Positions 1 through 64,000 of a stretch of 64,000 nt of DNA are shown in pieces. The DNA comes from Clostridia bacterium (GTDB lineage: Bacteria > Bacillota > Clostridia > Oscillospirales > QAKW01). The notes under the pieces were generated by a model. It had not been told where the DNA came from. It worked only from the letters and a program-made list of their open reading frames with translations, and did no database searches. Both the position numbers and the translations under genes were made by a program. Each line of letters starts with the position of its first letter. The stretch's first letter is position 1. The stretch spans positions 11,155 through 75,154 of the forward strand of contig JAFSCX010000019.1 in assembly GCA_017436525.1 (NCBI GenBank), in the 5' to 3' direction.

Positions 1-558
1 GTGGAATTATTCCTCGATTGCAAAATCCATAAAAAAAGAATCGAAGCGGTTTTTCAATCCTTGCTTTCCCAAAAGGAAAATATCATTCTTACGGGGATGC
101 CGGGAAGTGGAAAATCCACGGTTGGAAAGCAATTGTCTAAAAAATTATGTAAACCATTTTTAGATACCGATCAGTTGATCCTCGAAGAAGAGGGGCAGAG
201 CCCTGCTCAACTGATCTGCTCTCTCGGTGAGGAAGCGTTTCGCGATATTGAGAGCCGAATCATCGAAGAGCGAGTGGCGCCTTTGACCGGTGCAATTATT
301 GCCACGGGCGGCGGCGCGGTCTTGCGGCGGAAAAATATAGACGCTTTGAAAAAGAATGGAAAGATCTTTTTTCTTGATCGTCCATTAGAGCAACTTTCCG
401 CTACCGCAGATCGCCCATTATCATCGGATCGCGAAAAGCTGAAGGCGCGCTTTGATGAGCGGTATGATCGCTATTGCGAGACAGCGGATATTCATATAAA
501 AAATAATACCTCTGCAAAGGTTTGTGCAGAGAAGATCATGAAGGTTTTGAAGAAATGA
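1..558 (+). CDS. aroK: Shikimate kinase; the 5' end may lie upstream of the window
   Basis: Walker A motif GMPGSGKST, about 170-aa kinase core, and aro operon context. The ORF is open from base 1, and the roughly 25-aa N-terminal extension suggests the true start is at or before the window edge. Confidence 0.85.
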   Translation: MELFLDCKIHKKRIEAVFQSLLSQKENIILTGMPGSGKSTVGKQLSKKLCKPFLDTDQLILEEEGQSPAQLICSLGEEAFRDIESRIIEERVAPLTGAIIATGGGAVLRRKNIDALKKNGKIFFLDRPLEQLSATADRPLSSDREKLKARFDERYDRYCETADIHIKNNTSAKVCAEKIMKVLKK

Positions 559-989
559 AAATTTTGGTAATCAACGGTCCTAATTTGAATATGCTGGGAA
601 TTCGCGAGCCGAATCTTTACGGCCGCGAGACCTATGAGACGCTTCTTGAAAAAATCAAAAATCATTGCGAAAAAAGCGGTGTTGAGGTCTCTTTTTATCA
701 ATCTAATCATGAGGGTGATCTTGTAGACGCCATTCAGGGAGCCTTGGGAAAAGTGGATGGAATTGTCATCAATCCGGGCGCCTATACCCATACCAGCATC
801 GCGATTTTAGATGCTGCCAAAGCGGTATCACTTCCCATGGTGGAGGTGCATATTTCGGATGTGAGCAAGCGGGAGGATTTTCGGCAGATCAGCTATATTC
901 GTGCGGCCTGCCGGAAGAGCATTGCAGGCCATGGCACCGATGGTTATTTAGAGGCAATTGATTTTTTAAGAGGTGAAAAATGCGAGTAA
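555..989 (+). CDS. aroQ: 3-dehydroquinate dehydratase, type II
   Basis: MKILVINGPNLNMLGIREP...YGxxT and HISD(V)xxRE motifs typical of type II DHQase. ATGA start/stop overlap with aroK. Confidence 0.9.
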   Translation: MKILVINGPNLNMLGIREPNLYGRETYETLLEKIKNHCEKSGVEVSFYQSNHEGDLVDAIQGALGKVDGIVINPGAYTHTSIAILDAAKAVSLPMVEVHISDVSKREDFRQISYIRAACRKSIAGHGTDGYLEAIDFLRGEKCE

Positions 990-2188
990 CGATTCAGCCC
1001 CGAAAAGGAAACGGAATCGTGGTTGCTCCGCCCTCTAAAAGCATGGCCCATCGCTATTTAATTGCGGCCGCTCTTGCAAAAGGGGAAAGCCGCATTGAAA
1101 ATCTATCCTATTCTCAGGATATTTTGGCGACTCTTGATTGCTTAGAATCCCTTGGCGTGGAGCCGGAGCGGGGCGTCGATTGGGTAGTAATCCGCGGCGG
1201 TGGCACCTTAGTTCCGCAAAAGAATTTAGCGTGCAGGGAAAGCGGCAGCACTTTGCGCTTCTTTTTGCCCCTTTGCTTGCTTCATGAAAAAGAGGCAATC
1301 TTAGAGGGAAGCGCTCGCTTGATGGAGCGCCCTTTAAGCGTATATCAGCAGCTTTGCAGGGAGCATGGCTTTGATTTTGAGCAAAGGGATTCCTTTGTTC
1401 GGGTGAGGGGTGCACTTTCGGCAGGAGATTATATTCTGCCCGGAAATATCAGCAGTCAATTTATTACCGGCATGATCTTTGCCCTTTTGAAGGTGAAAGG
1501 GGAGAGCCGTATATTACTAACCGGAAAGGTGGAGAGCGGCTCCTATATTGATTTGACTCTTGATGCCCTCCAGGCATTCGGCTTTTCTTTATGCCGCGCA
1601 GGGGAGCGGGAAATCAGAATCGATGGAAATGCAGAAGGAGAAGGGCGCTTCATCCAAGTGGAAGGTGATTATTCCAATGCTGCTTTCTTTGAGAGCCTTT
1701 CGCTTTTAGGCCATTCGGTAAAGGTGAAGGGCCTGAAAGAAGATTCTCTGCAGGGGGATCGCATCTATCGTGATTATTTTAAGCATTTAGAAAAAGGGCA
1801 GAGCACCCTCTCCTTGGCAGATTGCCCCGATCTCGGCCCGATCTTGATGGCGGTTGCTGCCGCGAAAAAAGGCGGTATTTTTACCGATACAGCGCGGCTG
1901 AAGATCAAAGAGAGCGATCGCGGTGCTGCCATGGCAGAGGAATTGAGGAAATTCGGGATCGAGGTTCTTTTGGAAGAAAATCGGATCATTGTCCCTCAAG
2001 GGGGAATCCATCCGCCTAAGGAGCCTTTGCAGGCTCATAATGATCATCGAATCGTCATGTCCCTTGCGGTGCTTTGTACCCTTACCGGCGGTGTGATTGA
2101 AGGGGCAGAGGCAGTGGCCAAAAGTATGCCGGATTTTTTTGAGCGGCTGGAGGCATTGGGAATTGAGGTAAAAAAAGATGAAGCTTAA
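980..2188 (+). CDS. aroA: 3-phosphoshikimate 1-carboxyvinyltransferase (EPSP synthase)
   Basis: PPSKSxxHR N-terminal motif, LGxxDCPDLGP and HNDHRIxM motifs, 402 aa. Overlaps the aroQ end. Confidence 0.9.
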   Translation: MRVTIQPRKGNGIVVAPPSKSMAHRYLIAAALAKGESRIENLSYSQDILATLDCLESLGVEPERGVDWVVIRGGGTLVPQKNLACRESGSTLRFFLPLCLLHEKEAILEGSARLMERPLSVYQQLCREHGFDFEQRDSFVRVRGALSAGDYILPGNISSQFITGMIFALLKVKGESRILLTGKVESGSYIDLTLDALQAFGFSLCRAGEREIRIDGNAEGEGRFIQVEGDYSNAAFFESLSLLGHSVKVKGLKEDSLQGDRIYRDYFKHLEKGQSTLSLADCPDLGPILMAVAAAKKGGIFTDTARLKIKESDRGAAMAEELRKFGIEVLLEENRIIVPQGGIHPPKEPLQAHNDHRIVMSLAVLCTLTGGVIEGAEAVAKSMPDFFERLEALGIEVKKDEA

Positions 2189-3038
2189 TAAGAATGCGGA
2201 TACAAGAATTTTGATTGTAGGCCTTGGCCTGATCGGCGGAAGCTATGCCAAGGCGCTGAAAAAGAAGGGCTATCATGTATCGGCTATTACGAAAGAACAA
2301 AAATCCATCGATTATGCCCTTGCAAATGATATCATTGATGAAGGAACTTCTGCTGTGGATGCAGGATTGATTCAGCAGGCGGATTTAATCGTATTTGCTT
2401 TATATCCCCGCATTTTTTTGCAATGGATTGAGGAAAATCAGCAGTATTTTCGCTCCGGTACGATATTGACCGACGTTACCGGCGTAAAAGGGAGTGTGGT
2501 ATATGAGATTCAATCCATCCTGCGGGAGGATGTGGAGTTTATTTCTGCCCATCCCATGGCAGGGAAAGAAGTCTACGGAGTTGAGAACAGCGACGATAAG
2601 ATTTTCGAAAATGCCAACTATATCGTGGTCCCCACCGAAAAGAATTCGCAAGAGGCCATTGATCTTTGCTTGGAGCTTGGCAGAGAGCTTGGTTTTCGCT
2701 CGGTCAGTACTTTAAGCCCCGAAAAGCATGATGAGATGATCGCCTATCTCTCTCAGCTTACCCATTGCATTGCAGTTACGCTGATGTGTTGCCATGATGG
2801 AGATCATCTGGAAGAATATACCGGCGATTCCTTCCGCGATTTGACGCGGATTGCCAAGATCAATGATGCCATGTGGAGCGAGCTTTTTGCCATGAATAAA
2901 GAAGCATTGCTGGCGCAGATGGATGTATTTTACGAAAAATTTGAAGAATTACGTGCCGCTTTGAGGGAAGATGATATGGATCATATGCGCAGCATGATGC
3001 GCCTTTCCACCGAGCGCAGAGGGCGTTTTGATAAATAG
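2178..3038 (+). CDS. tyrA: Prephenate dehydrogenase
   Basis: N-terminal Rossmann motif GLGLIGGS, SAHPMAG motif, aro operon context. Confidence 0.85.
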   Translation: MKLNKNADTRILIVGLGLIGGSYAKALKKKGYHVSAITKEQKSIDYALANDIIDEGTSAVDAGLIQQADLIVFALYPRIFLQWIEENQQYFRSGTILTDVTGVKGSVVYEIQSILREDVEFISAHPMAGKEVYGVENSDDKIFENANYIVVPTEKNSQEAIDLCLELGRELGFRSVSTLSPEKHDEMIAYLSQLTHCIAVTLMCCHDGDHLEEYTGDSFRDLTRIAKINDAMWSELFAMNKEALLAQMDVFYEKFEELRAALREDDMDHMRSMMRLSTERRGRFDK

Positions 3039-3056
3039 AATGGAGGTCCCTTAATC

Positions 3057-4091
3057 ATGATGAATATGGATTTTTTAAGAAAGCTGCCGATTCCCAAGGA
3101 GGTAAAGGCGCAATATCCCGTTACCGAGGAGATGGCGGCGGTAAAAGCGAAGCGAGATGAAGAAATCGCAAAGGTTTTCAAGGGCGAGAGCAATAAATTT
3201 CTTTTGATTATCGGCCCTTGCTCAGCCGATGACAGTAGGGCGGTTTTGGATTATATCGGCCGCTTGCGTCTCTTGGAAGATCGGGTAAAGGATAAAATTC
3301 TGATTATTCCCCGCATCTATACCAATAAGCCCCGTACCACCGGAGACGGCTATAAGGGAATGCTCCATCAGCCCAATCCCAATGAGCGTCCCGATATGCT
3401 CAAGGGCATTGTCGCCATTCGTGAGCTTCATATGCGGGCTCTTGCCGAATATCAGTTCAGCTGCGCCGATGAAATGCTTTATCCTGAGAATCATCGGTAT
3501 CTTTCTGATTTGCTTTCGTATGTTGCGGTGGGCGCAAGATCGGCTGAGGATCAGCAGCACCGCCTTACTGCCAGCGGGCTCTCCATTCCGGTGGGAATGA
3601 AAAATCCCACCGGCGGGGATCTCTCGGTCATGATGAATTCCATTACTGCAGGCCAACATTCTCATACCTTCCTTTATCGAGGCTGGGAGGTGGTCAGCCA
3701 AGGGAATCCTTTGACCCATGCAATTTTGCGGGGATATGTGGATAGCAGCGGGAAGAGCTGGCCGAATTATCATTACGAGGATCTTACAAAGCTGATCGGA
3801 TTATATGAAAAAAGCGGATTGGTCAATCCCGCAGTCATTGTAGATACCAATCATGCCAATTCCGGCAAACAATGCCTCCAGCAGATTCGCATTGCAAAGG
3901 ATATTCTCTATAGCTGCAAATGTAATGGAGACATTCGCAAGATCGTAAAGGGGCTGATGATCGAAAGCTATCTTGAGGACGGCGCTCAAGCGATCGGAGA
4001 GGCGCATACCTACGGAAAATCCATCACCGATCCATGCCTTGGCTGGGAGAAAACCGAGCGTCTGGTTCTGGAAATTGCGGAAAGCTTATAA
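3057..4091 (+). CDS. 3-deoxy-7-phosphoheptulonate (DAHP) synthase, class I
   Basis: IIGPCS and KPRTT(G)xxYKGM motifs, about 345 aa as in the AroF/G/H family. Last gene of the aro operon. Confidence 0.85.
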   Translation: MMNMDFLRKLPIPKEVKAQYPVTEEMAAVKAKRDEEIAKVFKGESNKFLLIIGPCSADDSRAVLDYIGRLRLLEDRVKDKILIIPRIYTNKPRTTGDGYKGMLHQPNPNERPDMLKGIVAIRELHMRALAEYQFSCADEMLYPENHRYLSDLLSYVAVGARSAEDQQHRLTASGLSIPVGMKNPTGGDLSVMMNSITAGQHSHTFLYRGWEVVSQGNPLTHAILRGYVDSSGKSWPNYHYEDLTKLIGLYEKSGLVNPAVIVDTNHANSGKQCLQQIRIAKDILYSCKCNGDIRKIVKGLMIESYLEDGAQAIGEAHTYGKSITDPCLGWEKTERLVLEIAESL

Positions 4092-4096
4092 AAAAT

Positions 4097-4130
4097 AAGG
4101 AGTACCATGATGGTACTCCTTTTCTTTTTT
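4097..4130. terminator. Bidirectional intrinsic terminator shared by the aro operon (+) and rnpB (-)
   Basis: Perfect hairpin GGAGTACCAT/ATGGTACTCC. An A-run lies on the left and a T-run on the right, so a U-tract follows the hairpin on both strands. Confidence 0.75.
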
Positions 4131-4155
4131 AGATGCCCGAGCATCGAAATGCATC

Positions 4156-4504
4156 GGGCCGGATCAAGCCTGTAAGCCGAGTTCTGTCGAGAACAGTCAT
4201 CTATCTGGATCCCCCGTTACCGGAGGCCTCAAGCCACGCTTTCAAGGCTGCATGCGGGCGGGTCTCCCTCGCCTTTATCGGTGTTGCATCGGATAGGGTT
4301 TACAGACCCTCTATGTCACCATAGAGGGTGGTGAGCTCTTACCTCGCCTTTCCACCCTTACCGGCAAATGCCGGCGGTATATTTCTGTTGCACTTTCCCT
4401 AAGGTTACCCTCGGTGGGCGTTACCCACTATCCTGACCCGAGATGCTCGGACTTTCCTCCGCTGCACCAAAGGGCAACGGCGACTGTTCAGCTTGGTCCG
4501 ATTG
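4156..4504 (-). ncRNA. rnpB: RNase P RNA (bacterial type A)
   Basis: The reverse complement contains GGAGGAAAGTCCGAGC, GGGAAAGTGCAACAGAAA, GGTAAGGGTGGAAAGGCGAGGTAAGAGCTCACC, CCAGATAGATGA and ACAGAACTCGGCTTACAG. P1 pairing is cggaccaagc (4491-4500) with gcttgatccg (4160-4169). Confidence 0.93.
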
Positions 4505-4506
4505 GT

Positions 4507-4535
4507 ATTGTAACACAGAATATAAAAAAATGCAA
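4507..4535 (-). promoter_or_regulatory. Sigma-A type promoter for rnpB
   Basis: On the minus strand: TTGCAT (4535-4530), 17-nt spacer, TACAAT (4512-4507), a few nt upstream of the P1 helix. Confidence 0.6.
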
Positions 4536-4542
4536 ATAGATG

Positions 4543-4571
4543 TTGCTAAATTAATTTAATAATTATATAAT
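4543..4571 (+). promoter_or_regulatory. Sigma-A type promoter for the murD operon
   Basis: TTGCTA (4543-4548), 17-nt spacer, TATAAT (4566-4571). Sits back to back with the rnpB promoter. Confidence 0.55.
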
Positions 4572-4622
4572 ATACAGTGTATGTGCAAAAATACGGCATC
4601 CTTTGAAGGAGGTTCTTGGAAG

Positions 4623-6005
4623 ATGAGCGACCATCTTGAGCGGTTCAAAAGAGATATGGCAGGGAAGACGGTAGGCGTTGTAGGAATCGGGGTATCCAAT
4701 ACGCCGATCATTACCATGCTGGCAGGCTTTGGTGTATCGGTGCGTGCTTTTGATAAGCGCCCCGTTGAGCAGCTTGGCGATCCGGGAAAATCCCTGATAG
4801 ATTTAGGGGTTGCGCTTTTCTGCGGCGAGGATTATATGGACCATCTTTCGGGCGATTTGATTATCAAGACGCCGGGGATGCGATTCGATCATCCCGCTTT
4901 AGAGCGTGCCCGCAAGCAGGGGAGCAGGATTACCAGCGAGATGGAGCTTTTCTTTGAATATTGCCCTTGCGAGATAATCGGCATCACCGGCAGCGACGGA
5001 AAGACGACGACGACAAGTCTGATCTATGAGATGCTTTCTCGCACCGATCGCAAGATCCATTTGGGCGGAAATATCGGCTATCCTCTTCTCTGCCGCTTGG
5101 GGGAGATCAAAGAGCAAGATCTGGTCGTGGCAGAGCTTTCCAGCTTTCAGCTGCATACCCTTCGAAAAAGCGCCCATGTAGGGCTGGTTACCAATCTTTC
5201 CCCTAATCATCTTGATATGCATAAGGGAATGGAAGAGTATGTAGAGGCGAAAACCAATCTTTTCCGCTTCCAAGATGAGAAGGATCTTTTGATTTTGAAT
5301 CATGATAATGCGATTACCGCCTCTTTTGAAAAGGAAGCGCGGGGCCGCCTCAGAGTCTTTTCCTTTAAGGGAGATCACGGAATGAGCGGGGCCTTCTATC
5401 AGGATGAGGCAATTTACCTGCGGGATGAGAGCGGAAAATGCCGAAAACTGATCGATCGTGCTCGCTTGAAGCTGCGGGGCAATCACAATGTGGAGAATTT
5501 CATGGCCGCCTGCCTTGCAGCGGCAGATTATTGCTCGGAAAATGAGATGATCGCTGTAGCAGAGCAATTCGGCGGTGTGCGCCATCGAATGGAATTTATC
5601 CGCGAGGTAAGGGGAGTCTGCTTCTATAATGATTCCATCGGCTCTTCTCCCACCCGCACCGTTGCAACCCTTATGAGCTTTGAAAAAAAGGTTCGCCTGA
5701 TTGCAGGCGGCTATGATAAAAAGATTCCCTTTGATCTTTTGGGAGAGGCTGTTCCCAATCATGTGGATAAGCTTTATCTTTGCGGCGTTACCGCTGAGAA
5801 GATCCGCCAAGCGGTGCTGGATCAGACACCCGATTTTCCCATAGAGCTTTTCTCGGATCTGAAATCTGCCATAGAGAAGGCCTATGAAGATTCTGCAGCG
5901 GGAGAGATTGTCTTGCTCTCGCCCGCTTGCGCCAGCTTTGATCAATTTAAGAACTTTGAAGAACGGGGCGATTTCTTTGTCTCGGTAGTAAAGGAATTGA
6001 AATGA
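4623..6005 (+). CDS. murD: UDP-N-acetylmuramoylalanine--D-glutamate ligase
   Basis: Mur ligase motif GITGSDGKTTT and MurD-like N-terminal Rossmann segment GVGVSN. Start chosen at ATG 4623, 8 nt after GAAGGAGG; the ORF track start at 4581 lacks an SD. Confidence 0.9.
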   Translation: MSDHLERFKRDMAGKTVGVVGIGVSNTPIITMLAGFGVSVRAFDKRPVEQLGDPGKSLIDLGVALFCGEDYMDHLSGDLIIKTPGMRFDHPALERARKQGSRITSEMELFFEYCPCEIIGITGSDGKTTTTSLIYEMLSRTDRKIHLGGNIGYPLLCRLGEIKEQDLVVAELSSFQLHTLRKSAHVGLVTNLSPNHLDMHKGMEEYVEAKTNLFRFQDEKDLLILNHDNAITASFEKEARGRLRVFSFKGDHGMSGAFYQDEAIYLRDESGKCRKLIDRARLKLRGNHNVENFMAACLAAADYCSENEMIAVAEQFGGVRHRMEFIREVRGVCFYNDSIGSSPTRTVATLMSFEKKVRLIAGGYDKKIPFDLLGEAVPNHVDKLYLCGVTAEKIRQAVLDQTPDFPIELFSDLKSAIEKAYEDSAAGEIVLLSPACASFDQFKNFEERGDFFVSVVKELK

Positions 6006-7036
6006 AAAATCTGCAAAATTATCTTTTCAAATTATGCGGCGAATGCTTGCCCTCCGGCTTTGAGCGGGAGGAAAAGAGCGTAGAAGCGCTTCTTGCTCCT
6101 TTGGTCGACGAGGTCCATAAAGATTCCTGCGGCAATATTATCGGCTGCCGCAAATCAGCCTTTGGCAATGCCAAAAAAATAATGCTGGATGCCCATCTGG
6201 ATGAGATCGGGCTGATGGTTACCAAAATTGATGATGCCGGTTTTATTCATTTTACCAATCTTGCCGGCTTTTCTCCCATTGCTCTGCCGGCTTCTTCCGT
6301 CATGGTAAAAGGAAAGCGCAATCTTTCAGGCGTTGTGGCAACCTTGCCGCCCCATCTGCTTTCTGCGGAAGAGCGGAAAAAGCCCATTGAGATGAAAAAA
6401 ATGGTCATTGATGTGGGGTATCCTGCAGAGACGGTGCGTGAGCTTATAAAGGTGGGCGATCCCATCATCCTGCGCCAAGGCTGCGCTGAGCTGCTGAATG
6501 ATCGCATTACCGGCAAGGCGCTGGATAATCGGGCGGGAGTTGCTGTCATTTTAGATATGCTTACCACCCTTCAAAAAATGCCCTTGGCGATGGATCTCTA
6601 TGTGGTCTTTTCCGCCGGGGAAGAATTCAGCGGCTTCGGTGCTTTGAATGCAGCCATGGAGATTGCTCCCGATGAGGCGGTGGTAATCGATGTAACCCAT
6701 GGTGAATCCGGCGGCACGCCCAGAGGAAAGGCTTTCCCTTTGGGTTGCGGCGCGGTAATCGGCGTAGCCCCCATTTTATCGGGCGCTGTAACCGATCGAT
6801 TGAAAGAGATGGCAAAGCAATATGTGATCCCCTATGAAATGGAGCCCATCAACGGCAGGACCGGCACCAATAGTGATCAGATCGCTACCAGCAGGTGCGG
6901 CGTTCCCACAGGGCTTGTCTCCATTCCCTTGCGATATATGCATAGCGGCTGTGAGGTGGCGGATCTTAAGGATCTTAAGGCGGTTTCCGATCTTCTGAGC
7001 CGTTATGTCAATCGAGGAGGTGCCCGTTATGAATAA
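6002..7036 (+). CDS. M42 family metallopeptidase (glutamyl aminopeptidase / CelM-like), paralog 1
   Basis: HxDEIG(L)MV, ALDNRAG and EE(F)xG motifs of M42/TET peptidases. ATGA overlap with the murD stop. Confidence 0.8.
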   Translation: MKNLQNYLFKLCGECLPSGFEREEKSVEALLAPLVDEVHKDSCGNIIGCRKSAFGNAKKIMLDAHLDEIGLMVTKIDDAGFIHFTNLAGFSPIALPASSVMVKGKRNLSGVVATLPPHLLSAEERKKPIEMKKMVIDVGYPAETVRELIKVGDPIILRQGCAELLNDRITGKALDNRAGVAVILDMLTTLQKMPLAMDLYVVFSAGEEFSGFGALNAAMEIAPDEAVVIDVTHGESGGTPRGKAFPLGCGAVIGVAPILSGAVTDRLKEMAKQYVIPYEMEPINGRTGTNSDQIATSRCGVPTGLVSIPLRYMHSGCEVADLKDLKAVSDLLSRYVNRGGARYE

Positions 7037-8042
7037 AGAGCTTAGTTATCTGACCTCTCTTTTCGGCGCCTCCGGCAGCGAGAGCGATGTGCGTCAGGCG
7101 ATTATCAGCGAGATTCGCCCCCATTGCGATTCCTTGGAGGTGGATCGGCTCGGAAATATCATTGCCTTCAAAAAAGGCATAGAGCCTGCGCCTTTTCCTG
7201 TAATGCTCTGCGCGCATATGGACGAGGTGGCGCTGATGGTTACCTCCATTGATAAGGATGGTTCTTTGGGCTTTGAGAGCGTGGGCGGAATCGATCCGCG
7301 CATCTTGCCGGGGACCCATGTGGTGATCGGCAAAAAGAAATATCATGGTGTGATCGGTGTCCTTGCTCCTCATTTTGTAAAGGATGGGGAAGAGAAGGTC
7401 CCCAAGATGAAGGATCTTTATATTGATATCGGTGCCAAGGATCAAGAGGATGCCGAGAATTATGTGGCAGTGGGCGATCTGATCGGCTTTGATACCGCTT
7501 ATCAGGAATTCGGAGAAGATCTGGTGCGTGCCAAGGCTCTTGATGATCGAGCAGGATGCTATATTCTGCTTAATATTATGAAAAAGCCCCTTCCTTTCGA
7601 CACTTATTTTGTCTTTTCTGTCATGGAAGAGATCGGATGCCTCGGCGCGCGGACTGCCGCTTTTGCAGTGCAGCCTCAATATGCGCTGATTATTGAAGGC
7701 ACCACCGCAGGCGATATTCATACCGAAACCGATCAGTCGGCGGTATGCCGCTTGGGGCGCGGGCCGGTGGTCTCTTTTATGGATAATAGCGCGATTTATG
7801 ATCGGGAGCTTTATCGCTTGGTTATGAAAACCGCGAAGGAAGAGAATATTCCCGTTCAGGCAAAAGAAGCGGTGGCAGGCGGTAATGAAAGCGGGACCGT
7901 GCAGCGTGCGCTCGGCGGCTGCCGTGTGATTGCCCTTTCGGTGCCGTGCCGCTATATTCATTCTCCTGTCAGTGTTGCAAATCTTAAGGATATTGCCCAT
8001 TGCGAAGAATTGGCTTATGCTTTATTGAAAAATTTATTGTAA
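7029..8042 (+). CDS. M42 family metallopeptidase, paralog 2
   Basis: AHMDEVALMV, ALDDRAG and MEEIG motifs. Start at ATG 7029 after AGGAGG; overlaps the end of paralog 1. Confidence 0.8.
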   Translation: MNKELSYLTSLFGASGSESDVRQAIISEIRPHCDSLEVDRLGNIIAFKKGIEPAPFPVMLCAHMDEVALMVTSIDKDGSLGFESVGGIDPRILPGTHVVIGKKKYHGVIGVLAPHFVKDGEEKVPKMKDLYIDIGAKDQEDAENYVAVGDLIGFDTAYQEFGEDLVRAKALDDRAGCYILLNIMKKPLPFDTYFVFSVMEEIGCLGARTAAFAVQPQYALIIEGTTAGDIHTETDQSAVCRLGRGPVVSFMDNSAIYDRELYRLVMKTAKEENIPVQAKEAVAGGNESGTVQRALGGCRVIALSVPCRYIHSPVSVANLKDIAHCEELAYALLKNLL

Positions 8043-8043
8043 G

Positions 8044-9015
8044 GTGGCAAAAATGATTAATCAATTAAAAGAATTGGTAAGCAAAAAAAGTGTTTCCGGA
8101 AATGAGCGGGTTGTCGCATCTTATATCAAGGAGCAGATCCTGCCCTATGCCGATAAGGTCTATGAAGATGCTTTGGGCAATCTGATTGCGGTCCGCCGCG
8201 GGGAAGGGCCGAAGGTTATGGTCATGGCCCATATGGATGAGATCGGGCTTGTGGCCACCTTTGCAGACGATAAGGGCTTTATTCGCGTCTCTGCAGTAGG
8301 AGGCGTTCACCCGCAAAAGACGGCCGGCCGCCCCGTTATTTTTGAAAACGGTGTTATGGGCGTGTTTGTGGCGGGCAAAGAGCAGAAAATGAGCGATTGC
8401 TATATCGATATCGGCGCTAAGGATCAGCGGGATGCGCTTTCTCGGATCGAGATCGGAATGACGGCCTCCTTTGTAACCGAAACCTTTGAGACCGGTGAAA
8501 AAATCGTCTCCGGTGCGCTGGATAATCGGATCGGCTGCTTCTGCTTGATAGAAGCTTTGAAGCGGCTTAAGAATTGCAGCTGTGAATTTTATGCGGTCTT
8601 TACGGTGCAGGAAGAGGTAGGGCTGCGCGGTGCAAAGGTCAGCGGATTTGAAATTGCGCCGGAGGTTGCCCTTGCAGTGGATGTTACCTTGAGCGGCGAT
8701 CATCCGGAAGGGGCCGATACCTCTGCATCCTTGGGAAAAGGCTGTGCCATTAAAATGCGGGATCGCTCTGCGATCTGCAGTAGGGAAGTGGTAGAGGATC
8801 TGGAGAATCTTGCGGCCCGAAAGGGAATTCCCATTCAGCGGGATGTGCTCTCCTCCGGCGGGACCGATATCGGCAGTGTTCAGCTGCTTGGTAAAGGCGT
8901 GCAGGTAGGAGGGCTCAGCATCCCCATCCGCTATTGCCATTCCGCTATCGAGATGGCAGATCGTAAGGATGTGGAGGCGACCATCGCTCTGCTGCTTGCT
9001 TATTTGGAAAAATAA
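8044..9015 (+). CDS. M42 family metallopeptidase, paralog 3
   Basis: AHMDEIGLV, ALDNRIG and QEEVGLRG motifs. Start is GTG 8044 or ATG 8053. Confidence 0.8.
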   Translation: MAKMINQLKELVSKKSVSGNERVVASYIKEQILPYADKVYEDALGNLIAVRRGEGPKVMVMAHMDEIGLVATFADDKGFIRVSAVGGVHPQKTAGRPVIFENGVMGVFVAGKEQKMSDCYIDIGAKDQRDALSRIEIGMTASFVTETFETGEKIVSGALDNRIGCFCLIEALKRLKNCSCEFYAVFTVQEEVGLRGAKVSGFEIAPEVALAVDVTLSGDHPEGADTSASLGKGCAIKMRDRSAICSREVVEDLENLAARKGIPIQRDVLSSGGTDIGSVQLLGKGVQVGGLSIPIRYCHSAIEMADRKDVEATIALLLAYLEK

Positions 9016-9016
9016 G

Positions 9017-9045
9017 TTGCTATTTAATAGTATTTTTGTTATAAT
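9017..9045 (+). promoter_or_regulatory. Sigma-A type promoter upstream of smc
   Basis: TTGCTA (9017-9022), 17-nt spacer, TATAAT (9040-9045). Confidence 0.5.
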
Positions 9046-9076
9046 ATAGTTTAACATTTGTGAAGGAAGTGTTCGT

Positions 9077-12000
9077 TTGCGGTTAAAGTGTTTAGATATA
9101 CAGGGCTTTAAGTCCTTCCCCGATAAGATCAATATCGGATTTGATCACGGGATTACAGCGATTGTTGGCCCCAACGGCTCGGGAAAGAGTAATGTTTCCG
9201 ATGCGATTCGCTGGGTATTGGGTGAGCAATCCAATAAGAGCCTTCGAAGCACCAAGATGGAGGATGTGATCTTTTCCGGTACAGCCAAGCGGAAGCCTCA
9301 GGGCTTTGCCGAGGTCAGCCTGACCATTGATAATAGCGACCATGCCCTCAATGTGGATTATAATGAGGTAATGATTACGCGTCGGTATTATCGTAGCGGC
9401 GAAAGTGAATATTTTATCAATAAATCTCCTGCCCGTCTTCGGGATATTCATGAAATGTTTATGGATACCGGTATCGGGCGGGATGGTTATTCCATTATCG
9501 GTCAGGGCACCATCGATCAGATCCTGCTTGGAAAAAGCGAAGAGCGGCGCTCTATGCTGGAGGAGGTGGCAGGGATCTCCAAATTCCGCTATCGCAAAAA
9601 TGAAGCGGAGCGTAAGCTGAATTCCACCGAAGAAAATCTTGTGCGGCTCAACGATATTGTAGGGGAGCTGAGAGAGCGCCTGCCCAATCTGGAGCGGCAA
9701 GCCGATAAGGCCAAGAAATATCTTGCCATGTATGAGGAGCGCAAGAGCCTGGAGATTGCCATTTGGCTGCAGGAGCTGGATCAGATCAAGGTCAATGCAT
9801 CTAAGATTGAGGAAAGCCATGCCATCGCCAAAGGGCAGCTGGATGATCTTACCATCGAAGTGGAAAATATGGAGCAGGAGATCAACGATCTCTTCCAGCG
9901 CAATGTGGATATCAATACCGAAATTGAGCAGATTCGCTTGCAGCAAAGCGGCTGGGATGAGCAGATCGGTGCGCTGAATTCTCAAAGAGCGGTGCTGGAA
10001 AGTCAGGCGGCTTTTGAGCAGGAGACCGTTGCCCGCTTGGAGCAGGAGCTTTCTTCTGTCAATACCCGCAAGACCGAGCTGAATGATCGGATCAGAGGTT
10101 ATCATACCGAAATCGAAGAAAAGCAAGCAAAGATCCAATCCATCGAGGAGCAGATCACAGCCCTTTTCAAAGAGACCGAATCGATTATTGCCAAAAGTGA
10201 GGATCAGCGTAAGCAGGCCGAGGAGCTGCAGGTGCGCTTGCAGCAAAATGCCGCCGTGCGCAACGCCGCGCAGATGGATGGGATTTCTCTTTCTTCCTCT
10301 ATGGAGGGCTATGACCATCGCAAAGCCGAATTGGAGGAAGCGATGGCGGAGCAGCAAGCCAAGATTGCGGAGGTAGAAGAAGAGCTTGAAGCGATCGATC
10401 GTGAGCAGCTGAAGATGAGCGAAGAGATCGAAAGCGAGAATAATGCGGCTGCAGGCCTTAAGAAGATGCTGGAGATCAAGGATCGCAATTATAATGAGGC
10501 CTTGGAAGCGGAGCAGAAATCTGCTGCACGCAGAGATGCGTTGATTCAAAGAGAGAATATTCTCGCAGAGATGGAAAAGCATCTGGAAGGCTTTGGCGGT
10601 GCGGTCAAGCTGGTGATTGAGCAGAGCCAAAGAGGCGTTCTGCAGGGGATTATCGGCCCTGTATCAAAGCTGATTAAGGTTGAAAAAGAATACTTAATTG
10701 CGGTGGAGACCGCGCTGGGTACTGCTATTCAAAATATTGTAACCCAAGATAGCAAGGCGGCGAAAAATGCCATGCTTCTTTTGAAGAACCGAGGTGCAGG
10801 CCGCGCCACCTTCCTGCCCCTTGCGGATATTACGCCTAAGGATGTGAAGGAAGATTTCAGCAAGCAGATCGGCTTTTTGGGTGTGGCAGATACTTTGGTT
10901 AAGACTGATAAGGCCCATGAGAAGGCCATCGCCTTCCTTTTGGGCAGGACCTTGGTCTGCGATACCATTGATCATGCGCTGTCTCTTGCAAAGGCTTGCA
11001 ATAATAAGTATAAGATTGTTACTTTGGACGGTCAGGTGATCAATGCAGGCGGCTCCATGACGGGCGGCAGCGCCGCCAAGAGCGCAGGGCTTCTTTCCCG
11101 CGGTTTGGAGCTGGAGCAGCTGGCCAAAGAGCTTGAAGCAGAAGATAGGAAATATCAAGAGCTACATAGCAAGCTGGAAAAAGCCGAAAGCGAAAAAGCC
11201 ACTCTCGACGCTCGCCTGCAAGGGTCCGAGGATGCCATCCATCAGCTTACCGAAGATCGGCTTCGTCTGGCAGGTCTTTATGAGAATAAAGCAGTGGTCA
11301 AGGAATCCTATCTTGCCATTTTGGAGGGCTATAAGCGCGAGATGGAGACTCTTCATACCGCTTCCGGTGATGCCGGTCAGCGGTTGGAAGAAAATAAAGC
11401 CCGTCAGCAAGAACTTGCTAAGGTTGCAGAAGAGCTGCAAGATCAGCTGACCTCCTTGCAGGGATTGGGTGCTGATGATCAGGCGCGGATGGAAGCGCTC
11501 AAGAGCAAGACGGCCGCTCATGAAATGGATAAGGTTTCCTTGTTTAAGGAAATCGAGGGGATCAATTCTTTGATCGGTCAGCTGGAAAATCAGCTGCTTT
11601 TGATTGATAAAGAAGAGGCTGAGAAGGCGCTGCATATCGAAGAATCCATGGCGCGCAGCCAAAAGGCAAAAGAGGATGCCGCTTCTATGGAGGAGCAGGC
11701 TGCCGCTTTAAGACGCCAGCATGAAGAAGGAAAAGAGCAGATTACTGCTTTGGTGCAGCGCCGGCAAGAGCAGGATCAGAAGCAGACTCAATATCGAGCA
11801 GAGCTCAAGGGCAAGAATGAAGCCAAGGGTAAGCTGATCGAAGAGGTAGCGCGCTTGGATCACCGCCTTGCAGGGATTACCGATCAATCGGATCGGATTA
11901 TTGCTCAGCTTCTGGATGTCTATGAGCTGACGGTTACCGATGCCAAGAAGATCGTTGTCCCGCCGGAGGATTATGCCGAGGCCAAGCGCCGCGTTCAATC

Positions 12001-12646
12001 CTTGAAGGCAAGCATCAAGAATCTGGGCGCTGTAAATATCGAGTCCATTGAAGAGTATAATACGGTCAAAGAGCGGTATGACTTTATGGACGGGCAGGTG
12101 CAGGATCTCACCTCCTCCAAGATTGAGCTGGAAAAGATTATCCGCGAGCTGCTAAGCCAGATGAAAGATATTTTCAGCGAAAAATTTGCTCAGTTGAATC
12201 AAGAATTCCAGCAGATCTTCTCCGAACTTTTCGGCGGCGGTACTGCGAAATTGGTGCTGAGCGATCCGGAGGATGTCCTGAATTGCGATATTGATGTTAA
12301 GGCGGCTCCTCCCGGAAAGATTATTAAGAATCTGGTATCCCTTTCGGGCGGCGAGCGGGCATTTACCGCTATCTGCTTGTATTTTGCAATTCTGAAGGTG
12401 CGGCCTACTCCCTTCTGCGTAGTGGATGAGATCGAGGCGGCATTGGATGATGTCAACGTTACCCGCTTTGCCAATTATATGCGCCATTATAGCGATAAGA
12501 CGCAGTTTGTCTGCATTACCCACCGCCGCGGAACCATGGAAGAGGCAGACGTCCTCTATGGTGTTACCATGCCGGAGCAGGGGATTTCCAAGCTGCTGAC
12601 CATCAATGTCAATGAGATTGCAGAGCAGGTCGGAATTGAAAAGTAA
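9077..12646 (+). CDS. smc: Chromosome segregation protein SMC
   Basis: 1189 aa. N-terminal Walker A GPNGSGKSN, long coiled coils, hinge, C-terminal LSGGE signature and Walker B. TTG start after GAAGGAAG. Confidence 0.95.
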   Translation: MRLKCLDIQGFKSFPDKINIGFDHGITAIVGPNGSGKSNVSDAIRWVLGEQSNKSLRSTKMEDVIFSGTAKRKPQGFAEVSLTIDNSDHALNVDYNEVMITRRYYRSGESEYFINKSPARLRDIHEMFMDTGIGRDGYSIIGQGTIDQILLGKSEERRSMLEEVAGISKFRYRKNEAERKLNSTEENLVRLNDIVGELRERLPNLERQADKAKKYLAMYEERKSLEIAIWLQELDQIKVNASKIEESHAIAKGQLDDLTIEVENMEQEINDLFQRNVDINTEIEQIRLQQSGWDEQIGALNSQRAVLESQAAFEQETVARLEQELSSVNTRKTELNDRIRGYHTEIEEKQAKIQSIEEQITALFKETESIIAKSEDQRKQAEELQVRLQQNAAVRNAAQMDGISLSSSMEGYDHRKAELEEAMAEQQAKIAEVEEELEAIDREQLKMSEEIESENNAAAGLKKMLEIKDRNYNEALEAEQKSAARRDALIQRENILAEMEKHLEGFGGAVKLVIEQSQRGVLQGIIGPVSKLIKVEKEYLIAVETALGTAIQNIVTQDSKAAKNAMLLLKNRGAGRATFLPLADITPKDVKEDFSKQIGFLGVADTLVKTDKAHEKAIAFLLGRTLVCDTIDHALSLAKACNNKYKIVTLDGQVINAGGSMTGGSAAKSAGLLSRGLELEQLAKELEAEDRKYQELHSKLEKAESEKATLDARLQGSEDAIHQLTEDRLRLAGLYENKAVVKESYLAILEGYKREMETLHTASGDAGQRLEENKARQQELAKVAEELQDQLTSLQGLGADDQARMEALKSKTAAHEMDKVSLFKEIEGINSLIGQLENQLLLIDKEEAEKALHIEESMARSQKAKEDAASMEEQAAALRRQHEEGKEQITALVQRRQEQDQKQTQYRAELKGKNEAKGKLIEEVARLDHRLAGITDQSDRIIAQLLDVYELTVTDAKKIVVPPEDYAEAKRRVQSLKASIKNLGAVNIESIEEYNTVKERYDFMDGQVQDLTSSKIELEKIIRELLSQMKDIFSEKFAQLNQEFQQIFSELFGGGTAKLVLSDPEDVLNCDIDVKAAPPGKIIKNLVSLSGGERAFTAICLYFAILKVRPTPFCVVDEIEAALDDVNVTRFANYMRHYSDKTQFVCITHRRGTMEEADVLYGVTMPEQGISKLLTINVNEIAEQVGIEK

Positions 12647-12670
12647 TAAAAGAATTTAGGAGCATTGTTC

Positions 12671-13576
12671 ATGGGCTTTTTTGAAAAACTGAAGCAGGGC
12701 CTTGCCAAAACCTCCAAAAATATTGCCGATAAGGTAGATTCTGTATTGGCCGCCTTCGGCAAGATTGATGAAGAATTATTTGAGGAATTGGAAGAGGCGC
12801 TGATAATGGCGGATATCGGCGTGAATACCACGTTGGAGATCATCGAGCGGCTGCGTAAAGAAGTGAAGCAAGGCCGTCTTACCGATCCTTCTCAAATCAA
12901 AGGCAGGCTGATGGAGATCATCGGCGGCATGATGGGGGAAGATGTGGAACCAATCAAGATGGAGAGCAAGCCGGCGGTCATTTTGATGATCGGGGTCAAT
13001 GGCGTAGGAAAGACGACTACCGCTGCCAAGCTTGCCAAAATCTATAAAGATCAAGGAAAAAAGATTATTTTCGGCGCTGCCGATACCTTCCGCGCCGCCG
13101 CTGCCGAGCAGCTTACTACCTGGGCCGAGCGAGTCGGGGTGGATATCATCAAGAGCCAGCAAGGTGCTGATCCTGCTGCAGTGGTCTTTGATACCATTGC
13201 TGCCGCCAGGGCAAGAGGCTGCGATCTGATTATTTTGGATACAGCAGGCAGGCTTCATAATAAAGTCAACCTGATGAATGAGCTTTCCAAGATCGAAAAG
13301 GTGATTTCTACCCAACTTCCCGATGCGGATAAAGAGGTATGGCTGGTCTTGGATGCCACCACCGGCCAAAATGCCATGAATCAGGCCAATGAATTTAAGA
13401 AGGTAACTCCTTTGAGCGGCGTGATACTGACCAAGCTGGACGGCACTGCCAAGGGCGGGATGGCGATTCCCTTAAAATGCGAGCTGGGGCTTCCCATCCG
13501 CTTTGTAGGGGTAGGGGAGCAGATGGATGATCTGCAGCCCTTTGATGGTATGGATTTTGCAAAAGCATTGTTTTGA
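12671..13576 (+). CDS. ftsY: Signal recognition particle receptor FtsY
   Basis: MGFFEKLKxGL N-terminus; GVNGVGKTTT, DTAGR and TKLDG motifs. Conserved smc-ftsY synteny. Confidence 0.92.
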   Translation: MGFFEKLKQGLAKTSKNIADKVDSVLAAFGKIDEELFEELEEALIMADIGVNTTLEIIERLRKEVKQGRLTDPSQIKGRLMEIIGGMMGEDVEPIKMESKPAVILMIGVNGVGKTTTAAKLAKIYKDQGKKIIFGAADTFRAAAAEQLTTWAERVGVDIIKSQQGADPAAVVFDTIAAARARGCDLIILDTAGRLHNKVNLMNELSKIEKVISTQLPDADKEVWLVLDATTGQNAMNQANEFKKVTPLSGVILTKLDGTAKGGMAIPLKCELGLPIRFVGVGEQMDDLQPFDGMDFAKALF

Positions 13577-13584
13577 GGATTAAA

Positions 13585-14301
13585 ATGAGAGTAGACGGAA
13601 GAGAGCATCAAGAAATTCGAAAAATCGAAATTATTAAGGATTATACCATGCATGCAGAGGGGAGTGTCCTTTATTGCCAAGGGAATACCAAGGTGATTTG
13701 CAATGCAACGGTTGAGGAAAATGTGCCTCCTTATCTTTTGGGTACAGGGAAAGGCTGGGTTACTGCGGAATACGCCATGTTGCCCCGCGCCACCGGCACC
13801 CGTAATAAGCGGGATATCAGCAAATTAAAGCAGGCCCCCCGCAGTACGGAGATTCAGCGCTTAATCGGGCGCGCACTGCGCGGCGCTTTAGATCTTACCA
13901 AGCTGGGTGAGCGGAGTATTATTATCGATTGCGATGTCATTCAGGCCGATGGCGGCACACGCTGCGCCTCCATCAGCGGCGGATTTTTGGCCCTTGCGCT
14001 TGCGATCAACCGATTGATGGAGCAAGGCTTGCTGGAAGAGAATCCCATCAAAAAGCAGGTGGCTGCTATCTCTGTGGGCGTTGTGAATGAGGAGCCTTGC
14101 GCCGATCTTTGCTATCAAGAGGATAGCAAAGCCGATACCGATATGAATGTGATCATGTCATCCTTAGGTGGCTTCATTGAGATTCAAGGAACTGCCGAGG
14201 GAGAAGAGTTTGATAAGAAGCAGCTGGATGCATTGCTCTCTTTGGCAAAGCGCGGCTGCAAAAAGATTTTCAAAGCCCAAAAGAAGGTGCTGGAAAAATG
14301 A
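13585..14301 (+). CDS. rph: Ribonuclease PH
   Basis: RxDGR N-terminus; AEYAMLP(R)AT and DCDVIQADGGTR motifs. Confidence 0.92.
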   Translation: MRVDGREHQEIRKIEIIKDYTMHAEGSVLYCQGNTKVICNATVEENVPPYLLGTGKGWVTAEYAMLPRATGTRNKRDISKLKQAPRSTEIQRLIGRALRGALDLTKLGERSIIIDCDVIQADGGTRCASISGGFLALALAINRLMEQGLLEENPIKKQVAAISVGVVNEEPCADLCYQEDSKADTDMNVIMSSLGGFIEIQGTAEGEEFDKKQLDALLSLAKRGCKKIFKAQKKVLEK

Positions 14302-14894
14302 ATAAAAAGTTTGTAATCGCCACCAATAACCCTCATAAGGTGGTGGAATTTAAGAAGATTTTAGAGCCTTTGGGGATCAATTGCATCTCGTTAAAAGAGG
14401 CGGGCATTGTATGTGATGCCGAAGAAAATGGGATTACCTTTGCAGAGAATGCCAAAATTAAGGCGCAGGCTGTATTTGATCTCTGCGGCTTGCCTTCTGT
14501 GGCAGATGATAGCGGCATTTGCGTGGATGCGCTGAATGGCGCGCCCGGTGTATTTTCCGCTCGTTATGGGGGCGAAGGATATGATGATGAAGGGCGGATG
14601 TACCTCCTTTTGAAAAATATGGAGGGAGAAGAGAATCGCGCCGCTCATTTTACTTCCGCCATCTGCTGCGTGCTGAATGAGCAGACGACCATTGAAGCGG
14701 AAGGCTATATCTTCGGCACCTTAACCCATGAACCTCGGGGCACCAATGGCTTCGGCTACGATCCGATCTTTCTGCCCGATGGATATGAGATCACTACTGC
14801 AGAGATGGAAGGGGAGCAAAAGAATTCCATCAGCCATCGAGGAAATGCCCTACGGGTCTTTGTAGAAAAGTTAAAGGAGATAAAAGAGTGTTAA
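14298..14894 (+). CDS. rdgB: Non-canonical purine NTP pyrophosphatase (RdgB/HAM1 family)
   Basis: ATNNxHKxxE, SARY(G)G, GxxGFGYDPIF and SHRGxA motifs. Conserved rph-rdgB pair. Confidence 0.9.
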   Translation: MNKKFVIATNNPHKVVEFKKILEPLGINCISLKEAGIVCDAEENGITFAENAKIKAQAVFDLCGLPSVADDSGICVDALNGAPGVFSARYGGEGYDDEGRMYLLLKNMEGEENRAAHFTSAICCVLNEQTTIEAEGYIFGTLTHEPRGTNGFGYDPIFLPDGYEITTAEMEGEQKNSISHRGNALRVFVEKLKEIKEC

Positions 14895-15172
14895 ATAGTA
14901 AGCAACGCGCCAAGCTGCGCGGCCTTGCCGCTAAAGAAGATACCATTTTCCAGCTGGGCAAGGAAGGAATCACCGAAAATTTCATCAACGCTGTAGATGC
15001 AGCGCTTGCGGCAAGAGAATTGATCAAATTTAAGGTATTGGAAAATGCTTTGCTGGATCGAAAAGCAGCCGCAGAGGAGATCGCAAAAGCCACCGGCAGC
15101 GAGGTGGTTACCGTGATCGGTACCAAAATTGTCCTCTATCGTCCTGCGGAAAAGCCGGTTATTCAGCTTTAA
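14888..15172 (+). CDS. yhbY: YhbY/CRM-domain ribosome-assembly RNA-binding protein
   Basis: 94 aa with KQRAxLRxLA...GKxGxT...ELIKxKV pattern. Sits upstream of nadD as in the Bacillus yqeI-nadD-yqeK-rsfS cluster. GTG start. Confidence 0.8.
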   Translation: MLNSKQRAKLRGLAAKEDTIFQLGKEGITENFINAVDAALAARELIKFKVLENALLDRKAAAEEIAKATGSEVVTVIGTKIVLYRPAEKPVIQL

Positions 15173-15174
15173 TA

Positions 15175-16281
15175 ATGGGAAAAACATTAATATTCGGCGG
15201 AACCTTTGATCCGCCTCATAAAGGCCACCGCCATCTTTTGGAGGAGGCGCTCAAGCAGGAAACCTTCGATCGGGTTCTGCTGATTCCATCTTTCATCCCG
15301 CCCCATAAATCCCATCGCCCTGCCCTTTCTTTTGAGGCAAGAGCCGGGATTTTGCAGGATTGGTTTAAGGATATTAAGAATCTTGAGATTTCGGATATCG
15401 AGCAATCAAGAGGCGGCCAAAGTTATACCGCCGATACCATTAGCGCCTTATCGGAGCAATATCCTCATGAGGAGCTTTATCTTCTTATCGGCAGTGATAT
15501 GTTTCTAAGCTTTGAGGCATGGAGCCGCTTTACGTTTCTTCTCAAGCAGGTTGTTTTGGTGGTAGGCTCAAGGAAAACGGGGGATCTGGAGCAGTTGCGC
15601 GCCCATCGGGAGCGATTGCTATCGCTGTATGAATGTAAAGGAATTATACTTTGCAATATGGAGGCAATAGAATGTGCCTCCTCTGATCTTCGGGCAAGGG
15701 GAGAAGGGCTTGCAGAACGGGCGCTTTCCCATATCAGCACCCATTTGGATGTGGCCCGTGCGCGCCATACCATGCAGGTTGCCGATTATGCCCGCTATTT
15801 GGCTCAAAAATTCGGTGCAGATGAAGAGAAGGCCTATCTTTCCGGGCTTTTGCATGATTGCACCAAATGCTTCTCCCATGAATGGCAGATTGATTATCTA
15901 AAGGAAAAGGGCATCTCTCTATCCGATGCGGATCTTGCCTCTCCGCAGATCCTTCATCAGATCAGCGGCGCAATTTATGCGAAAGAGGAGTTGGGCCTTG
16001 AAGATCAAGAGATTCTATCGGCCATTGCCTGCCATACGACCGGAAAGGCAGATATGAGCCTTTTGGATCGAATTCTGTTTTTTGCCGATAGCTGCGAGCC
16101 TACGCGGAATTATCAGGCGGTGGAAGGGCTTCGCAAATGCGGTGAGCAGAATTTAAGGGAAGGGGTGGCGGCGCTTTTGGAGCGCACCATTCAATATATC
16201 AATGAGAAAAATCAACCTCTGCATCCTCAGACCGAAGAAGCAAGGGTGAGTATATTAAAGGAGCTTAGTAAAAATGGATGA
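15175..16281 (+). CDS. nadD: Fusion protein: nicotinate-nucleotide adenylyltransferase (NadD) plus YqeK-type HD-domain phosphohydrolase
   Basis: The N-terminal half carries GGTFDPPHKGH and SDIE...SYT motifs. The C-terminal half carries the HD-domain motif GLLHDCTK and the CHTTG...FFADSCEPxR motif of YqeK. It is one uninterrupted 368-aa frame. Confidence 0.85.
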   Translation: MGKTLIFGGTFDPPHKGHRHLLEEALKQETFDRVLLIPSFIPPHKSHRPALSFEARAGILQDWFKDIKNLEISDIEQSRGGQSYTADTISALSEQYPHEELYLLIGSDMFLSFEAWSRFTFLLKQVVLVVGSRKTGDLEQLRAHRERLLSLYECKGIILCNMEAIECASSDLRARGEGLAERALSHISTHLDVARARHTMQVADYARYLAQKFGADEEKAYLSGLLHDCTKCFSHEWQIDYLKEKGISLSDADLASPQILHQISGAIYAKEELGLEDQEILSAIACHTTGKADMSLLDRILFFADSCEPTRNYQAVEGLRKCGEQNLREGVAALLERTIQYINEKNQPLHPQTEEARVSILKELSKNG

Positions 16282-16642
16282 GGCTGTAAAAATCGCGGTC
16301 AACGCGCTGGACAGCAGAAAAGGGCAGGATATTGAGGTCCTGCGGGTGGATGGAGTAACCTCTATGGCAGATTATTTTATTATCTGTTCCGGCTCCTCCA
16401 ATACCCAAATCCGCACCTTAGGTGATGAGGTGGAATTCAAAATCAAAGAAAAGCTTGGGCTTGATCCTCTCCATCGGGAGGGCTATCAAAGCGCCAGCTG
16501 GATCCTATTGGACTATGGATTTTTGATTGTTCATGTATTCCATCGGGATGCAAGAGAGTTTTATAATTTGGGTCGGCTTTGGGCGGATGCCGAAAGAATC
16601 GACCCTGCTACACTGATTGAGCAAGAGGGGGAAGAATCATGA
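16274..16642 (+). CDS. rsfS: Ribosome silencing factor RsfS
   Basis: 122 aa with [13 protein letters not shown] and WILLDYGxxIVHVF motifs. Confidence 0.88.
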
Positions 16643-19044
16643 AATACGATTACAGTGCAATTGAGAAAAAATGGCAAGCTTATTGGGATGAGCATGAAAG
16701 CTATAAGGTAGAGATCGACCATGAGAAGGAAAAATTCTTTGCTTTGGTCGAGTTCCCTTATCCTTCGGGCCAGGGCCTGCATGTGGGCCATCCCCGCAGC
16801 TATACGGCTTTGGATATTGTAAGCCGTAAAAAGAGAATGGAGGGCTTTAATGTCCTTTATCCCATGGGCTGGGATGCTTTCGGCCTTCCTACCGAGAATT
16901 TTGCTATTAAGAATAAAATTCATCCGGCCATCGTTACCAAAAATAATATTGCTCGCTTTAAGAGCCAGCTGAAATCCTTGGGCCTTTCCTTCGATTGGTC
17001 CCGCGAGATCAATACCACCGATCCCGAATATTATAAATGGACGCAGTGGATATTCCTGCAACTTTTCAAAAAGGGCCTTGCCTATAAGAAGGAAATGAAT
17101 GTAAACTGGTGCACCGGCTGTAAGGTGGTGCTTGCCAATGAAGAAGTAGTCAATGGTGTTTGCGAGCGCTGCGCAAGCCCTGTGGTCCATAAGGTGAAGA
17201 GCCAATGGATGCTGAAGATTACCGAATATGCCGAAAAGCTGATCAATGGATTGGATGATGTGGATTTCATTGACCGTGTCAAGACGCAGCAGCTCAATTG
17301 GATCGGGAAGTCTACCGGCGCTACGGTTCGTTTTGGTACGACCGTAGGGGAGGAGCTGGAGGTCTATACCACCCGCCCCGATACCCTCTTTGGTGCTACT
17401 TATATGGTGATCGCTCCCGAGCATCCCATGATCGATGCTTATCAGGATCGGATCAAAAATTATGAGGATGTGATCGCTTATCGGGAGGCCGCTGCCGCCA
17501 AGAGCGATTTTGAGCGCACCGAGCTGGTTAAGGAGAAGACGGGCGTTAAGATCGAGGGCATCTGCGGCATCAATCCGGTCAATGAAAAAGAGATTCCCAT
17601 CTTTGTTTCCGATTATGTCTTAATGTCTTATGGTACCGGCGCTATTATGGCTGTCCCTGCCCATGATACCCGCGACTATGAGTTTGCAAAAGTTTTTGAT
17701 CTGCCCATCATTCAGGTAGTGGCAGGGGGCGATATCGAGAAGGAAGCCTTCACCGATGTGGCCACCGGTACCATGGTTAATAGCGGATTCTTGAATGATC
17801 TTTCTGTCGAGGAAGCCAAAAAAGCCATCATTGAGCATCTTGCTAAAATCGGCAAGGGCGAGCCCAAGACCAATTATAAATTGCGGGATTGGGTCTTCTC
17901 TCGTCAACGCTATTGGGGCGAGCCGATTCCCATTGTTCATTGCCCCTGCTGCGGGCCTGTAGCAGTGCCGGAGGATCAGCTTCCCCTTTTGCTTCCCGAT
18001 GTGGATAGCTATGAGCCCACCGATAACGGGGAGAGCCCCTTGGCGGCCATGGATAGCTTTGTCAATACCACCTGCCCCAAGTGCGGCGCGCCCGCCAAGA
18101 GAGAGACCGATACCATGCCCCAGTGGGCAGGCTCTTCTTGGTATTTCCTGCGCTATATGGATCCCCATAATCATGATGCTTTGGCATCGGAGGAAGCTCT
18201 TTCCTATTGGGGCCCTGTCGATTGGTATAACGGCGGTATGGAGCATACTACCCTCCATCTGCTGTATAGCCGCTTCTGGCATAAATTCCTCTATGATATC
18301 GGCGTGGTTAAGACTGCCGAGCCCTATGCGAAGCGTACCTCTCATGGTATGATCTTGGGTGAGGGCGGCGAAAAGATGAGTAAATCCCGCGGGAATGTTG
18401 TCAACCCCGATGATATTGTCCGTGATTACGGTGCAGATACGCTGCGTACCTATGAAATGTTTATCGGCGACTTTGAGAAGAGCGCACCTTGGAATACTTC
18501 AAGTATTAAGGGCTGTAAGCGTTTCTTGGAGAAATCCTTTAATCTTTTGGAGATCCTTTGCGATGGTGATGAGATTTCCAAGGAGCTGGAACGTTCTTTC
18601 CATCTCGCCATTAAGAAGGTGGGCGATGATATCGATCATCTCAAGATGAATACCGCCCTTGCAACGCTCATGAGCCTGATCAATGAGATCACTGCGAAGG
18701 GAAGTATTAATAAAAAGGAATTGGAGATCTTTGTGAAGATGCTCTATCCCTTCGCGCCTCACCTGGGTGAGGAAATGTGGCAGCAGGCAGGCTTTGAAGG
18801 GGATATGACCTATGTGCCTTGGCCCGCCTATGATGAGAGCAAAACCGTAGCTTCTGAGGTAGAGATTGCAGTGCAGCTTCTGGGTAAGCTGAAGAGCCGC
18901 GTGATGATCCCTGCCGAGGCAAGCGAGGAGGATGTGCTTGCCATTGTAAAAGAAGATGATAAAATGAAACCCTTGCTGGAAGGCAAAAATATCGTAAAAG
19001 TCATCTATGTCAAAGGAAAATTGATCAATCTGATCGTAAGATAA
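16639..19044 (+). CDS. leuS: Leucine--tRNA ligase
   Basis: 801 aa. PYPSGxGLHVGH (HIGH) and KMSKSRGN (KMSKS) motifs, plus the CP1 editing domain. Confidence 0.96.
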
Positions 19045-19048
19045 GCTT

Positions 19049-19080
19049 AAAAGAGCGGTCCATCCGGACCGCTCTTTTAT
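19049..19080. terminator. Bidirectional intrinsic terminator between convergent leuS and the 19082-19516 gene
   Basis: 12-bp stem AAAGAGCGGTCC/GGACCGCTCTTT with a 4-nt loop, flanked by A and T runs. Confidence 0.8.
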
Positions 19081-19081
19081 A

Positions 19082-19516
19082 TTATAAAAACTTCTTCATC
19101 TGCTCAATGCTTCGTTCTTCTGCATATTTAAGATCGTTGGCCAGCGCCATTACCAATGGATCGCTGCCTTTGTAGCGGCGAAGATTTTTGATGCTTTTGG
19201 CAAGCCCTGCGGAATTGCCGCGAATCATCAGATGGGCAATGGAAGAGGGGGTACTGTCTAAAGTGCTTTTTATGGTCCCTGTCAGTAAGGTGTTTATTCG
19301 TGCAATGGGATTTGCGCTTTGGGGCGGAGTACCTCTTGCATGAAGATAATTGGCGGCAGTGCCGTAGATCTCCTGATACCTGCGATGCTGAGCCTGCAAG
19401 GCTTTTCGTATGTTCGGATCTTTGCTCTCTCTTAATACCGATTCAATTCCGACTTTACCCATTTCTGCGCTCTTATGAATATATTGGAGCATTTTAATGT
19501 CATGCATCATCATCAC
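19082..19516 (-). CDS. Hypothetical helical protein, possibly with a four-helix-bundle or CotF-like fold
   Basis: 144-aa minus-strand ORF with an SD (GAGGTG) overlapping a run of GTG/ATG starts, and its own terminator. No catalytic motif recognised, so function is not assigned. Confidence 0.6.
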   Translation of the reverse strand: MMMMHDIKMLQYIHKSAEMGKVGIESVLRESKDPNIRKALQAQHRRYQEIYGTAANYLHARGTPPQSANPIARINTLLTGTIKSTLDSTPSSIAHLMIRGNSAGLAKSIKNLRRYKGSDPLVMALANDLKYAEERSIEQMKKFL

Positions 19517-19564
19517 CTCAAAAGTATTATTTCCTTAATTTATCTTTTTTATTTGCGAAAACGC

Positions 19565-19594
19565 TTGACAATTGAGATCGATTTGTGCTAATAT
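19565..19594 (+). promoter_or_regulatory. Sigma-A promoter for the tRNA pair
   Basis: TTGACA (19565-19570), 18-nt spacer, extended -10 TGcTAATAT (19586-19594), about 15 nt upstream of tRNA-Gly. Confidence 0.6.
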
Positions 19595-19610
19595 ATTTGA
19601 GCAAATTCAT

Positions 19611-19685
19611 GCGGGTGTAGCACATCGGCTAGTGCATCGGCCTTCCAAGCCGAGGAGGTGGGTTCGATTCCCATCACCCGCTCCA
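19611..19685 (+). tRNA. tRNA-Gly (anticodon UCC)
   Basis: Acceptor stem GCGGGTG/CACCCGC, anticodon stem TCGGC/GCCGA with loop CTTCCAA, T-arm GGTTCGATTCC, encoded CCA. Confidence 0.9.
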
Positions 19686-19692
19686 TTTTTTT

Positions 19693-19769
19693 GCGCTTTT
19701 AGCTCAGCTGGATAGAGCAACTGCCTTCTAAGCAGTAGGTCGGGGGTTCGAGTCCCTCAAAGCGCGCCA
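19693..19769 (+). tRNA. tRNA-Arg (anticodon UCU)
   Basis: Acceptor stem GCGCTTT/AAAGCGC, D-arm AGCTCAGCTGGATAGAGC, anticodon loop CTTCTAA, T-arm GGTTCGAGTCC, encoded CCA. Confidence 0.9.
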
Positions 19770-19770
19770 A

Positions 19771-19805
19771 AAAGAAAGCATCGCTTCTGCGATGCTTTCT
19801 TTTAT
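19771..19805 (+). terminator. Intrinsic terminator of the tRNA operon
   Basis: 12-bp stem AGAAAGCATCGC/GCGATGCTTTCT, loop TTCT, followed by TTTAT. Confidence 0.8.
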
Positions 19806-19970
19806 CCAAGCCGAAGGCTTGGTATGTAATCCGCGTTAGCGGAATGTAATCACGCGTCAGCGTGTATGTTATCACCGCAAGGTACATTCTTCGGCTTGAT
19901 TACATGCGCAACTTATCGTTGCAATTACATACAATGCTTCGCATTGATTACATTCACACCTGCGGTGTGA
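19806..19970. repeat. Array of eight different mini-hairpins separated by the heptamer ATGTAAT (three forward, three as ATTACAT); unclassified
   Basis: Read directly. Hairpins lie at 19806-22, 19831-42, 19851-64, 19874-83, 19889-94, 19908-22, 19932-46 and 19954-70. Linkers lie at 19824-30, 19844-50, 19866-72 (ATGTTAT), 19899-905, 19924-30 and 19947-53. Confidence 0.85.
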
Positions 19971-20017
19971 TTTTAGATGAAGGGATTCAAACCTATTTGT
20001 ACTCTCTTTCCAGGTTG

Positions 20018-20076
20018 AAAAGTGGCTTAAATCATGTATTTATGCAGGTTTGGGCCACTTTTTGTTTTGTATTTTT
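20018..20076 (+). terminator. Terminator-like element with a large loop
   Basis: 9-bp stem AAAAGTGGC/GCCACTTTT enclosing 27 nt, followed by the T-rich run TTTTGTTTTGTATTTTT. The loop is atypically long, so confidence is low. Confidence 0.35.
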
Positions 20077-20143
20077 GATCGGCGGCAAGGTGTAAAAAAA
20101 CTTCTGATTTCTCTATTTTTTCTAAAAATGTGGCACCATTTCT

Positions 20144-21085
20144 GTGCAGTTTGAAATCAAAAAAAGCGATACCGGTCAAAACACATTGTATCTGACTGTG
20201 GCGCTCAAGAGTGTCGAGGCGAAAAAAATAGAAGCTGACGTCATGGAACCCGTTTGGCCCCGTGAGGGTACCGCCCAGGCTCTGGTGTCAACTTCTAATA
20301 TTAGTATATCCGAACTTTTTGAAAATGTCAATCCGGAAGACAAGAATTTTTTGAAATATGTACCGGAACGGTTTTTGAAAGATAATCAGCGTGTTGCAAA
20401 AACTGATTCGATGGAGGCGGAATCAAAGAGAATCGGTAATTATTTTGAAAAACAAGGTGAAAAAAAGGTTGACCTACAGGGTGATACCAATGCGGTCTAT
20501 GAGAAGTTGACCGCATTGATCAAGCAAGACCGTGCTGATCGGTATGGTTGGAAGAATGGGGAGGATACCACCAAGAGCGATCCGCTCTTTGATGAGATCG
20601 TTGCCAATTTGCATATCAATGACGATTCCTCTTTGATCGGAACTCAACAGAATTTTGTTGGCACCGCCGCTCTGCAAAAGGCCGGAATCAAGATTGATGG
20701 CTCAGTGGGAGATTATTCAATTGACCTTAAAGGAAAGGCCAAGATCGCCAAAGAATACAAGGCAATGAACCGCGAGATCCGCAATTATAAAAAGCGAATG
20801 AAAATGACTGAGCAGGAAATGCAAGCGGCGAAGGATTTCTATGAGGATCAAATCTCCGATGAGGAATTAAAAAAATTAGATGGTATTCGCCATAAGGTCG
20901 TGCGAGGTTATGTGGATCTGCTGATCAAGCGCCAAGGCCTTGATAAGCCCAACGGAAGAGTGCTGTTTGCAAGGGATGTGTACCGATTGGAGTATTTCCT
21001 TGATCGGATCATTAAGGACCTCGTAACTCCAATCTTTTTCGAAAAACAAAATAGAGTGTTGACAATCGCGAAATTTGCGGTATAA
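20144..21085 (+). CDS. Orphan hypothetical protein, probably horizontally acquired and possibly a fragment of a larger mobile-element protein
   Basis: 313-aa K/E/D-rich ORF with a GTG start, no SD, and only 6 in-frame codons upstream. Codon choice and A+T content visibly differ from the neighbours. No motif recognised. Confidence 0.5.
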   Translation: MQFEIKKSDTGQNTLYLTVALKSVEAKKIEADVMEPVWPREGTAQALVSTSNISISELFENVNPEDKNFLKYVPERFLKDNQRVAKTDSMEAESKRIGNYFEKQGEKKVDLQGDTNAVYEKLTALIKQDRADRYGWKNGEDTTKSDPLFDEIVANLHINDDSSLIGTQQNFVGTAALQKAGIKIDGSVGDYSIDLKGKAKIAKEYKAMNREIRNYKKRMKMTEQEMQAAKDFYEDQISDEELKKLDGIRHKVVRGYVDLLIKRQGLDKPNGRVLFARDVYRLEYFLDRIIKDLVTPIFFEKQNRVLTIAKFAV

Positions 21086-21086
21086 T
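21059..21086 (+). promoter_or_regulatory. Consensus-like sigma-A promoter inside the 3' end of the orphan ORF
   Basis: TTGACA (21059-21064), 16-nt spacer, TATAAT (21081-21086). Confidence 0.4.
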
Positions 21087-21106
21087 GATATTGCACAGAG
21101 AGAAAA

Positions 21107-21146
21107 GAGAGTGCGCTTTCCCTTGGGGAAAGTGCACTCTTTTTTG
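21107..21146. terminator. Strong intrinsic terminator between the orphan ORF and the Ldh-family gene
   Basis: About 13-15 bp stem (AGAGTGCGCTTTCC/GGAAAGTGCACTCT with one G-U pair), followed by TTTTTT and preceded by an A-rich run. Confidence 0.75.
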
Positions 21147-21178
21147 TGAAAAAATAAAAAATACGGAGGAATTTCAAA

Positions 21179-22291
21179 ATGGCAAAGAACAACATCGTCG
21201 ATTGGAAGACAATCACCAACTTTGTAATCGATTCTTTTGTCGGTTACGGCATCCCCAGAGAAGATGCAGAAATCTGCGCAGATGTATTGCTGGAATCTGA
21301 TAAGAGAGGCATTGAGTCCCATGGTGTAAACCGCTTCAAGCCTGTTTATCTGGATCGTATCAAAGCAGGCATCCAGAATCCTGTAACCAACTTTGAGATT
21401 ATCAAAGAGACTCCCACCACCGCAGTTGTGGATGGCCACGACGGCATGGGTCAGGTTATCGGCCATAAGGCGATGAGCATGGCAATTGCCAAGGCGAAAG
21501 AATATGGTATGGGTATGGTCGTTGTCCGTAATTCCTGCCATTACGGTATCGCAGGCTATTATACCTCCATGGCTGCTAAAGCCGGCTGCATCGGCATGAC
21601 CGGTACCAATGCGCGCCCCACTGTTGCTCCTACTTTTGGCGTTGAGGGTATGTTTGGTACCAATCCTTTGACCTTGGGCGTTCCTACCGATGAGGAATTT
21701 GATTTCAACTTTGATGCCGCTTCCTCTACCTATCAGAACGGTAAGCTGGAGTATTATGCGCGTATCGGAAAGGATGCTCCTAAGGGCTCCTTGATCTGCA
21801 CCGATGGTAAAGAGTTTGTCGGCACCTCTGCCGATGCTCTGAAGACCATGGCAAAGCGTGAGGCTGCTCTTTGCACCCTCGGCGGACCCGGCGAGGAGCA
21901 ATGCGGCTATAAGGGCTATGGCTTTGCAATGTTTGTTGAGCTGCTTTCCGCTGTTTTGCAGGATGGTAGCTATGGTAAGGCGCTGACCGGCTTGGATGAA
22001 AACGGCAATAAGGTTCCCTTCCGCCTCGGCCATTTCTTTATCGCGATCGATACCGATCACTTCCTTGGCGAGGATGTTTGCCGCAAAAAAGCAGGCGATA
22101 TTCTTCGCGAGGTTCGTGCTTCTAAGAAGGATCCCAACGCTGAGCGGATCTATACCGCAGGCGAGAAGGAGCATTTGGTTCGCCTTGCCCGCGAGAGCGG
22201 TGTGCCCATCAATGAGTCTGTTCAGGCTGAAATGGAAGCCGTTCGCGATGAGTTGGGCCTTAGCCAATATAAATTCCCCTGGGAGGACTAA
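21179..22291 (+). CDS. Ldh-family (malate/L-lactate dehydrogenase type 2) oxidoreductase
   Basis: 370 aa with GIESHGVNRF and RNSxHxGxxGYY motifs typical of this family. SD is ACGGAGGA. Confidence 0.85.
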   Translation: MAKNNIVDWKTITNFVIDSFVGYGIPREDAEICADVLLESDKRGIESHGVNRFKPVYLDRIKAGIQNPVTNFEIIKETPTTAVVDGHDGMGQVIGHKAMSMAIAKAKEYGMGMVVVRNSCHYGIAGYYTSMAAKAGCIGMTGTNARPTVAPTFGVEGMFGTNPLTLGVPTDEEFDFNFDAASSTYQNGKLEYYARIGKDAPKGSLICTDGKEFVGTSADALKTMAKREAALCTLGGPGEEQCGYKGYGFAMFVELLSAVLQDGSYGKALTGLDENGNKVPFRLGHFFIAIDTDHFLGEDVCRKKAGDILREVRASKKDPNAERIYTAGEKEHLVRLARESGVPINESVQAEMEAVRDELGLSQYKFPWED

Positions 22292-22294
22292 TCA

Positions 22295-23467
22295 ATGGAT
22301 ATCAGAAAAGAGTCTTTGAAAAAGCACTACGAGTGGAACGGTAAGATTGAGGTTGTAACCCGCTGCCCCATTGAGACCCGCGAGGATCTCTCTTTGGCCT
22401 ATACCCCCGGCGTAGCCGAGGCTTGCCTTGAGATTCAGAAGGATTATAATAAGAGCTATGAGCTGACCCGCCGTAATAACATGGTGGCTGTCATCACCGA
22501 TGGTACTGCTATTTTGGGTCTTGGCGATATCGGCCCTGAAGCCGGCATGCCTGTTATGGAAGGGAAATGCGCCCTCTTTAAGGCTTTTGCCGATGTAGAT
22601 GCATTTCCGATCTGCATCCGCAGCAAGGATGTGGATGAGCTGGTTCGCACCATCTATTTGATCTCCGGCTCCTTCGGCGGTATCAATTTGGAGGATATCG
22701 GCGCACCTCGCTGCTTTGAGGTGGAGCGTAAGCTGAAAGAGATCTGCGATATCCCCATCTTCCATGATGATCAGCATGGTACCGCTATTGTAGTGGCCGC
22801 TGCTTTGATCAACGCTTTGAAGGTTGTTAAGAAAAATATTGCTGATGTGAAGGTTGTCATTAATGGCGCAGGCTCTGCAGGCATCGCAATCGGCAAGCAT
22901 CTTTTGAATATGGGCGTAAAGCATCTGACCATGGTTGATCGCTTCGGTATCATCTGCAAAGGGATGCCTGAGCTGAATGAAGCCCATGCCGAGATGGCAG
23001 AGATCACCAATCTTGAGCATCAGATGGGCAATCTCTCCGATGCCATGAAGGGTGCCGATGTATTCATCGGTGTATCTGCTCCCAATATCGTCAGCGAAGA
23101 GATGGTGGCTTCCATGGCGGATGACGCTGTCATGTTCCCCATGGCAAATCCTACCCCCGAGATCATGCCCGACCTTGCAAAGAAGGCAGGCGCTCGCATA
23201 GTGGGTACCGGCAGAAGCGATTTCCCCAATCAGATCAACAATGTATTGGCATTCCCCGGCATCTTCCGTGGTGCGCTTGATTGCCGTGCATCCTGCATCA
23301 ATGAGGAAATGAAGGTTGCCACCTCCTATGCCTTGGCTGCTCTCATCCCCGATGAGGAACTCAATGAAGAGAATATCATCATCGGTGCTTTGGATAAGCG
23401 GGTTGCTCCTGCAGTTGCCGAAGCGGTTGTGAAGGCGGCAAAGGAAACCGGCGTAGCAAGAATCTAA
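22295..23467 (+). CDS. NAD(P)-dependent malic enzyme (short form)
   Basis: LSLAYTPGVA, FHDDQHGTA and VINGAGSAG motifs, 390 aa. Confidence 0.9.
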   Translation: MDIRKESLKKHYEWNGKIEVVTRCPIETREDLSLAYTPGVAEACLEIQKDYNKSYELTRRNNMVAVITDGTAILGLGDIGPEAGMPVMEGKCALFKAFADVDAFPICIRSKDVDELVRTIYLISGSFGGINLEDIGAPRCFEVERKLKEICDIPIFHDDQHGTAIVVAAALINALKVVKKNIADVKVVINGAGSAGIAIGKHLLNMGVKHLTMVDRFGIICKGMPELNEAHAEMAEITNLEHQMGNLSDAMKGADVFIGVSAPNIVSEEMVASMADDAVMFPMANPTPEIMPDLAKKAGARIVGTGRSDFPNQINNVLAFPGIFRGALDCRASCINEEMKVATSYALAALIPDEELNEENIIIGALDKRVAPAVAEAVVKAAKETGVARI

Positions 23468-23472
23468 ATCTG

Positions 23473-23511
23473 AAAAACGCAAGAAAAGCAATGCTTTTCT
23501 TGCGTTTTTTT
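23473..23511 (+). terminator. Intrinsic terminator after the malic enzyme gene
   Basis: 11-bp stem CGCAAGAAAAG/CTTTTCTTGCG, followed by TTTTTTT. Confidence 0.8.
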
Positions 23512-23539
23512 AATAAATTATTAAATCATTCCCAATCTC

Positions 23540-23568
23540 TTGACTTATTTGGAAAAATATGATAATTT
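23540..23568 (+). promoter_or_regulatory. Promoter of the riboswitch/ATPase transcription unit
   Basis: TTGACT (23540-23545) and an extended -10 region TGATAATTT (23560-23568). Confidence 0.5.
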
Positions 23569-23574
23569 TAATTC

Positions 23575-23667
23575 AAATAAGGGAGTAGTCGGCGCGTGTA
23601 GCGTGATGAAGTCAACAACACTGAAGGAAATTCCTTTTGGCTTTATTTTAATCGGCAAGACTTATCT
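23575..23667 (+). promoter_or_regulatory. yybP-ykoY (Mn2+) riboswitch aptamer
   Basis: Carries the conserved GGGAGTAG (23581-88) and GGCAAGAC (23654-61) loop sequences. P1 pairs ATAAG (23577-81) with CTTAT (23661-65). An internal GTCAACA element is also present. The element lies upstream of a cation P-type ATPase, a known context for this class. Confidence 0.7.
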
Positions 23668-23697
23668 GCATCGTTTCGGCAGATGAGTCTTTTTTTG
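23658..23697 (+). terminator. Riboswitch expression-platform terminator
   Basis: 12-bp stem AGACTTATCTGC/GCAGATGAGTCT followed by TTTTTTT. The 5' arm overlaps the 3' strand of aptamer P1, so the two structures are mutually exclusive. Confidence 0.75.
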
Positions 23698-23754
23698 ATA
23701 TTTGAAGCCGGAACTGTATAAAATGATATTGAATGGATCAGAAAGGGAATTGAA

Positions 23755-26382
23755 ATGAAGGAATATTTGCGATCAAAAGATGAAGTGCTTCAGGCCCAAG
23801 GCGTGGATGAAGCAGGCCTTAGCGAGCAGGAGGCTCAAAAGAGGGCGGCAGAATTCGGCCCTAATAGATTGGCAGAGGGAAAGAAACCCTCTCTCTTTTC
23901 TCGGTTTATCAAAGAATTATCCGATCCGATGATTTTGATTCTGCTGGGCGCCGCAGTGATTTCTGCGGTTACGGCAGTTATATCCGATGAATCCTTCGCC
24001 GATGTGATCATCATTTTAGCGGTGGTATTGATCAATGCGATCTTGGGTGTCGTGCAGGAAAGCAAGGCGGAGAAAGCCATTGAAGCCTTAAAGGAGATCA
24101 CGGCCGCCACCTCGAAAGTCATCCGAGACGGGCGTCAGATGGTGGTCCGCAGCGATGAGCTGGTGTGCGGTGATATTATTATTTTGGAAGCAGGCGATTC
24201 TGTCCCTGCAGATGCCCGCATTATCGAATGTGCCAGCATGAAGGTAGAGGAGGCTGCTCTTACAGGCGAATCGGTGCCGGTGGAAAAAGCGGTAGACGCT
24301 CTTTCTGCGGCAGAGGATAAAGATATCCCGCTGGGGGATCGAATTAATATGGTCTATATGGGAAGCACGGTTGTATACGGCCGTGGGGTCGCTGTGGTTA
24401 CCGCCATCGGTATGCAGACGGAGATGGGTAAGATTGCCGATGCGCTCACCCAATCCAAAGATGATGAGACTCCCTTGCAGATTAAGCTGAATCAGCTGAG
24501 CAAGATTTTAAGCTTTTTGGTCCTGGGGATTTGCGGCGTGATTTTTGCCATCAATCTTTTGGGTGCCGAGGCCATCAATAGCGAAATTTTGCTGGATACC
24601 TTCCTTGTGGCTATCAGCTTGGCGGTTGCGGCAATTCCGGAAGGTCTTGCCGCAGTGGTAACCATTGTGCTCTCTATCGGTGTTACCAATATGAGCAAGC
24701 GGAATGCGGTGATTCGTAAACTCACCGCAGTAGAGACCCTTGGCTGCACCCAAATTATCTGCTCCGATAAGACCGGCACCCTTACTCAGAATAAAATGAC
24801 GGTGGTGGATCATTCTTCTGATGATCCTGATGCATTAATGATGGCAATGGCTCTTTGCAGCGATGCCAAATTGGATCAAAGCGGAGAAGCCATCGGCGAG
24901 CCTACCGAATGTGCTCTTGTAAATGATGCGCATCAATTGGGGCTGGATGAGAAAATTGCCGCTTATCGGCGGATCGGGGAAGCTCCTTTTGATTCCGATC
25001 GCAAAATGATGTCCACAGTATGCATCAATCAAGCAGGAGAGATCATTCAATTTACAAAAGGCGCCCCCGATGAAGTCTTAAAATGCTGCACGACCATCCT
25101 AAAAGATGGAAAGGAAATCCCCTTTACAGATGAATTGCGTCAGCAGGTGCTGGCGCAGAATAAAAAATATGCTGATCAGGCGCTTCGGGTGCTTGCGGCA
25201 GCCAAGCGGGCATGGGAATCTGAGCCGAAATCCAATGCTCCCGAGGAGCTGGAGCAGAATCTTTGCTTCATAGGTCTTTGCGGAATGATTGATCCCATTC
25301 GCCCTGAGGTAAAGGTGGCGATTGAGGAATGTCGCACTGCAGGAATTCGGCCCATAATGATTACCGGAGATCATAAGGATACAGCCACCGCCATTGCCAA
25401 AGAGCTGGGAATTCTTGCCGAGGGGCAGGCCGCCATTACCGGCGCAGAGCTAAATGAAATTACCGATGAAACCCTTGCGCGGGATATTGAAAAATATTCA
25501 GTCTATGCACGCGTGCAGCCGGAGCATAAGACCCGCATTGTATCTGCTTGGAAGGCGCGCGGCTGCATTACTGCTATGACGGGGGACGGTGTCAACGATG
25601 CGCCCTCTATCAAAACCGCCGATATCGGAATCGGCATGGGAATTACCGGCACCGATGTTACCAAGAATGTGGCGGATATGGTATTGGCTGATGATAATTT
25701 TGCTACCATTGTCGGCGCAGTGGAAGAGGGAAGAAGGATCTATTCTAATATCAGAAAATCCATCCAATTTCTGCTCTCTGCCAATCTTGCCGAGGTGCTT
25801 TCCATCTTCTTCTCCACATTGCTTGGATTTGTGATTTTGAAGCCGGTCCATCTTCTTTGGATCAATTTGATTACCGATACTTTCCCCGCCTTAGCACTGG
25901 GCGCGGAGCGAGCCGAGGCGGATGTCATGAAGCGCGCTCCCCGCGATCCCAAAGAGGGAATCTTTGCGGGCGGCCTTGGATTCGATGTGGCTTTTCAGGG
26001 CGTAATCATTACCATTCTTACGCTGGCCTCCTATTTCATCGGTCATTTTATCGAAAGCGGGAAATGGGAGATCGCCAACAGCACCGACGGAATGACCATG
26101 GCGTTCCTTACCCTTTCTTTGGTAGAAATTTTTCATTCCTTTAATATGCGCTCCAGAAGAGAATCGGTCTTTCGGATGCAGAGCCATAATAAGCTTCTTT
26201 GGGGCTCTATGGTCTTCTCCTTTGTGGCGACAACATCTGTCATTTATATCCCGTTTCTCCGAGAGGCCTTTGGCTTTGAAATGATTTCTTTGGCGGAATA
26301 CGGAGTGGCAATCCTTCTCGCAATTCTCATTATCCCTATTATGGAGCTTGTAAAATTCATTCAACGAAAGCTTGAAAAATAA
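23755..26382 (+). CDS. Cation-transporting P-type ATPase (P2 / Ca2+-Mn2+ type)
   Basis: 875 aa with TGES, ICSDKTGTLTQN, MITGDH, TGDGVNDAP and about 10 TM segments. Confidence 0.92.
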   Translation: MKEYLRSKDEVLQAQGVDEAGLSEQEAQKRAAEFGPNRLAEGKKPSLFSRFIKELSDPMILILLGAAVISAVTAVISDESFADVIIILAVVLINAILGVVQESKAEKAIEALKEITAATSKVIRDGRQMVVRSDELVCGDIIILEAGDSVPADARIIECASMKVEEAALTGESVPVEKAVDALSAAEDKDIPLGDRINMVYMGSTVVYGRGVAVVTAIGMQTEMGKIADALTQSKDDETPLQIKLNQLSKILSFLVLGICGVIFAINLLGAEAINSEILLDTFLVAISLAVAAIPEGLAAVVTIVLSIGVTNMSKRNAVIRKLTAVETLGCTQIICSDKTGTLTQNKMTVVDHSSDDPDALMMAMALCSDAKLDQSGEAIGEPTECALVNDAHQLGLDEKIAAYRRIGEAPFDSDRKMMSTVCINQAGEIIQFTKGAPDEVLKCCTTILKDGKEIPFTDELRQQVLAQNKKYADQALRVLAAAKRAWESEPKSNAPEELEQNLCFIGLCGMIDPIRPEVKVAIEECRTAGIRPIMITGDHKDTATAIAKELGILAEGQAAITGAELNEITDETLARDIEKYSVYARVQPEHKTRIVSAWKARGCITAMTGDGVNDAPSIKTADIGIGMGITGTDVTKNVADMVLADDNFATIVGAVEEGRRIYSNIRKSIQFLLSANLAEVLSIFFSTLLGFVILKPVHLLWINLITDTFPALALGAERAEADVMKRAPRDPKEGIFAGGLGFDVAFQGVIITILTLASYFIGHFIESGKWEIANSTDGMTMAFLTLSLVEIFHSFNMRSRRESVFRMQSHNKLLWGSMVFSFVATTSVIYIPFLREAFGFEMISLAEYGVAILLAILIIPIMELVKFIQRKLEK

Positions 26383-26390
26383 ATCGGAAG

Positions 26391-26421
26391 ATCGGCAAAT
26401 CCATCTTGGATTTGCCGATCT
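26391..26421. repeat. 31-bp hairpin repeat, copy 1 (no U-tract)
   Basis: ATCGGCAAATCCATCTTGGATTTGCCGATCT, identical to 26815-26845. Lies directly after the ATPase stop codon. Confidence 0.9.
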
Positions 26422-26423
26422 CA

Positions 26424-26460
26424 GCGTGTCAAAAAACTCCTGCGGAGGTTTTTGACACGC
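26424..26460. other. Long near-perfect hairpin
   Basis: GCGTGTCAAAAAACTCC / GGAGGTTTTTGACACGC, 16 bp with one A-G mismatch, loop TGC. No U-tract on either strand. Confidence 0.8.
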
Positions 26461-26666
26461 TGGTAGACTCTCAAAAAAAGTGCAGATTTCGTCGATCTGT
26501 TCTCGTCGGCGTTTTTGGGGGTCCCCGACAAAACTGAAGTTTTGTTGGGGAAAAGGAGGACCTAATGGTATAAGTGGATATTTTGCCATCATGCAAAATG
26601 GAACGGTTACCATTAGGTTTGACGCACGGTAGAGTGCAGATCGGCGGAAAGCAGAAAATTTTATTC

Positions 26667-26696
26667 AAAATCCGCATCATCATGCGGATTTTTCCT
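26667..26696. terminator. Terminator-like hairpin inside the intergenic segment
   Basis: 10-bp stem AAAATCCGCA/TGCGGATTTT, loop TCATCA, T-rich on both flanks. Confidence 0.45.
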
Positions 26697-26814
26697 TATT
26701 ATAAGAAAGCAAGGAAAAAGAGTGGGCTTTCTTTTCTCTTGCTGATTTATAGAATCGGCAGAATTCTTTAGTTCTCTTATTTTCTGCGGTCTGTGCCTTT
26801 TTTGACAGTCTGAA

Positions 26815-26851
26815 ATCGGCAAATCCATCTTGGATTTGCCGATCTTTTTTT
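26815..26851 (+). terminator. 31-bp hairpin repeat, copy 2, with a U-tract (functional-looking terminator)
   Basis: Same 31 bp as 26391-26421, here followed by TTTTTTT. Confidence 0.8.
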
Positions 26852-26869
26852 AATTTCTTCTATGATCTA

Positions 26870-26899
26870 TTGACAAAGAGAAAGCAACTATTTTATACT
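26870..26899 (+). promoter_or_regulatory. Promoter of the dockerin-GDPD gene
   Basis: TTGACA (26870-75), 18-nt spacer, TATACT (26894-99). SD is GAGGAGA before ATG 26945. Confidence 0.5.
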
Positions 26900-26944
26900 A
26901 ATTTGAAATGATGTAATTGGGTTTAATGTATTAGAGGAGAAAAA

Positions 26945-29900
26945 ATGAGAAAATCCAAATTTCGTATTCTATGTATCGCTGTGATCGCAGTATTACTGGT
27001 GGGAATGTATCCCTTTGCAGCCTCTGCGGAAGGGGAGAAAAGTCTCTCTGAGAAGCAGATCGCTTATTTTTCTGCGCCGGCATTATTTGCCGATGTGGGA
27101 GAGACGATTGATCTATCGGATTGCTCGGTGATGTTTGAGGTGAATAATGTTACGCCCGCATCGGAGATCACATGGTCTTCCGAGGATATCGCAATTATTG
27201 ACGGAAAAATTACACCCGCCGCCAAAGGGGTATATACTTTGTTTGCAATCGGCGCCGGGTATGGAAAGGATATCTATTTGGTTGTAAAAGATCCGTCTGA
27301 AGAAGAATATGTCCTTTATCAAAAAGATTTTTCAAATGTGGAATCCTTTGCAGCGCTGCAGCAAGAAGGATATTTTATCGCCCAGAAAAGTTATGGGCAA
27401 AATGTCTTGGTAACCAATGGTAAATTAGTGCTGGATGGTGATTCAGCCAATAAGCAAATGAGAGTGCTTCTCCCGTGGTGGATTGCTGATTTTGGTGATT
27501 ATACTTTTGAGGCTAATATCAGCTTTGATGATGCATACAACAATACTCGCTGGCTTGCCCTTGGCTATCGCACCCAAAGAGGGACAGGGTATTATCCTTA
27601 TATTCCTTACCAGGTTTTCACTACCCGGGCCAATAGCCATGAAAATCATTCCGGAGTAGAATTCAACCGTACCACCACAGCCGATACCTGGAATACAGCG
27701 TTTGGTGCCCAAAATACCTTTAATATCTATCAAAACGGTTCTCATCTTTATAAGGTTGAGGCGTATGGGACCCATCAAACCGGCTCCATCGACGGTGTTG
27801 TTGTTCATGACAATGAATTTCCATCGGAGCACACCACCGGCGGTGTCGGCTTTGTATCCGGTGGTGCGGAGATTGCCGTTTCCGATCTGAAAATCACTTT
27901 GGATCGCAAGGCAATTGAGCGGCTATATAAGAAGGTTATCACCGATGCAGATCCTGCATTATATGCAAAAGCAGGGGAGAAGATTGATCTTTCTCAGTAT
28001 AGCGTCATGTATAATAATGCTTCCGCTGTATGTGCGGAGCATCTTGCTTGGTCCTCTTCGGAGCTCATCATCACCAATGGGATGGTCTCGGCGGAAAAGG
28101 CAGGGGTTTATTCTTTGACTGCCTCTGTAAAAAATCCGCCTGTCAATGTTTCTGGAAATCCTGCAACTCTTTCCAGAACGATCTATTTAATGGTAAATAC
28201 CAAAATGAATGAGGTGGATGCTCCTGCATCAAATGTAGTGATGCCTGCCTCTGTGATTACTTATATCAATAGCAAAGCGGAGTTAGAGGGCCTTCTCAGC
28301 TATGATCCGGCTCCTGCTACTGCCATTCTTCGGCTGAATGAAAAATTAGATGCAGTGAATAAAGAAGGCGAGAAAATTGCCTCTTTAGAGGATGCACTCC
28401 TTGCTCTTGGAGAGCGCGTCATTCCGGCTTTTTATGTAGCCCATACCAAGGCGGTTGATGCTCTTTGCGCTTACGCAGAAAAAAATGATTTAAGTGATAG
28501 CTTTGTTGTTGCGCAGGATCCTTCTCTTATTAAGCAAGCAAGGGAAGGCTATTATTTCTTCCGCGGGGTGCTGGATCTTTCCGGCAGGCAACTTGAGAGT
28601 TTATATGAAGCAAGAAAGCGGACCAATGAGGCAGGAGCACGCATCTGCATTTTGCCGGATTCTTTAGTGAATAAGAAAAATGTAGAAAATTTGCAACGGC
28701 TGTTTATGACGGTTTGGGCAGAGCCTCAAGACGCATCTCCCGTTGAGCTGGTTGGTGCCATCACCGGCGGTGCGAATGGAATTATTACATCTGATCCTGC
28801 CGCTTTGATGGATGCTTTTACGAAATATTTTGATGAAAATACAATTACGCGCTCTACTGCGCTGATTGGGCATCGCGGCTCCCCCTCTTTAGGGCAGCCG
28901 AATACAGTGGCTGGATCCATGAAGGCATATGAAGCCGGCGCTACGGCCATAGAAAACGATGTATATATCACAGCCGATGGTGTGGTCGTTGTAATGCATG
29001 ATGCCACCATCGATGCCACCACAAACGGCAGCGGAAAAGTAGAAAATATGACCTATGCGCAGTTGCAGCAATATCATGTGGATGTCAATGTCAATGCGGA
29101 TCCCGAGCCCATCCCCACTTTGGAAGAATATTTTGAAGTCTTCAAGGGGATGGATGTGCAGCTGATTGTAGAGATTAAATCCGCAAAGGCTGCTATTTGC
29201 CAAGCGATTGCGGATCTGATTGAGAAATATGATATTGCAAATCAGGTTAATGTCATCTCTTTTAATGGTGCTCAGCTCTTGGAAATGAAGCGAATCCTGC
29301 CCGAAATTTCTGTGGGCTTGCTATCATCGGCTGTTATTGCCAACGATCATGCGATTGATATTTCCACTTATAAAATTCTGAATATTGTCCAGCGTTATAA
29401 TTCTACCCTTAATCCTCAATTTAGTAAGGGACCTGTGGACAAAGGGGTTATGACTGCCGCCCATCATCGTGGAGTAGGCCTCCATCTTTGGACATTGAAT
29501 AATGCCAATGATCAAAATTACTATTTCATGAATGGTGCCAATTCGCTGACCACCGATTATACGCAAAACTTTTCTGATATGGTCAAATCCCTTTCCACAC
29601 CAAAGGATATCTATCGAATCACATCAAACGGGATCAATTTCAAACTCACCTCCAAAACTTATGATCGCGGGGTGGCCGCAGTTTCTGCAGCTGAGATGCG
29701 AATCATAGAAGGGGATGAGATTTTCACCTATAAAAATGGCAGAATCACCGCCAATGGCAATGGTTCTGCAACGGTGATCTTTACCATGCCCTGCACCACC
29801 TCCAATGGTCAATCTTATCATGTCGCATCAGAGCCGATCGTGCTGCGTTATGAGGATGTAGTGCCGGGAGATATCGGTTGCGATGGGATGGTTACCATCG

Positions 29901-30040
29901 CCGATGCAGTAGTGCTGTTGCGCTATCTTCTCGGTGATGTGGATGAAATCGCACTTGCGAATGCCGATATGAATCATGATGAAATCATTTCTACAGCAGA
30001 TGCTGTAGAGATTCTTCGCTATGCGATGAAACAACCTTAA
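26945..30040 (+). CDS. Secreted multidomain glycerophosphodiester phosphodiesterase with a C-terminal dockerin
   Basis: Signal peptide MRKSKFRILCIAVIAVLLVGMYPFAASA, then Ig-like segments and a DUF1080/LamG-like beta-sandwich region. The GDPD core has motifs GHRGxP...ENT/D and MHD. The last 60 aa (29858-30037) form two F-hand dockerin repeats (GDIGCDGMVTIADAV / ADMNHDEIISTADAV). Confidence 0.85.
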   Translation: MRKSKFRILCIAVIAVLLVGMYPFAASAEGEKSLSEKQIAYFSAPALFADVGETIDLSDCSVMFEVNNVTPASEITWSSEDIAIIDGKITPAAKGVYTLFAIGAGYGKDIYLVVKDPSEEEYVLYQKDFSNVESFAALQQEGYFIAQKSYGQNVLVTNGKLVLDGDSANKQMRVLLPWWIADFGDYTFEANISFDDAYNNTRWLALGYRTQRGTGYYPYIPYQVFTTRANSHENHSGVEFNRTTTADTWNTAFGAQNTFNIYQNGSHLYKVEAYGTHQTGSIDGVVVHDNEFPSEHTTGGVGFVSGGAEIAVSDLKITLDRKAIERLYKKVITDADPALYAKAGEKIDLSQYSVMYNNASAVCAEHLAWSSSELIITNGMVSAEKAGVYSLTASVKNPPVNVSGNPATLSRTIYLMVNTKMNEVDAPASNVVMPASVITYINSKAELEGLLSYDPAPATAILRLNEKLDAVNKEGEKIASLEDALLALGERVIPAFYVAHTKAVDALCAYAEKNDLSDSFVVAQDPSLIKQAREGYYFFRGVLDLSGRQLESLYEARKRTNEAGARICILPDSLVNKKNVENLQRLFMTVWAEPQDASPVELVGAITGGANGIITSDPAALMDAFTKYFDENTITRSTALIGHRGSPSLGQPNTVAGSMKAYEAGATAIENDVYITADGVVVVMHDATIDATTNGSGKVENMTYAQLQQYHVDVNVNADPEPIPTLEEYFEVFKGMDVQLIVEIKSAKAAICQAIADLIEKYDIANQVNVISFNGAQLLEMKRILPEISVGLLSSAVIANDHAIDISTYKILNIVQRYNSTLNPQFSKGPVDKGVMTAAHHRGVGLHLWTLNNANDQNYYFMNGANSLTTDYTQNFSDMVKSLSTPKDIYRITSNGINFKLTSKTYDRGVAAVSAAEMRIIEGDEIFTYKNGRITANGNGSATVIFTMPCTTSNGQSYHVASEPIVLRYEDVVPGDIGCDGMVTIADAVVLLRYLLGDVDEIALANADMNHDEIISTADAVEILRYAMKQP

Positions 30041-30045
30041 ATCAT

Positions 30046-30077
30046 AAAACCACCGAAAAAGACTTTCGGTGGTTTTA
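30046..30077. terminator. Bidirectional terminator between the convergent GDPD and HAD genes
   Basis: Stem AAAACCACCGAAA/TTTCGGTGGTTTT with A and T flanks. Confidence 0.8.
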
Positions 30078-30080
30078 TCT

Positions 30081-30713
30081 TTATATATTCAATAATTCTT
30101 CAAATTTATCCAAAAGGTAGTCGGCTTCCTTGAGTTCTTCCCGATCGCCGTAGCCGTAGAGCACTGCAGCGCAGGGGAGAGCATGCATTTTTGCTCCTTC
30201 GATATCATAGATTCGATCGCCCACCATCAAGGTATTCTCTTTGGGAAGTTTCGCTTCCTCCAAGACATAGGCAATGACATCTTCCTTCTTTGTGCGGGTC
30301 TCTTCCATGGTAGAGCCGCCAATGAAATCAAAATAATCGTAAAGCTCAAAATGGCGCAATATTTCTTTTGCAAAGCCCTCCGGTTTGCTGGTGGCAAGGC
30401 AGAGGATGGCCCCTTGCTTTTTTAAGGCGGCAAGAGTCTCTTTGATGCCATCATAGAGGGTGTTCTCATAAAGACCTTTGGTGGAAAAATATTCCCGATA
30501 GAGGGTCAGCAGCGTTTGAGCCTCTTCTTTGGTTACACCGAAAACCGATTGAAACATATCCAAAAGAGGCGGCCCGATAAAGCAATAAAGCTTTTCACGC
30601 TCCACCTTAGGAATCCCGAATTTTTCCATGGCATAGAGGATGGAGTTGGTAATCCCGATGGCGGGATCGGTGAGGGTACCGTCCAGATCAAATAAAAAAT
30701 GTTTGTAGGTCAT
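30081..30713 (-). CDS. HAD-IA family hydrolase (phosphoglycolate phosphatase-like)
   Basis: FDLDGTL motif I, (A)TSK motif II, GDRxxD motif IV, 210 aa. Confidence 0.85.
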   Translation of the reverse strand: MTYKHFLFDLDGTLTDPAIGITNSILYAMEKFGIPKVEREKLYCFIGPPLLDMFQSVFGVTKEEAQTLLTLYREYFSTKGLYENTLYDGIKETLAALKKQGAILCLATSKPEGFAKEILRHFELYDYFDFIGGSTMEETRTKKEDVIAYVLEEAKLPKENTLMVGDRIYDIEGAKMHALPCAAVLYGYGDREELKEADYLLDKFEELLNI

Positions 30714-30808
30714 ATTGTCTTCTCCTTTATCATTATTTTACCTCGGATTTTAATAAATTGCAATCATAAAGCGGTGAAAAACGGCAGATAATGAAAGAGG
30801 AGGAAGAA

Positions 30809-32248
30809 ATGATGAATTTTACCAATGATTTTGATCAAAATTTTGCACTGATCCGAGAGGCCTTTCAGCGGGATGATACCTTGAAAATCAAAATGATCCG
30901 AAATCCCCATCATCCTGAAATCCCCATCGTGGCGATGATGAGCGGAGCGATGGTCAGCAATGATATTGCCAATCGGGATGTTGTCGAACCCTTGGAGACC
31001 CATCTTTATCCGCCTACTCCGGAAGGAGCGGTGGCGGGCGGCATCTCTTGCCATAATTTAGAAATTTCCGCAGATCCCGAAAAAGCCTTGGTTCAGCTGG
31101 GATCGGGGGATTGCATTGTATTGATCGGCGATTACCCTCAATGCATCATTATCGATACAAAAGGAATGGCTCAGCGCAGCAATTCCATACCGGAGACGGA
31201 GATTTCTCTTCTTGGCCCGCAGGATGGATTTAATGAAAATATTATGGCGAATTTGGGCCTTTTGAAAAAAAGAATTGCCTCATCTGCCTTAAAATGTGAA
31301 TTTTCAGTGATCGGAAAGCAGAGCAATAATAAAATTGTGGTCTGTTATTTGGAGGGTGTGGTCCGAAAAGAGACGGTAAATACCCTGAAAAAACGGCTTC
31401 AAAAAATTGATATCGACGGGATCTTGGATGGTAATGTCCTTGCGGAGCTGATTCGTGATCATCCTCATGCTCTTTTTAAGACCGTGGGGAAGACTGCTCG
31501 CCCCGATGTCCTTGCCGCAAAGCTTTTAGAGGGGCGCGTGGGAGTGATTTTAGACGGCTCTCCCATTGCATTGACACTGCCTTATATCTTCGCGGAGAGC
31601 TTTCAAAGTCCGGATGATTATTATCAAAGCTATCTCTATGGAAATGTGGGAAGAGGGTTGCGTTTTTTAGGTTTTTTAATTGCGGTTTTTCTTCCTGCAT
31701 TTTATCTTGCGGTTGTGAATTTCAATCCGGGAATTCTGCCTGCCCATTGGTTCTATACGGTGCTTTCCTCTTCGATCGGAGTCCCGATTCATACCGCCAC
31801 TGAAATGTTGATTTTGCTTTTTGCTTTTGAAATTTTAAGGGAGACAGGCACTCGAATGCCTGCCGGCTTGGGCCTTGCTCTGAATGTGGTTGGCGCTGTG
31901 ATATTGGGGGATGCGGCAGTCAATAGCAATATTGTCTCAACCCCTATGGTGATTATTGTGGCTTTTTCCGGTGTTACGGGGCTGATGGTGAAGGATTTGA
32001 AGGGGGCGGTATTCTTTCTGCGCTTGGGCGCATTGCTGGCTGCTGCGATCTTTGGCCTTGCGGGGCTTTTTTTGATGGCAGTCTGCTTGCTTTTGCACCT
32101 TGCCTCCCTCTCTTCTTTAGGGGTTCCGTTTCTATATACTTTAGATCCCAAAAACGGAAATCAGGACACCCTGATCCGAATGCCCTATTGGAGGATGATT
32201 GCCCGCCAGCGCAGATTCAGCGCGAATAACAGGAGGCAAAAGCCATGA
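30809..32248 (+). CDS. Spore germination protein, GerA (A-subunit) family
   Basis: GerA-family A-subunit-like architecture: a soluble N-terminal domain followed by a C-terminal block of about five TM segments. Start is placed at ATG 30809 after GAGGAGGA; the ORF track start at 30791 contains that SD. Confidence 0.85.
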   Translation: MMNFTNDFDQNFALIREAFQRDDTLKIKMIRNPHHPEIPIVAMMSGAMVSNDIANRDVVEPLETHLYPPTPEGAVAGGISCHNLEISADPEKALVQLGSGDCIVLIGDYPQCIIIDTKGMAQRSNSIPETEISLLGPQDGFNENIMANLGLLKKRIASSALKCEFSVIGKQSNNKIVVCYLEGVVRKETVNTLKKRLQKIDIDGILDGNVLAELIRDHPHALFKTVGKTARPDVLAAKLLEGRVGVILDGSPIALTLPYIFAESFQSPDDYYQSYLYGNVGRGLRFLGFLIAVFLPAFYLAVVNFNPGILPAHWFYTVLSSSIGVPIHTATEMLILLFAFEILRETGTRMPAGLGLALNVVGAVILGDAAVNSNIVSTPMVIIVAFSGVTGLMVKDLKGAVFFLRLGALLAAAIFGLAGLFLMAVCLLLHLASLSSLGVPFLYTLDPKNGNQDTLIRMPYWRMIARQRRFSANNRRQKP

Positions 32249-32808
32249 AAAAATATCGGTATTTTGCAATCGGATTTCTATTGCTTTTTGCCATTGTTGC
32301 CTCCTTTTGGTTGCCTCGCCGCAATCTGCGTGAGACTGCTCAGGTGGCAGGAATCGCTCTGGATTGGGAGCAGGAGGGGCTGATGGCTACTTTTGAGCTG
32401 TACCAAGCGGATGCAAAGGAGACCATCGGCGCAAAAAAGAGTGTGGTAATCGGGTATGGAGAAACCCTTGAAATGTGTATAGAAGATGCTTTGCGCCGGC
32501 AAGGGAAACATCTTTTTGTGAATGATGCATCGGTGCTGATCTTGGGCCAAGAAAAGAAGGAGCGGATGCTGGAGGCAGTGCTGAATTATTATAGCGATTT
32601 TTCCCATGATGATATGGATCTGCCTGTATTTTTTGCTAAAGGAAAAGCTGCAGATTTTTTGAATGGGGAGGGTGCAGTGCGCTCAATGGAAATTGCCGCA
32701 AGCGCAAAAGCACTGAATTGGCGGCAGACGGTGAAGGATCTTATGAATCAAAAAGGGGAAAAAATATGGCTTTTATTGAAGGAGGATGGCTATGAATTGG
32801 AAAAATAG
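32245..32808 (+). CDS. Short Ger(x)C-like protein, N-terminal domain only
   Basis: 187 aa with an N-terminal TM/signal segment and a pattern (VAGIALD..., LILGQE) resembling the GerxC N-domain. It lacks the lipobox Cys and the usual C-terminal domain. Overlaps the GerA stop. Confidence 0.5.
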   Translation: MKKYRYFAIGFLLLFAIVASFWLPRRNLRETAQVAGIALDWEQEGLMATFELYQADAKETIGAKKSVVIGYGETLEMCIEDALRRQGKHLFVNDASVLILGQEKKERMLEAVLNYYSDFSHDDMDLPVFFAKGKAADFLNGEGAVRSMEIAASAKALNWRQTVKDLMNQKGEKIWLLLKEDGYELEK

Positions 32809-33532
32809 CCTGATGCTGATCTCGGGAGAGACAGCCGCATTCGGTTGGTTTATATTGCGGGGCCTTTCCTTTATCTCGTTGCTCCCCTTAATCCCTATTG
32901 GATATTTCTATTACCGCTGTATGAAGGAGCGGAAGGAGTGCTCCTTGGCTTTGAATGGATTGACCTTTATAGCGTCTTTACTCTTTTGCAGCAGCATATT
33001 AAGCTATGGCCTGTTTCAAGGGGGAGGAAGGCTCCTTTTGATTGCTTTGCTTTTGGTTGTGGGCCTTTTGGGAATGAATGTGCCGAAAAGAGAGTGGATA
33101 CGGGTCAGCAGTTGGTGGATAGCCGCATTTTTAGTTGTTTTTATCGGGATGCTGATTGCGACCTCTTTCGGGGTTCGGCCTGAATCGGAGATGCCGCCTT
33201 TCGGTGAATGGTGGGAAATTTTGATCTTTTACCTATTGGCTTTTGGGGAGCCTTTGGGTATGGGGCGGGAATATGCCGGCGCGCCCTTGGCTCTCGGAAT
33301 TCTATTGATCCCATTCGGAGCGGCGGCCTATTATGCTTTGGGCGGTGGTGCATTCCGCTTGGCGCAATTTCCTTATTTATCGGTTTGGTCGGGCGTATCC
33401 TTACTCTCGATCCACCATATAGAAGGAATTATATTGGGCTTTTTTTACGGAGTAGTTGCTTTCAGAACCGCAGATTTATTTAGAATGATTTTTGAAAGAT
33501 ATTGCAAATCTTTGGAGGATGTGGTAGAATAG
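32786..33532 (+). CDS. Polytopic membrane protein, possibly a divergent or short GerB-like subunit
   Basis: 248 aa with about 7 hydrophobic segments, overlapping the upstream gene. No transporter signature recognised. Confidence 0.5.
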   Translation: MAMNWKNSLMLISGETAAFGWFILRGLSFISLLPLIPIGYFYYRCMKERKECSLALNGLTFIASLLFCSSILSYGLFQGGGRLLLIALLLVVGLLGMNVPKREWIRVSSWWIAAFLVVFIGMLIATSFGVRPESEMPPFGEWWEILIFYLLAFGEPLGMGREYAGAPLALGILLIPFGAAAYYALGGGAFRLAQFPYLSVWSGVSLLSIHHIEGIILGFFYGVVAFRTADLFRMIFERYCKSLEDVVE

Positions 33533-33558
33533 AACAAATAAATTTCGGAGGTATTTTT

Positions 33559-34335
33559 ATGATTAAGGTTACCGTATGGAATGAATATTTTCACGATGAT
33601 CCCCAGTGCGATAAATGCGATGCGCGCTCAATCGAATGTCATCCCAATGGATTGCATGAGACGGTTGCTGCCATTGTGCGGGAATTGGGAGAAGATAAAG
33701 TATCTGTTCGCACCGCTGTGCAGAAGGATCCGGAGCATGGCCTTTCTCAGGAAGTGCTGGATGATACGGATGTATTGATCTGGTGGGGGCATATGGCTCA
33801 TGATTTGGTTTCCGATGAGATCGTGGATCGGGTTCATCAGCGTATTCTCAAGGGTATGGGGCTGATCGCTCTTCATTCGGCCCACTATTCCAAAATTTTC
33901 AAGAAGATTAATGGTACGACCTGCTCTTTGAAATGGCGGGATGGTGCTTACGAGCGAATTTTCACCATCAACCCGACCCATCCCATTGCAAAAGGAATTC
34001 CCGAAAATTTTGAATTAGGCGTAGAAGAATGCTATGCAGAATGCTTTGATATTGCCAAGCCCGATGATGTGATTTTTGAGGGTTGGTTTGATATCGGTGA
34101 AGTATTCCGGAGCGGCTGCACCTGGACCCGCGGCTATGGAAAAATCTTCTATTTCCAGCCCGGCCACGAGACCAATACCGCCTATTGGAATCCTCATGTT
34201 CGTAAAATTATTCAAAACGCAGTGGAATGGTGCTATAATCCCATTGCCCGTCCTTATATGGATGCTCCTCGAATCAAAACAACTTTGGAAGAGCTTCGCA
34301 ACGGCTCTGAAGGGGAGTACCTCCGTCATTTTTAA
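33559..34335 (+). CDS. ThuA-domain (trehalose utilisation-like) protein
   Basis: MIKVTVWNEY...HP N-terminus and overall size typical of the ThuA family. Start at ATG 33559 after GGAGG. Confidence 0.75.
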   Translation: MIKVTVWNEYFHDDPQCDKCDARSIECHPNGLHETVAAIVRELGEDKVSVRTAVQKDPEHGLSQEVLDDTDVLIWWGHMAHDLVSDEIVDRVHQRILKGMGLIALHSAHYSKIFKKINGTTCSLKWRDGAYERIFTINPTHPIAKGIPENFELGVEECYAECFDIAKPDDVIFEGWFDIGEVFRSGCTWTRGYGKIFYFQPGHETNTAYWNPHVRKIIQNAVEWCYNPIARPYMDAPRIKTTLEELRNGSEGEYLRHF

Positions 34336-34339
34336 TATC

Positions 34340-34368
34340 AACGCCGCCTATTTGGGCGGCGTTCTTTT
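34340..34368 (+). terminator. Intrinsic terminator
   Basis: Stem AACGCCGCC/GGCGGCGTT followed by CTTTT. Confidence 0.75.
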
Positions 34369-34380
34369 AATGAAAAATAC

Positions 34381-34409
34381 TTGATTATTATTATTTTATC
34401 TTGTATAAT
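34381..34409 (+). promoter_or_regulatory. Sigma-A promoter upstream of lon
   Basis: TTGATT (34381-86), 17-nt spacer, TATAAT (34404-09). Confidence 0.5.
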
Positions 34410-34452
34410 AAATTGATATATTATTGATTATTTAGTCCCAAAGGAGCAGCAA

Positions 34453-36864
34453 ATGTCTGAAAACAAAGTTTTAGAAACCAATAATACCTTGCAGCAGCAC
34501 CCGCTGATCGCATCTCGCGGGGTTGTTGCATTTCCTCATAACAATCTTTCCTTTGATGTGGTCAGAAGCTTTTCCATTCGTGCAGTAGAGATTGCTGCTA
34601 AAAGAGACGGCCTTCTGATCCTTGCCTCCCAAAAGGATTTTACCATCGAAGATCCCGCCCCTTCCGATATTGAAGGAATGGGGACCTTAGTAAAGATTTC
34701 TCAGGTGATTAAGATCCATGATAATGTGGTTCGTGTGGTCTGCCGCGGTGTCGCTCGTTGCGATCTTTTGCGGGTAGAAAAGAAGCAGGAAATTATGGCG
34801 GGGGTCATTTTTCCTATTGCTGAAATTGAAGCCTCTGCCGAGACTGCCGAGCGGGAAGCGCTTTTGCGTTCCTTGAAGGAAGCCTTTGGCCGCTATGCAA
34901 CCATGGCGCCCAAGATGGACGAAGAAAAAGCGCCGAGTATATTTATGGAGCAGGATCTGGGCCGTTGCGCCGATATGATTGCTGCCCATGGTTTTTTCGA
35001 GCCGGATGCCAAGCAGCAGATCTTGGAGCAATTGGATCCTGTCAAGCGCTGTGAGCAGCTGCTGAAGATTATTTCCAGAGAAAATGAAGTGCTGAAAATG
35101 GAGCAGGAAATTCATGCTCGTGTAAGAGAATCCATCGAAGCCAATCAGCGGGATTATTATCTTCATGAGCAGATGCGGGTTATTCAGGATGAGCTGGGTG
35201 AAGGCGAGGGCGATGATATTGATGGATATTACGATCGAGTAAATCGGCTCAATACCACCCAAGAGATCAAAGAAAAGCTGATCAAAGAAGTGGATCGCAT
35301 GGCCAAAATGCCGCCCCTCTCCCATGAAGGCGCAGTCATCCGCAGCTATTTGGATTTGGTGCTGGAGGTTCCTTTTGGGATCTATACGGAAGAGAATTTA
35401 GATATTGCCTCTGCAAGAGCAGTGCTGGAAAAGGATCACTATGGCATGGAAGAGGTCAAAACCCGCGTGCTGGAGTTTCTGGCCGTCCGCTCCCTGAATG
35501 CGGTTGGCGGGCAAATTCTTTGCTTGGTCGGACCTCCGGGTGTTGGAAAGACCTCTATTGCCCGCTCTGTAGCCGAGGCAACCAACCGTAAGCTGGCGCG
35601 CGTCAGCCTTGGCGGTGTCCATGACGAAGCGGAGATTCGCGGCCATCGCAAGACCTATATCGGCGCGATGCCCGGCAGAATTGCAGATGCTGTCATCAAA
35701 GCGGGCAGCGCCAATCCGCTGATTCTTCTGGATGAGGTGGATAAGATGTGCTCCGATTTGCGGGGTGATCCTGCTTCTGCCCTTCTTGAAGTATTGGATA
35801 GCGAGCAAAATTGCAATTATGTGGATCATTATATTGAGGTGCCGATGGATCTTTCGCAGGCCTTCTTTATCATGACAGCCAATTCCTTGGATACAATCCC
35901 CCGCCCGCTTTTGGATCGTATGGAGGTGATTGAGCTTTCCTCTTATTTGGATGAGGAAAAATTTCATATTGCCAAGCAATATTTAATCCCCAAGCAGCGC
36001 AAAACCCATGGCTTGAAAGGGAATCAGATTCGAATCAGCGATGCAGCCTTGCGTGCGCTGATTGATGGCTATACCCGCGAATCGGGCGTGCGCGAATTGG
36101 AGCGTTGCATCGGCAAAATCATGAGAAAGGCCGCTCTTCGGATTGTAGAAGAAGGGAAGAGCGGCATGAGTGTTGGTGAGAAGCATCTTGAAGGGCTTCT
36201 CGGCGCCCGCAAATATAAAGAAGAGGCGCTCTACGGCGCAGATTGCTGCGGTATTGTAAACGGCCTTGCATGGACTGCTGTCGGCGGTGAGATGCTCACG
36301 GTAGAAGTCTCTGCCTTGGAAGGCAATGGCAAACTGGAGCTTACCGGTAGCTTGGGCGATGTCATGAAAGAGAGTGCCCGTACCGCCCTTTCCTACCTTC
36401 GGAGCGTATCCGATCGGATGGGCGTCAGCTATGATTTTTATAAGACCATGGATCTTCATATCCATTTTCCGGAAGGGGCAGTGCCGAAGGATGGCCCCAG
36501 CGCAGGCATTACGATTGCCACCGCCGTCTGCTCTGCACTGACGGGAATTCCCGCTGATAATAAGACCGCCATGACAGGGGAGATCACCCTGACCGGCCGT
36601 GTCCTGCCCATCGGCGGCTTGCGGGAAAAGACCATGGCCGCTTATAAGCACGGGATCAAGAGAGTTTATATCCCCAAAGAGAATCTTCCCGATCTGGAGA
36701 AGGTGGATCCTACTGTGCGCAAGGGCATTGAATTTATCGCCGTCTCTCATGCCGATGAGGTCTTGAAAGGCGTTCTCGGCATTAGTGATAAAAAGAAGAA
36801 AACATTTATCTGCCCGCCTCAAAAATCGGGCAAGAAGGATGCAGGTAACGAAGTATGGGTCTAA
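34453..36864 (+). CDS. lon: ATP-dependent Lon protease (LonA)
   Basis: 803 aa. LON N-domain, Walker A GPPGVGKTS, protease motif DGPSAGIT with catalytic Ser. Confidence 0.95.
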   Translation: MSENKVLETNNTLQQHPLIASRGVVAFPHNNLSFDVVRSFSIRAVEIAAKRDGLLILASQKDFTIEDPAPSDIEGMGTLVKISQVIKIHDNVVRVVCRGVARCDLLRVEKKQEIMAGVIFPIAEIEASAETAEREALLRSLKEAFGRYATMAPKMDEEKAPSIFMEQDLGRCADMIAAHGFFEPDAKQQILEQLDPVKRCEQLLKIISRENEVLKMEQEIHARVRESIEANQRDYYLHEQMRVIQDELGEGEGDDIDGYYDRVNRLNTTQEIKEKLIKEVDRMAKMPPLSHEGAVIRSYLDLVLEVPFGIYTEENLDIASARAVLEKDHYGMEEVKTRVLEFLAVRSLNAVGGQILCLVGPPGVGKTSIARSVAEATNRKLARVSLGGVHDEAEIRGHRKTYIGAMPGRIADAVIKAGSANPLILLDEVDKMCSDLRGDPASALLEVLDSEQNCNYVDHYIEVPMDLSQAFFIMTANSLDTIPRPLLDRMEVIELSSYLDEEKFHIAKQYLIPKQRKTHGLKGNQIRISDAALRALIDGYTRESGVRELERCIGKIMRKAALRIVEEGKSGMSVGEKHLEGLLGARKYKEEALYGADCCGIVNGLAWTAVGGEMLTVEVSALEGNGKLELTGSLGDVMKESARTALSYLRSVSDRMGVSYDFYKTMDLHIHFPEGAVPKDGPSAGITIATAVCSALTGIPADNKTAMTGEITLTGRVLPIGGLREKTMAAYKHGIKRVYIPKENLPDLEKVDPTVRKGIEFIAVSHADEVLKGVLGISDKKKKTFICPPQKSGKKDAGNEVWV

Positions 36865-37457
36865 ATCTCCATCAAGTTCAATTAAAAATTTCGGCGGTCC
36901 GCCCCAATCAGTTTCAAAAGGGACTTCCCGAGGTGATTTTCTGCGGGCGGTCCAATGTGGGCAAAAGCTCAATGATCAATTGCCTTCTGGCAAGAAAATC
37001 ATTGGCGAGGACATCTGAGAAGCCGGGCAAGACGGCAACTATTAATTATTATGAGATTGATCATAAGCTTTTTTTGGTAGACCTGCCGGGCTATGGCTAT
37101 GCCAAGGTCTCCTATGCGGAAAAAGAGCGTTGGTCCCGCTTTATGGAAGCCTATTTTAATTTTGACGGCGATAAGCGGCTTGCTTTTTCCTTGGTCGATC
37201 TGCGCCATGCTCCCACCGCCGCCGATTTGGATATGGCGGTCTATCTGGAGCAGGCAGGGATTCCTTATTGGATTGTGGCGACCAAAGCAGATAAGCTTTC
37301 AAAAACGGCTGCATCTGAAAATTTAGAAAAGCTGCAAGAATATTATCAGGATCTTCATCCCCAAAAGATTCTGGCATTTTCATCCAAAACCCGAATGGGA
37401 AGGGATGAGCTGCTGGAGGGGATGGAGAAGGCCTGCGGAGGTGAAAAAAATGCTTAA
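36855..37457 (+). CDS. engB: Ribosome biogenesis GTPase YsxC/EngB
   Basis: GRSNVGKSS, DLPGYG and TKADK motifs. lon-ysxC synteny as in Bacillus. Confidence 0.9.
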   Translation: MGLNLHQVQLKISAVRPNQFQKGLPEVIFCGRSNVGKSSMINCLLARKSLARTSEKPGKTATINYYEIDHKLFLVDLPGYGYAKVSYAEKERWSRFMEAYFNFDGDKRLAFSLVDLRHAPTAADLDMAVYLEQAGIPYWIVATKADKLSKTAASENLEKLQEYYQDLHPQKILAFSSKTRMGRDELLEGMEKACGGEKNA

Positions 37458-38106
37458 TTTTTTAGCGCGTTATTCCGAATACTTATATTTGCTCCCCGCC
37501 ATTATTGTATCTTTGACCCTTCATGAGTTTGCTCATGCATGGATAGCGGCGCGATTGGGGGATCCTACCCCGAAGGAGACCGGTCGGCTTTCTTTGAATC
37601 CCTTGCGCCATATTGATCCTTTCGGATTCATTGTCATGCTTCTGGCGCGCTTTGGTTGGGCAAAGCCCGTGCAGGTGAATCCCTTGTATTTTAAGAATCC
37701 TCGTAAGGGAATGATGATTACCGCGCTGGCAGGCCCTATTATGAATCTTGCTCTTTGCTTGATTTCCTCTTTGCTGATGTTTTTCAGCATTGCTTTCGGA
37801 TGGCCTGATTTTTTATATTATTTCTTTGTATATATGGTCTATCTGAATGTAGCCTTGGCGGTCTTTAATCTGATTCCGGTCCATCCGCTGGATGGGTCTC
37901 GGGTAATGACCTACTTTTTCCCGCGCTATGCCAATTTTATGATGCGCTACGGCCAATATGTGCAGATCGCCTTTATTTTGCTTTTGGTCCTTCCTGAATT
38001 CTTTTCTGTATTTGATATTATTTCTAATCTGATTTCCATGGTGCAAGTCGGCACCATGCGGGGTCTGCTCAATCTTTGGATTCTGCTTTTTGGCTTTATG
38101 CTTTGA
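37450..38106 (+). CDS. Site-2 protease family (M50-like) membrane metalloprotease
   Basis: HEFAHAW zinc motif in TM1, a downstream PLDG-type motif, and multiple TM segments. Start at ATG 37450 after GGAGGTG. Confidence 0.8.
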   Translation: MLNFLARYSEYLYLLPAIIVSLTLHEFAHAWIAARLGDPTPKETGRLSLNPLRHIDPFGFIVMLLARFGWAKPVQVNPLYFKNPRKGMMITALAGPIMNLALCLISSLLMFFSIAFGWPDFLYYFFVYMVYLNVALAVFNLIPVHPLDGSRVMTYFFPRYANFMMRYGQYVQIAFILLLVLPEFFSVFDIISNLISMVQVGTMRGLLNLWILLFGFML

Positions 38107-38191
38107 TTTTTAGGGCGGTAAGAGGCGAACCTACTTCGGTTTCTCTCGCCTCTTAAAATCGGGTTCGGATTACTCGTGTTAAGGAGAAATT

Positions 38192-38914
38192 ATGGAAGCG
38201 TTAAACTTTTCTTTGAAGGTCTTTGATGGGCCTTTGGAGTTGCTGCTGCATTTGATCTCAAAAAATAAGGTGTCGATTTATGATATTCCTATTTCCATGA
38301 TCTTAGAGCAGTATATGGAATATATCGAAGATCTTAAGAAAATGGATCTTGAGGTATCCAGCGCCTTTATTGAAATGGCGGCCCAGCTGATGCTGATTAA
38401 ATCCAGAATGTTGCTGCCCAAAACGGAGGAGGAAGAGGAAGATCCTCGGATGAGCCTTGCAGAAGCACTGGCGGAATATAAGCGCTATAAAGCAATGCTG
38501 GAAACCTTTCGCGGCAAAAATAAAGATGCGGGCATTACCTATGTACGCCGTACGGAGCATCTGGAATTTGATAAAAAGCATCAGCTCAATTATGAGACCG
38601 ATGTATTGACCCGTGCTTATCGGGATGTATTGCAAAAGAGCAACCGTGCTCTGCCGCCTCCTTTGAGAAGCTTTCGCGGCATTATCGGCCATCCGATTGC
38701 AAGCGTTCCTGCCCGAATTTTCGGTGTTTTGAGATTGCTGAAGCGCAAGCTTACCTGCAGCTTCAGAAGCCTTTTCGGCGGTGCGAAGACCCGCTCGGAG
38801 ATTGTGGCCACCTTTCTTGCAGTGTTGGAGCTTTCCAAATCCAAGCATGTGGAGATGGAGGAGCGAGGGGATGATCTCTATTTGACCTTCAAGAAGGAAA
38901 GGAAGGAGAAATAA
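38192..38914 (+). CDS. scpA: Segregation and condensation protein A
   Basis: FxGPLELLLHLI N-terminal motif, 240 aa, followed by scpB. Confidence 0.9.
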   Translation: MEALNFSLKVFDGPLELLLHLISKNKVSIYDIPISMILEQYMEYIEDLKKMDLEVSSAFIEMAAQLMLIKSRMLLPKTEEEEEDPRMSLAEALAEYKRYKAMLETFRGKNKDAGITYVRRTEHLEFDKKHQLNYETDVLTRAYRDVLQKSNRALPPPLRSFRGIIGHPIASVPARIFGVLRLLKRKLTCSFRSLFGGAKTRSEIVATFLAVLELSKSKHVEMEERGDDLYLTFKKERKEK

Positions 38915-38916
38915 TC

Positions 38917-39519
38917 ATGGAATTGAATTATATGAGCGGTGCGGTGGAATCCATCCTTTTCGCCAGCGGGGAGCCCATTGAGCGCAAAAAGCTTGCCGAG
39001 GTGCTGGAGATTGAGCCGGAGCGGGTAGATGCGATTGTGGACGAGCTGAGAGAAAGCTATCGCAATGAAAACCGCGGTTTTGAAATATTGAAATTAGAGC
39101 AGACCTATCAGATGTGCTCCTCTCCCTATTATGGAGAAGTAACCAAAAAAGCATTGGATCATCGCAGAAATACGCCTCTTTCCAATGCGGCATTGGAAAT
39201 TCTATCCATTGTCGCTTATAATCAGCCGGTAACCAAAGCTTATGTGGAGCAGATCCGCGGCGTAGATTGCTTTTATGGAATCAATGCACTGGTTGAAAAA
39301 GGCTTGATCGAAGAAAAGGGGCGCTTGGATGCCCCCGGCAGACCGTGGCTTTATGGCACTACTGCCGACTTTTTGAGATGTTTCGGCCTTCATTCGTTGG
39401 AGGAGCTGCCCGATCTTCCTCGCCTTGAGCTGCCCGGTGATGAGGTGGAGGGTCAGCAAACCTTTGATGATGTGATTCCCAATCCCGAACCGGCAGAAGA
39501 AGGAACACCGGAAGAATGA
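38917..39519 (+). CDS. scpB: Segregation and condensation protein B
   Basis: ESILFASGEP N-terminus and two winged-helix repeats (AALEILSIVAYxQPVT, IRGVD). Confidence 0.9.
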   Translation: MELNYMSGAVESILFASGEPIERKKLAEVLEIEPERVDAIVDELRESYRNENRGFEILKLEQTYQMCSSPYYGEVTKKALDHRRNTPLSNAALEILSIVAYNQPVTKAYVEQIRGVDCFYGINALVEKGLIEEKGRLDAPGRPWLYGTTADFLRCFGLHSLEELPDLPRLELPGDEVEGQQTFDDVIPNPEPAEEGTPEE

Positions 39520-40088
39520 AATGGCTGATCGGTATCGGGGCGGCAGTGCTGCTCTTGTTGATAATGCCGATTGTGGCAAAAATCGATTATCAGGGCGCTT
39601 TTGAGATCAGAGTGGGGCTGTTTTTTCCTTTTCTGAAGATTTATCCCATTCGACCCCGAAAAAAAGATAAAAAGAATGGCTCATTGAAGAATAAATCCAA
39701 AAAGAAGAAGGATAATCAAAAAGAGAAGGCAAAATTAAAGCTGGATCGGGCATTGATTTTCGGCCTTCTGAAGAAATTCCCCGGTTATTTCAAGCGGCTT
39801 TTGATCATTAAAGCGATCGAATTTGATGGTGTGATCGGCAATGAAGATCCGGCTGATCTTGCGCTGACCTATGGGGGAGTAAGCGCCGCATTGGAATCGG
39901 CAGTGGCGGTAATTTCGCCTTTATATCCTGTGGAAAAATGGAAGGTGCGCCTGGAAGCGGATTTTGAAAAGCAGGAGAGTGAGATTCAAGGGCTGCTGAT
40001 AGCAAAGACCAATCTATTGCGGATTGTTGCTGTCTTGATTTCCTTCGCATTCTATGCTATAATGAATCAAAATGACGAATCAAAGTAA
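39516..40088 (+). CDS. DUF2953-like sporulation-associated membrane protein
   Basis: N-terminal TM segment and a K-rich linker. Lies directly upstream of ytfJ, as is common in Clostridia. Confidence 0.6.
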   Translation: MKWLIGIGAAVLLLLIMPIVAKIDYQGAFEIRVGLFFPFLKIYPIRPRKKDKKNGSLKNKSKKKKDNQKEKAKLKLDRALIFGLLKKFPGYFKRLLIIKAIEFDGVIGNEDPADLALTYGGVSAALESAVAVISPLYPVEKWKVRLEADFEKQESEIQGLLIAKTNLLRIVAVLISFAFYAIMNQNDESK

Positions 40089-40105
40089 AAAAGGAGACCA
40101 AAATA

Positions 40106-40498
40106 ATGGAAAATAATAAAGTGGAATCGGTATTAAACGGCACCTTAAACGGCTTAAAAAATCTGGTTGATGTGGATACCGTGATCGGTGAGCCGGTGAA
40201 GGTCAGCGAAGAGATCACCATTATTCCCATTTCTAAGGTTTCTTGCGGCTTTGTAAGCGGCGGAAGCGGATTCGGCTCCCAGCCTCAAAAAGAGCATTTC
40301 GGCGGCGGTGCAGGCGGCGCAATGAAGGTGATTCCCGTATGCTTCCTTGTAATCAGAGGGGATAGTATCCGGATGCTTCCTGTGGCTGAATCGGAAAATA
40401 CGGTTGATCATCTGGTGGACGCTGTTCCCGAAGTATTGGAGAAGATCGCCGGATTTATTAAAAATCGAAAAGCCGAAAAAGCAACGAATGAAGAATAA
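40106..40498 (+). CDS. ytfJ: Sporulation protein YtfJ (GerW family)
   Basis: DVDTVIGEP...IIPISKVSxGFxxGG and GGGAGG motifs. Confidence 0.85.
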   Translation: MENNKVESVLNGTLNGLKNLVDVDTVIGEPVKVSEEITIIPISKVSCGFVSGGSGFGSQPQKEHFGGGAGGAMKVIPVCFLVIRGDSIRMLPVAESENTVDHLVDAVPEVLEKIAGFIKNRKAEKATNEE

Positions 40499-40504
40499 TT
40501 CCAT

Positions 40505-40540
40505 ATCACCTGCCCGTATAATGGGGCAGGTGATTTTTTT
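40505..40540 (+). terminator. Intrinsic terminator abutting the next start codon
   Basis: 11-bp stem ATCACCTGCCC/GGGCAGGTGAT followed by TTTTTTT, then ATG 40541 immediately. Confidence 0.8.
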
Positions 40541-41641
40541 ATGAGACGATGGTTGATCATTCCCGTATTATTTATTTTTCTTTTGCAGTTTTCTCCCGTG
40601 GCAAAGGCCGAGGGAGGAGCCTTTTTGGTGATGGATGGCCGCTTGGGAACGGTATTGGAGCAGCAAAATGCCGATACCCCTCTTCCCATGGCCAGCACTA
40701 CAAAGGTCATGACAGCGCTTGTAGTCTTGGAGCAGGTGGATTTGAAGGATCAAGTAGTGATCCCGAAGGAAGCCGAAGGGATCGAGGGCAGCTCTCTTTA
40801 TATTAAGGCAGGAGATCGCTATAGCGTAGAGGAGCTGCTTTATGGCTTGTTGCTTCGCTCTGCCAATGATTGCGCAGAGGCTCTTGCTTGGTATGCGGGC
40901 GGAGAGGATCGTGGAAAATTCATTGAAAAAATGAACGAGAAGGCCGGAGAGTTGGGGCTTGAGCATACTCAATTTGCCAATCCAAGTGGTCTTCCTTCGG
41001 AAAATCATTATACCACTGCCCGAGAGCTGGCGCTCATCATGCAAGCCGCTATGAAAGATGCGGATTTTTGCAAAATTTGCGGCACTAAAAGTATTGATAT
41101 TAAGGGTCAGCGAGTGGTTAATCATAATAAATTACTCTCCATTTATAAGCCTTGTATCGGCGGGAAGACCGGCTATACCATGGAGGCGGGGCGTTGCCTT
41201 GTAACGATGGCGCAGCAGGATGAGGCGTCTTTGATCTGCGTAACCTTAGGCAGAAGGGGCGATTGGGATCTTCATATGGATGCCTATCAAAGATGGTTTG
41301 AGCGCTTGGAACAGGTGATATTGGCAGAAGCGGGGGATTGCAGAGTGGAGCTGCCGGTGGCCGGCGGCGGATGCGTTGTGGCGCGCAACAGTCATTCCAT
41401 TAGCACCAATCTTTTTCAGAAGGAAGGAGAGGTTGAAAAAGAAATATATGCCCCGCATCTGATCTATGGAAATCAGCGGGCAGGGGATGTGGTTGGCAGC
41501 ATAGAATATCGGATGGATGGGGTTTTGATCGGGGAGAGTGCGTTGGTTCTGGAGAAGGATCTTCATGTTCCTCTTAAAAAAGAATTCTTTATCAATCGAA
41601 TATTTCGGTTTTTTCGTCAATTATTCTTGAAAAAAGATTGA
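40541..41641 (+). CDS. Serine-type D-Ala-D-Ala carboxypeptidase (S11, DacB/DacF-like)
   Basis: Signal peptide; SxxK (ASTTK), SxN (RSAND) and KTG (GGKTGYT) motifs. Confidence 0.88.
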   Translation: MRRWLIIPVLFIFLLQFSPVAKAEGGAFLVMDGRLGTVLEQQNADTPLPMASTTKVMTALVVLEQVDLKDQVVIPKEAEGIEGSSLYIKAGDRYSVEELLYGLLLRSANDCAEALAWYAGGEDRGKFIEKMNEKAGELGLEHTQFANPSGLPSENHYTTARELALIMQAAMKDADFCKICGTKSIDIKGQRVVNHNKLLSIYKPCIGGKTGYTMEAGRCLVTMAQQDEASLICVTLGRRGDWDLHMDAYQRWFERLEQVILAEAGDCRVELPVAGGGCVVARNSHSISTNLFQKEGEVEKEIYAPHLIYGNQRAGDVVGSIEYRMDGVLIGESALVLEKDLHVPLKKEFFINRIFRFFRQLFLKKD

Positions 41642-41683
41642 AAAGAGGGTACAATAGAGAAAATACGATAAAAGGATGTAAGA

Positions 41684-42409
41684 ATGCAGCAAGAACTGAT
41701 TAGAATTCAAAAATATATTGCCGATTGCGGAATCTGCTCCCGCAGAGCGGCAGAAGGGTTGATCGAAGAGGGGCGGGTTACCGTCAATGGTGAGCCTGCT
41801 TGCCTGGGAGATAAGACCGATGGCAGTGATCTGATTCGAATCGATGGAAAGGTCATCAAGCCCCGTATGCGGGAAAAGGTTACCTTAATGCTTTATAAGC
41901 CTCGGGGGTATATCACCACCATGAAGGATGAGCAGGGCAGAAAGTGCGTGGCAGATCTGATTGCGAAAGAGCGGCTTCGCCTTTATCCTGTGGGCCGCTT
42001 GGATAAGGATAGTGAGGGGCTTTTGCTTTTGACCAATGATGGGGATCTTGCCAATAAGCTGACCCATCCTGCCAATCATATTCCCAAGACCTACCGTGTC
42101 ATTGTAAAGGGCGTGCTGAATCGGGAGCATATCAAAGCCTTTGAAAACGGTATCTATATCGAAGAGGATCATTATACGACCCGCTCTGCAGATCTTGAAA
42201 TTCTGGAGGTCAAGGACGATCGGACAGTATTTTATCTTACTCTTTATGAAGGGAAGAATCGAGAGATCCGTAAAATGTGTCAGGCATTGGGGCTGGAAGT
42301 GCTTCGCCTGAAACGAGATAAAATCGCAGATCTTTCGATCGGTACGTTGCGTTCGGGCCAGTATCGAGCGCTGACACCGAAGGAAATCCGCTATCTTTAT
42401 GAATTATAA
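41684..42409 (+). CDS. rluB: rRNA pseudouridine synthase (RluB/RsuA family)
   Basis: N-terminal S4 domain (RIQKYIADCGICSRR) and catalytic GRLDKDSEGLLLLTNDG motif. Confidence 0.9.
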   Translation: MQQELIRIQKYIADCGICSRRAAEGLIEEGRVTVNGEPACLGDKTDGSDLIRIDGKVIKPRMREKVTLMLYKPRGYITTMKDEQGRKCVADLIAKERLRLYPVGRLDKDSEGLLLLTNDGDLANKLTHPANHIPKTYRVIVKGVLNREHIKAFENGIYIEEDHYTTRSADLEILEVKDDRTVFYLTLYEGKNREIRKMCQALGLEVLRLKRDKIADLSIGTLRSGQYRALTPKEIRYLYEL

Positions 42410-42418
42410 GGTGAGTGA

Positions 42419-43060
42419 ATGATGAAAAAGAGAATGATGGTATGGGCAATGTTGCTTGGGGTCCTCTTAAGCTTTAGCGGCTGCTCCGGCTCAGTACCCA
42501 TTATCGGAGATTTCATTAAAAGTGAAAACAGCCTTGGGAAAACCAATAATACCGCCGTTACCATTTCGGCCGCGATGAAGGCTTTTCTCAAAGGAAAAAA
42601 TAAAGGCCACTATTCCCTTTATGGAATGGAAATGATCTTAAATAGCGATGGAAATGGGGCAATCAAGCTTTTTTATACCGGTGAGACGCCTGAAAATGCA
42701 GATTATTCCGATGTATATGTGGCTGAGGTGGATTCTAAGACCGGCCATGTAGAGCGCTTCGAAAAGGCCGATTATGCCAAGGATGGGCTGGCGCCTTATC
42801 AATGCGTGCGGGAGGGATATGCCTTTGATGGAGCAAGCCTGCCCATTGATAGCGGGAAAGCCATTGCCAATGGGGTAAAATCCTTCAGCAGTGATGCGGA
42901 TTTTCATTATGACTATGTGCAGATGCAGCTGAAAAGCGATGGGCAGACCGAGCAGTATACGGTCCGCTTTATCTCTATGCTGAATGATATGATCTATCAT
43001 TGCAATATTGATGCAGTAAGCGGGAATGTTCTAAAGGCATCGGTTGCACCGCTGGAATAG
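42419..43060 (+). CDS. Lipoprotein, function unknown
   Basis: Lipobox LSFSGC after a hydrophobic signal segment, 213 aa. Confidence 0.65.
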   Translation: MMKKRMMVWAMLLGVLLSFSGCSGSVPIIGDFIKSENSLGKTNNTAVTISAAMKAFLKGKNKGHYSLYGMEMILNSDGNGAIKLFYTGETPENADYSDVYVAEVDSKTGHVERFEKADYAKDGLAPYQCVREGYAFDGASLPIDSGKAIANGVKSFSSDADFHYDYVQMQLKSDGQTEQYTVRFISMLNDMIYHCNIDAVSGNVLKASVAPLE

Positions 43061-43070
43061 GGGATAAAAG

Positions 43071-43532
43071 ATGTATAAAAAACTAAAAAGCACTCTGCTA
43101 TTGCTTGCGGCGATTGCGCTGTTGCTCAGCGGCTGCAATTTCAGAGTAGAAAAAAATACATTTTATGTGGATCGGGATAAAATCGATTCCATCGAGATTC
43201 AGCGTGAATATTTTGATGAGGAAGGCAATTCTTATTTTCGCTGCAAAAATATTACCGATCCTTCCGATTTAGATACCCTTTGCCGCAAGATCCGCACCCT
43301 TCCTGTTGAGCGTGCATCGGGAAAAGAAGCGCATCCGGTGGATGCTTTTTCGCTGATCATTCTTCTTCATGGCTCTACAGATCATCATTTGGTGATGAGT
43401 GAGAAGATGGCTTATTATGATCAGATGGCTTATGATTATGCCAAAAAAGGGGTCTATGCCGATTTTTTGGAGTTATATAATAATTTCGGATATGAAGAGG
43501 AAGATACGGAGCCTACCCGCTTCCCTAAATAA
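43071..43532 (+). CDS. Lipoprotein, function unknown
   Basis: Lipobox LLSGC, 153 aa. Confidence 0.65.
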   Translation: MYKKLKSTLLLLAAIALLLSGCNFRVEKNTFYVDRDKIDSIEIQREYFDEEGNSYFRCKNITDPSDLDTLCRKIRTLPVERASGKEAHPVDAFSLIILLHGSTDHHLVMSEKMAYYDQMAYDYAKKGVYADFLELYNNFGYEEEDTEPTRFPK

Positions 43533-43536
43533 GAAT

Positions 43537-43587
43537 CACCTTATATGCATTTTTCTAAAAAGAGGACATGCATATAAGGTTTTTTTC
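43537..43587 (+). terminator. Intrinsic terminator
   Basis: 13-bp stem ACCTTATATGCAT/ATGCATATAAGGT followed by TTTTTTT. Confidence 0.75.
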
Positions 43588-43625
43588 ATATCTTTAGAAA
43601 GAAGGAAAAATGAAAGGAGAAAGAT

Positions 43626-44813
43626 ATGAAATTATCGATTCGATTATGGAGCATGGTGCTGATTCCCCTGTTGCTTTTGAGCGGCTGCAGCAAGCAACCA
43701 ATGGCGCAAGAAAAGGAGATTCGTGCCTGCTGGGTATCTTCTGTGGGGAATTTGGATTTTCCCTCTAAGCAAGGGCTTTCTGCAGATCAGCTGCGCAAAG
43801 AAATTGAGGAAATCTTGAAAAATTGCAAGGATTGGGGGATCAATACCATCTTTTTTCAGGTGCGGCCCAATGGAGATGCGCTCTATCCATCGGAAATTTT
43901 TCCATGGAGCGTATATTTAAGCGGGAAGCAAGGGCAAGCGCCTCATGAGAATTTTGATAGCCTTGCCTATTTTATAAAAAAAGCCAAGGAAGTAAATATT
44001 GATCTCCATGCATGGATCAATCCCTATCGGATCGGAAGCGGAGATCAGGTATGGGAACATTTATCAGCCGATAATCCCGCGGTATTGCATCGGGATTATA
44101 CTGTTACCTGCGAGAGCGGGGTTTATTATAATCCTGCCCTTCCCGAAGTGCGGCAGTTGATTTTGAGCGGGGTGGCGGAATTGATTCGCAATTATGATCT
44201 TGCAGGAATTCATTTCGACGATTATTTTTATCCCTACAATATGGACGGCTTCGACGACAGCGCTGCCTACGCTCAATACGGAAGCGGCCTTTCTTTGGAG
44301 GATTTTCGCAGAAAAAGCGTGGATTCATTGGTGGAATCAGTCTATAAAATGATGAAGACCATGAATAAAGAGATCCTGTTCGGAATCAGCCCTTTTGGAA
44401 TCTGGGCTAATGCCTCAAACCAAGAGGGGGGAAGCGCCACTTCCGGAATGAGCGCCTATTCCGAAATATTTTCCGATAGCAAAAAATGGGTAGAAAACGG
44501 CTGGGTTGATTATATTTGCCCGCAGATCTATTGGAGCAAAGAAAATAAAGCGGCTCCCTTTGAAATCTTGGTGGATTGGTGGGACAATCTTTGCCAAAAA
44601 GAAAAGATTCCTCTTTTGGCGGGAATTGCGGTTTATAAGGTGGGGAGCGAAGAGATTGGCTGGGAAAGCGGGGCAGTGATCGCTGAGCAGCTGCGTTATC
44701 TTTCCGAAAAGGAAAGCTGCAGAGGGCATAGCTTTTTTCGATACGGAATTTTGAAAAGAAACCCCGAAGGCGCGCTTTCTGAAATTCAAAATTATTATTT
44801 TGAGGATAAATAG
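43626..44813 (+). CDS. YngK/DUF187-type glycoside-hydrolase-like lipoprotein
   Basis: Lipobox LLSGC. RACWVSSVxNLDFPS and VRPxGDALYPS patterns typical of the family annotated as family 10 glycosylhydrolase/DUF187. Confidence 0.7.
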   Translation: MKLSIRLWSMVLIPLLLLSGCSKQPMAQEKEIRACWVSSVGNLDFPSKQGLSADQLRKEIEEILKNCKDWGINTIFFQVRPNGDALYPSEIFPWSVYLSGKQGQAPHENFDSLAYFIKKAKEVNIDLHAWINPYRIGSGDQVWEHLSADNPAVLHRDYTVTCESGVYYNPALPEVRQLILSGVAELIRNYDLAGIHFDDYFYPYNMDGFDDSAAYAQYGSGLSLEDFRRKSVDSLVESVYKMMKTMNKEILFGISPFGIWANASNQEGGSATSGMSAYSEIFSDSKKWVENGWVDYICPQIYWSKENKAAPFEILVDWWDNLCQKEKIPLLAGIAVYKVGSEEIGWESGAVIAEQLRYLSEKESCRGHSFFRYGILKRNPEGALSEIQNYYFEDK

Positions 44814-44933
44814 ACGGTAAATTGAAAAAATAATGAAGAATATTTATGAATTTCAAAAGTAAGTGCTTTCATTCTTGTAAATTATATGTTATAATCTTAA
44901 AATAAGTTATTATATACTAAGGAGTAGTGCCTC

Positions 44934-46199
44934 ATGGAATTGCTACAGCAAATGCCTTGCAAGGGTGTGATCTATAATTACGGTTTTGCCGATCATTTTA
45001 AGACCGGCTATCTTTCAGTGGATTTTTTCATGCCGCTGACCAAAGAAAATGCGACCGGAATGTCTCTTTTGGCGGGGATGCTTTGCCGCGGATGTAAAAA
45101 ATATCCGGGGATGGATCTCATCAGCCGCTATCTTGCTAAAAATTACGGTGCTTCTCTTTCTGTTACCGCAAGTAAAGCGGGAGAGCTGGAAATTCTGACC
45201 TTTGCGTTCTCCTTTCTTGATCGGGAATATACCATCGACGGCGAGGATGTGCGAAGGGCGATGATCGCTCTTTTTCGGGAGCTGGTTTTTGCGCCTTTGG
45301 CAGAAAACGGCGCTTTTCGCTCTGATTATATGGAGCAGGAAAAAAGCAATTTGATCGATAAGATCACCGGTATTTTCAACGATAAACGGGTATATGCGCT
45401 GGAGCAGTGCAAGAGCCTGATGTGTGAAAACGAAGCTTTTGGCATCGGAGAATACGGCGACATTGAGCTGGTAAAGGCCTATAATGAAAAATCTCTTTAT
45501 GATTATTTCAGAAAGCTTTTGGATGAAGCATGGGTGATGGTCAATTATGTCGGCAAAGAACGAGAGCTATTTATGGATGCTCTTACCGAAGGCCTTTCTC
45601 CTCGCACCACTGAGATGCCTTCCACTCAGGTGGTGGAATTTTCCGGTAAGGTGCGGGAAATCGTAGATCCTCTGGATCTGAATCAAAGCAAGCTCACCTT
45701 GGGCTTTCGCCTTGGAAAAGCGGCCTTGGAAAAGCCGATGGCATGCCGGCTTTTCAATGTGCTCTACGGCGGCAGCGCGACTTCTAAGCTTTTTATGAAT
45801 GTACGGGAGCGGCTCTCCCTTTGCTATTATTGCTCCTCTCGCTTGGATCGCTTGAAAAATGTAATGTTTGTTGCAAGCGGGATCGAAGCGGAAAAATATG
45901 AGCAGGCGCGGAATGAGATTGAGCATCAGCTGAAAAACGTTGCTCAAGGGGAGTTCACCCAAGAAGAGATGGATAATGCCAAGGCCTATCTGATCGATAG
46001 TTTCCGCTCGTTCTATGATAATGAGAGCGCATTGGCTTCCATGATGATCACCGGCACTCTGCATGGGAAGGTTTGCCTTCCTGAAGAGGAAATTCAGGCG
46101 GTGCAGGCAGTAACGAGAGAAGATCTTGTGGCGGTGGCAAGGGAAGTGCAGCTGGATACGGTATATTTTCTGAAGGGAGTTCATCATGAAGGAGAATAA
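44934..46199 (+). CDS. M16-family peptidase-like protein, non-catalytic partner (no HxxEH)
   Basis: 421 aa with pitrilysin-like fold features but no zinc motif. Overlaps the downstream M16 gene. Confidence 0.7.
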   Translation: MELLQQMPCKGVIYNYGFADHFKTGYLSVDFFMPLTKENATGMSLLAGMLCRGCKKYPGMDLISRYLAKNYGASLSVTASKAGELEILTFAFSFLDREYTIDGEDVRRAMIALFRELVFAPLAENGAFRSDYMEQEKSNLIDKITGIFNDKRVYALEQCKSLMCENEAFGIGEYGDIELVKAYNEKSLYDYFRKLLDEAWVMVNYVGKERELFMDALTEGLSPRTTEMPSTQVVEFSGKVREIVDPLDLNQSKLTLGFRLGKAALEKPMACRLFNVLYGGSATSKLFMNVRERLSLCYYCSSRLDRLKNVMFVASGIEAEKYEQARNEIEHQLKNVAQGEFTQEEMDNAKAYLIDSFRSFYDNESALASMMITGTLHGKVCLPEEEIQAVQAVTREDLVAVAREVQLDTVYFLKGVHHEGE

Positions 46200-47472
46200 G
46201 GTTTTTTCTGCTCCGCAGGTCGGTGCTGAATATGAGCGCTTTATCCATAAAAGCGGGCTTACGGTCTATTTTATGAAAATGCCTCATAAGACCAAAAAAG
46301 CAGCGATGATCTCTGCAAAATTCGGCTCTATTAACTATAGCTTTACCATGAAGGATGGGCGGGCTGTAACCGTTCCGAACGGTACTGCTCATTTCTTGGA
46401 GCATAAGCTTTTTGAAGGAAAGAGCGGCAATGCTTTTGATTTTTATGCCAAGACCGGCGCAAAGGCCAATGCCTATACTTCCAATGATAAGACTGCCTAT
46501 TATTTCACCTGCAGCGATCGTTTTGAGGAAAACTTGGATGTTTTGCTTTCTTTTGTAACCCATCCTTTTCTCACAGAAGAGAATGTGGAAAAAGAAAAAG
46601 GAATCATCGCGCAGGAAATCAAAATGTATGAAGATGAGCCGGGCTGGCAAGGGTATTTTACAATGGTGCAGGGGCTTTATCAGCAACACCCCATTCGAAG
46701 AGATATTGCGGGCACGGTGGAGGATATTTATTCTCTGACCCCTGAGATCTTGATGGATTGCTATCATCGATTTTACCATCCTTCCAATCTGATCCTTGCA
46801 GTAGCAGGAGATCTGGATCGCAAGGTGGTAGAAGAAAAGCTGGATCTTTATTTTGAGCAGGGCGAGCAATTAAAAGAAGAAAAATTAGAGATTCAAGAGC
46901 CTGATCAGGCAGGGGAACGCTATGTGGAAAAAAGGATGTTGGTCTCAAAGCCGATCTTCCATTTGGGTTTTAAGGATCAGCAGACCGATTTGATCGGATT
47001 TGCCCTTTCTAAAAAAGAAGCAGAGGTGGAGATTCTTCTGGAGTATCTTTTCGGTAAATCCTCTCCCTTCTTTAAGGAACTCTATGAAAAAGGGATTATC
47101 AACGGTGAATTTGATTGCTGGTATGATCTTTCTGATTATTTCTCCTTCTGCGTCATCAGCGGCGAGAGCGATCAGCCCAAAGAAGTGGAAGCGTGTGCAT
47201 TCCGCTATATTGAGCGGCTTTTTGAAGAAGGGTTGGATGAGCAGCGCTTTTTGGAGATCCGTAATGGCCTTTATGGCTCTATAGTCATGGAGCTGGATCA
47301 TGCTTATCCTATGGTAAACCGCATTGTCGGCAATTTCATGAATGGCTCTGAAGCCATTGATATGATCGGCGCCTTGATGGAGATCAAAGCGGAAGATCTG
47401 ATTGAGAGAGCAAAGAAAATGTTTGATGCAGAGCGGGCGTGTATGTCTGTCATCAATCCTTTGCAGCAATAA
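46186..47472 (+). CDS. M16-family (pitrilysin) zinc peptidase
   Basis: HFLEH zinc-binding motif (HxxEH), 428 aa. Paired like Bacillus ymfF/ymfH. Confidence 0.8.
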   Translation: MKENKVFSAPQVGAEYERFIHKSGLTVYFMKMPHKTKKAAMISAKFGSINYSFTMKDGRAVTVPNGTAHFLEHKLFEGKSGNAFDFYAKTGAKANAYTSNDKTAYYFTCSDRFEENLDVLLSFVTHPFLTEENVEKEKGIIAQEIKMYEDEPGWQGYFTMVQGLYQQHPIRRDIAGTVEDIYSLTPEILMDCYHRFYHPSNLILAVAGDLDRKVVEEKLDLYFEQGEQLKEEKLEIQEPDQAGERYVEKRMLVSKPIFHLGFKDQQTDLIGFALSKKEAEVEILLEYLFGKSSPFFKELYEKGIINGEFDCWYDLSDYFSFCVISGESDQPKEVEACAFRYIERLFEEGLDEQRFLEIRNGLYGSIVMELDHAYPMVNRIVGNFMNGSEAIDMIGALMEIKAEDLIERAKKMFDAERACMSVINPLQQ

Positions 47473-47487
47473 GGGAGAAGTTCAAAA

Positions 47488-48417
47488 ATGAATTGTAACA
47501 CTGTATCGTTTCCGGGCTTTGGGATCGGTGAATTTACCATCGATCCCACTGCCATTCGCATTACCGAGAATATTACCATTGAATGGTATGCGATCATCAT
47601 TTGCGTGGGGATTTTGGCGGCTTATTTTGTCTGCGATCGCCTTGCTCCTCGCTTTCAGATCGATCGGGATCATCTTTTGGATGCCATGCTGATCGGTCTT
47701 CCTGCCGGTTTTATCGGTGCTCGTTTATGGTACATATTGGGTGATCTTAAGAATTTTCATTCCTTTTTGGATGTCATTGCCGTATGGGAAGGCGGCCTTG
47801 CGATCTATGGTGGAATTATGGGCGCATGTATTGCAGCATTTTTCCTTTGCAGGCATAAAAAGATATCCATGCTGAATCTATTGGATCTGGTGGCAATCGG
47901 CTTTATGATCGGCCAGATCATTGGCCGCTGGGGCAATTTTGCCAATGTAGAGGTATTCGGTGTGCAGACCGATCTTCCTTGGCGAATGGGTGTCGGTATC
48001 GATTGTATTGCTGAGTATGTTCACCCCTTGTTCCTCTATGAATCTTTATGGAATTTGCTCGGCCTGCTGATGCTTTTTGCCTATATGGATTCCCGCAAAT
48101 TCAAGGGTGAGCTCTTCTTGCTTTATACCGTATGGTATGGAATCGGCCGTGCATGGATGGAGCCTTTGAGAGATTCGGCATATAATTTGAAGATTTTTGG
48201 GTTACGCGTCAATATGGTCCTTGCCATTGTAGTTGCTCTTGCGGCTTTAGCCACATTGCTTTGGATCTATCGGAAGAAGCCTGCGCGCTTGATGCTTTCA
48301 AAGAATACCGAGGCAAGCGAAGGGGCGCCCAAAAAGGCATATGAATCGCAATTTGATTATGCGATGGAAGCGGAAGACGAAGCAGATGACGCTGAGGAGG
48401 AAGAAGAAAATGGCTGA
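47488..48417 (+). CDS. lgt: Prolipoprotein diacylglyceryl transferase
   Basis: GRWGNF and GGLAIYGG motifs, multiple TM segments, acidic C-terminal tail. Confidence 0.9.
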   Translation: MNCNTVSFPGFGIGEFTIDPTAIRITENITIEWYAIIICVGILAAYFVCDRLAPRFQIDRDHLLDAMLIGLPAGFIGARLWYILGDLKNFHSFLDVIAVWEGGLAIYGGIMGACIAAFFLCRHKKISMLNLLDLVAIGFMIGQIIGRWGNFANVEVFGVQTDLPWRMGVGIDCIAEYVHPLFLYESLWNLLGLLMLFAYMDSRKFKGELFLLYTVWYGIGRAWMEPLRDSAYNLKIFGLRVNMVLAIVVALAALATLLWIYRKKPARLMLSKNTEASEGAPKKAYESQFDYAMEAEDEADDAEEEEENG

Positions 48418-49264
48418 GATTATTAATGGTAAAGAGATTGCCGCTCAAGTGCGGGCGGGAATCAAGGAAGAGACAGAGCGGCTGATTCAAGCAGGCCTTC
48501 AGCCGGGGCTTGCGGTCGTGATTGTGGGGGAGGATAGCGCCTCTCAAGTATATGTCCGGAATAAAATTAAGGCTTGCGCAGAGGTAGGCTTTTATTCTGA
48601 AAATTATGCCTTGCCTGAGCAGACCACCGAGAAAGAGCTCTTGGAGCTGATCGCTCGCTTAAATCAAGACCCGAAGATTCATGGGATTTTGGTTCAGCTT
48701 CCTTTGCCCTCTCATCTGGATGAAAATAAAGTCATTCTTGCCATTGATCCTAAAAAGGATGTGGATGCATTTCATACTGAGAATGTGGGCAAGATTATGC
48801 TTGGCAATTATGAATTTTTGCCCTGCACCCCTGCAGGCGTGATGAAACTTCTGGAATATAGCGGCATCGAAGTGGCAGGGAAGGATTGTGTAGTGGTCGG
48901 CCGCAGTAATATTGTGGGCAAGCCTCAGGCAATGCTTTTGATGCAAGCCAATGGTACTGTGCAGATCTGCCATTCCAGAACCCGAGATCTTGCTAAAAAG
49001 ACTGCAGCCGCCGATATTTTGGTGGTTGCGATCGGTAAAGCAAAATTCATTACCGGCGATATGATCAAGGAGGGTGCGGTTGTAATTGATGTAGGAATGG
49101 ATCGGGATGAGAATGGAAAGCTCTGCGGAGATGTGGATTTTGATTCCTGCTTTGAAAAAGCGTCCTATATCACCCCCGTGCCGGGTGGCGTTGGCCCCAT
49201 GACCATTACCATGCTGCTGCAGAATACATTGATTGCGGCAAAATCTAAAATGAAGGATAAATAA
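48410..49264 (+). CDS. folD: Bifunctional methylenetetrahydrofolate dehydrogenase/cyclohydrolase
   Basis: MAEIINGKEIA N-terminus; VQLPLP, GRSNIVGKP and PVPGGVGPMT motifs. Start at ATG 48410, overlapping the lgt end. Confidence 0.92.
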   Translation: MAEIINGKEIAAQVRAGIKEETERLIQAGLQPGLAVVIVGEDSASQVYVRNKIKACAEVGFYSENYALPEQTTEKELLELIARLNQDPKIHGILVQLPLPSHLDENKVILAIDPKKDVDAFHTENVGKIMLGNYEFLPCTPAGVMKLLEYSGIEVAGKDCVVVGRSNIVGKPQAMLLMQANGTVQICHSRTRDLAKKTAAADILVVAIGKAKFITGDMIKEGAVVIDVGMDRDENGKLCGDVDFDSCFEKASYITPVPGGVGPMTITMLLQNTLIAAKSKMKDK

Positions 49265-49266
49265 AA

Positions 49267-49983
49267 ATGGAATTTTTGAAAGTCTTATTGGAGCATATGC
49301 CGATGATCCTGCCTTCCGTGGGGATCGGCGCCGCTGTACCTTTGGCGGTGATTTTGATTCTCGCCTTTTCTCCCAAGCGAAAAAAAGTGCCGTATTCCTT
49401 GATTCTTCAAGGATTTGCCACTTTCTTTGCCTCCTTATTGCTGGTCGCTGTATTATTACTTACAGTGGCGCAAAGCCTCTTGTCTACCATCAGCATCTCT
49501 ACGCAAGCGGCAGGAGATCGTGCAGTAATGATAGGTGGTTGCCTTGTTTTGCTGATTTTCTATCTTGTCTCGGAATTACTGAAGTATTTCAGCTATAAGG
49601 GCGCCTTGAAAAAAGAAGAAAAGAAATTCTGCGGCGGTTTGCTTTTTGGTTGTGGATTTATTTTGGCGCAGAATCTTTTGGTGATGGGCTTGGCCCTTTC
49701 TGAGGCGTTTACGGTTGCTCAAGCGCTGGGCTTTGGGGTATTGATGCTGATCTGCGGTATCATCTATCTTTTAATCAGCGAGATCGGTTATCAAGTTTGT
49801 AAGGATGGGCATCGATATGTAGGCGGTGCGCTGGCAAGTATATATTTTGCGCTGCTTGCGGTGATGCTGGTTTTTGCAAGCGTTGTCATTACCTATCTCT
49901 TTTTGGCAGTGGCTTTGATCTTTGTGTTGATCATGGGCTATGTGCTTCTGCCTCTTCCTTTTAAGAAGGGAGGCAAAAGATAA
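49267..49983 (+). CDS. Polytopic membrane protein, unknown function
   Basis: 238 aa with about 7 TM segments. No motif recognised. Confidence 0.6.
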   Translation: MEFLKVLLEHMPMILPSVGIGAAVPLAVILILAFSPKRKKVPYSLILQGFATFFASLLLVAVLLLTVAQSLLSTISISTQAAGDRAVMIGGCLVLLIFYLVSELLKYFSYKGALKKEEKKFCGGLLFGCGFILAQNLLVMGLALSEAFTVAQALGFGVLMLICGIIYLLISEIGYQVCKDGHRYVGGALASIYFALLAVMLVFASVVITYLFLAVALIFVLIMGYVLLPLPFKKGGKR

Positions 49984-50774
49984 TGGCATCGGTTTTGCTT
50001 TGTTATTTTGCCGCATTGGTGGTGCTGATCGGTGGATTTTTTGGAATTCGAGCATTCTTTAAGAGCGCGCTCTCGGCAAAATTTAAGGCCGGCTCCTTCT
50101 TTGGCGGAATGGTGCTTTCGGTAGGTGTTTTTTTGGGAATGTTGTTGCTCTTCCGAATTTGTTTTTCCAATAATATGTATTATAATACCAAGCTTTATCG
50201 TACAGTGGTGGGCTTTGCCTTGTTGCTGCTTTTGAGCTTTGCGCGATTTTTGATCATAAAACTGCCGTTTTTTGATCGGGATCGGAAAAATGAAGGCTAT
50301 TCTTTTGCCGCAGGCTTCGGGGCCGCTCCCGCCGCATTTTTAGGAATTTATTCTTTGCTGATGCTGCTGATTGTCGGCGGCAATGGGATTTTCAATGGCC
50401 CCTGCATCGCAGAGGAAAATGGGCTTTTAAGCTTTGCGGATAATACCATGATCAGTGTATTTCGGCCGGAGGCGGGCCATATTTCCTTTGCAGTCCTTTT
50501 TATTGCCTATGCTTTTTACTCCCTGCTTTTTGCAGAGCTTATCCGAAAAATTTCCGATCGGGTATGCCCTATGGGTGTAGGTGTTTGGTGGTTTGTCTTT
50601 TTCATGATTCTTGATGGGATCATGATCCTTCCCGTGCCTTTTATCGGGATGTATGGCATCTCCCATTGGAGCTTGGCAATCATTGGGCTTATTTGCACTG
50701 CAGCCGCCGCCCTTTTGATGTGGAAGATGCCTGTAAAAGAAGAAAAAAAGGAATATATCAAGCAGTTTGAATAG
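49983..50774 (+). CDS. Polytopic membrane protein, unknown function
   Basis: 263 aa with about 7 TM segments. Start overlaps the stop of the preceding gene. Confidence 0.6.
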   Translation: MASVLLCYFAALVVLIGGFFGIRAFFKSALSAKFKAGSFFGGMVLSVGVFLGMLLLFRICFSNNMYYNTKLYRTVVGFALLLLLSFARFLIIKLPFFDRDRKNEGYSFAAGFGAAPAAFLGIYSLLMLLIVGGNGIFNGPCIAEENGLLSFADNTMISVFRPEAGHISFAVLFIAYAFYSLLFAELIRKISDRVCPMGVGVWWFVFFMILDGIMILPVPFIGMYGISHWSLAIIGLICTAAAALLMWKMPVKEEKKEYIKQFE

Positions 50775-51357
50775 AGGCGGGAAGTTCCTGAAGGAAGGTT
50801 ACGCCATCGTTTGTTACGCTGATTTGATCATAGGGGACTGCAAATAGATCATTGACTGCCGTATATTGCTCAATATAAGGTGTAGCGGCGCCGGCAGGAA
50901 GGGTATGGCCGGAGAAGGTGATGGTATCAGCAATGATTCTCCCTGTGCCGTTCTCTGCTTCTGCCAAATGGCCTTGGATGGTAATTTTCTCGTCTTTCAG
51001 AGCGGTAAGCAAGCTTTCAAAAGCGGAAAGATCGGGGCACGCAGCGGCCAAACGATCGGGATTGCTGAGAACTCCGCTTACCGAAAAATGCCCTTCCTCT
51101 TTCCCTTCAAACTGAATCTGAGATAAAAAACCAAGCTCGGAAAGATTGCGCTCTAAAAGTTGGCTGAAGGCTTGGTTGGAATAATGGCCTGCGGAATGCT
51201 CGATGATAGGGGCTGGATCAGGCTGTTTTTCCGAAATCGGATCATTCATCGTTTGCTGACCGTTGAGCCAGATGATCGCCAGACCCATAAGCAGGGCGGA
51301 AATGGTGAGTAAAAATGCGGTCCATTTGATTTTATAGTAGCTTATTTTCTTTTTCAT
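50758..51357 (-). CDS. Membrane-anchored hypothetical protein
   Basis: 199 aa with a single N-terminal TM segment. Its 3' end converges with and overlaps the 49983-50774 gene by 17 bp. Confidence 0.6.
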   Translation of the reverse strand: MKKKISYYKIKWTAFLLTISALLMGLAIIWLNGQQTMNDPISEKQPDPAPIIEHSAGHYSNQAFSQLLERNLSELGFLSQIQFEGKEEGHFSVSGVLSNPDRLAAACPDLSAFESLLTALKDEKITIQGHLAEAENGTGRIIADTITFSGHTLPAGAATPYIEQYTAVNDLFAVPYDQISVTNDGVTFLQELPASIQTA

Positions 51358-51393
51358 TCTATCGTATTCCTTTCTCTGGGAGGTGTAAAAATA

Positions 51394-52233
51394 ATGCGAA
51401 TATTAAAAATGATTTTGGTGGGTTTCCTTTGCATTTCAGTGCTGATCCATAGCGGTTGTGCATTGGATTTCTTGGAGGCGGAACAACCGAATCCTGAAAA
51501 TTCAGAGCCCTCTTCGGAAGAGATCACTCAGCAAGAAGGCCCCACCGCCGAAGAAATTGCGCAGGCAGAAAAAGAGGCGGAGTTGCGTAAAGAGCGGATT
51601 GATGCTATTGAAGCAATGCTGGCAGACCCCTTTATGGTTTTGGTGAATCGGGATCATAAGCTTTCTTCGGATTTTGAACCTTCGGATCGCGTCTCCTTTC
51701 GAGGGGGATATCCCTTGAATAAAACCTGCGCTGAGCAGCTTGGCAAATTGGTGGATGCAGGGAAAGAAGCGGGATATCATTATGTGTTGTATTCCGGCTA
51801 TCGCACCTATTCAAGCCAGCATAATAAATATTATAATAAGATCGCTTATTATGAGGGAAAAGGCTATTCCAATGCAGAAGCAGTGCGGCTGACAGATCTT
51901 TATTATGCACCTCCCGGTGCCAGCGAGCATCAGACAGGCCTTGCTGCAGATGTCTGTATTCCTTCCATTGTTAATAAGTATGGCGAACTGCATGATTCAT
52001 ATGCAGAAACCGATGAATTCAAGTGGTTTTCTACCCACGCCCATGAATATGGCTTTATTCTGCGCTATCGATTAGGGGATGAGCAGATTACAGGCTATGC
52101 CTATGAGCCCTGGCATTTTCGCTATGTGGGTGTTGCTGCAGCCACCGAGATTTATCAGTTGGATATTACCTACGAGGAATATATTGAGGGTCTGCAAAAA
52201 GAATTAGCGGATCTTAAAGCTAAAGATAATTAA
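51394..52233 (+). CDS. VanY/M15B-family D-Ala-D-Ala carboxypeptidase
   Basis: SGYRxxxxQ, SEHQTGLAxD and EPWHFRYVG motifs, with a signal/lipoprotein-like N-terminus. Confidence 0.85.
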   Translation: MRILKMILVGFLCISVLIHSGCALDFLEAEQPNPENSEPSSEEITQQEGPTAEEIAQAEKEAELRKERIDAIEAMLADPFMVLVNRDHKLSSDFEPSDRVSFRGGYPLNKTCAEQLGKLVDAGKEAGYHYVLYSGYRTYSSQHNKYYNKIAYYEGKGYSNAEAVRLTDLYYAPPGASEHQTGLAADVCIPSIVNKYGELHDSYAETDEFKWFSTHAHEYGFILRYRLGDEQITGYAYEPWHFRYVGVAAATEIYQLDITYEEYIEGLQKELADLKAKDN

Positions 52234-52234
52234 T

Positions 52235-52279
52235 GAAAAAAGCCTTTATCAAGGAAATTCTTTGGTAAAGGCTTTTTTC
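52235..52279. terminator. Bidirectional-looking intrinsic terminator
   Basis: Stem AAAAAAGCCTTTA/TAAAGGCTTTTTT. Confidence 0.7.
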
Positions 52280-52329
52280 ATTTGCATAGACTGAATTTTT
52301 TAGAGGACACTAAAAGGGAGGTGATAAAA

Positions 52330-53013
52330 ATGGCTGAGAGTGTATTGCGATGCGTAGTCTTGTATCTTGCAGTTATTCTTGCGGTACGGGTGATGGGAAA
52401 GCGGCAGATCGGCGAGCTGCAGCCATCAGAGCTTGTGGTTACCATTATGATCTCGGAATTTGCCGCTCTTCCTTTGCAGGATATTAATTTCCCTCTCCTT
52501 TGGGGGCTGGTTCCGATGTTTTTCTTGGTGGCGCTGGAGCTGATTATGTCGTTTGTAACCTTGAAATCCATTCGCCTGCGCGCATTTTTTTACGGGCAAC
52601 CGATCTTATTGATCTATAATGGAAAGATCAATCGGGAAGAACTTTTGAAAACCCGTGTATCGGTAGAGGATGTGATGGAGGCGATGCGGGCAAATGGGCT
52701 GCTGCGTATTGAGGATATCCATACGGCTGTGCTGGAAACCAACGGCACGATTTCTATTATCCCTAAGCCGGAGCTTGCTCCGCCATCTGCAAAGGATATG
52801 AAGATCAAGGTGGAAAAATGCGGCGGAATGCCTCAAATTATCGTGATGGACGGCACCTTGGTGAAAAAGAATATGGAGATCAAAGGGGTGGACGAGCAGC
52901 AGATCGAAAAAATTCTCCATGGTTACGGTGTTCCTCTTGAGCAGGTGTTTATGCTTACCATTGATGATCTTGGAAAGACTTATTTGGTAAGCAGAAGAAA
53001 AGAGGATGTATGA
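52330..53013 (+). CDS. DUF421 (YetF-like) membrane protein
   Basis: RxMGKRxxGELxxxELVVxI motif. Start at ATG 52330 after GGGAGGTG. Confidence 0.8.
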   Translation: MAESVLRCVVLYLAVILAVRVMGKRQIGELQPSELVVTIMISEFAALPLQDINFPLLWGLVPMFFLVALELIMSFVTLKSIRLRAFFYGQPILLIYNGKINREELLKTRVSVEDVMEAMRANGLLRIEDIHTAVLETNGTISIIPKPELAPPSAKDMKIKVEKCGGMPQIIVMDGTLVKKNMEIKGVDEQQIEKILHGYGVPLEQVFMLTIDDLGKTYLVSRRKEDV

Positions 53014-53399
53014 AACGTTTTTTGATTAGTTTGATTTTAATATTACTTTTTGTGGGAGGCAGTGTGGTATATGATCAATGGTTTATGTGTCGGTTTGCGG
53101 GAGAGATGAATAAGGGAATCGATAGGGTTATACAAGCGCAGGAACAATCAGAAAAAGAAAAAGCGGTAGATCAGCTCAACAGTTGCTATGCAAAGCGCCA
53201 TCCGATTGCGGATCATCTGATCTTTTCAAATCGCTTGGAAGAGATTGAAACGCTGCTATATAAATTGAATGCATATATCGAAGAGGAAGAGGAAGCGGAG
53301 ATTCTTGCAACTGCGCAGGAGCTGCGTTCGAGAATCAATCTGCTTCATTCGATTGAATTTTATCGCGGGAACCGTTCGAAAGACTTTTGCATAAGATAG
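53010..53399 (+). CDS. DUF4363-like protein
   Basis: 129 aa with an N-terminal TM segment. Typical partner immediately downstream of DUF421 genes. Confidence 0.65.
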   Translation: MKRFLISLILILLFVGGSVVYDQWFMCRFAGEMNKGIDRVIQAQEQSEKEKAVDQLNSCYAKRHPIADHLIFSNRLEEIETLLYKLNAYIEEEEEAEILATAQELRSRINLLHSIEFYRGNRSKDFCIR

Positions 53400-53451
53400 G
53401 AATACAGCGAAAGTAAGGGCAATATCAGGCTTTGCAGGAGGAGGTCCGCCG

Positions 53452-53604
53452 ATGAAACGAGGAGGGTTAATAAAAGCGGCGGGCTGCTTTGCCGCCGCAG
53501 TAGCGCTTGGAATGTTGATTCAGATCTTTTTGCCGGATATTCTGATCATCGCGATCTGCTGCGTGATGGTGATCGTGATGGGGGTATTGATTGCAAAAAT
53601 ATAG
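53452..53604 (+). CDS. Small (50 aa) two-TM membrane peptide, not in the ORF track
   Basis: ATG preceded by GCAGGAGGAGG. Translation is MKRGGLIKAAGCFAAAVALGMLIQIFLPDILIIAICCVMVIVMGVLIAKI. Below the track's length cut-off. Confidence 0.45.
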   Translation: MKRGGLIKAAGCFAAAVALGMLIQIFLPDILIIAICCVMVIVMGVLIAKI

Positions 53605-53619
53605 GAAGGGGGTGAAGGA

Positions 53620-53700
53620 ATGCAGGTAATTGTAGTAAAAGCGCCGCGTCTTCTGCGCGGGATTCTAAAGCGCATTTTTGGGATTCGCAGAGAGGAATAG
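53620..53700 (+). CDS. spoVM: Stage V sporulation protein M (26-aa amphipathic peptide), not in the ORF track
   Basis: Translation MQVIVVKAPRLLRGILKRIFGIRREE has the same 26-aa length as B. subtilis SpoVM (MKFYTIKLPKFLGGIVRAMLGSFRKD). It shares K7, P9, basic 10, L12, G14, I15, G21 and R24. SD is GGGGGTGAAGGA. Confidence 0.75.
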   Translation: MQVIVVKAPRLLRGILKRIFGIRREE

Positions 53701-53760
53701 AGAATATTGGGCAGCTCCTTTGCATATGTAATAATAAAAAACAAAGGAGCCGTGGACGAT

Positions 53761-55284
53761 ATGGAGTGCAGCCAGCAACAAACAACGGTGGCAGCGACCG
53801 CAACGCTGTATGAAAACTTTTTGGAGGAAAAGTGCGAGAGTGATCTCTTAATTCCGGATTATTGCCCATCTGCCGAAAAGATTATTCAGTGCAGTGCTGT
53901 TCCTGTAATTACCAAAAAAGAAATAGAAGGCGATCGCCTGATTTTAGAAGGAAATTGCCGTATTTGCGTCATTTATCAAGGAGAAGAGGAGGGTGGAATT
54001 CGTTCATTAAGTGAGAATGTTCCGTTTAATGAGAGTCTCCCCCTAAAGGAGGCGGGGAGTAATCCTTGGATTCAGGTTGTTACCCGCAGCTCGGGCGTAT
54101 CCTGCCGTCTTTTGAATCCGCGCAAGATCAGCGTAAGAACCACTGTGTCTGTTGCGGTCAAAGTAAAGGATCAGCATTTTACCAATACGGTGGAAAAGAT
54201 GGATTGCAATGAGGTGGAGGCGTTATTTACCCCTGCTTCTGTCTATACAGTGCTGGAGCACTCGGCCGATACGATAAAGGTACAGGGTGAGATTGAAGTA
54301 CATAGCGAAATACAGGATGTATTGAAGACCGAGGGTACAGTCTGTATTAAAGATGTGCGTGTTATGGCGGGAAAAGCGATGGTTAAAGGGGTGGTGAGCC
54401 TTTCGGTACTTTATACGCCCGAATCGTCGCCGAATCGAATCGAGAGTGCCTCCACTTCCATTCCTTTTTCGCAAATGCTGGAATTAAGGCAATCGGATGG
54501 GCGCGGACAGATGGAAGCAATGGCCTATATTCAAAATATCAGAACCGATGTAGAGAGTGATGAGGACGGAAATAATCGCTTGATTTCTATTTCGGCAACC
54601 GTGCTGACAGAAGGGGAACTTTTTGAAAATCAACTGCACCAGATGCTGCTCGATGTCTATTCCAATCAATATCCCATTCAAATGAAGCAAGAGATTCTGC
54701 AGTATGAAGAAATGAGAGAACGATTGGAGGGTGTGGAAACAATCCGCCATAAGATTCCGATGGAGGCGGAGGGGCTTGAAATTGTGCAGACGATGGGAAA
54801 TCCTGTGGTCCAAAAGATTAGCGGGAAGGATCAGTTGCTAACCATCGAGGGTGTGATGGATGCTTCAATCTTTTTGCGGGAAGGAGAACGGCACCGCAGC
54901 GTTGACAAGTCTTTTTCCTTTACATTCAATGTACCCTTGCAGCATCTTGATGGGCAAATGCGGTGTGAGGTTCGGCCTTGTATTTTAGGGATGAATTGGT
55001 CGGTTGCGACAGATGGGCTGGATCTGAAGGCGGATATAGGGTATTCTTTGATCACCTTTGCCCGCCATAAGCAGGAAGTGATCCATCAGGTTGAGGTGGA
55101 TACAGAGCATCAGCTGGAGCAAGAGGAAGCAAAGCCGCTGGTTGTTTATTATGGTGAAAAAGGGGAGCGGCTTTGGGATATCGCCCGCCGATATGCCACC
55201 TCTGTGGCATCCTTGAAATCGATCAATAATCTTTCTGCAGATGTATTGGATGAGAAAAAACTTCTTTTAATTTCAAAGGCTTAA
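53761..55284 (+). CDS. SipL/SpoVID-like spore-coat morphogenetic protein (DUF3794/SPOCS repeats plus C-terminal LysM)
   Basis: Repeated beta-rich DUF3794-like modules and a C-terminal LysM (VVYYGEKGERLWDIARRYATSVASLKSINNL). Start at ATG 53761 after AAAGGAG. Confidence 0.7.
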   Translation: MECSQQQTTVAATATLYENFLEEKCESDLLIPDYCPSAEKIIQCSAVPVITKKEIEGDRLILEGNCRICVIYQGEEEGGIRSLSENVPFNESLPLKEAGSNPWIQVVTRSSGVSCRLLNPRKISVRTTVSVAVKVKDQHFTNTVEKMDCNEVEALFTPASVYTVLEHSADTIKVQGEIEVHSEIQDVLKTEGTVCIKDVRVMAGKAMVKGVVSLSVLYTPESSPNRIESASTSIPFSQMLELRQSDGRGQMEAMAYIQNIRTDVESDEDGNNRLISISATVLTEGELFENQLHQMLLDVYSNQYPIQMKQEILQYEEMRERLEGVETIRHKIPMEAEGLEIVQTMGNPVVQKISGKDQLLTIEGVMDASIFLREGERHRSVDKSFSFTFNVPLQHLDGQMRCEVRPCILGMNWSVATDGLDLKADIGYSLITFARHKQEVIHQVEVDTEHQLEQEEAKPLVVYYGEKGERLWDIARRYATSVASLKSINNLSADVLDEKKLLLISKA

Positions 55285-55293
55285 GATGAATTG

Positions 55294-55336
55294 AACCGCT
55301 GTTTTTTGTTTCGACAGAAAATAGCGGTTTTTTTAT
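55294..55336 (+). terminator. Intrinsic terminator
   Basis: Stem AACCGCTGTTTT/AAAATAGCGGTT (one mismatch), followed by TTTTTTT. Confidence 0.7.
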
Positions 55337-55343
55337 TTCTTTA

Positions 55344-55372
55344 TTGAATCTTTGATAATATAATGTTATAAT
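55344..55372 (+). promoter_or_regulatory. Sigma-A promoter upstream of recJ
   Basis: TTGAAT (55344-49), 17-nt spacer, TATAAT (55367-72). Confidence 0.5.
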
Positions 55373-55398
55373 AAATTATTATTTATTATGATGGAGGT

Positions 55399-57465
55399 AT
55401 GCGCTTGCTGCGGAAGTGGAATATCAGACAACAAAATAGCCAAGATGTAGAATCCCTTCGCAAGGCGCTTGGATGTTCTCATTTTTTTGCGAGAATCCTC
55501 ATCAATCGTGGTTATATTACTACTGATGATGCTTCGGCCTTTTTGAAGGCAGATTCCTCTGTGTTGGGGGATCCCTATCTCTTTAAGGCGATGGACTATA
55601 CCGCCGCGCGGATCGAAAAAGCAATTTTGCAAAAGGAACGTATCACCGTTTACGGCGATTATGATGTGGATGGCATTACCGCCACCAGCTTAATGGTGAA
55701 AGCGATTCGTGAGCTTGGCGGTGTGGTGGATTATTATATTCCGAATCGCTTTGATGAGGGATACGGTGTCAATTCCTCGGCGGTAGAGAAAATTGCCAAG
55801 CGGGGCACAAAGCTGATTATTACTGTGGATACCGGTATCACCGCTGTAGATGAGGTGGAATATGCAAAGAATCTGGGAATAGAGGTTATCATTACCGATC
55901 ACCATGAATGCCAAGCAGAGCTTCCGAAGACAACGATTGTCAACCCGAAACAGCCGGATAGCGGTTATCCTTTCCCTCATCTTGCAGGGGTTGGAGTGGT
56001 ATATAAGATTGCATGTGCGCTGGATGCCCGGTATGGAAAGGGCGACGGCGCTCGTCGCTATGCGCCTTTGGCTGCCATCGGCACTGTAGCTGATATTATG
56101 CCGCTGATCGGAGAAAATCGTTATATTGTCCGCAGCGGCCTTGCGGATTTGCGGAATACGGGCTGTAAGGGCCTCGATAAAATGATTGAACGCTGCTTGG
56201 GAGAAAAACCCATTGATACAGCCGCCATCAGCTTTATGATTGCGCCTCGTATCAATGCGGCAGGTCGATTGGGAAACGCCGAGACCGGAGTGGAGCTTTT
56301 GATCACGGAAGATGAAGCACGTGCTGAGCAGATTGTGGAGCAGCTTTGCAGAGAAAATAATCGTAGGCAGGAGATTGAAAACCGTATTTTGACGGATGCG
56401 ATCGCTTTGATGGAAAAAGATCCTCTTGCCGATAAGCGCAGTGCGATTGTTCTTTGGCAAAAGGATTGGCATAATGGCGTAGTGGGCATTGTGGCCTCTC
56501 GCTTGAAGGATCGGTATATGAAGCCCTGCTTCCTCTTTTCCTTGAATGAGGAATTTGCCAAAGGATCCGGCCGTAGTATGCAACCTTTTAATCTTTTTGA
56601 TGCTTTGACCAATATTTCCGATACCTGCGAAAAATTCGGCGGTCATACGCTTGCGGCAGGTGTCTTGGTTAAGCGAAATCGATTGAGAGAATTTCGCGAT
56701 GCTTTATGCAAAGAAGTGGATCGGTTCTTAGAGTCCAATACATTTGATTGCAGCATTGATATTGATTGTGAGCTGCAGGATGGAGATCTGAATCTTAATA
56801 ATATTAAAGCGTTGGATGCTTTGGCACCCTTTGGAAGAAAAAATTCATTGCCGATTTTCTGCATGCGAAAAGTGCGCTTGCTGGGAGCAACGCCTACCGC
56901 CAACGGCAATCATATGCGCCTTACCCTTCAATGCGGCCATCTGAGAACCACCGCCTTTTATTTCAATGTGGCGCCTAAGGACTTTTGCTATCAGCCCGGA
57001 GATTTGATTGACATTGTATTTGAAGCAGAGATCAATACTTATAATGGGCGGCAAAGCGTGCAGCTTTCTTTGAAAGATGTCCGCAGCAGCAGATGCGGGG
57101 AAAAAAGCGTGCGGGAGCAGATGGGTCGGCTCTCGGCCGGAGCAGTATATTCTGAAGATGTGCCTTCAAGAGATGATGCTGTGGCGTTATATCTTTACCT
57201 CAAAAGGCAGGTAGAGAAAGAACGCTTGAAATTAGATTTTTATACGTTGCCCGAATATATTGAGAAGGAGCAGCGATATAATCTATCCTATACGAAGACC
57301 CATTATTCCCTTGAAATTTTACGCGAACTTGGTGTCATTGAGTATGAGAGTGATGGGGTTTATATATCAGAACTGAAGATCTATCCCGAAGTGCGAGTAA
57401 GCCTTCGGGATTCGGAAATATTGAGAAATATCTCAAAAAAGGCAGGTGAGCATGCATGGTCTTAG
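55399..57465 (+). CDS. recJ: Single-stranded-DNA-specific exonuclease RecJ
   Basis: DHH motifs (GDYDVDGITA, VDTGIT, ITDHH) and the DHHA1 domain, 688 aa. Confidence 0.93.
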   Translation: MRLLRKWNIRQQNSQDVESLRKALGCSHFFARILINRGYITTDDASAFLKADSSVLGDPYLFKAMDYTAARIEKAILQKERITVYGDYDVDGITATSLMVKAIRELGGVVDYYIPNRFDEGYGVNSSAVEKIAKRGTKLIITVDTGITAVDEVEYAKNLGIEVIITDHHECQAELPKTTIVNPKQPDSGYPFPHLAGVGVVYKIACALDARYGKGDGARRYAPLAAIGTVADIMPLIGENRYIVRSGLADLRNTGCKGLDKMIERCLGEKPIDTAAISFMIAPRINAAGRLGNAETGVELLITEDEARAEQIVEQLCRENNRRQEIENRILTDAIALMEKDPLADKRSAIVLWQKDWHNGVVGIVASRLKDRYMKPCFLFSLNEEFAKGSGRSMQPFNLFDALTNISDTCEKFGGHTLAAGVLVKRNRLREFRDALCKEVDRFLESNTFDCSIDIDCELQDGDLNLNNIKALDALAPFGRKNSLPIFCMRKVRLLGATPTANGNHMRLTLQCGHLRTTAFYFNVAPKDFCYQPGDLIDIVFEAEINTYNGRQSVQLSLKDVRSSRCGEKSVREQMGRLSAGAVYSEDVPSRDDAVALYLYLKRQVEKERLKLDFYTLPEYIEKEQRYNLSYTKTHYSLEILRELGVIEYESDGVYISELKIYPEVRVSLRDSEILRNISKKAGEHAWS

Positions 57466-59624
57466 AAGATAAATTGTTTTCTGATTTTCGCGCTGTTTTA
57501 GAAAAAGATGATCGTAAATTCGATTTGGAGAAAATTGAACGGGCTTATGTGCGCGCCAGAGGGTGCCACGAGGGCCAGACTCGTTCTTCCGGCGAGGCTT
57601 ATGTATGCCATCCGATTGAAGTGGCGAAGTTGGTTTATGAATTCGGGCTTGACAGCGATTCCATTGCCGCCGCCTTTCTTCATGATACCATTGAAGATAC
57701 GGAGCTGACTTTTGATGAGGTAAAAAAAGAATTTGGCTTGGATTGCGCGAATCTGGTGGATGGCGTTACCAAACTGGGGAAGATCGCCTATACCACGAAG
57801 GAAGAGGCGCAGATTGAATATCTTCGCAAGATGTTTCTTGCGATGGCCAAGGATATCCGCGTTATATTGATTAAGCTGGCGGATCGGCTTCATAATGTGA
57901 GGACATTGGCGGCCCGCCCGAAAGAAAAGCAACTGAACACGGCAAAGGAAACTTTAGAAATCTATGCACCCTTAGCCCATCGCTTAGGAATGCAGAAGGT
58001 TAAATTGGAAATGGAGGATATCTCCATCTCTTATCTCGATCCGGAAGGATGTAAGATGATTCATGAACGGCTGAAGGAATTTGAAAATGTCGGTCAGGAG
58101 TTTTTGGATAATACCCGCAATAACATTTGCGAAAAATTAAAGGCATATGAGATTCCTTTTGAATTGAGCTATCGGGTGAAGCATACATTCAGCATCTATC
58201 GCAAGATGTTTCAGCAGAATAAGAGCTTTGAGGAATTATATGATTTATATGCATTTCGCTTAATTGTTGATTCCATTACCGATTGCTATTATCTTTTGGG
58301 CGCGATTCATGATCTTTATAACCCCATTCCGGGCCGTTTTAAGGATTATATCTCAACGCCTAAGCCCAATATGTATCAATCTTTGCATACTACCGTAATC
58401 GGAAAAGAGGGAATTCCATTTGAAGTGCAGATCCGTACATGGGATATGCATAATACTGCTGAATACGGTATCGCAGCCCATTGGAAATATAAGGGCGGGA
58501 TCCAAGGCGGCAGTGCATCTTTGGATGATAAGCTGAAATGGGTCCGCACTCTTATGGAATCCCAGGAGGAAGTATCGGATACAGAGGATTTTATCAAAGC
58601 CTTAAAGATTGATCTTTTTGATGATGAGGTCTTTGTCTTTACGCCTAAAGGGGATGTGGTGAATCTTCCTGCAGGGGCCACTGTTATTGATTTTGCTTAT
58701 GCAATTCATAGTGCGGTGGGAAATCGCATGGTCGGCGCAAAGGTCAATGGAAAGATCGTGGGATTGGAATATACGCCTAAAAACGGAGAAATTATTGAGA
58801 TTCTTACCTCTTCCTCTGAAAATCGAGGGCCGTCCCGAGATTGGCTGAAAATTGTCAAAACCAGTGAAGCGAAGAATAAGATCCGCCATTGGATTAAAAG
58901 AGAGCGGCGGGATGAGAATATTGCTACCGGTATGGAAGAGCTGGAAAAAGCTCTGCGCCGCAGCGGGATTCGCTTGGATAAGGATGCTCGCGAGGAAATA
59001 CTGGGCATCATTTCCGAACGCCTTCATTTTAATGGCTTGGAGGATCTGTATGCCGCTATCGGTTATGGCGGTATCACCGTAACGAAGGTGGAGCATCGGA
59101 TCCGCGATTATTGCGATCAGCTTGAGCGGGAGAATCGCCCGGTTAAAATTAAGACCTCGAAGCCTCGCACCAGCGCCGGCGGTGTAGTGGTAGAGGGTAT
59201 CGATAATTGCTTGATCAAGTTTGCTAAGTGCTGCAATCCATTGCCCGGAGATTATATCTGCGGATTTATTACCCGTGGCTATGGGGTATCCGTGCATAAG
59301 ACGGATTGTATCAATGCACGGGATGGAATGGAGCGCGAGCCGGAGCGGTGGTTGAAGGCAAGCTGGGATGCGCAAGTAGAGAGCCATTTTACAACCACCT
59401 TGATGATCCATGTGAAGGATGCAATCGGCGTTATGGCGGATCTCACCCGTATACTGGCCGATCTTAAGGTTAATATCCGAGGAATTCAATCTCGCGAAGA
59501 AGGCGAGGGGGTATCGGTGGTAACTTTGAGCATTGAAGTAAAAAGTCTGGATCATTTGAAATTCATTACCTCTAAAATCAAAAAGGATTCCGATGTGATT
59601 GATATTCAGCGGATGAACCAGTAA
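57456..59624 (+). CDS. relA: Bifunctional (p)ppGpp synthetase/hydrolase (RelA/SpoT homolog)
   Basis: HD hydrolase domain (HPIEVA, LHDTIEDT), synthetase domain (YxSLHTTV), and TGS and ACT domains, 722 aa. Confidence 0.95.
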   Translation: MVLEDKLFSDFRAVLEKDDRKFDLEKIERAYVRARGCHEGQTRSSGEAYVCHPIEVAKLVYEFGLDSDSIAAAFLHDTIEDTELTFDEVKKEFGLDCANLVDGVTKLGKIAYTTKEEAQIEYLRKMFLAMAKDIRVILIKLADRLHNVRTLAARPKEKQLNTAKETLEIYAPLAHRLGMQKVKLEMEDISISYLDPEGCKMIHERLKEFENVGQEFLDNTRNNICEKLKAYEIPFELSYRVKHTFSIYRKMFQQNKSFEELYDLYAFRLIVDSITDCYYLLGAIHDLYNPIPGRFKDYISTPKPNMYQSLHTTVIGKEGIPFEVQIRTWDMHNTAEYGIAAHWKYKGGIQGGSASLDDKLKWVRTLMESQEEVSDTEDFIKALKIDLFDDEVFVFTPKGDVVNLPAGATVIDFAYAIHSAVGNRMVGAKVNGKIVGLEYTPKNGEIIEILTSSSENRGPSRDWLKIVKTSEAKNKIRHWIKRERRDENIATGMEELEKALRRSGIRLDKDAREEILGIISERLHFNGLEDLYAAIGYGGITVTKVEHRIRDYCDQLERENRPVKIKTSKPRTSAGGVVVEGIDNCLIKFAKCCNPLPGDYICGFITRGYGVSVHKTDCINARDGMEREPERWLKASWDAQVESHFTTTLMIHVKDAIGVMADLTRILADLKVNIRGIQSREEGEGVSVVTLSIEVKSLDHLKFITSKIKKDSDVIDIQRMNQ

Positions 59625-59642
59625 AAGGAGTTTATCAAGAAA

Positions 59643-60089
59643 ATGAGAGCGATTTGCAGCGTTGTGAAAAATGCCGCCTTGCGTGTGGAGGGAGAGCTGA
59701 TTTCGGAAATCGGCAAAGGGATGCTGGTTTTTTGCGGCTTTTCTGAGCAAGATAATAAAGAGTCCATTGAAAAAGCGCTCAAAAAAGTGGCAGGCCTTCG
59801 GGTGATGGACGATGCGGAAGGAAAGCTTAATTGTTCTCTTGCGGATGTGGGAGGGGAGATGCTGTTTGTCTCTAATTTCACTCTTTATGGAGATGTATCG
59901 AAAGGGTTCAGACCTTCCTTCATCCAAAGCATGAAATATGAGCCTGCTCAGGAGCTTTATACCTATGCTTTAGGGCGGCTCGGCGAAATGGGCGTTAAGG
60001 TGAAGGGCGGCGTATTCGGCGGTGATATGAAGATTGAAGCGCTGCATGATGGGCCCATCAATATCATCATCGATAGTGAGGCGCTATAA
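59643..60089 (+). CDS. dtd: D-aminoacyl-tRNA deacylase
   Basis: 148 aa with SNFTLYGD and GPINIIID-type C-terminal motifs. relA-dtd synteny. Confidence 0.9.
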   Translation: MRAICSVVKNAALRVEGELISEIGKGMLVFCGFSEQDNKESIEKALKKVAGLRVMDDAEGKLNCSLADVGGEMLFVSNFTLYGDVSKGFRPSFIQSMKYEPAQELYTYALGRLGEMGVKVKGGVFGGDMKIEALHDGPINIIIDSEAL

Positions 60090-60715
60090 TGAAAATACAT
60101 TGCTATGAAGTGGGAAAATTGCGCAGCAATGCTTATCTTTTAGAGAATGAGCAGACAAAAGAGGGGATTCTCATCGATTGCGGAGGTGAGGGTGCCCACC
60201 TTGCAAGAATGATTGTGCAAAGCGGAATTGATCTTAAGGGGATTCTTTTGACGCACGGCCATGCAGATCATATTGAAGGGGTGGAGGGCTTTTTGAATGC
60301 AATAAAATGCCCTGTTTATATCCATGAAGATGATCTTGCATATCTTGTGAGGCCGGAATGGAATCATTCTCCGGATATTTATGGCAAAGTTATCTGCTTG
60401 GATATCGGCGCGATTTCCCTTCAAGATGGAGAGCAATTGGAATTAGCGGGGCTTACGGTAGAGGTTCTTCATACGCCGGGCCATACTTTGGGTTCGGCTT
60501 GCTTTAAGGTGGAGGATTGCCTTTTTACCGGCGATACGCTCTTTCGAGATACCATTGGCGGTGATTTTCCGCCTCATGGCGATACTGAATTGGAGATTCA
60601 TTCCATTCGCCAAAAATTATTTGCCATTGAAGGGGATTTGATTTGCTATCCCGGCCATGGTGAGCCTACGAGCCTTGATTACGAGCGCAAATTTAATATG
60701 TATTGCAGGATTTGA
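60089..60715 (+). CDS. MBL-fold metallo-hydrolase
   Basis: THGHADH metal-binding motif, 208 aa. Confidence 0.85.
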   Translation: MKIHCYEVGKLRSNAYLLENEQTKEGILIDCGGEGAHLARMIVQSGIDLKGILLTHGHADHIEGVEGFLNAIKCPVYIHEDDLAYLVRPEWNHSPDIYGKVICLDIGAISLQDGEQLELAGLTVEVLHTPGHTLGSACFKVEDCLFTGDTLFRDTIGGDFPPHGDTELEIHSIRQKLFAIEGDLICYPGHGEPTSLDYERKFNMYCRI

Positions 60716-60716
60716 A

Positions 60717-64000
<3,284 letters not shown>

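Follow-up and report, generated by a model that had tools for sequence, protein, structure and literature searches.

Gut-1 (RF01706) was introduced in 2010 as a candidate sRNA, with a one-sentence description, a distribution given as "human gut only" and no stated function (Weinberg et al. 2010, PMC2864571), and it has since stood in Rfam without a function, a host or a gene association. The intervening sequences (IVSs) of 23S rRNA and their S23p/IVP proteins have likewise been unexplained since about 1990. In the Coxiella 23S IVS, tandem GACAGAT heptamers lie upstream of the S23p open reading frame (ORF), the first of them being the site of RNase III cleavage within a terminal stem of 28 bp (PMC4990558). 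The two systems are tied together by a shared protein family, by the same logic of a heptamer and its complement and by attachment to stable-RNA genes. Here we report that Gut-1-type arrays normally lie between a tRNA terminator and a gene of the PF05635 family (23S_rRNA_IVP; Avd-like, four-helix bundle). The array that led to this observation lies in a 64-kb window (i.e., the whole stretch of DNA that was analyzed), and we moderately favor the view that it is an "orphan" Gut-1-type hairpin-heptamer element, a diverged copy that lacks the gene, working by the putative RNA mechanism set out below.

The array (19806-19970, + strand, as are all features described here) contains six perfect mini-hairpins and a weak one, spaced by ATGTAAT on the left side and by its complement on the right. 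The upstream transcription unit encodes tRNA-Gly(TCC) and tRNA-Arg(TCT) (19611..19769; ARAGORN and Rfam tRNA), with a TTGACA-18-TAATAT promoter at 19565-94, and ends in an intrinsic terminator (19770..19803; a 15-bp perfect stem, an A-tract and a T-tract), directly after which the array begins, as the earlier note had it. The outermost proximal hairpin, H1 (CCAAGCC-GAA-GGCTTGG; 19806..19822), is conserved in the related loci L010, L150 and L023 and degenerate in L250. In the proximal half-array (19824..19872), heptamers alternate with hairpins, i.e., ATGTAAT (19824-30), H2 (19831-42), ATGTAAT (19844-50), H3 (19851-64) and ATGTTAT (19866-72). The center (19873..19898) is composed of inverted fragments of the outermost hairpins: 19873-83 is a truncated inverted copy of H8 that can close as the weak hairpin H4 (ACC-GCAA-GGT; 3 pairs only), and 19889-98 (CTTCGGCTTG) is an inverted copy of the 5' arm and loop of H1, with which it would form a long-range helix, P1. 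The distal half-array (19899..19970) carries the complementary heptamer ATTACAT three times (19899-905, 19924-30 and 19947-53), together with H6 (19908-22), H7 (19932-46; identical in L150 and L250) and H8 (19954-70), which is terminator-like with TTTT after it. The short tail that follows (TTTTAGATGAAGGGATTC; 19971..19992) resembles, by sequence comparison, the leader and Shine-Dalgarno sequence before the PF05635 gene of L150 (TTTTGATGCGAAAGGAACC). Farther downstream, a terminator-like hairpin (AAAAGTGGC...GCCACTTTT; 20018..20062) that is conserved in L010 may be the former 3' end of the cassette.

This anatomy agrees in large part with the earlier reading of the locus. The ATGTAAT linkers on the left and ATTACAT linkers on the right were confirmed by reading the sequence, and the long-range complements proposed between 19807-16 and 19889-98 and between 19873-79 and 19961-67 are exact. 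The third left linker had been identified correctly as ATGTTAT, although it lies one base to the right of the place implied for it. Eight mini-hairpins had been counted, of which H1, H2, H3, H6, H7 and H8 are perfect and H4 is weak; the supposed fifth (C-TTCG-G) is no hairpin and belongs to the inverted copy of the H1 5' arm and loop. The suggestion that each linker reads as a start-stop mini-ORF was dropped, because ATG-TAA is specific to one version of the heptamer.

A chance origin of the hairpins is excluded. The observed stems of the six hairpins were each reached in 0.0002 to 0.05 of shuffling trials (product, ~2e-15), and a 5-bp perfect stem occurs in only 1.5% of the 16-nt windows across the 64 kb. 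Half of the exact ATGTAAT/ATTACAT occurrences in the 64 kb (5/10) are packed within 130 bp, and the fold z-scores of the array are -6.7 on the + strand and -6.0 on the - strand. The same array was found in identical form in independent assemblies (ENA and Logan), which rules out an assembly artifact.

Only one array is present within the 64 kb. It had been presented as unique; nevertheless, ~20 arrays with the same grammar were found in Clostridia metagenome-assembled genomes (MAGs) from the ruminant and human gut, in metagenomes and in phage-like contigs. Their heptamers differ and are yet related (ATGTAAT, ATGAAAT, GTGAAAT, ATGATAT, GTGAAGC and others). The same architecture was recognized at L010, L019, L023, L031, L047, L060, L067, L074, L150, L171, L250, L352, L372-L386, L387, L388, L392-L395 and L400. 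The copies share a grammar and not a sequence, so that the many near-identical copies expected of a MITE/REP family are not what we see among the arrays found. A complete element consists, in order, of a terminator (mostly that of a tRNA gene), a half-array, a center, a complementary half-array and usually a PF05635 gene. Each half-array places a heptamer of the form RTGNWAT between 3-5 short, unrelated, perfectly paired hairpins; in the center, part of the outermost hairpins is repeated in inverted form; and in every two-sided array, across at least 8 heptamer variants, the right heptamer is the complement of the left. The window array follows the intrinsic terminator of a tRNA gene and has the complementary heptamer half and the inverted center, and thus every part of the element except the PF05635 gene. 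Arrays without this gene are also found at L010, L019, L023, L047 and L250.

At least 7 different tRNA genes precede such arrays, and the terminators include those of tRNA-Arg-TCT, Arg-CCG, Val-GAC, Ser-GCT (twice), Gln-CTG and Leu-TAA; downstream of tRNA-Tyr-GTA (L391), a hairpin-free inverted-repeat variant is found instead. A homologous terminator and H1 are common to L019 and L394, which follow different tRNA-type sequences. Since the terminator travels with the array at such loci, it behaves as the first hairpin of the element. The idea of an element that used the tRNA locus and left the array behind is consistent with these observations and with the usual position of the array upstream of a small PF05635 cassette gene.

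Scans of metagenomes and viral sequences for three ATGTAAT words returned mostly chance matches or tandem repeats of eukaryotes and giant viruses, and L150, L171 and L250 were the only true relatives among them; a viral scan with GTGATATG returned L352 only. Searches with flanking proteins gave few homologs: the 144-aa and 313-aa proteins are near-orphans, and the contigs of the relatives end at the tRNA. A detector of hairpin chains with strict gaps missed arrays because the center breaks the chain, and when half-arrays of different subfamilies were combined, MAFFT failed to bring their inner linkers into register.

The Gut-1 covariance model describes one half of the GUGAAAU version of the array. 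With a gathering score of 50 bits, it matches the proximal halves of L387 (72.9 and 69.4 bits), L388 (62.6 bits) and L394 (60.5 bits); the distal half of L388 is matched on the other strand (47.5 bits), and the L372 matches (39.3 and 26.7 bits) are below the threshold. The Gut-1 seed alignment itself contains the tRNA, the terminator and the complementary distal half. No Gut-1 match at an E value of ≤10 was obtained on the window (19000-20600 or 19795-19985) or on the homologous arrays L150 and L171, so that the membership of the window array follows from its architecture, its context and the chain of homology rather than from a model score. It has at least three variable hairpins with a conserved RUGNWAU heptamer, and its stems are supported by covariation (in the window versus L010 and in a sister subfamily). 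The Rfam model thus sees part of the family, and the AUGUAAU, AUGAAAU and GUGAAGC versions escape it or score below the threshold. The earlier reading, which could match the array to no class, was wrong on this point: the array does match a known class, though through its relatives only, the model leaving the window itself unscored.

A PF05635 gene lies directly downstream of the array at L074, L150, L171, L372-L386, L387-L395 and L400. Searches with tblastn found no such gene in the 64-kb window, no IVP remnant in the tail of the window array (best E value, 0.25) and no other IVP genes among the loci examined; the 313-aa ORF of the window has no Pfam match. At L074/L372, L392 and L150, the array lies too close to the ribosome-binding site for a promoter to fit between them and must therefore belong to the leader of the IVP mRNA. 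At L171, L387, L388, L394 and L250, a promoter separates the array from the gene, leaving the array outside the mRNA leader. No promoter was found for the window array itself, which has a strong terminator directly upstream. The association extends beyond Clostridia: in pTS1 of Treponema saccharophilum, ~40 contiguous NTGAAAG heptamers and then complementary ones precede an IVP gene, and the two Nostoc PF05635 ORFs that were checked are flanked by inverted heptamer arrays with no hairpins between the heptamers.

The heptamer tracks the IVP lineage, with ATGAAAT accompanying the L074 type, GTGAAAT accompanying L387/L388, ATGATAT accompanying L394, GTGAAGC accompanying L392, ATGTAAT accompanying L150/L171 and NTGAAAG occurring in Treponema. 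This correspondence argues for the possibility that the heptamers are the recognition word of an oligomeric PF05635 protein on RNA, single-stranded DNA or double-stranded DNA (dsDNA), with one subunit per heptamer and the hairpins as stand-offs, leading to autoregulation or to a ribonucleoprotein. The linkers are identical within one array (3-5 per half); the central heptamer base is free in L010 (ATGTAAT, ATGCAAT and ATGGAAT); and an IVP homolog in the PDB (2RLD; E value, 3e-30) has 5 chains in its entry. These observations are consistent with such a platform. On the other hand, binding of PF05635 proteins to the heptamers is putative; no sequence specificity is known for this family (cf. bAvd). 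Orphan arrays, including that of the window, keep their structure with no adjacent gene. Moreover, the linker periods across arrays form a continuous range of 14 to 32 nt with no helical phasing. This rules out phased binding to dsDNA and speaks against the proposal of heptads bound by a protein as dsDNA; phased dsDNA iterons and WATCACW heptads of the omega type were rejected on the same grounds. We regard the protein platform as a doubtful explanation, and one that overlaps the structured-RNA reading we prefer rather than excluding it.

Judging from alignments of close relatives, the hairpins turn over fast while their pairing is kept. Between the window and L010, the array interior is 69% identical, compared with 94.3% for the tail and 94.6% for the genes. 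All of the hairpins still pair, H7 with two compensatory pairs, and H3 has been swapped for another perfect hairpin; three linker changes in L010 are uncompensated. L150 and L171, whose flanking gene is 72% identical, both keep ATGTAAT, and every hairpin differs. The P1 partner covaries, as read from the sequences, across L010 (CAAGCCGAAGG/CCTTCGGCTTG), L023 (CAAGCCGCAGG/CCTGCGGCTTG), L150 (CAAGCCGCC/GGCGGCTTG) and L250 (CAATCCAAA/TTTGGATTG). For the sister subfamily, we assessed covariation in an alignment of eight ATGAAAT arrays. In this alignment, 96.9% of the cells pair (slid controls, 30-47%), and 11 pairs changed on both sides, a number reached in 0/500 shuffles (shuffle mean, 4.0). G.U pairs occur on the sense strand, one of them conserved in a distal hairpin. 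The fold predicted by RNAalifold includes a long-range helix of 13 bp, one pair of which covaries. Across all families, the sense-strand bias of wobble pairs is small (5 G.T versus 1 A.C). Compensatory stem changes, the check that had been proposed for the locus, were thus found both between the window and L010 and in the sister subfamily. The arrays belong to a kind of intergenic DNA in which change is about six times faster than in the flanks and at which short-read assemblies break.

Such fast evolution (69% identity inside versus 94% outside) and the variation of unit numbers between strains would also be expected if the array were a neutral by-product, i.e., junk repeats grown by slippage, whose palindromes were perfected by intrastrand template switching without selection. 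Template switching at quasi-palindromes can mimic compensatory change. We consider this explanation improbable: the same grammar and neighbor gene recur across Clostridia, spirochetes, cyanobacteria and Coxiella, the heptamer is conserved where the flanking gene is 72% identical, and U.G intermediates and a conserved one-strand G.U pair are unexpected from correction at the DNA level.

The folds of the window array, computed with RNA parameters, have close energies: -48.0 for local hairpins only, -54.5 for P1 plus local hairpins and -53.0 for one long-range linker pair. The full branched rod is the minimum free energy (MFE) structure only with DNA parameters, under which both strands fold in this way. 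The two halves of the array are mirror images on opposite strands, as indicated by the Gut-1 matches on both strands and by the mirrored loop types, so that a DNA-level dyad or an inverted duplication fits as well as RNA pairing. Loop polarity is mirrored between the halves and differs between subfamilies; a rule of one loop polarity per strand was therefore dropped. The suggestion that the array encodes a structured noncoding RNA with long-range linker pairing gains from the presence of its relatives in Rfam as a candidate sRNA, from the sister-subfamily covariation, from the sense-strand G.U pairs and from the 13-bp RNAalifold helix. Its more specific form, a stack of four-way junctions, is weakened by the dependence of the MFE on DNA parameters and by the uncompensated linker changes in L010.

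The behavior of both strands under DNA parameters is among the observations that would fit a mobile cassette acting at the DNA level, in which terminator, array and IVP gene form a selfish element, similar to an IVS, that inserts just behind tRNA genes or the ends of other genes. The array would then be an end or a recombination structure, the hairpins perhaps tiny insertions into a heptamer tract and the identical linkers duplicated target words. Homologous arrays do follow different tRNA genes in related genomes, with the T-tract or A-tract of the terminator as the precise starting point of homology; to the right of the array, the window and L010 share 94.6% identity, but on the left they have a different tRNA and neighbor gene. 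The same hairpins recur with different linkers (CAACAC-GAA-GTGTTG in L010 and L023; CAATGC-TTC-GCATTG in the window, L150 and L250), and contigs often break within the arrays. Furthermore, single IVP genes are found inserted between hsdS and hsdR, as well as within cas operons (PMC3936711), and the Coxiella 23S IVS has been termed a selfish genetic element, with IVSs viewed in a cited opinion as formerly mobile (PMC4990558). However, we found neither a clean empty site nor a target duplication (L066 and L067 differ by a complex indel with no clean junctions), and the neighborhood contains no transposase or integrase. No element known to move is as small as 13-19 bp, and the dynamics of the array can be explained just as well by slippage that adds or removes units (L392 versus L393). 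A mobile cassette of this kind is, in our judgment, a rather unlikely account of the array.

The array is most likely a structured RNA whose branched duplex would serve as a platform for processing, for IVP binding or for both, a view that draws on analogy with the 23S rRNA IVSs. The element would act as RNA on the tRNA-sense strand. Its hairpins would fold locally, and the complementary heptamers, together with H1 and the center, would pair at long range to give the branched duplex, a candidate RNase III processing site and/or platform for an oligomeric IVP protein; cleavage by RNase III and binding of IVP are both extrapolated from other systems. The hairpins might be spacers or branches selected for pairing only, which would explain their freely changing sequences. 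The window copy could be a relic that still folds, or it could work with an IVP protein whose gene lies elsewhere in the genome; as an orphan copy, its activity is putative.

A broader hypothesis, which we advance tentatively and think less likely than not, is that heptamer arrays and PF05635 proteins form one widespread two-part system, in which an array with or without branch hairpins is recognized or processed by its own small oligomeric protein. If so, it would unite Gut-1, the IVP-adjacent heptamer tracts of spirochetes and cyanobacteria (possibly including the cyanobacterial STRR repeats) and the 23S rRNA IVSs. The hairpins of the Clostridia arrays would then be the hypervariable, strain-specific part, and their turnover would be functional, beyond the drift of spacers.

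Several other classes were considered and rejected. In type III toxin-antitoxin systems, ToxI-like arrays consist of near-identical direct repeats of 34-45 nt and are followed by a terminator and an endoRNase toxin gene, whereas the units here differ, the halves are inverted and the downstream ORF has no Abi/ToxN domain. A box C/D or k-turn reading of the RUGA words was set aside because the halves are simply complementary, and a MazF decoy because the word UACAU is limited to the ATTACAT version. An inverton or shufflon does not fit, since the segments, at 70-90 bp, are not long enough and hairpins would not be truncated by crossovers within linkers. An attC site was also considered and dropped.

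A guide-RNA array resembling CRISPR or TIGR, with heptamers as repeats and hairpins as spacers, has a superficial likeness in its favor: constant short repeats, variable inserts with turnover and an adjacent small protein gene. The TIGR "stem-loop arrays" even contain variable palindromes (PMC12045711). Nevertheless, the inserts are self-complementary hairpins of 9-19 nt with loops of 3-5 nt and hence cannot act as guides, and no Nop or cas gene is present. CRISPR arrays have repeats of 23-55 bp, nonpalindromic spacers of similar size and cas genes; here, the repeat is 7 nt, the inserts are self-complementary and cas genes are absent. The guide-array reading is refuted for the defining features tested, and we give it hardly any credence.

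Among the known systems, TIGR-Tas (PMC12045711) shares with the array its very short repeats beside a small gene, the covariation of repeats with protein lineage and, in one subclass, variable palindromic stems. In that system, two alternating repeats or stems of 8-12 nt surround two nonpalindromic guide spacers of 8-12 nt with box C/D motifs, and there is a Tas gene with a Nop domain. The spacers, motifs and Tas gene are absent from the window; compared with the description in that paper, the array has neither spacer room nor a Nop domain. Like enterobacterial REP/BIME elements, the array consists of extragenic palindromes in alternating orientation with short conserved linkers at the 3' end of a transcription unit. 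REP palindromes, however, repeat one or two sequences that bear a GTAG/CGTC tag, occur in hundreds of copies and are associated with RAYT transposases, whereas in the window every palindrome is different, the linker alone is conserved and a single array occurs in 64 kb; a REP/BIME assignment was therefore rejected. Cyanobacteria reportedly contain STRR heptamer repeats and small dispersed hairpin repeats (Mazel 1990; Elhai 2008). As in STRR, tandem heptamers lie in intergenic DNA; unlike STRR, the window array has hairpins between them. STRR is possibly linked to PF05635, an observation made on two Nostoc loci rather than an established fact.

Two further likenesses are to the systems with which we began. 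As with the 23S rRNA IVS and its S23p/23S_rRNA_IVP ORF (Leptospira and Coxiella; PMC4990558), the same protein family adjoins tandem heptamers. In the IVS, the heptamer copy number varies by strain, the two termini are complementary and pair as a stem, and RNase III cleaves the RNA. The IVS sits in helix 45 with repeats that flank the ORF, whereas the window array lies after a tRNA terminator with its two halves on the same side, heptamers interspersed with hairpins and no ORF; the window contains no rRNA, and thus no insertion in helix 25 or 45. With Gut-1, the array shares at least three short variable hairpins between conserved heptamers (GUGAAAU or GUGAUAU in Gut-1), a gut Clostridia-type sequence and the position of the Gut-1 seeds directly after a tRNA gene and its terminator. 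It differs in its heptamer, AUGUAAU, and the published description of Gut-1 covers one half of such an element and does not include its complementary second half, the PF05635 gene, the association with tRNA genes or the long-range helix described here.

The sequence at 19806-19970 of the window agrees with an earlier note, which described an array of eight mini-hairpins. Six of these are perfect hairpins (H1, 19806-22; H2, 19831-42; H3, 19851-64; H6, 19908-22; H7, 19932-46; and H8, 19954-70), while the fourth (H4) is weak, with three pairs only, and the fifth was rejected as a hairpin, being an inverted copy of the H1 5' arm and loop. The linkers are two ATGTAAT heptamers followed by ATGTTAT (19866-72) in the left half and three ATTACAT heptamers in the right half; 5 of the 10 exact ATGTAAT/ATTACAT copies in the 64 kb are packed into 130 bp. 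The observed stem was reached in 0.0002 to 0.05 of the shuffles per hairpin segment (product, ~2e-15), and a 5-bp perfect stem is present in just 1.5% of 16-nt windows across the 64 kb. Since the array also has fold z-scores of -6.7 (plus strand) and -6.0 (minus strand), and independent ENA and Logan assemblies contain the identical array, chance does not explain it. The array is a real, non-random structure.

The host belongs to an uncultured Clostridia/Oscillospirales MAG lineage of ruminant hindgut source. To the left of the array lie LeuRS, a 144-aa orphan gene (minus strand), tRNA-Gly and tRNA-Arg(TCT), and a terminator with a 15-bp stem; to the right lie a 170-nt tail, an orphan 313-aa ORF (20144-21085, plus strand), Ldh_2, malic enzyme, and a Ca-ATPase. 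The 313-aa ORF is a near-orphan (two database relatives only; no Pfam domain found) and possibly not a functional gene, since its counterpart in the related MAG locus L010 (L010:925-2003) is broken into ORFs of 102 and 232 aa. Besides the two tRNAs, the sole Rfam match at gathering score in the window is a class A bacterial RNase P RNA (4157-4499, minus strand; 269 bits).

The supposed uniqueness of the array was not borne out, as many arrays with the same layout and other heptamers occur in related MAGs, metagenomes, and IMG/VR. The search of related genomes and metagenomes found homologous arrays, one of them in L010 (L010/L011; GCA_045586045.1), where the Ldh_2 protein is 100% identical and the DNA right of the array is 94.6% identical to the window. 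The L010 array is preceded by a different tRNA (Arg-CCG, in place of tRNA-Gly and tRNA-Arg-TCT), a different terminator, and a gene other than the 144-aa gene; window positions 19082-19803 and L010:1-424 are unlike DNA, and homology breaks exactly at the TTTTAT before H1. A scan of 80 Ldh_2 loci from related MAGs yielded arrays with left/right heptamers ATATCAT/ATGATAT (L023), GTGATG/CATCAC (L019), GTGAAGT/ACTTCAC (L047), GTTATGA/TCATAAC (L060), ATGAAAT/ATTTCAT (L074), and ATGAAT/ATTCAT (L031), together with a one-sided array of GTGATATG (L067). At the site matching the L031 array, L032:7125-7175 carries tandem ATGATATCAT words without hairpins. Pattern scans added three more ATGTAAT arrays (L150 and L171 from metagenomes and L250, an IMG/VR contig), as well as L352. 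The L250 array has phage terminase and portal genes as neighbors (L250:324-3906 and 4020-4232); a membrane-protein gene is driven by a TTGACT-17-TATAAT promoter whose -35 box overlaps the final hairpin arm of the array.

The arrays of the window, L010, L150, L250, and L023 are homologous: H1 (CCAAGCC-GNA-GGYTTGG) and the hairpin order are common to all five. Individual hairpins are identical in the window, L150, and L250 (CAATGC-TTC-GCATTG), in L010 and L023 (CAACAC-TTC-GTGTTG), and in L010 and L250 (CAGTTCGC...GCGAACTG). The terminators preceding arrays follow tRNA-Arg-TCT, Arg-CCG, Val-GAC, Ser-GCT (twice), Gln-CTG, and Leu-TAA; the remaining arrays are placed after protein-gene terminators or stop codons. 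The reported truncated inverted copies of the outermost modules recur in the relatives: the half-hairpin beside the innermost linker of one half exactly repeats, in inverted form and loop included, the outermost hairpin of the opposite half, and this copy covaries from array to array (window, CAAGCCGAAG/CTTCGGCTTG; L023, CAAGCCGCAGG/CCTGCGGCTTG; L150, CAAGCCGCC/GGCGGCTTG; L250, CAATCCAAA/TTTGGATTG, where the local H1 hairpin is degenerate). In all arrays, the heptamer ends AT (or GT...AT) can add 2 bp to each adjoining hairpin, leaving a 3-nt connector, which is GAA, GTA, or GAT on one side of the centre and TTC, TAC, or ATC on the opposite side. The two halves have mirrored loop types, with a polarity that varies by subfamily.

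In L074, L150, and L171, the gene directly 3' of the array is a member of PF05635 (23S_rRNA_IVP, "four helix bundle protein"; E = 8e-27, 7e-18, and 2e-7, respectively). No further IVP gene was found by tblastn among the loci collected by that stage, and the adjacency is therefore not due to chance. Homologues of the L074-type protein at >=85% identity number in the thousands, mostly on contigs of <1.5 kb, and the ATGAAAT/ATTTCAT array was present in 15 of 15 loci sampled for three such homologues, in the interval between a GGGtGRT-family stop codon and the IVP ribosome-binding site. Array and IVP gene close a conserved operon (L372:1247-2245, L376:1204-2202, and L074:6997-7296) of a PTAC-domain gene, an unknown gene, and the GGGtGRT (PF14057) gene, whose stop codon is spanned by the first hairpin. 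Two IMG/VR scans with IVP alignments gave nine loci of seven lineages. Upstream of the IVP gene lie two tandem GTGAAAT/ATTTCAC arrays (L387/L389); tRNA-Ser, a terminator, and an array (L388/L390); tRNA-Leu, a terminator, and a GTGAAGC/CCTTCAC array (L392/L393); a tRNA-like 3' end, a terminator, and an ATGATAT/ATATCAT array (L394/L395); contiguous GACAATK heptamers (L396); or nothing obvious (L397). In L391 (530-640), tRNA-Thr, tRNA-Tyr-GTA, and a terminator precede a ~30-bp inverted repeat of linker-like words (ACTTATTACC...GGTAATAGTGAATAAGT) without branch hairpins, which may be a simple form of the element. GenBank MT835590 (human feces) shows the same terminator-array-IVP order. The closest solved structure to the IVP protein is 2RLD (E = 3e-30; five chains in the entry).

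Several of these arrays match Rfam Gut-1 (RF01706; gathering score, 50 bits): the proximal halves of L387 (72.9 and 69.4 bits), L388 (62.6 bits), and L394 (60.5 bits), the distal half of L388 on the opposite strand (47.5 bits), and L372 of the ATGAAAT type (39.3 and 26.7 bits; E = 1e-6 and 2e-3). The Gut-1 consensus of three variable hairpins with GUGAAAU between them is exactly the unit grammar of the arrays here. Weinberg et al. (PMC2864571) devoted one sentence to Gut-1, judging it a noncoding RNA from covariation among 43 representatives, from human gut sequence only, and gave neither function nor gene association; the flanks of their seed alignment already show a tRNA, a terminator, and a complementary AUAUCAC second half. 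Since neither the window nor L150 nor L171 is matched by the model at E <= 10, the AUGUAAU version falls outside the curated family. The failure of the note to match the array to a known class is thus borne out for the window itself at that threshold and not for its sister arrays. The window array is a variant of Gut-1, a known but uncharacterized kind, and its membership in a Gut-1-type family in the broad sense is very probable.

No IVP gene lies within the 64-kb window, and no remnant of one was found in the tail, of which ~20 nt are similar to the leader of L150 as far as the Shine-Dalgarno sequence. Because the terminator, both half-arrays, and the centre are present and the IVP gene is absent, the window array is an orphan copy, as are those of L010, L019, L023, L047, and L250.

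To judge from the window and L010, the arrays evolve much faster than the surrounding DNA (identity of 69% in the array interior, 94.3% in the tail, and 94.6% in the genes). Every hairpin is nevertheless still paired: H2 is altered in the loop only, H3 is swapped for another perfect hairpin, and H7 carries two compensatory pairs. Because the hairpins of the orphan are perfect and its differences from L010 compensated, the force keeping its pairing is evidently still active without a gene in cis. A main rival is neutral slippage with template switching. Strains differ in unit number (L392 versus L393; L380 versus L383), and L393 shows recombination between similar hairpin arms, because its terminator 5' arm is fused to H1 (AAAAAACGTGCC-TGTC-GGCACG; L393:526-560 versus L392:446-520), with three units lost; across all arrays, 95 of 117 inter-linker segments form perfect hairpins. 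Short-read contigs often begin or end within arrays (L003, L004, L005, L171, L047, L352, L375, L379, L381, L382, and L384-L386), which fits strain-level variability; together with the IVP homologues on short contigs, these breaks suggest strain-level hypervariability or an assembly-breaking multi-copy state. A second main rival is a pure protein-binding platform. The orthologous L150 and L171, with flanking genes 72% identical, keep ATGTAAT exactly while every hairpin differs; the linker-to-linker period varies continuously between 14 and 32 nt and does not favor helical repeats.

Compensatory stem changes were also found in an alignment of eight ATGAAAT sequences, in which 96.9% of cells pair (slid controls, 30 to 47%) and 11 pairs changed on both sides (shuffle mean, 4.0; reached in 0 of 500 shuffles). 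G.U and U.G pairs occur on the sense strand, one G.U within a distal hairpin being kept in seven of the eight sequences, and a C-G to U.G to U-A series runs across L372, L378, and L374. RNAalifold predicted a 13-bp long-range helix with one covarying pair, joining the first linker and H1 arm to the centre and first distal linker. In L074/L372, L392, and L150, the gap between array and ribosome-binding site is too short for a promoter, and the array must therefore be in the mRNA there. The third main rival is a DNA-level role in cassette mobility. Evidence against RNA, or for DNA, comes from promoters between array and gene (L171, L250, L387, L388, and L394), from halves that are mirror images on opposite strands, loop types included, from three uncompensated linker changes in L010, and from the small pooled wobble bias (5 G.T versus 1 A.C); that no promoter of its own was found for the window array, downstream of a strong terminator, also counts against RNA. 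With RNA parameters, fold energies were -48.0 kcal/mol (local hairpins only), -53.0 (one long-range linker pair), -54.5 (P1, the helix of the H1 5' arm with the centre, plus other local hairpins), and -65.4 (MFE); with DNA parameters, both strands take the branched rod proposed earlier, at about -43 kcal/mol. We have moderate confidence that the element acts as RNA.

On our best reading, the array would be the structured RNA module of an IVS-like cassette, in which local hairpins and long-range pairing of complementary heptamers would form a branched duplex that RNase III may process and/or the PF05635 protein may bind. Such processing or binding in particular is a tentative suggestion from the 23S IVS literature and gene adjacency. 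The Coxiella 23S rRNA IVS likewise has a variable number of tandem GACAGAT heptamers upstream of the S23p ORF; its termini pair as a 28-bp stem, and the first repeat is the site of RNase III cleavage (PMC4990558). PF05635-type genes were also reported within cas operons in a 2013 survey (PMC3936711), and in Monoglobus pectinilyticus (L398; NZ_OY725736.1, 80876-81217) the hsdS and hsdR genes of a type I restriction system are separated by a PF05635 ORF that carries no annotation and has a repeated TAATTAGGAATGAG word upstream. On Treponema saccharophilum pTS1 (NZ_AP025289.1; L399:350-680), ~40 contiguous NTGAAAG/NGGAAAG heptamers (GTGAAAG, ATGAAAG, NGGAAAG), without hairpins in between, and ~8 complementary CTYTCCG heptamers directly precede a "four helix bundle protein" (IVP) gene. 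On Nostoc plasmids, inverted tandem heptamers flank PF05635 ORFs (L401:505-545 and 1040-1080; L402:525-560 and 915-950), namely, AGTCGGA x4 ... TCCGACY x5 and AATTCGT x4 ... ACGAATT x4, and may tie the cyanobacterial heptamer repeats (STRR) to this family; the next genes in L401 are xisH and xisI. This wider pattern across phyla merits a systematic test. As a rule, PF05635 genes seem to be accompanied by a heptamer array and its complement; in the Gut-1 version of this layout, both halves are placed 5' of the gene, and hairpins separate the heptamers.

Follow-up and report, generated by a model that had tools for sequence, protein, structure and literature searches.

The locus and its features

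The window, that is, the whole 64-kb stretch of DNA that was analysed, comes from a Clostridia metagenome-assembled genome (MAG) and contains a P-type cation ATPase gene followed on the same strand by a gene for a secreted GDPD/dockerin protein. The spacer between both genes holds two copies of a stem-loop and, between them, a non-coding insert of 391 bp, or of 393 bp with the AA at 26813-14 included. The features of this region are the following:

23755..26382, plus strand: gene for a P-type cation ATPase, with the terminator that was struck (Pfam E1-E2_ATPase, Cation_ATPase_N/C, Hydrolase)
26389..26421, plus strand: upstream stem-loop copy (copy 1 of the target-site duplication), 15-bp stem and TCT loop, parted from its U-tract
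26422..26812, no strand assigned: inserted non-coding element, 391 bp, absent from the orthologous loci L009, L010 and L011-14
26422..26462, no strand assigned: terminal hairpin End-2, CAGCGTGTCAAAAAACTCC-TGC-GGAGGTTTTTGACACGCTG, with a 19-bp stem and a 3-nt loop (arms 26422-40 / 26444-62)
26464..26504, no strand assigned: third tip-like repeat, TAGACTCTCAAAAAAAG, left arm of a long-range inverted repeat (inverted-repeat search and folds)
26522-26551 and 26560-26618, no strand assigned: two internal hairpins at the apex of a rod-like fold (inverted-repeat search; arms 26522-35 / 26538-51 and 26560-70 / 26608-18)
26667..26696, plus strand: internal terminator-like hairpin, 11-bp stem followed by TTTTTCC (arms 26667-77 / 26682-92), a putative terminator
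26790..26812, minus strand: simple inverted-repeat end, End-1, read as CAGACTGTCAAAAAAGGCACAGA, 21/23 identical to the Subdoligranulum variabile tip CAGACTGTCGAAAAAGGCAAAGA
26813..26852, plus strand: downstream stem-loop copy (copy 2 of the target-site duplication) with the original T7; perfect repeat at 26815-26845
26870..26899, plus strand: sigma-70-like promoter, TTGACA-18-TATACT, outside the insert and also present at empty sites
26945..30040, plus strand: secreted GDPD/dockerin protein gene, downstream of the insert and behind the promoter at 26870-26899

The insert has a GC content of 42%, compared with 47% for the window. Its tips read 5'-CAG...CTG-3' and are inverted with respect to each other, CAGCGTGTCAAAAAA on the left and CAGACTGTCAAAAAA on the right (reverse-complemented), with 13/15 positions identical. 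The End-2 hairpin is composed of the tip sequence and its own inverted copy, and the arm at 26464-26504 pairs with 26632-26649 and 26790-26811. Between the two apex hairpins lies AAAGGAGG, followed by ATG GTA TAA.

A stem-loop duplicated as a whole

The perfect 31-mer ATCGGCAAATCCATCTTGGATTTGCCGATCT is present at 26391-26421 and again at 26815-26845, 424 bp apart, exactly as an earlier, sequence-only reading of this DNA had claimed. Each copy consists of a stem of 13-15 bp and the 3-nt loop TCT. The pair is the sole repeat of such kind within the 64-kb window, and none of 100 dinucleotide-preserving shuffles yielded any match to the 31-mer, even when up to 3 mismatches were accepted. The duplication can also be read as 33 nt (26389-26421 versus 26813-26845), of which 32 are identical, and these 33 nt are exactly the 15-bp stem plus the loop. 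A T7 run stands directly 3' of the second copy only, in agreement with what the same reading had said of the U-tract, and the hairpin and T7 at 26813-26852 together have the make-up of an intact intrinsic terminator.

Past the 31-mer, the similarity of the flanks is inverted and no longer direct: 26388-26436 and 26798-26846 (49 nt) are 88% complementary. Since the flanks are inverted, an invertible promoter (inverton) was considered; it was rejected on finding that the TCT loop has the same orientation in both copies, that there is no internal promoter and that the downstream promoter lies outside the insert.

The region is extremely structured. The fold of 26383-26860 gives z = -16.3 on the plus strand and z = -15.3 on the minus strand, and the insert alone, folded as single-stranded DNA, gives z = -11.4, in all cases against shuffles. 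The internal hairpins that had been listed from the letters alone were all recovered, in place or displaced by 1-2 nt, and the recurring pieces CTGCGG..TTTTTGACA, GTGCAGAT..CGGCG and AATCGGCAGAAT were likewise all seen.

Coding, RNA and promoter content of the insert

The longest ORFs of the insert code for 43-70 aa. None of nine ORF candidates has an exact match in a collection of 15 billion proteins, which bears out the view that the bracketed DNA has no convincing ORF, and a 698-aa six-frame bait of the insert found no match at E<=10 among 5.8 billion protein clusters. There is no sigma-70-like promoter within the insert.

With respect to structured RNAs, a scan of the whole window at Rfam gathering scores detected RNase P RNA and two tRNAs, and nothing else. 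When 25800-27400 was scanned at E<=10, the best candidate was SSRC38, with 27.5 bits versus a threshold of 80, and no family reached its gathering score. The insert matches no Rfam family at gathering score, be it 6S, tmRNA, SRP RNA, a riboswitch or a large ncRNA; the sequence-only reading had recognised no motif of SRP RNA or tmRNA in it. For group II introns, the scan at E<=10 gave 15.7 bits for D1-D4, versus a 34.5-bit threshold, and no match to Intron_gpII.

Filled and empty sites in related genomes

The same locus was recovered in other assemblies by exact-protein look-ups. The filled arrangement is base-for-base the same in L001/L005, a 93.8-kb k141 contig from an independent assembly. 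Contigs from five other samples (L002, L003, L004, L007 and L008) enter the insert from the left or from the right and stop inside it, matching the filled arrangement at 99.9-100% identity. These data bear on a possible assembly artefact or chimera at a palindromic sequence. Although the breakage of several contigs inside the region is what such an error might produce, the full arrangement is alike in the window and in the independent 93.8-kb contig, and the contigs of the five other samples enter the insert at 99.9-100% identity, so that we consider the chance of an artefact close to negligible.

When the GTDB representative genomes were scanned, the 31-mer turned up at one place, L009, where the hairpin is single-copy. 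L009 is a Eubacteriales MAG (MEGAHIT k141) that carries the orthologous locus, with nucleotide identities to the window of 94.5% upstream and 84.5% downstream. Its empty site is made up of the ATPase stop codon, AATCGGAAG, one hairpin and T7. Loci L011-14, whose GDPD orthologue is 85% identical at the amino acid level, have one slightly different hairpin followed by T7, and in L010 (67% aa orthologue) there is a single terminator unrelated to it. The orthologous loci of these three related lineages are about 424 bp shorter than that of the window, the intergenic spacer being 563 nt in the window versus 138 nt in L011-14. A further, less certain empty site, L006, has a spacer of 139 nt and flanks that match the window almost completely (at 769/769 positions on one side and at 99.97% of 7233 nt on the other), but this Logan contig was built with k=31, a k equal to the repeat length, so that the assembly may have collapsed, and it is not relied on here.

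Because the empty loci in relatives carry one hairpin, the filled state is, on comparative grounds, the derived one; and because the 31-bp repeat is perfect, the insertion at the window locus is judged to be recent. The suggestion that about 424 bp had been set between stem and U-tract, with the stem copied, thus holds, since the empty sites of the relatives show one hairpin followed by T7. The idea of mobility had been made dependent on the existence of empty sites in relatives; they were found in L009 and L011-14, an outcome that favours mobility.

The other proposal made from the letters alone was an sRNA locus built by duplication. In a fuller version, the insert would be a host gene for an sRNA or structured RNA, or a 3'UTR module, arising from local duplication of the terminator, and in the relatives a deletion between the repeats would have removed it. 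The extremely stable fold and the internal terminator-like hairpin are compatible with such an origin, and its loss through 31-bp direct repeats would pose no mechanistic difficulty. However, the insert is missing from three successively more distant lineages, one of which has an unrelated terminator, and the perfect repeat implies a recent event. Moreover, no promoter-like site lies inside it, no Rfam family matches it even at E<=10, and its tips are homologous to those of the multi-copy repeat family described below. The sRNA proposal finds no support in view of the absence from close relatives and of the lack of a sigma-70-like promoter and of an Rfam match, and we regard it as very unlikely.

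Searches for further copies and a parent element

There is no second copy of the insert in the 64-kb window (blastn, word size 7), and a tip regex run over the window and over the loci of the relatives detected no further copy. Distant-mode blastn revealed no similarity to the insert in PLSDB plasmids or GenBank phages. Exact patterns (the left-end 24-mer and the hairpin core) found no further copy in JGI metagenomes, and exact-pattern scans of IMG/VR found neither the insert nor the hairpin; the scan of IMG/VR for the tip gave one chance match and one truncated copy of the S. variabile type.

A repeat family with a matching tip in Subdoligranulum variabile

When the right end of the insert was used as a short blastn query, five places were found in S. 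variabile TSDC17.2-1.1 (Oscillospiraceae). Each of the five matches is 23/25 over the query and 21/23 within the element tip, and what is matched is the outermost end of a repeat beginning directly after a GC-rich stem-loop. One of these copies, used in turn as query, detected 31 places in 14 records. The common form of the repeat is 172 bp long, with variants of 154-370 bp. One of its ends is CAGACTGTCGAAAAAGGCAAAGAAGG, and the other is a terminal hairpin, CAGCTTGGCGCAAAAGC-GCA-GCTTTTTCGACAAGCT(G), also written CAGCTTGGCGCAAAAGC-GCA-GCTTTTTCGACAAGCTG. The window insert and the S. variabile family therefore share an end plan, a simple tip on one side and a terminal hairpin with a TGC/GCA loop on the other, the TGC loop of End-2 being the reverse complement of the GCA loop of the S. 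variabile repeat. Their interiors are unrelated, and the homology consists of the tip of about 23 nt and the end architecture.

Eight S. variabile copies could be resolved. Each of them has on both sides a direct repeat, 26-42 bp long and different at every locus:

L016: 41 bp, 0 mismatches
L017: 30 bp, 1 mismatch
L018: 42 bp, 1 mismatch
L019: 37 bp, 0 mismatches
L020: 33 bp, 0 mismatches
L021: 41 bp, 0 mismatches
L022: 27-30 bp, 1 mismatch
L029: 26 bp, 0 mismatches

All eight repeats fold into complete stem-loops with 9-18 pairs, leaving up to 3 nt unpaired per end, and in several copies, for instance L021, a T-run lies directly behind the downstream repeat only. Four further copies adjoin a hairpin at the tip that was located, and copy L025 has no hairpin. 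Counting the window, nine different hairpins (1 in the window and 8 in S. variabile) have been doubled whole, with boundaries at most 3 nt from the base of the stem. As far as the sequences show at these loci, the stem-loop itself is the duplicated segment, and the element inserts at stem-loops of unrelated sequence. The earlier alternative of a small mobile element that either targets or carries terminator hairpins is in this way decided in part: targeting is supported by the empty sites and by the S. variabile signature, and carrying is not, the hairpin being host DNA that was doubled by the insertion.

The variability of the flanking repeats is also pertinent to another origin, in which the insert would be the remnant of an integrase-mediated integration (CIME-like or attP-only), the hairpin being the att core and the GTCAAAAAA motifs the arm-type sites. 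Perfect 31-bp direct repeats around the insert, a target at the 3' end of a gene and the presence of the GTCAAAAAA motif four times, in both orientations, would all suit an integrase. However, the flanking repeat changes from one S. variabile locus to the next, in its sequence as well as its length, so that a model with a sequence-specific att core fails; the hairpin is single-copy in the GTDB representative genomes and absent from IMG/VR, and neither an integrase nor a larger element lies at the site in any relative viewed. Integration by an integrase has already been largely refuted by the variable repeats, and we give it very little credence.

The capture of DNA at a broken cruciform, without any transposon, would likewise give the order palindrome, insert, palindrome: two hairpin-capped ends would be opened and filled, and an unrelated fragment ligated between them. 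The fact that no second copy of the insert appeared in the searches run fits such an accident. However, the insert has inverted tips of its own, in register with the hairpins, and one of them matches the end of a family present at 31 places, which shows this signature independently at eight loci or more. Capture is highly improbable, because random capture would not repeat identical ends.

Among the S. variabile matches there was neither a transposase nor an autonomous element bearing these tips. A tblastn search with the E. coli IS30 transposase against OY725837.1 (one record of 116 kb) gave no match. In the same record, End-1 at 4122 and End-2 at 10700 were considered as the limits of an autonomous element; this candidate was discarded, ordinary genes lying between them and no matching hairpin flanking them.

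Nature of the element and possible mode of insertion

We conclude that the insert is very probably a MITE-like, non-autonomous DNA transposon with a target duplication of the length of a hairpin. It is small and without a credible ORF, it possesses terminal inverted repeats, and the comparison with empty sites reveals a target duplication, all of which are traits of MITEs. It departs from them in the size of the duplication: the usual range is 2-10 bp (PMC11602168), and the values are 31 bp here (33 bp with one mismatch) and 26-42 bp in S. variabile. Two other assignments were rejected. A MITE sitting within the loop of the hairpin, with TCT as a 3-bp target duplication, would need ends that match perfectly a local terminator that is single-copy in the GTDB representatives, and an IS200/IS605-type or REP/RAYT element disagrees with an empty site that keeps one hairpin.

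A mode of insertion can be outlined that would account for the duplication of a complete stem-loop. A trans-acting transposase of the DDE type, not seen here, would bind the tips of the element, and the extra tip copies at 26448-62 and 26464-80 may be added binding sites. The enzyme would recognise the stem-loop or cruciform structure of the target, not its sequence, and would attack one DNA strand at each base of the stem; these two bases would be brought together in space only by extrusion of the palindrome into a cruciform or hairpin. Repair of the gaps would then double the whole hairpin, leaving the order stem-loop, element, stem-loop plus U-tract. This geometry of attack on a cruciform is put forward tentatively, and we hold it to be somewhat more doubtful than probable.

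A more specific version is unlikely: an uncharacterised transposase, possibly IS1182-like or host-encoded, would move the element and its S. variabile relatives, target the geometry of the extruded terminator cruciform and always cut at both stem bases. If this were true, integration would be measured by structure, in logic comparable to the duplication of repeats by Cas1-Cas2; a transposon family would have been missed by standard MITE finders; and terminator stems would be systematically uncoupled from U-tracts across Oscillospiraceae and Eubacteriales genomes.

Comparison with known systems

Group IIC introns are ribozyme retroelements that insert directly behind the stem of intrinsic terminators, and they have neither inverted termini nor hairpin duplication. 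The insert was rejected as a group IIC intron: it lacks the ribozyme domains and presents both inverted tips and a duplicated hairpin. Cas1-Cas2 makes staggered attacks on both borders of a palindromic repeat of about 30 bp, and the whole repeat is doubled around the inserted DNA. This system is an analogy only, as the enzyme, the substrate (spacers of about 30 bp) and the type of locus are others, and nothing in the window locus suggests Cas proteins.

The closest behaviour is that of IS1630, an element of the IS30 family from Mycoplasma fermentans. IS1630 makes 16-26 bp duplications of inverted repeats (PMC2853133, PMC3317919), the range being 19-26 bp in the Fig. 1 legend of PMC2853133 and 16-26 bp in PMC3317919. 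IS1630 shares with the present element the inverted termini and the doubling of inverted-repeat targets of variable length and sequence. However, IS1630 is an autonomous IS of 1.2-1.4 kb with an IS30-type transposase, found in a mollicute, whereas the element described here is non-coding, has 391 bp and comes from a Clostridia MAG. The duplications are also longer here (26-42 bp) than those given for IS1630. Thus, the element works like IS1630, but its assignment to the IS30 or the IS1182 family cannot be claimed, because no transposase is linked to it.

In ISfinder, direct repeats of 0-60 bp are reportedly listed for the IS1182 family. Two staphylococcal members of this family, IS1272 and TnSha1, use terminator hairpins as target without sequence specificity and insert at the stem in both orientations (PMC4923244). 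Other members of the family target palindromes, as stated by Siguier et al. 2015 in the words quoted in PMC4923244. The likeness lies in the insertion into terminator hairpins with little specificity for primary sequence. However, IS1272/TnSha1 insertion deletes part of the hairpin and produces no target duplication (PMC4923244), whereas here the whole hairpin is doubled. Hairpin-copying integration is a rare but previously reported route for insertion sequences; within a limited literature search, neither the element nor the S. variabile family appears to have been described before as a case of this known type of event.

Classical MITEs, such as Correia, RUP and MITEAba12, resemble the element in being small, non-coding and intergenic, in having terminal inverted repeats, in folding into long hairpins, in their dependence on a transposase acting in trans and in being polymorphic between strains. 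The difference resides in the duplications, which are 26-42 bp long here and set by the structure of the target. The class of hairpin-duplicating elements is probably under-annotated, because duplications of 26-42 bp exceed the 2-10 bp assumed in MITE-finding software; the usual programs for MITE detection would take the two halves of the hairpin for portions of the inverted repeats.

Consequences for the host and significance

The ATPase stem-loop at 26389-26421 is cut off from its U-tract, and therefore transcription should read into the element. The read-through should stop at 26667-26696 or at the regenerated terminator at 26815-26852, the hairpin at 26667-26696 being the likely first stop for transcripts of the ATPase gene. 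The promoter of the downstream gene was left untouched by the insertion. Since the insertion parts the terminator stem from the U-tract, insertions of this kind should alter the 3' ends and the read-through of the upstream gene.

The locus offers a clean natural case, with empty sites, of transposition into intrinsic terminators that is directed by structure rather than by sequence. S. variabile adds eight loci, each with another target, from which the cutting rule can be read: the base of the stem, ±3 nt. A minor observation concerns the assemblies themselves, as metagenome contigs of several samples are broken by this element, which is dense in hairpins.

Apparent nested structure of the element

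The window's element, the non-coding insert between the two copies of the 31-bp terminator hairpin behind the P-type ATPase gene, contains a 40-nt inverted repeat (I3 and I6) that would be continuous were it not broken by positions 26650-26789. Because of this interruption the element looks nested, and in this it resembles the longer variants of the Subdoligranulum variabile family. These variants (227-370 bp) retain conserved ends and owe their extra length to GC-rich hairpin modules inserted into the interior.

Longer variants of the S. variabile family, by locus
L025, 2708-3077
L015, 2503-~2812
L021, 1497-1723

Contigs of five independent metagenome assemblies that carry the same ATPase-GDPD locus break inside the hairpins of the element: the ends of three (L002, L003 and L004) and the starts of two others (L007 and L008) fall, by contig comparison, at window positions 26415-26474 and 26761-26787. 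The hairpin-dense insert is fragmenting short-read assemblies; alternatively, the breaks could reflect a mixture of populations with and without the insert.

A strong Shine-Dalgarno-like sequence, AAAGGAGG, followed after 5 nt by a two-codon ORF (ATG GTA TAA), is located within the element (26552-26573), where the 26560-26618 hairpin has its base. This combination may be due to chance.

Related copies in other records

A truncated S. variabile-type element is present at ~4570-4790 of the reverse complement of a 65.6-kb IMG/VR "viral" contig (IMGVR_UViG_3300029886_000168), and its flanking hairpin is identical to that of the S. variabile locus L032. This contig represents either part of a prophage or a piece of host DNA within the viral set.

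The PLSDB records of S. variabile TSDC17.2-1.1 (OY725836-OY725880; 14 examined here) are labelled "plasmid: N" and "circular", with lengths of 24-387 kb and a numbering that reaches at least "plasmid: 46". They carry nearly no annotation and their genes are ordinary and chromosomal-looking; the records look like chromosome contigs wrongly labelled as plasmids. In one of them, OY725837.1, a left-type tip (4122) and a right-type end (10700) are found in the correct orientation and 6.6 kb apart, with ordinary genes in between and no flanking hairpin that matches. These two ends could be two half-elements left after recombination between copies.

Other features of the window

The Rfam scan of the whole window at gathering score detected three RNA genes and nothing else. 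Comparison of repeats within the window revealed three paralogous genes in tandem.

RNA genes and tandem paralogues in the window
4157-4499, minus strand, bacterial class A RNase P RNA (Rfam, 269 bits)
19611-19682 and 19693-19766, plus strand, two tRNA genes
6002-9015, plus strand, three paralogous genes, each of ~323-345 aa

A 63-nt block is conserved in all three paralogues and recurs at intervals of ~1 kb; the arrangement looks like the local triplication of a gene.
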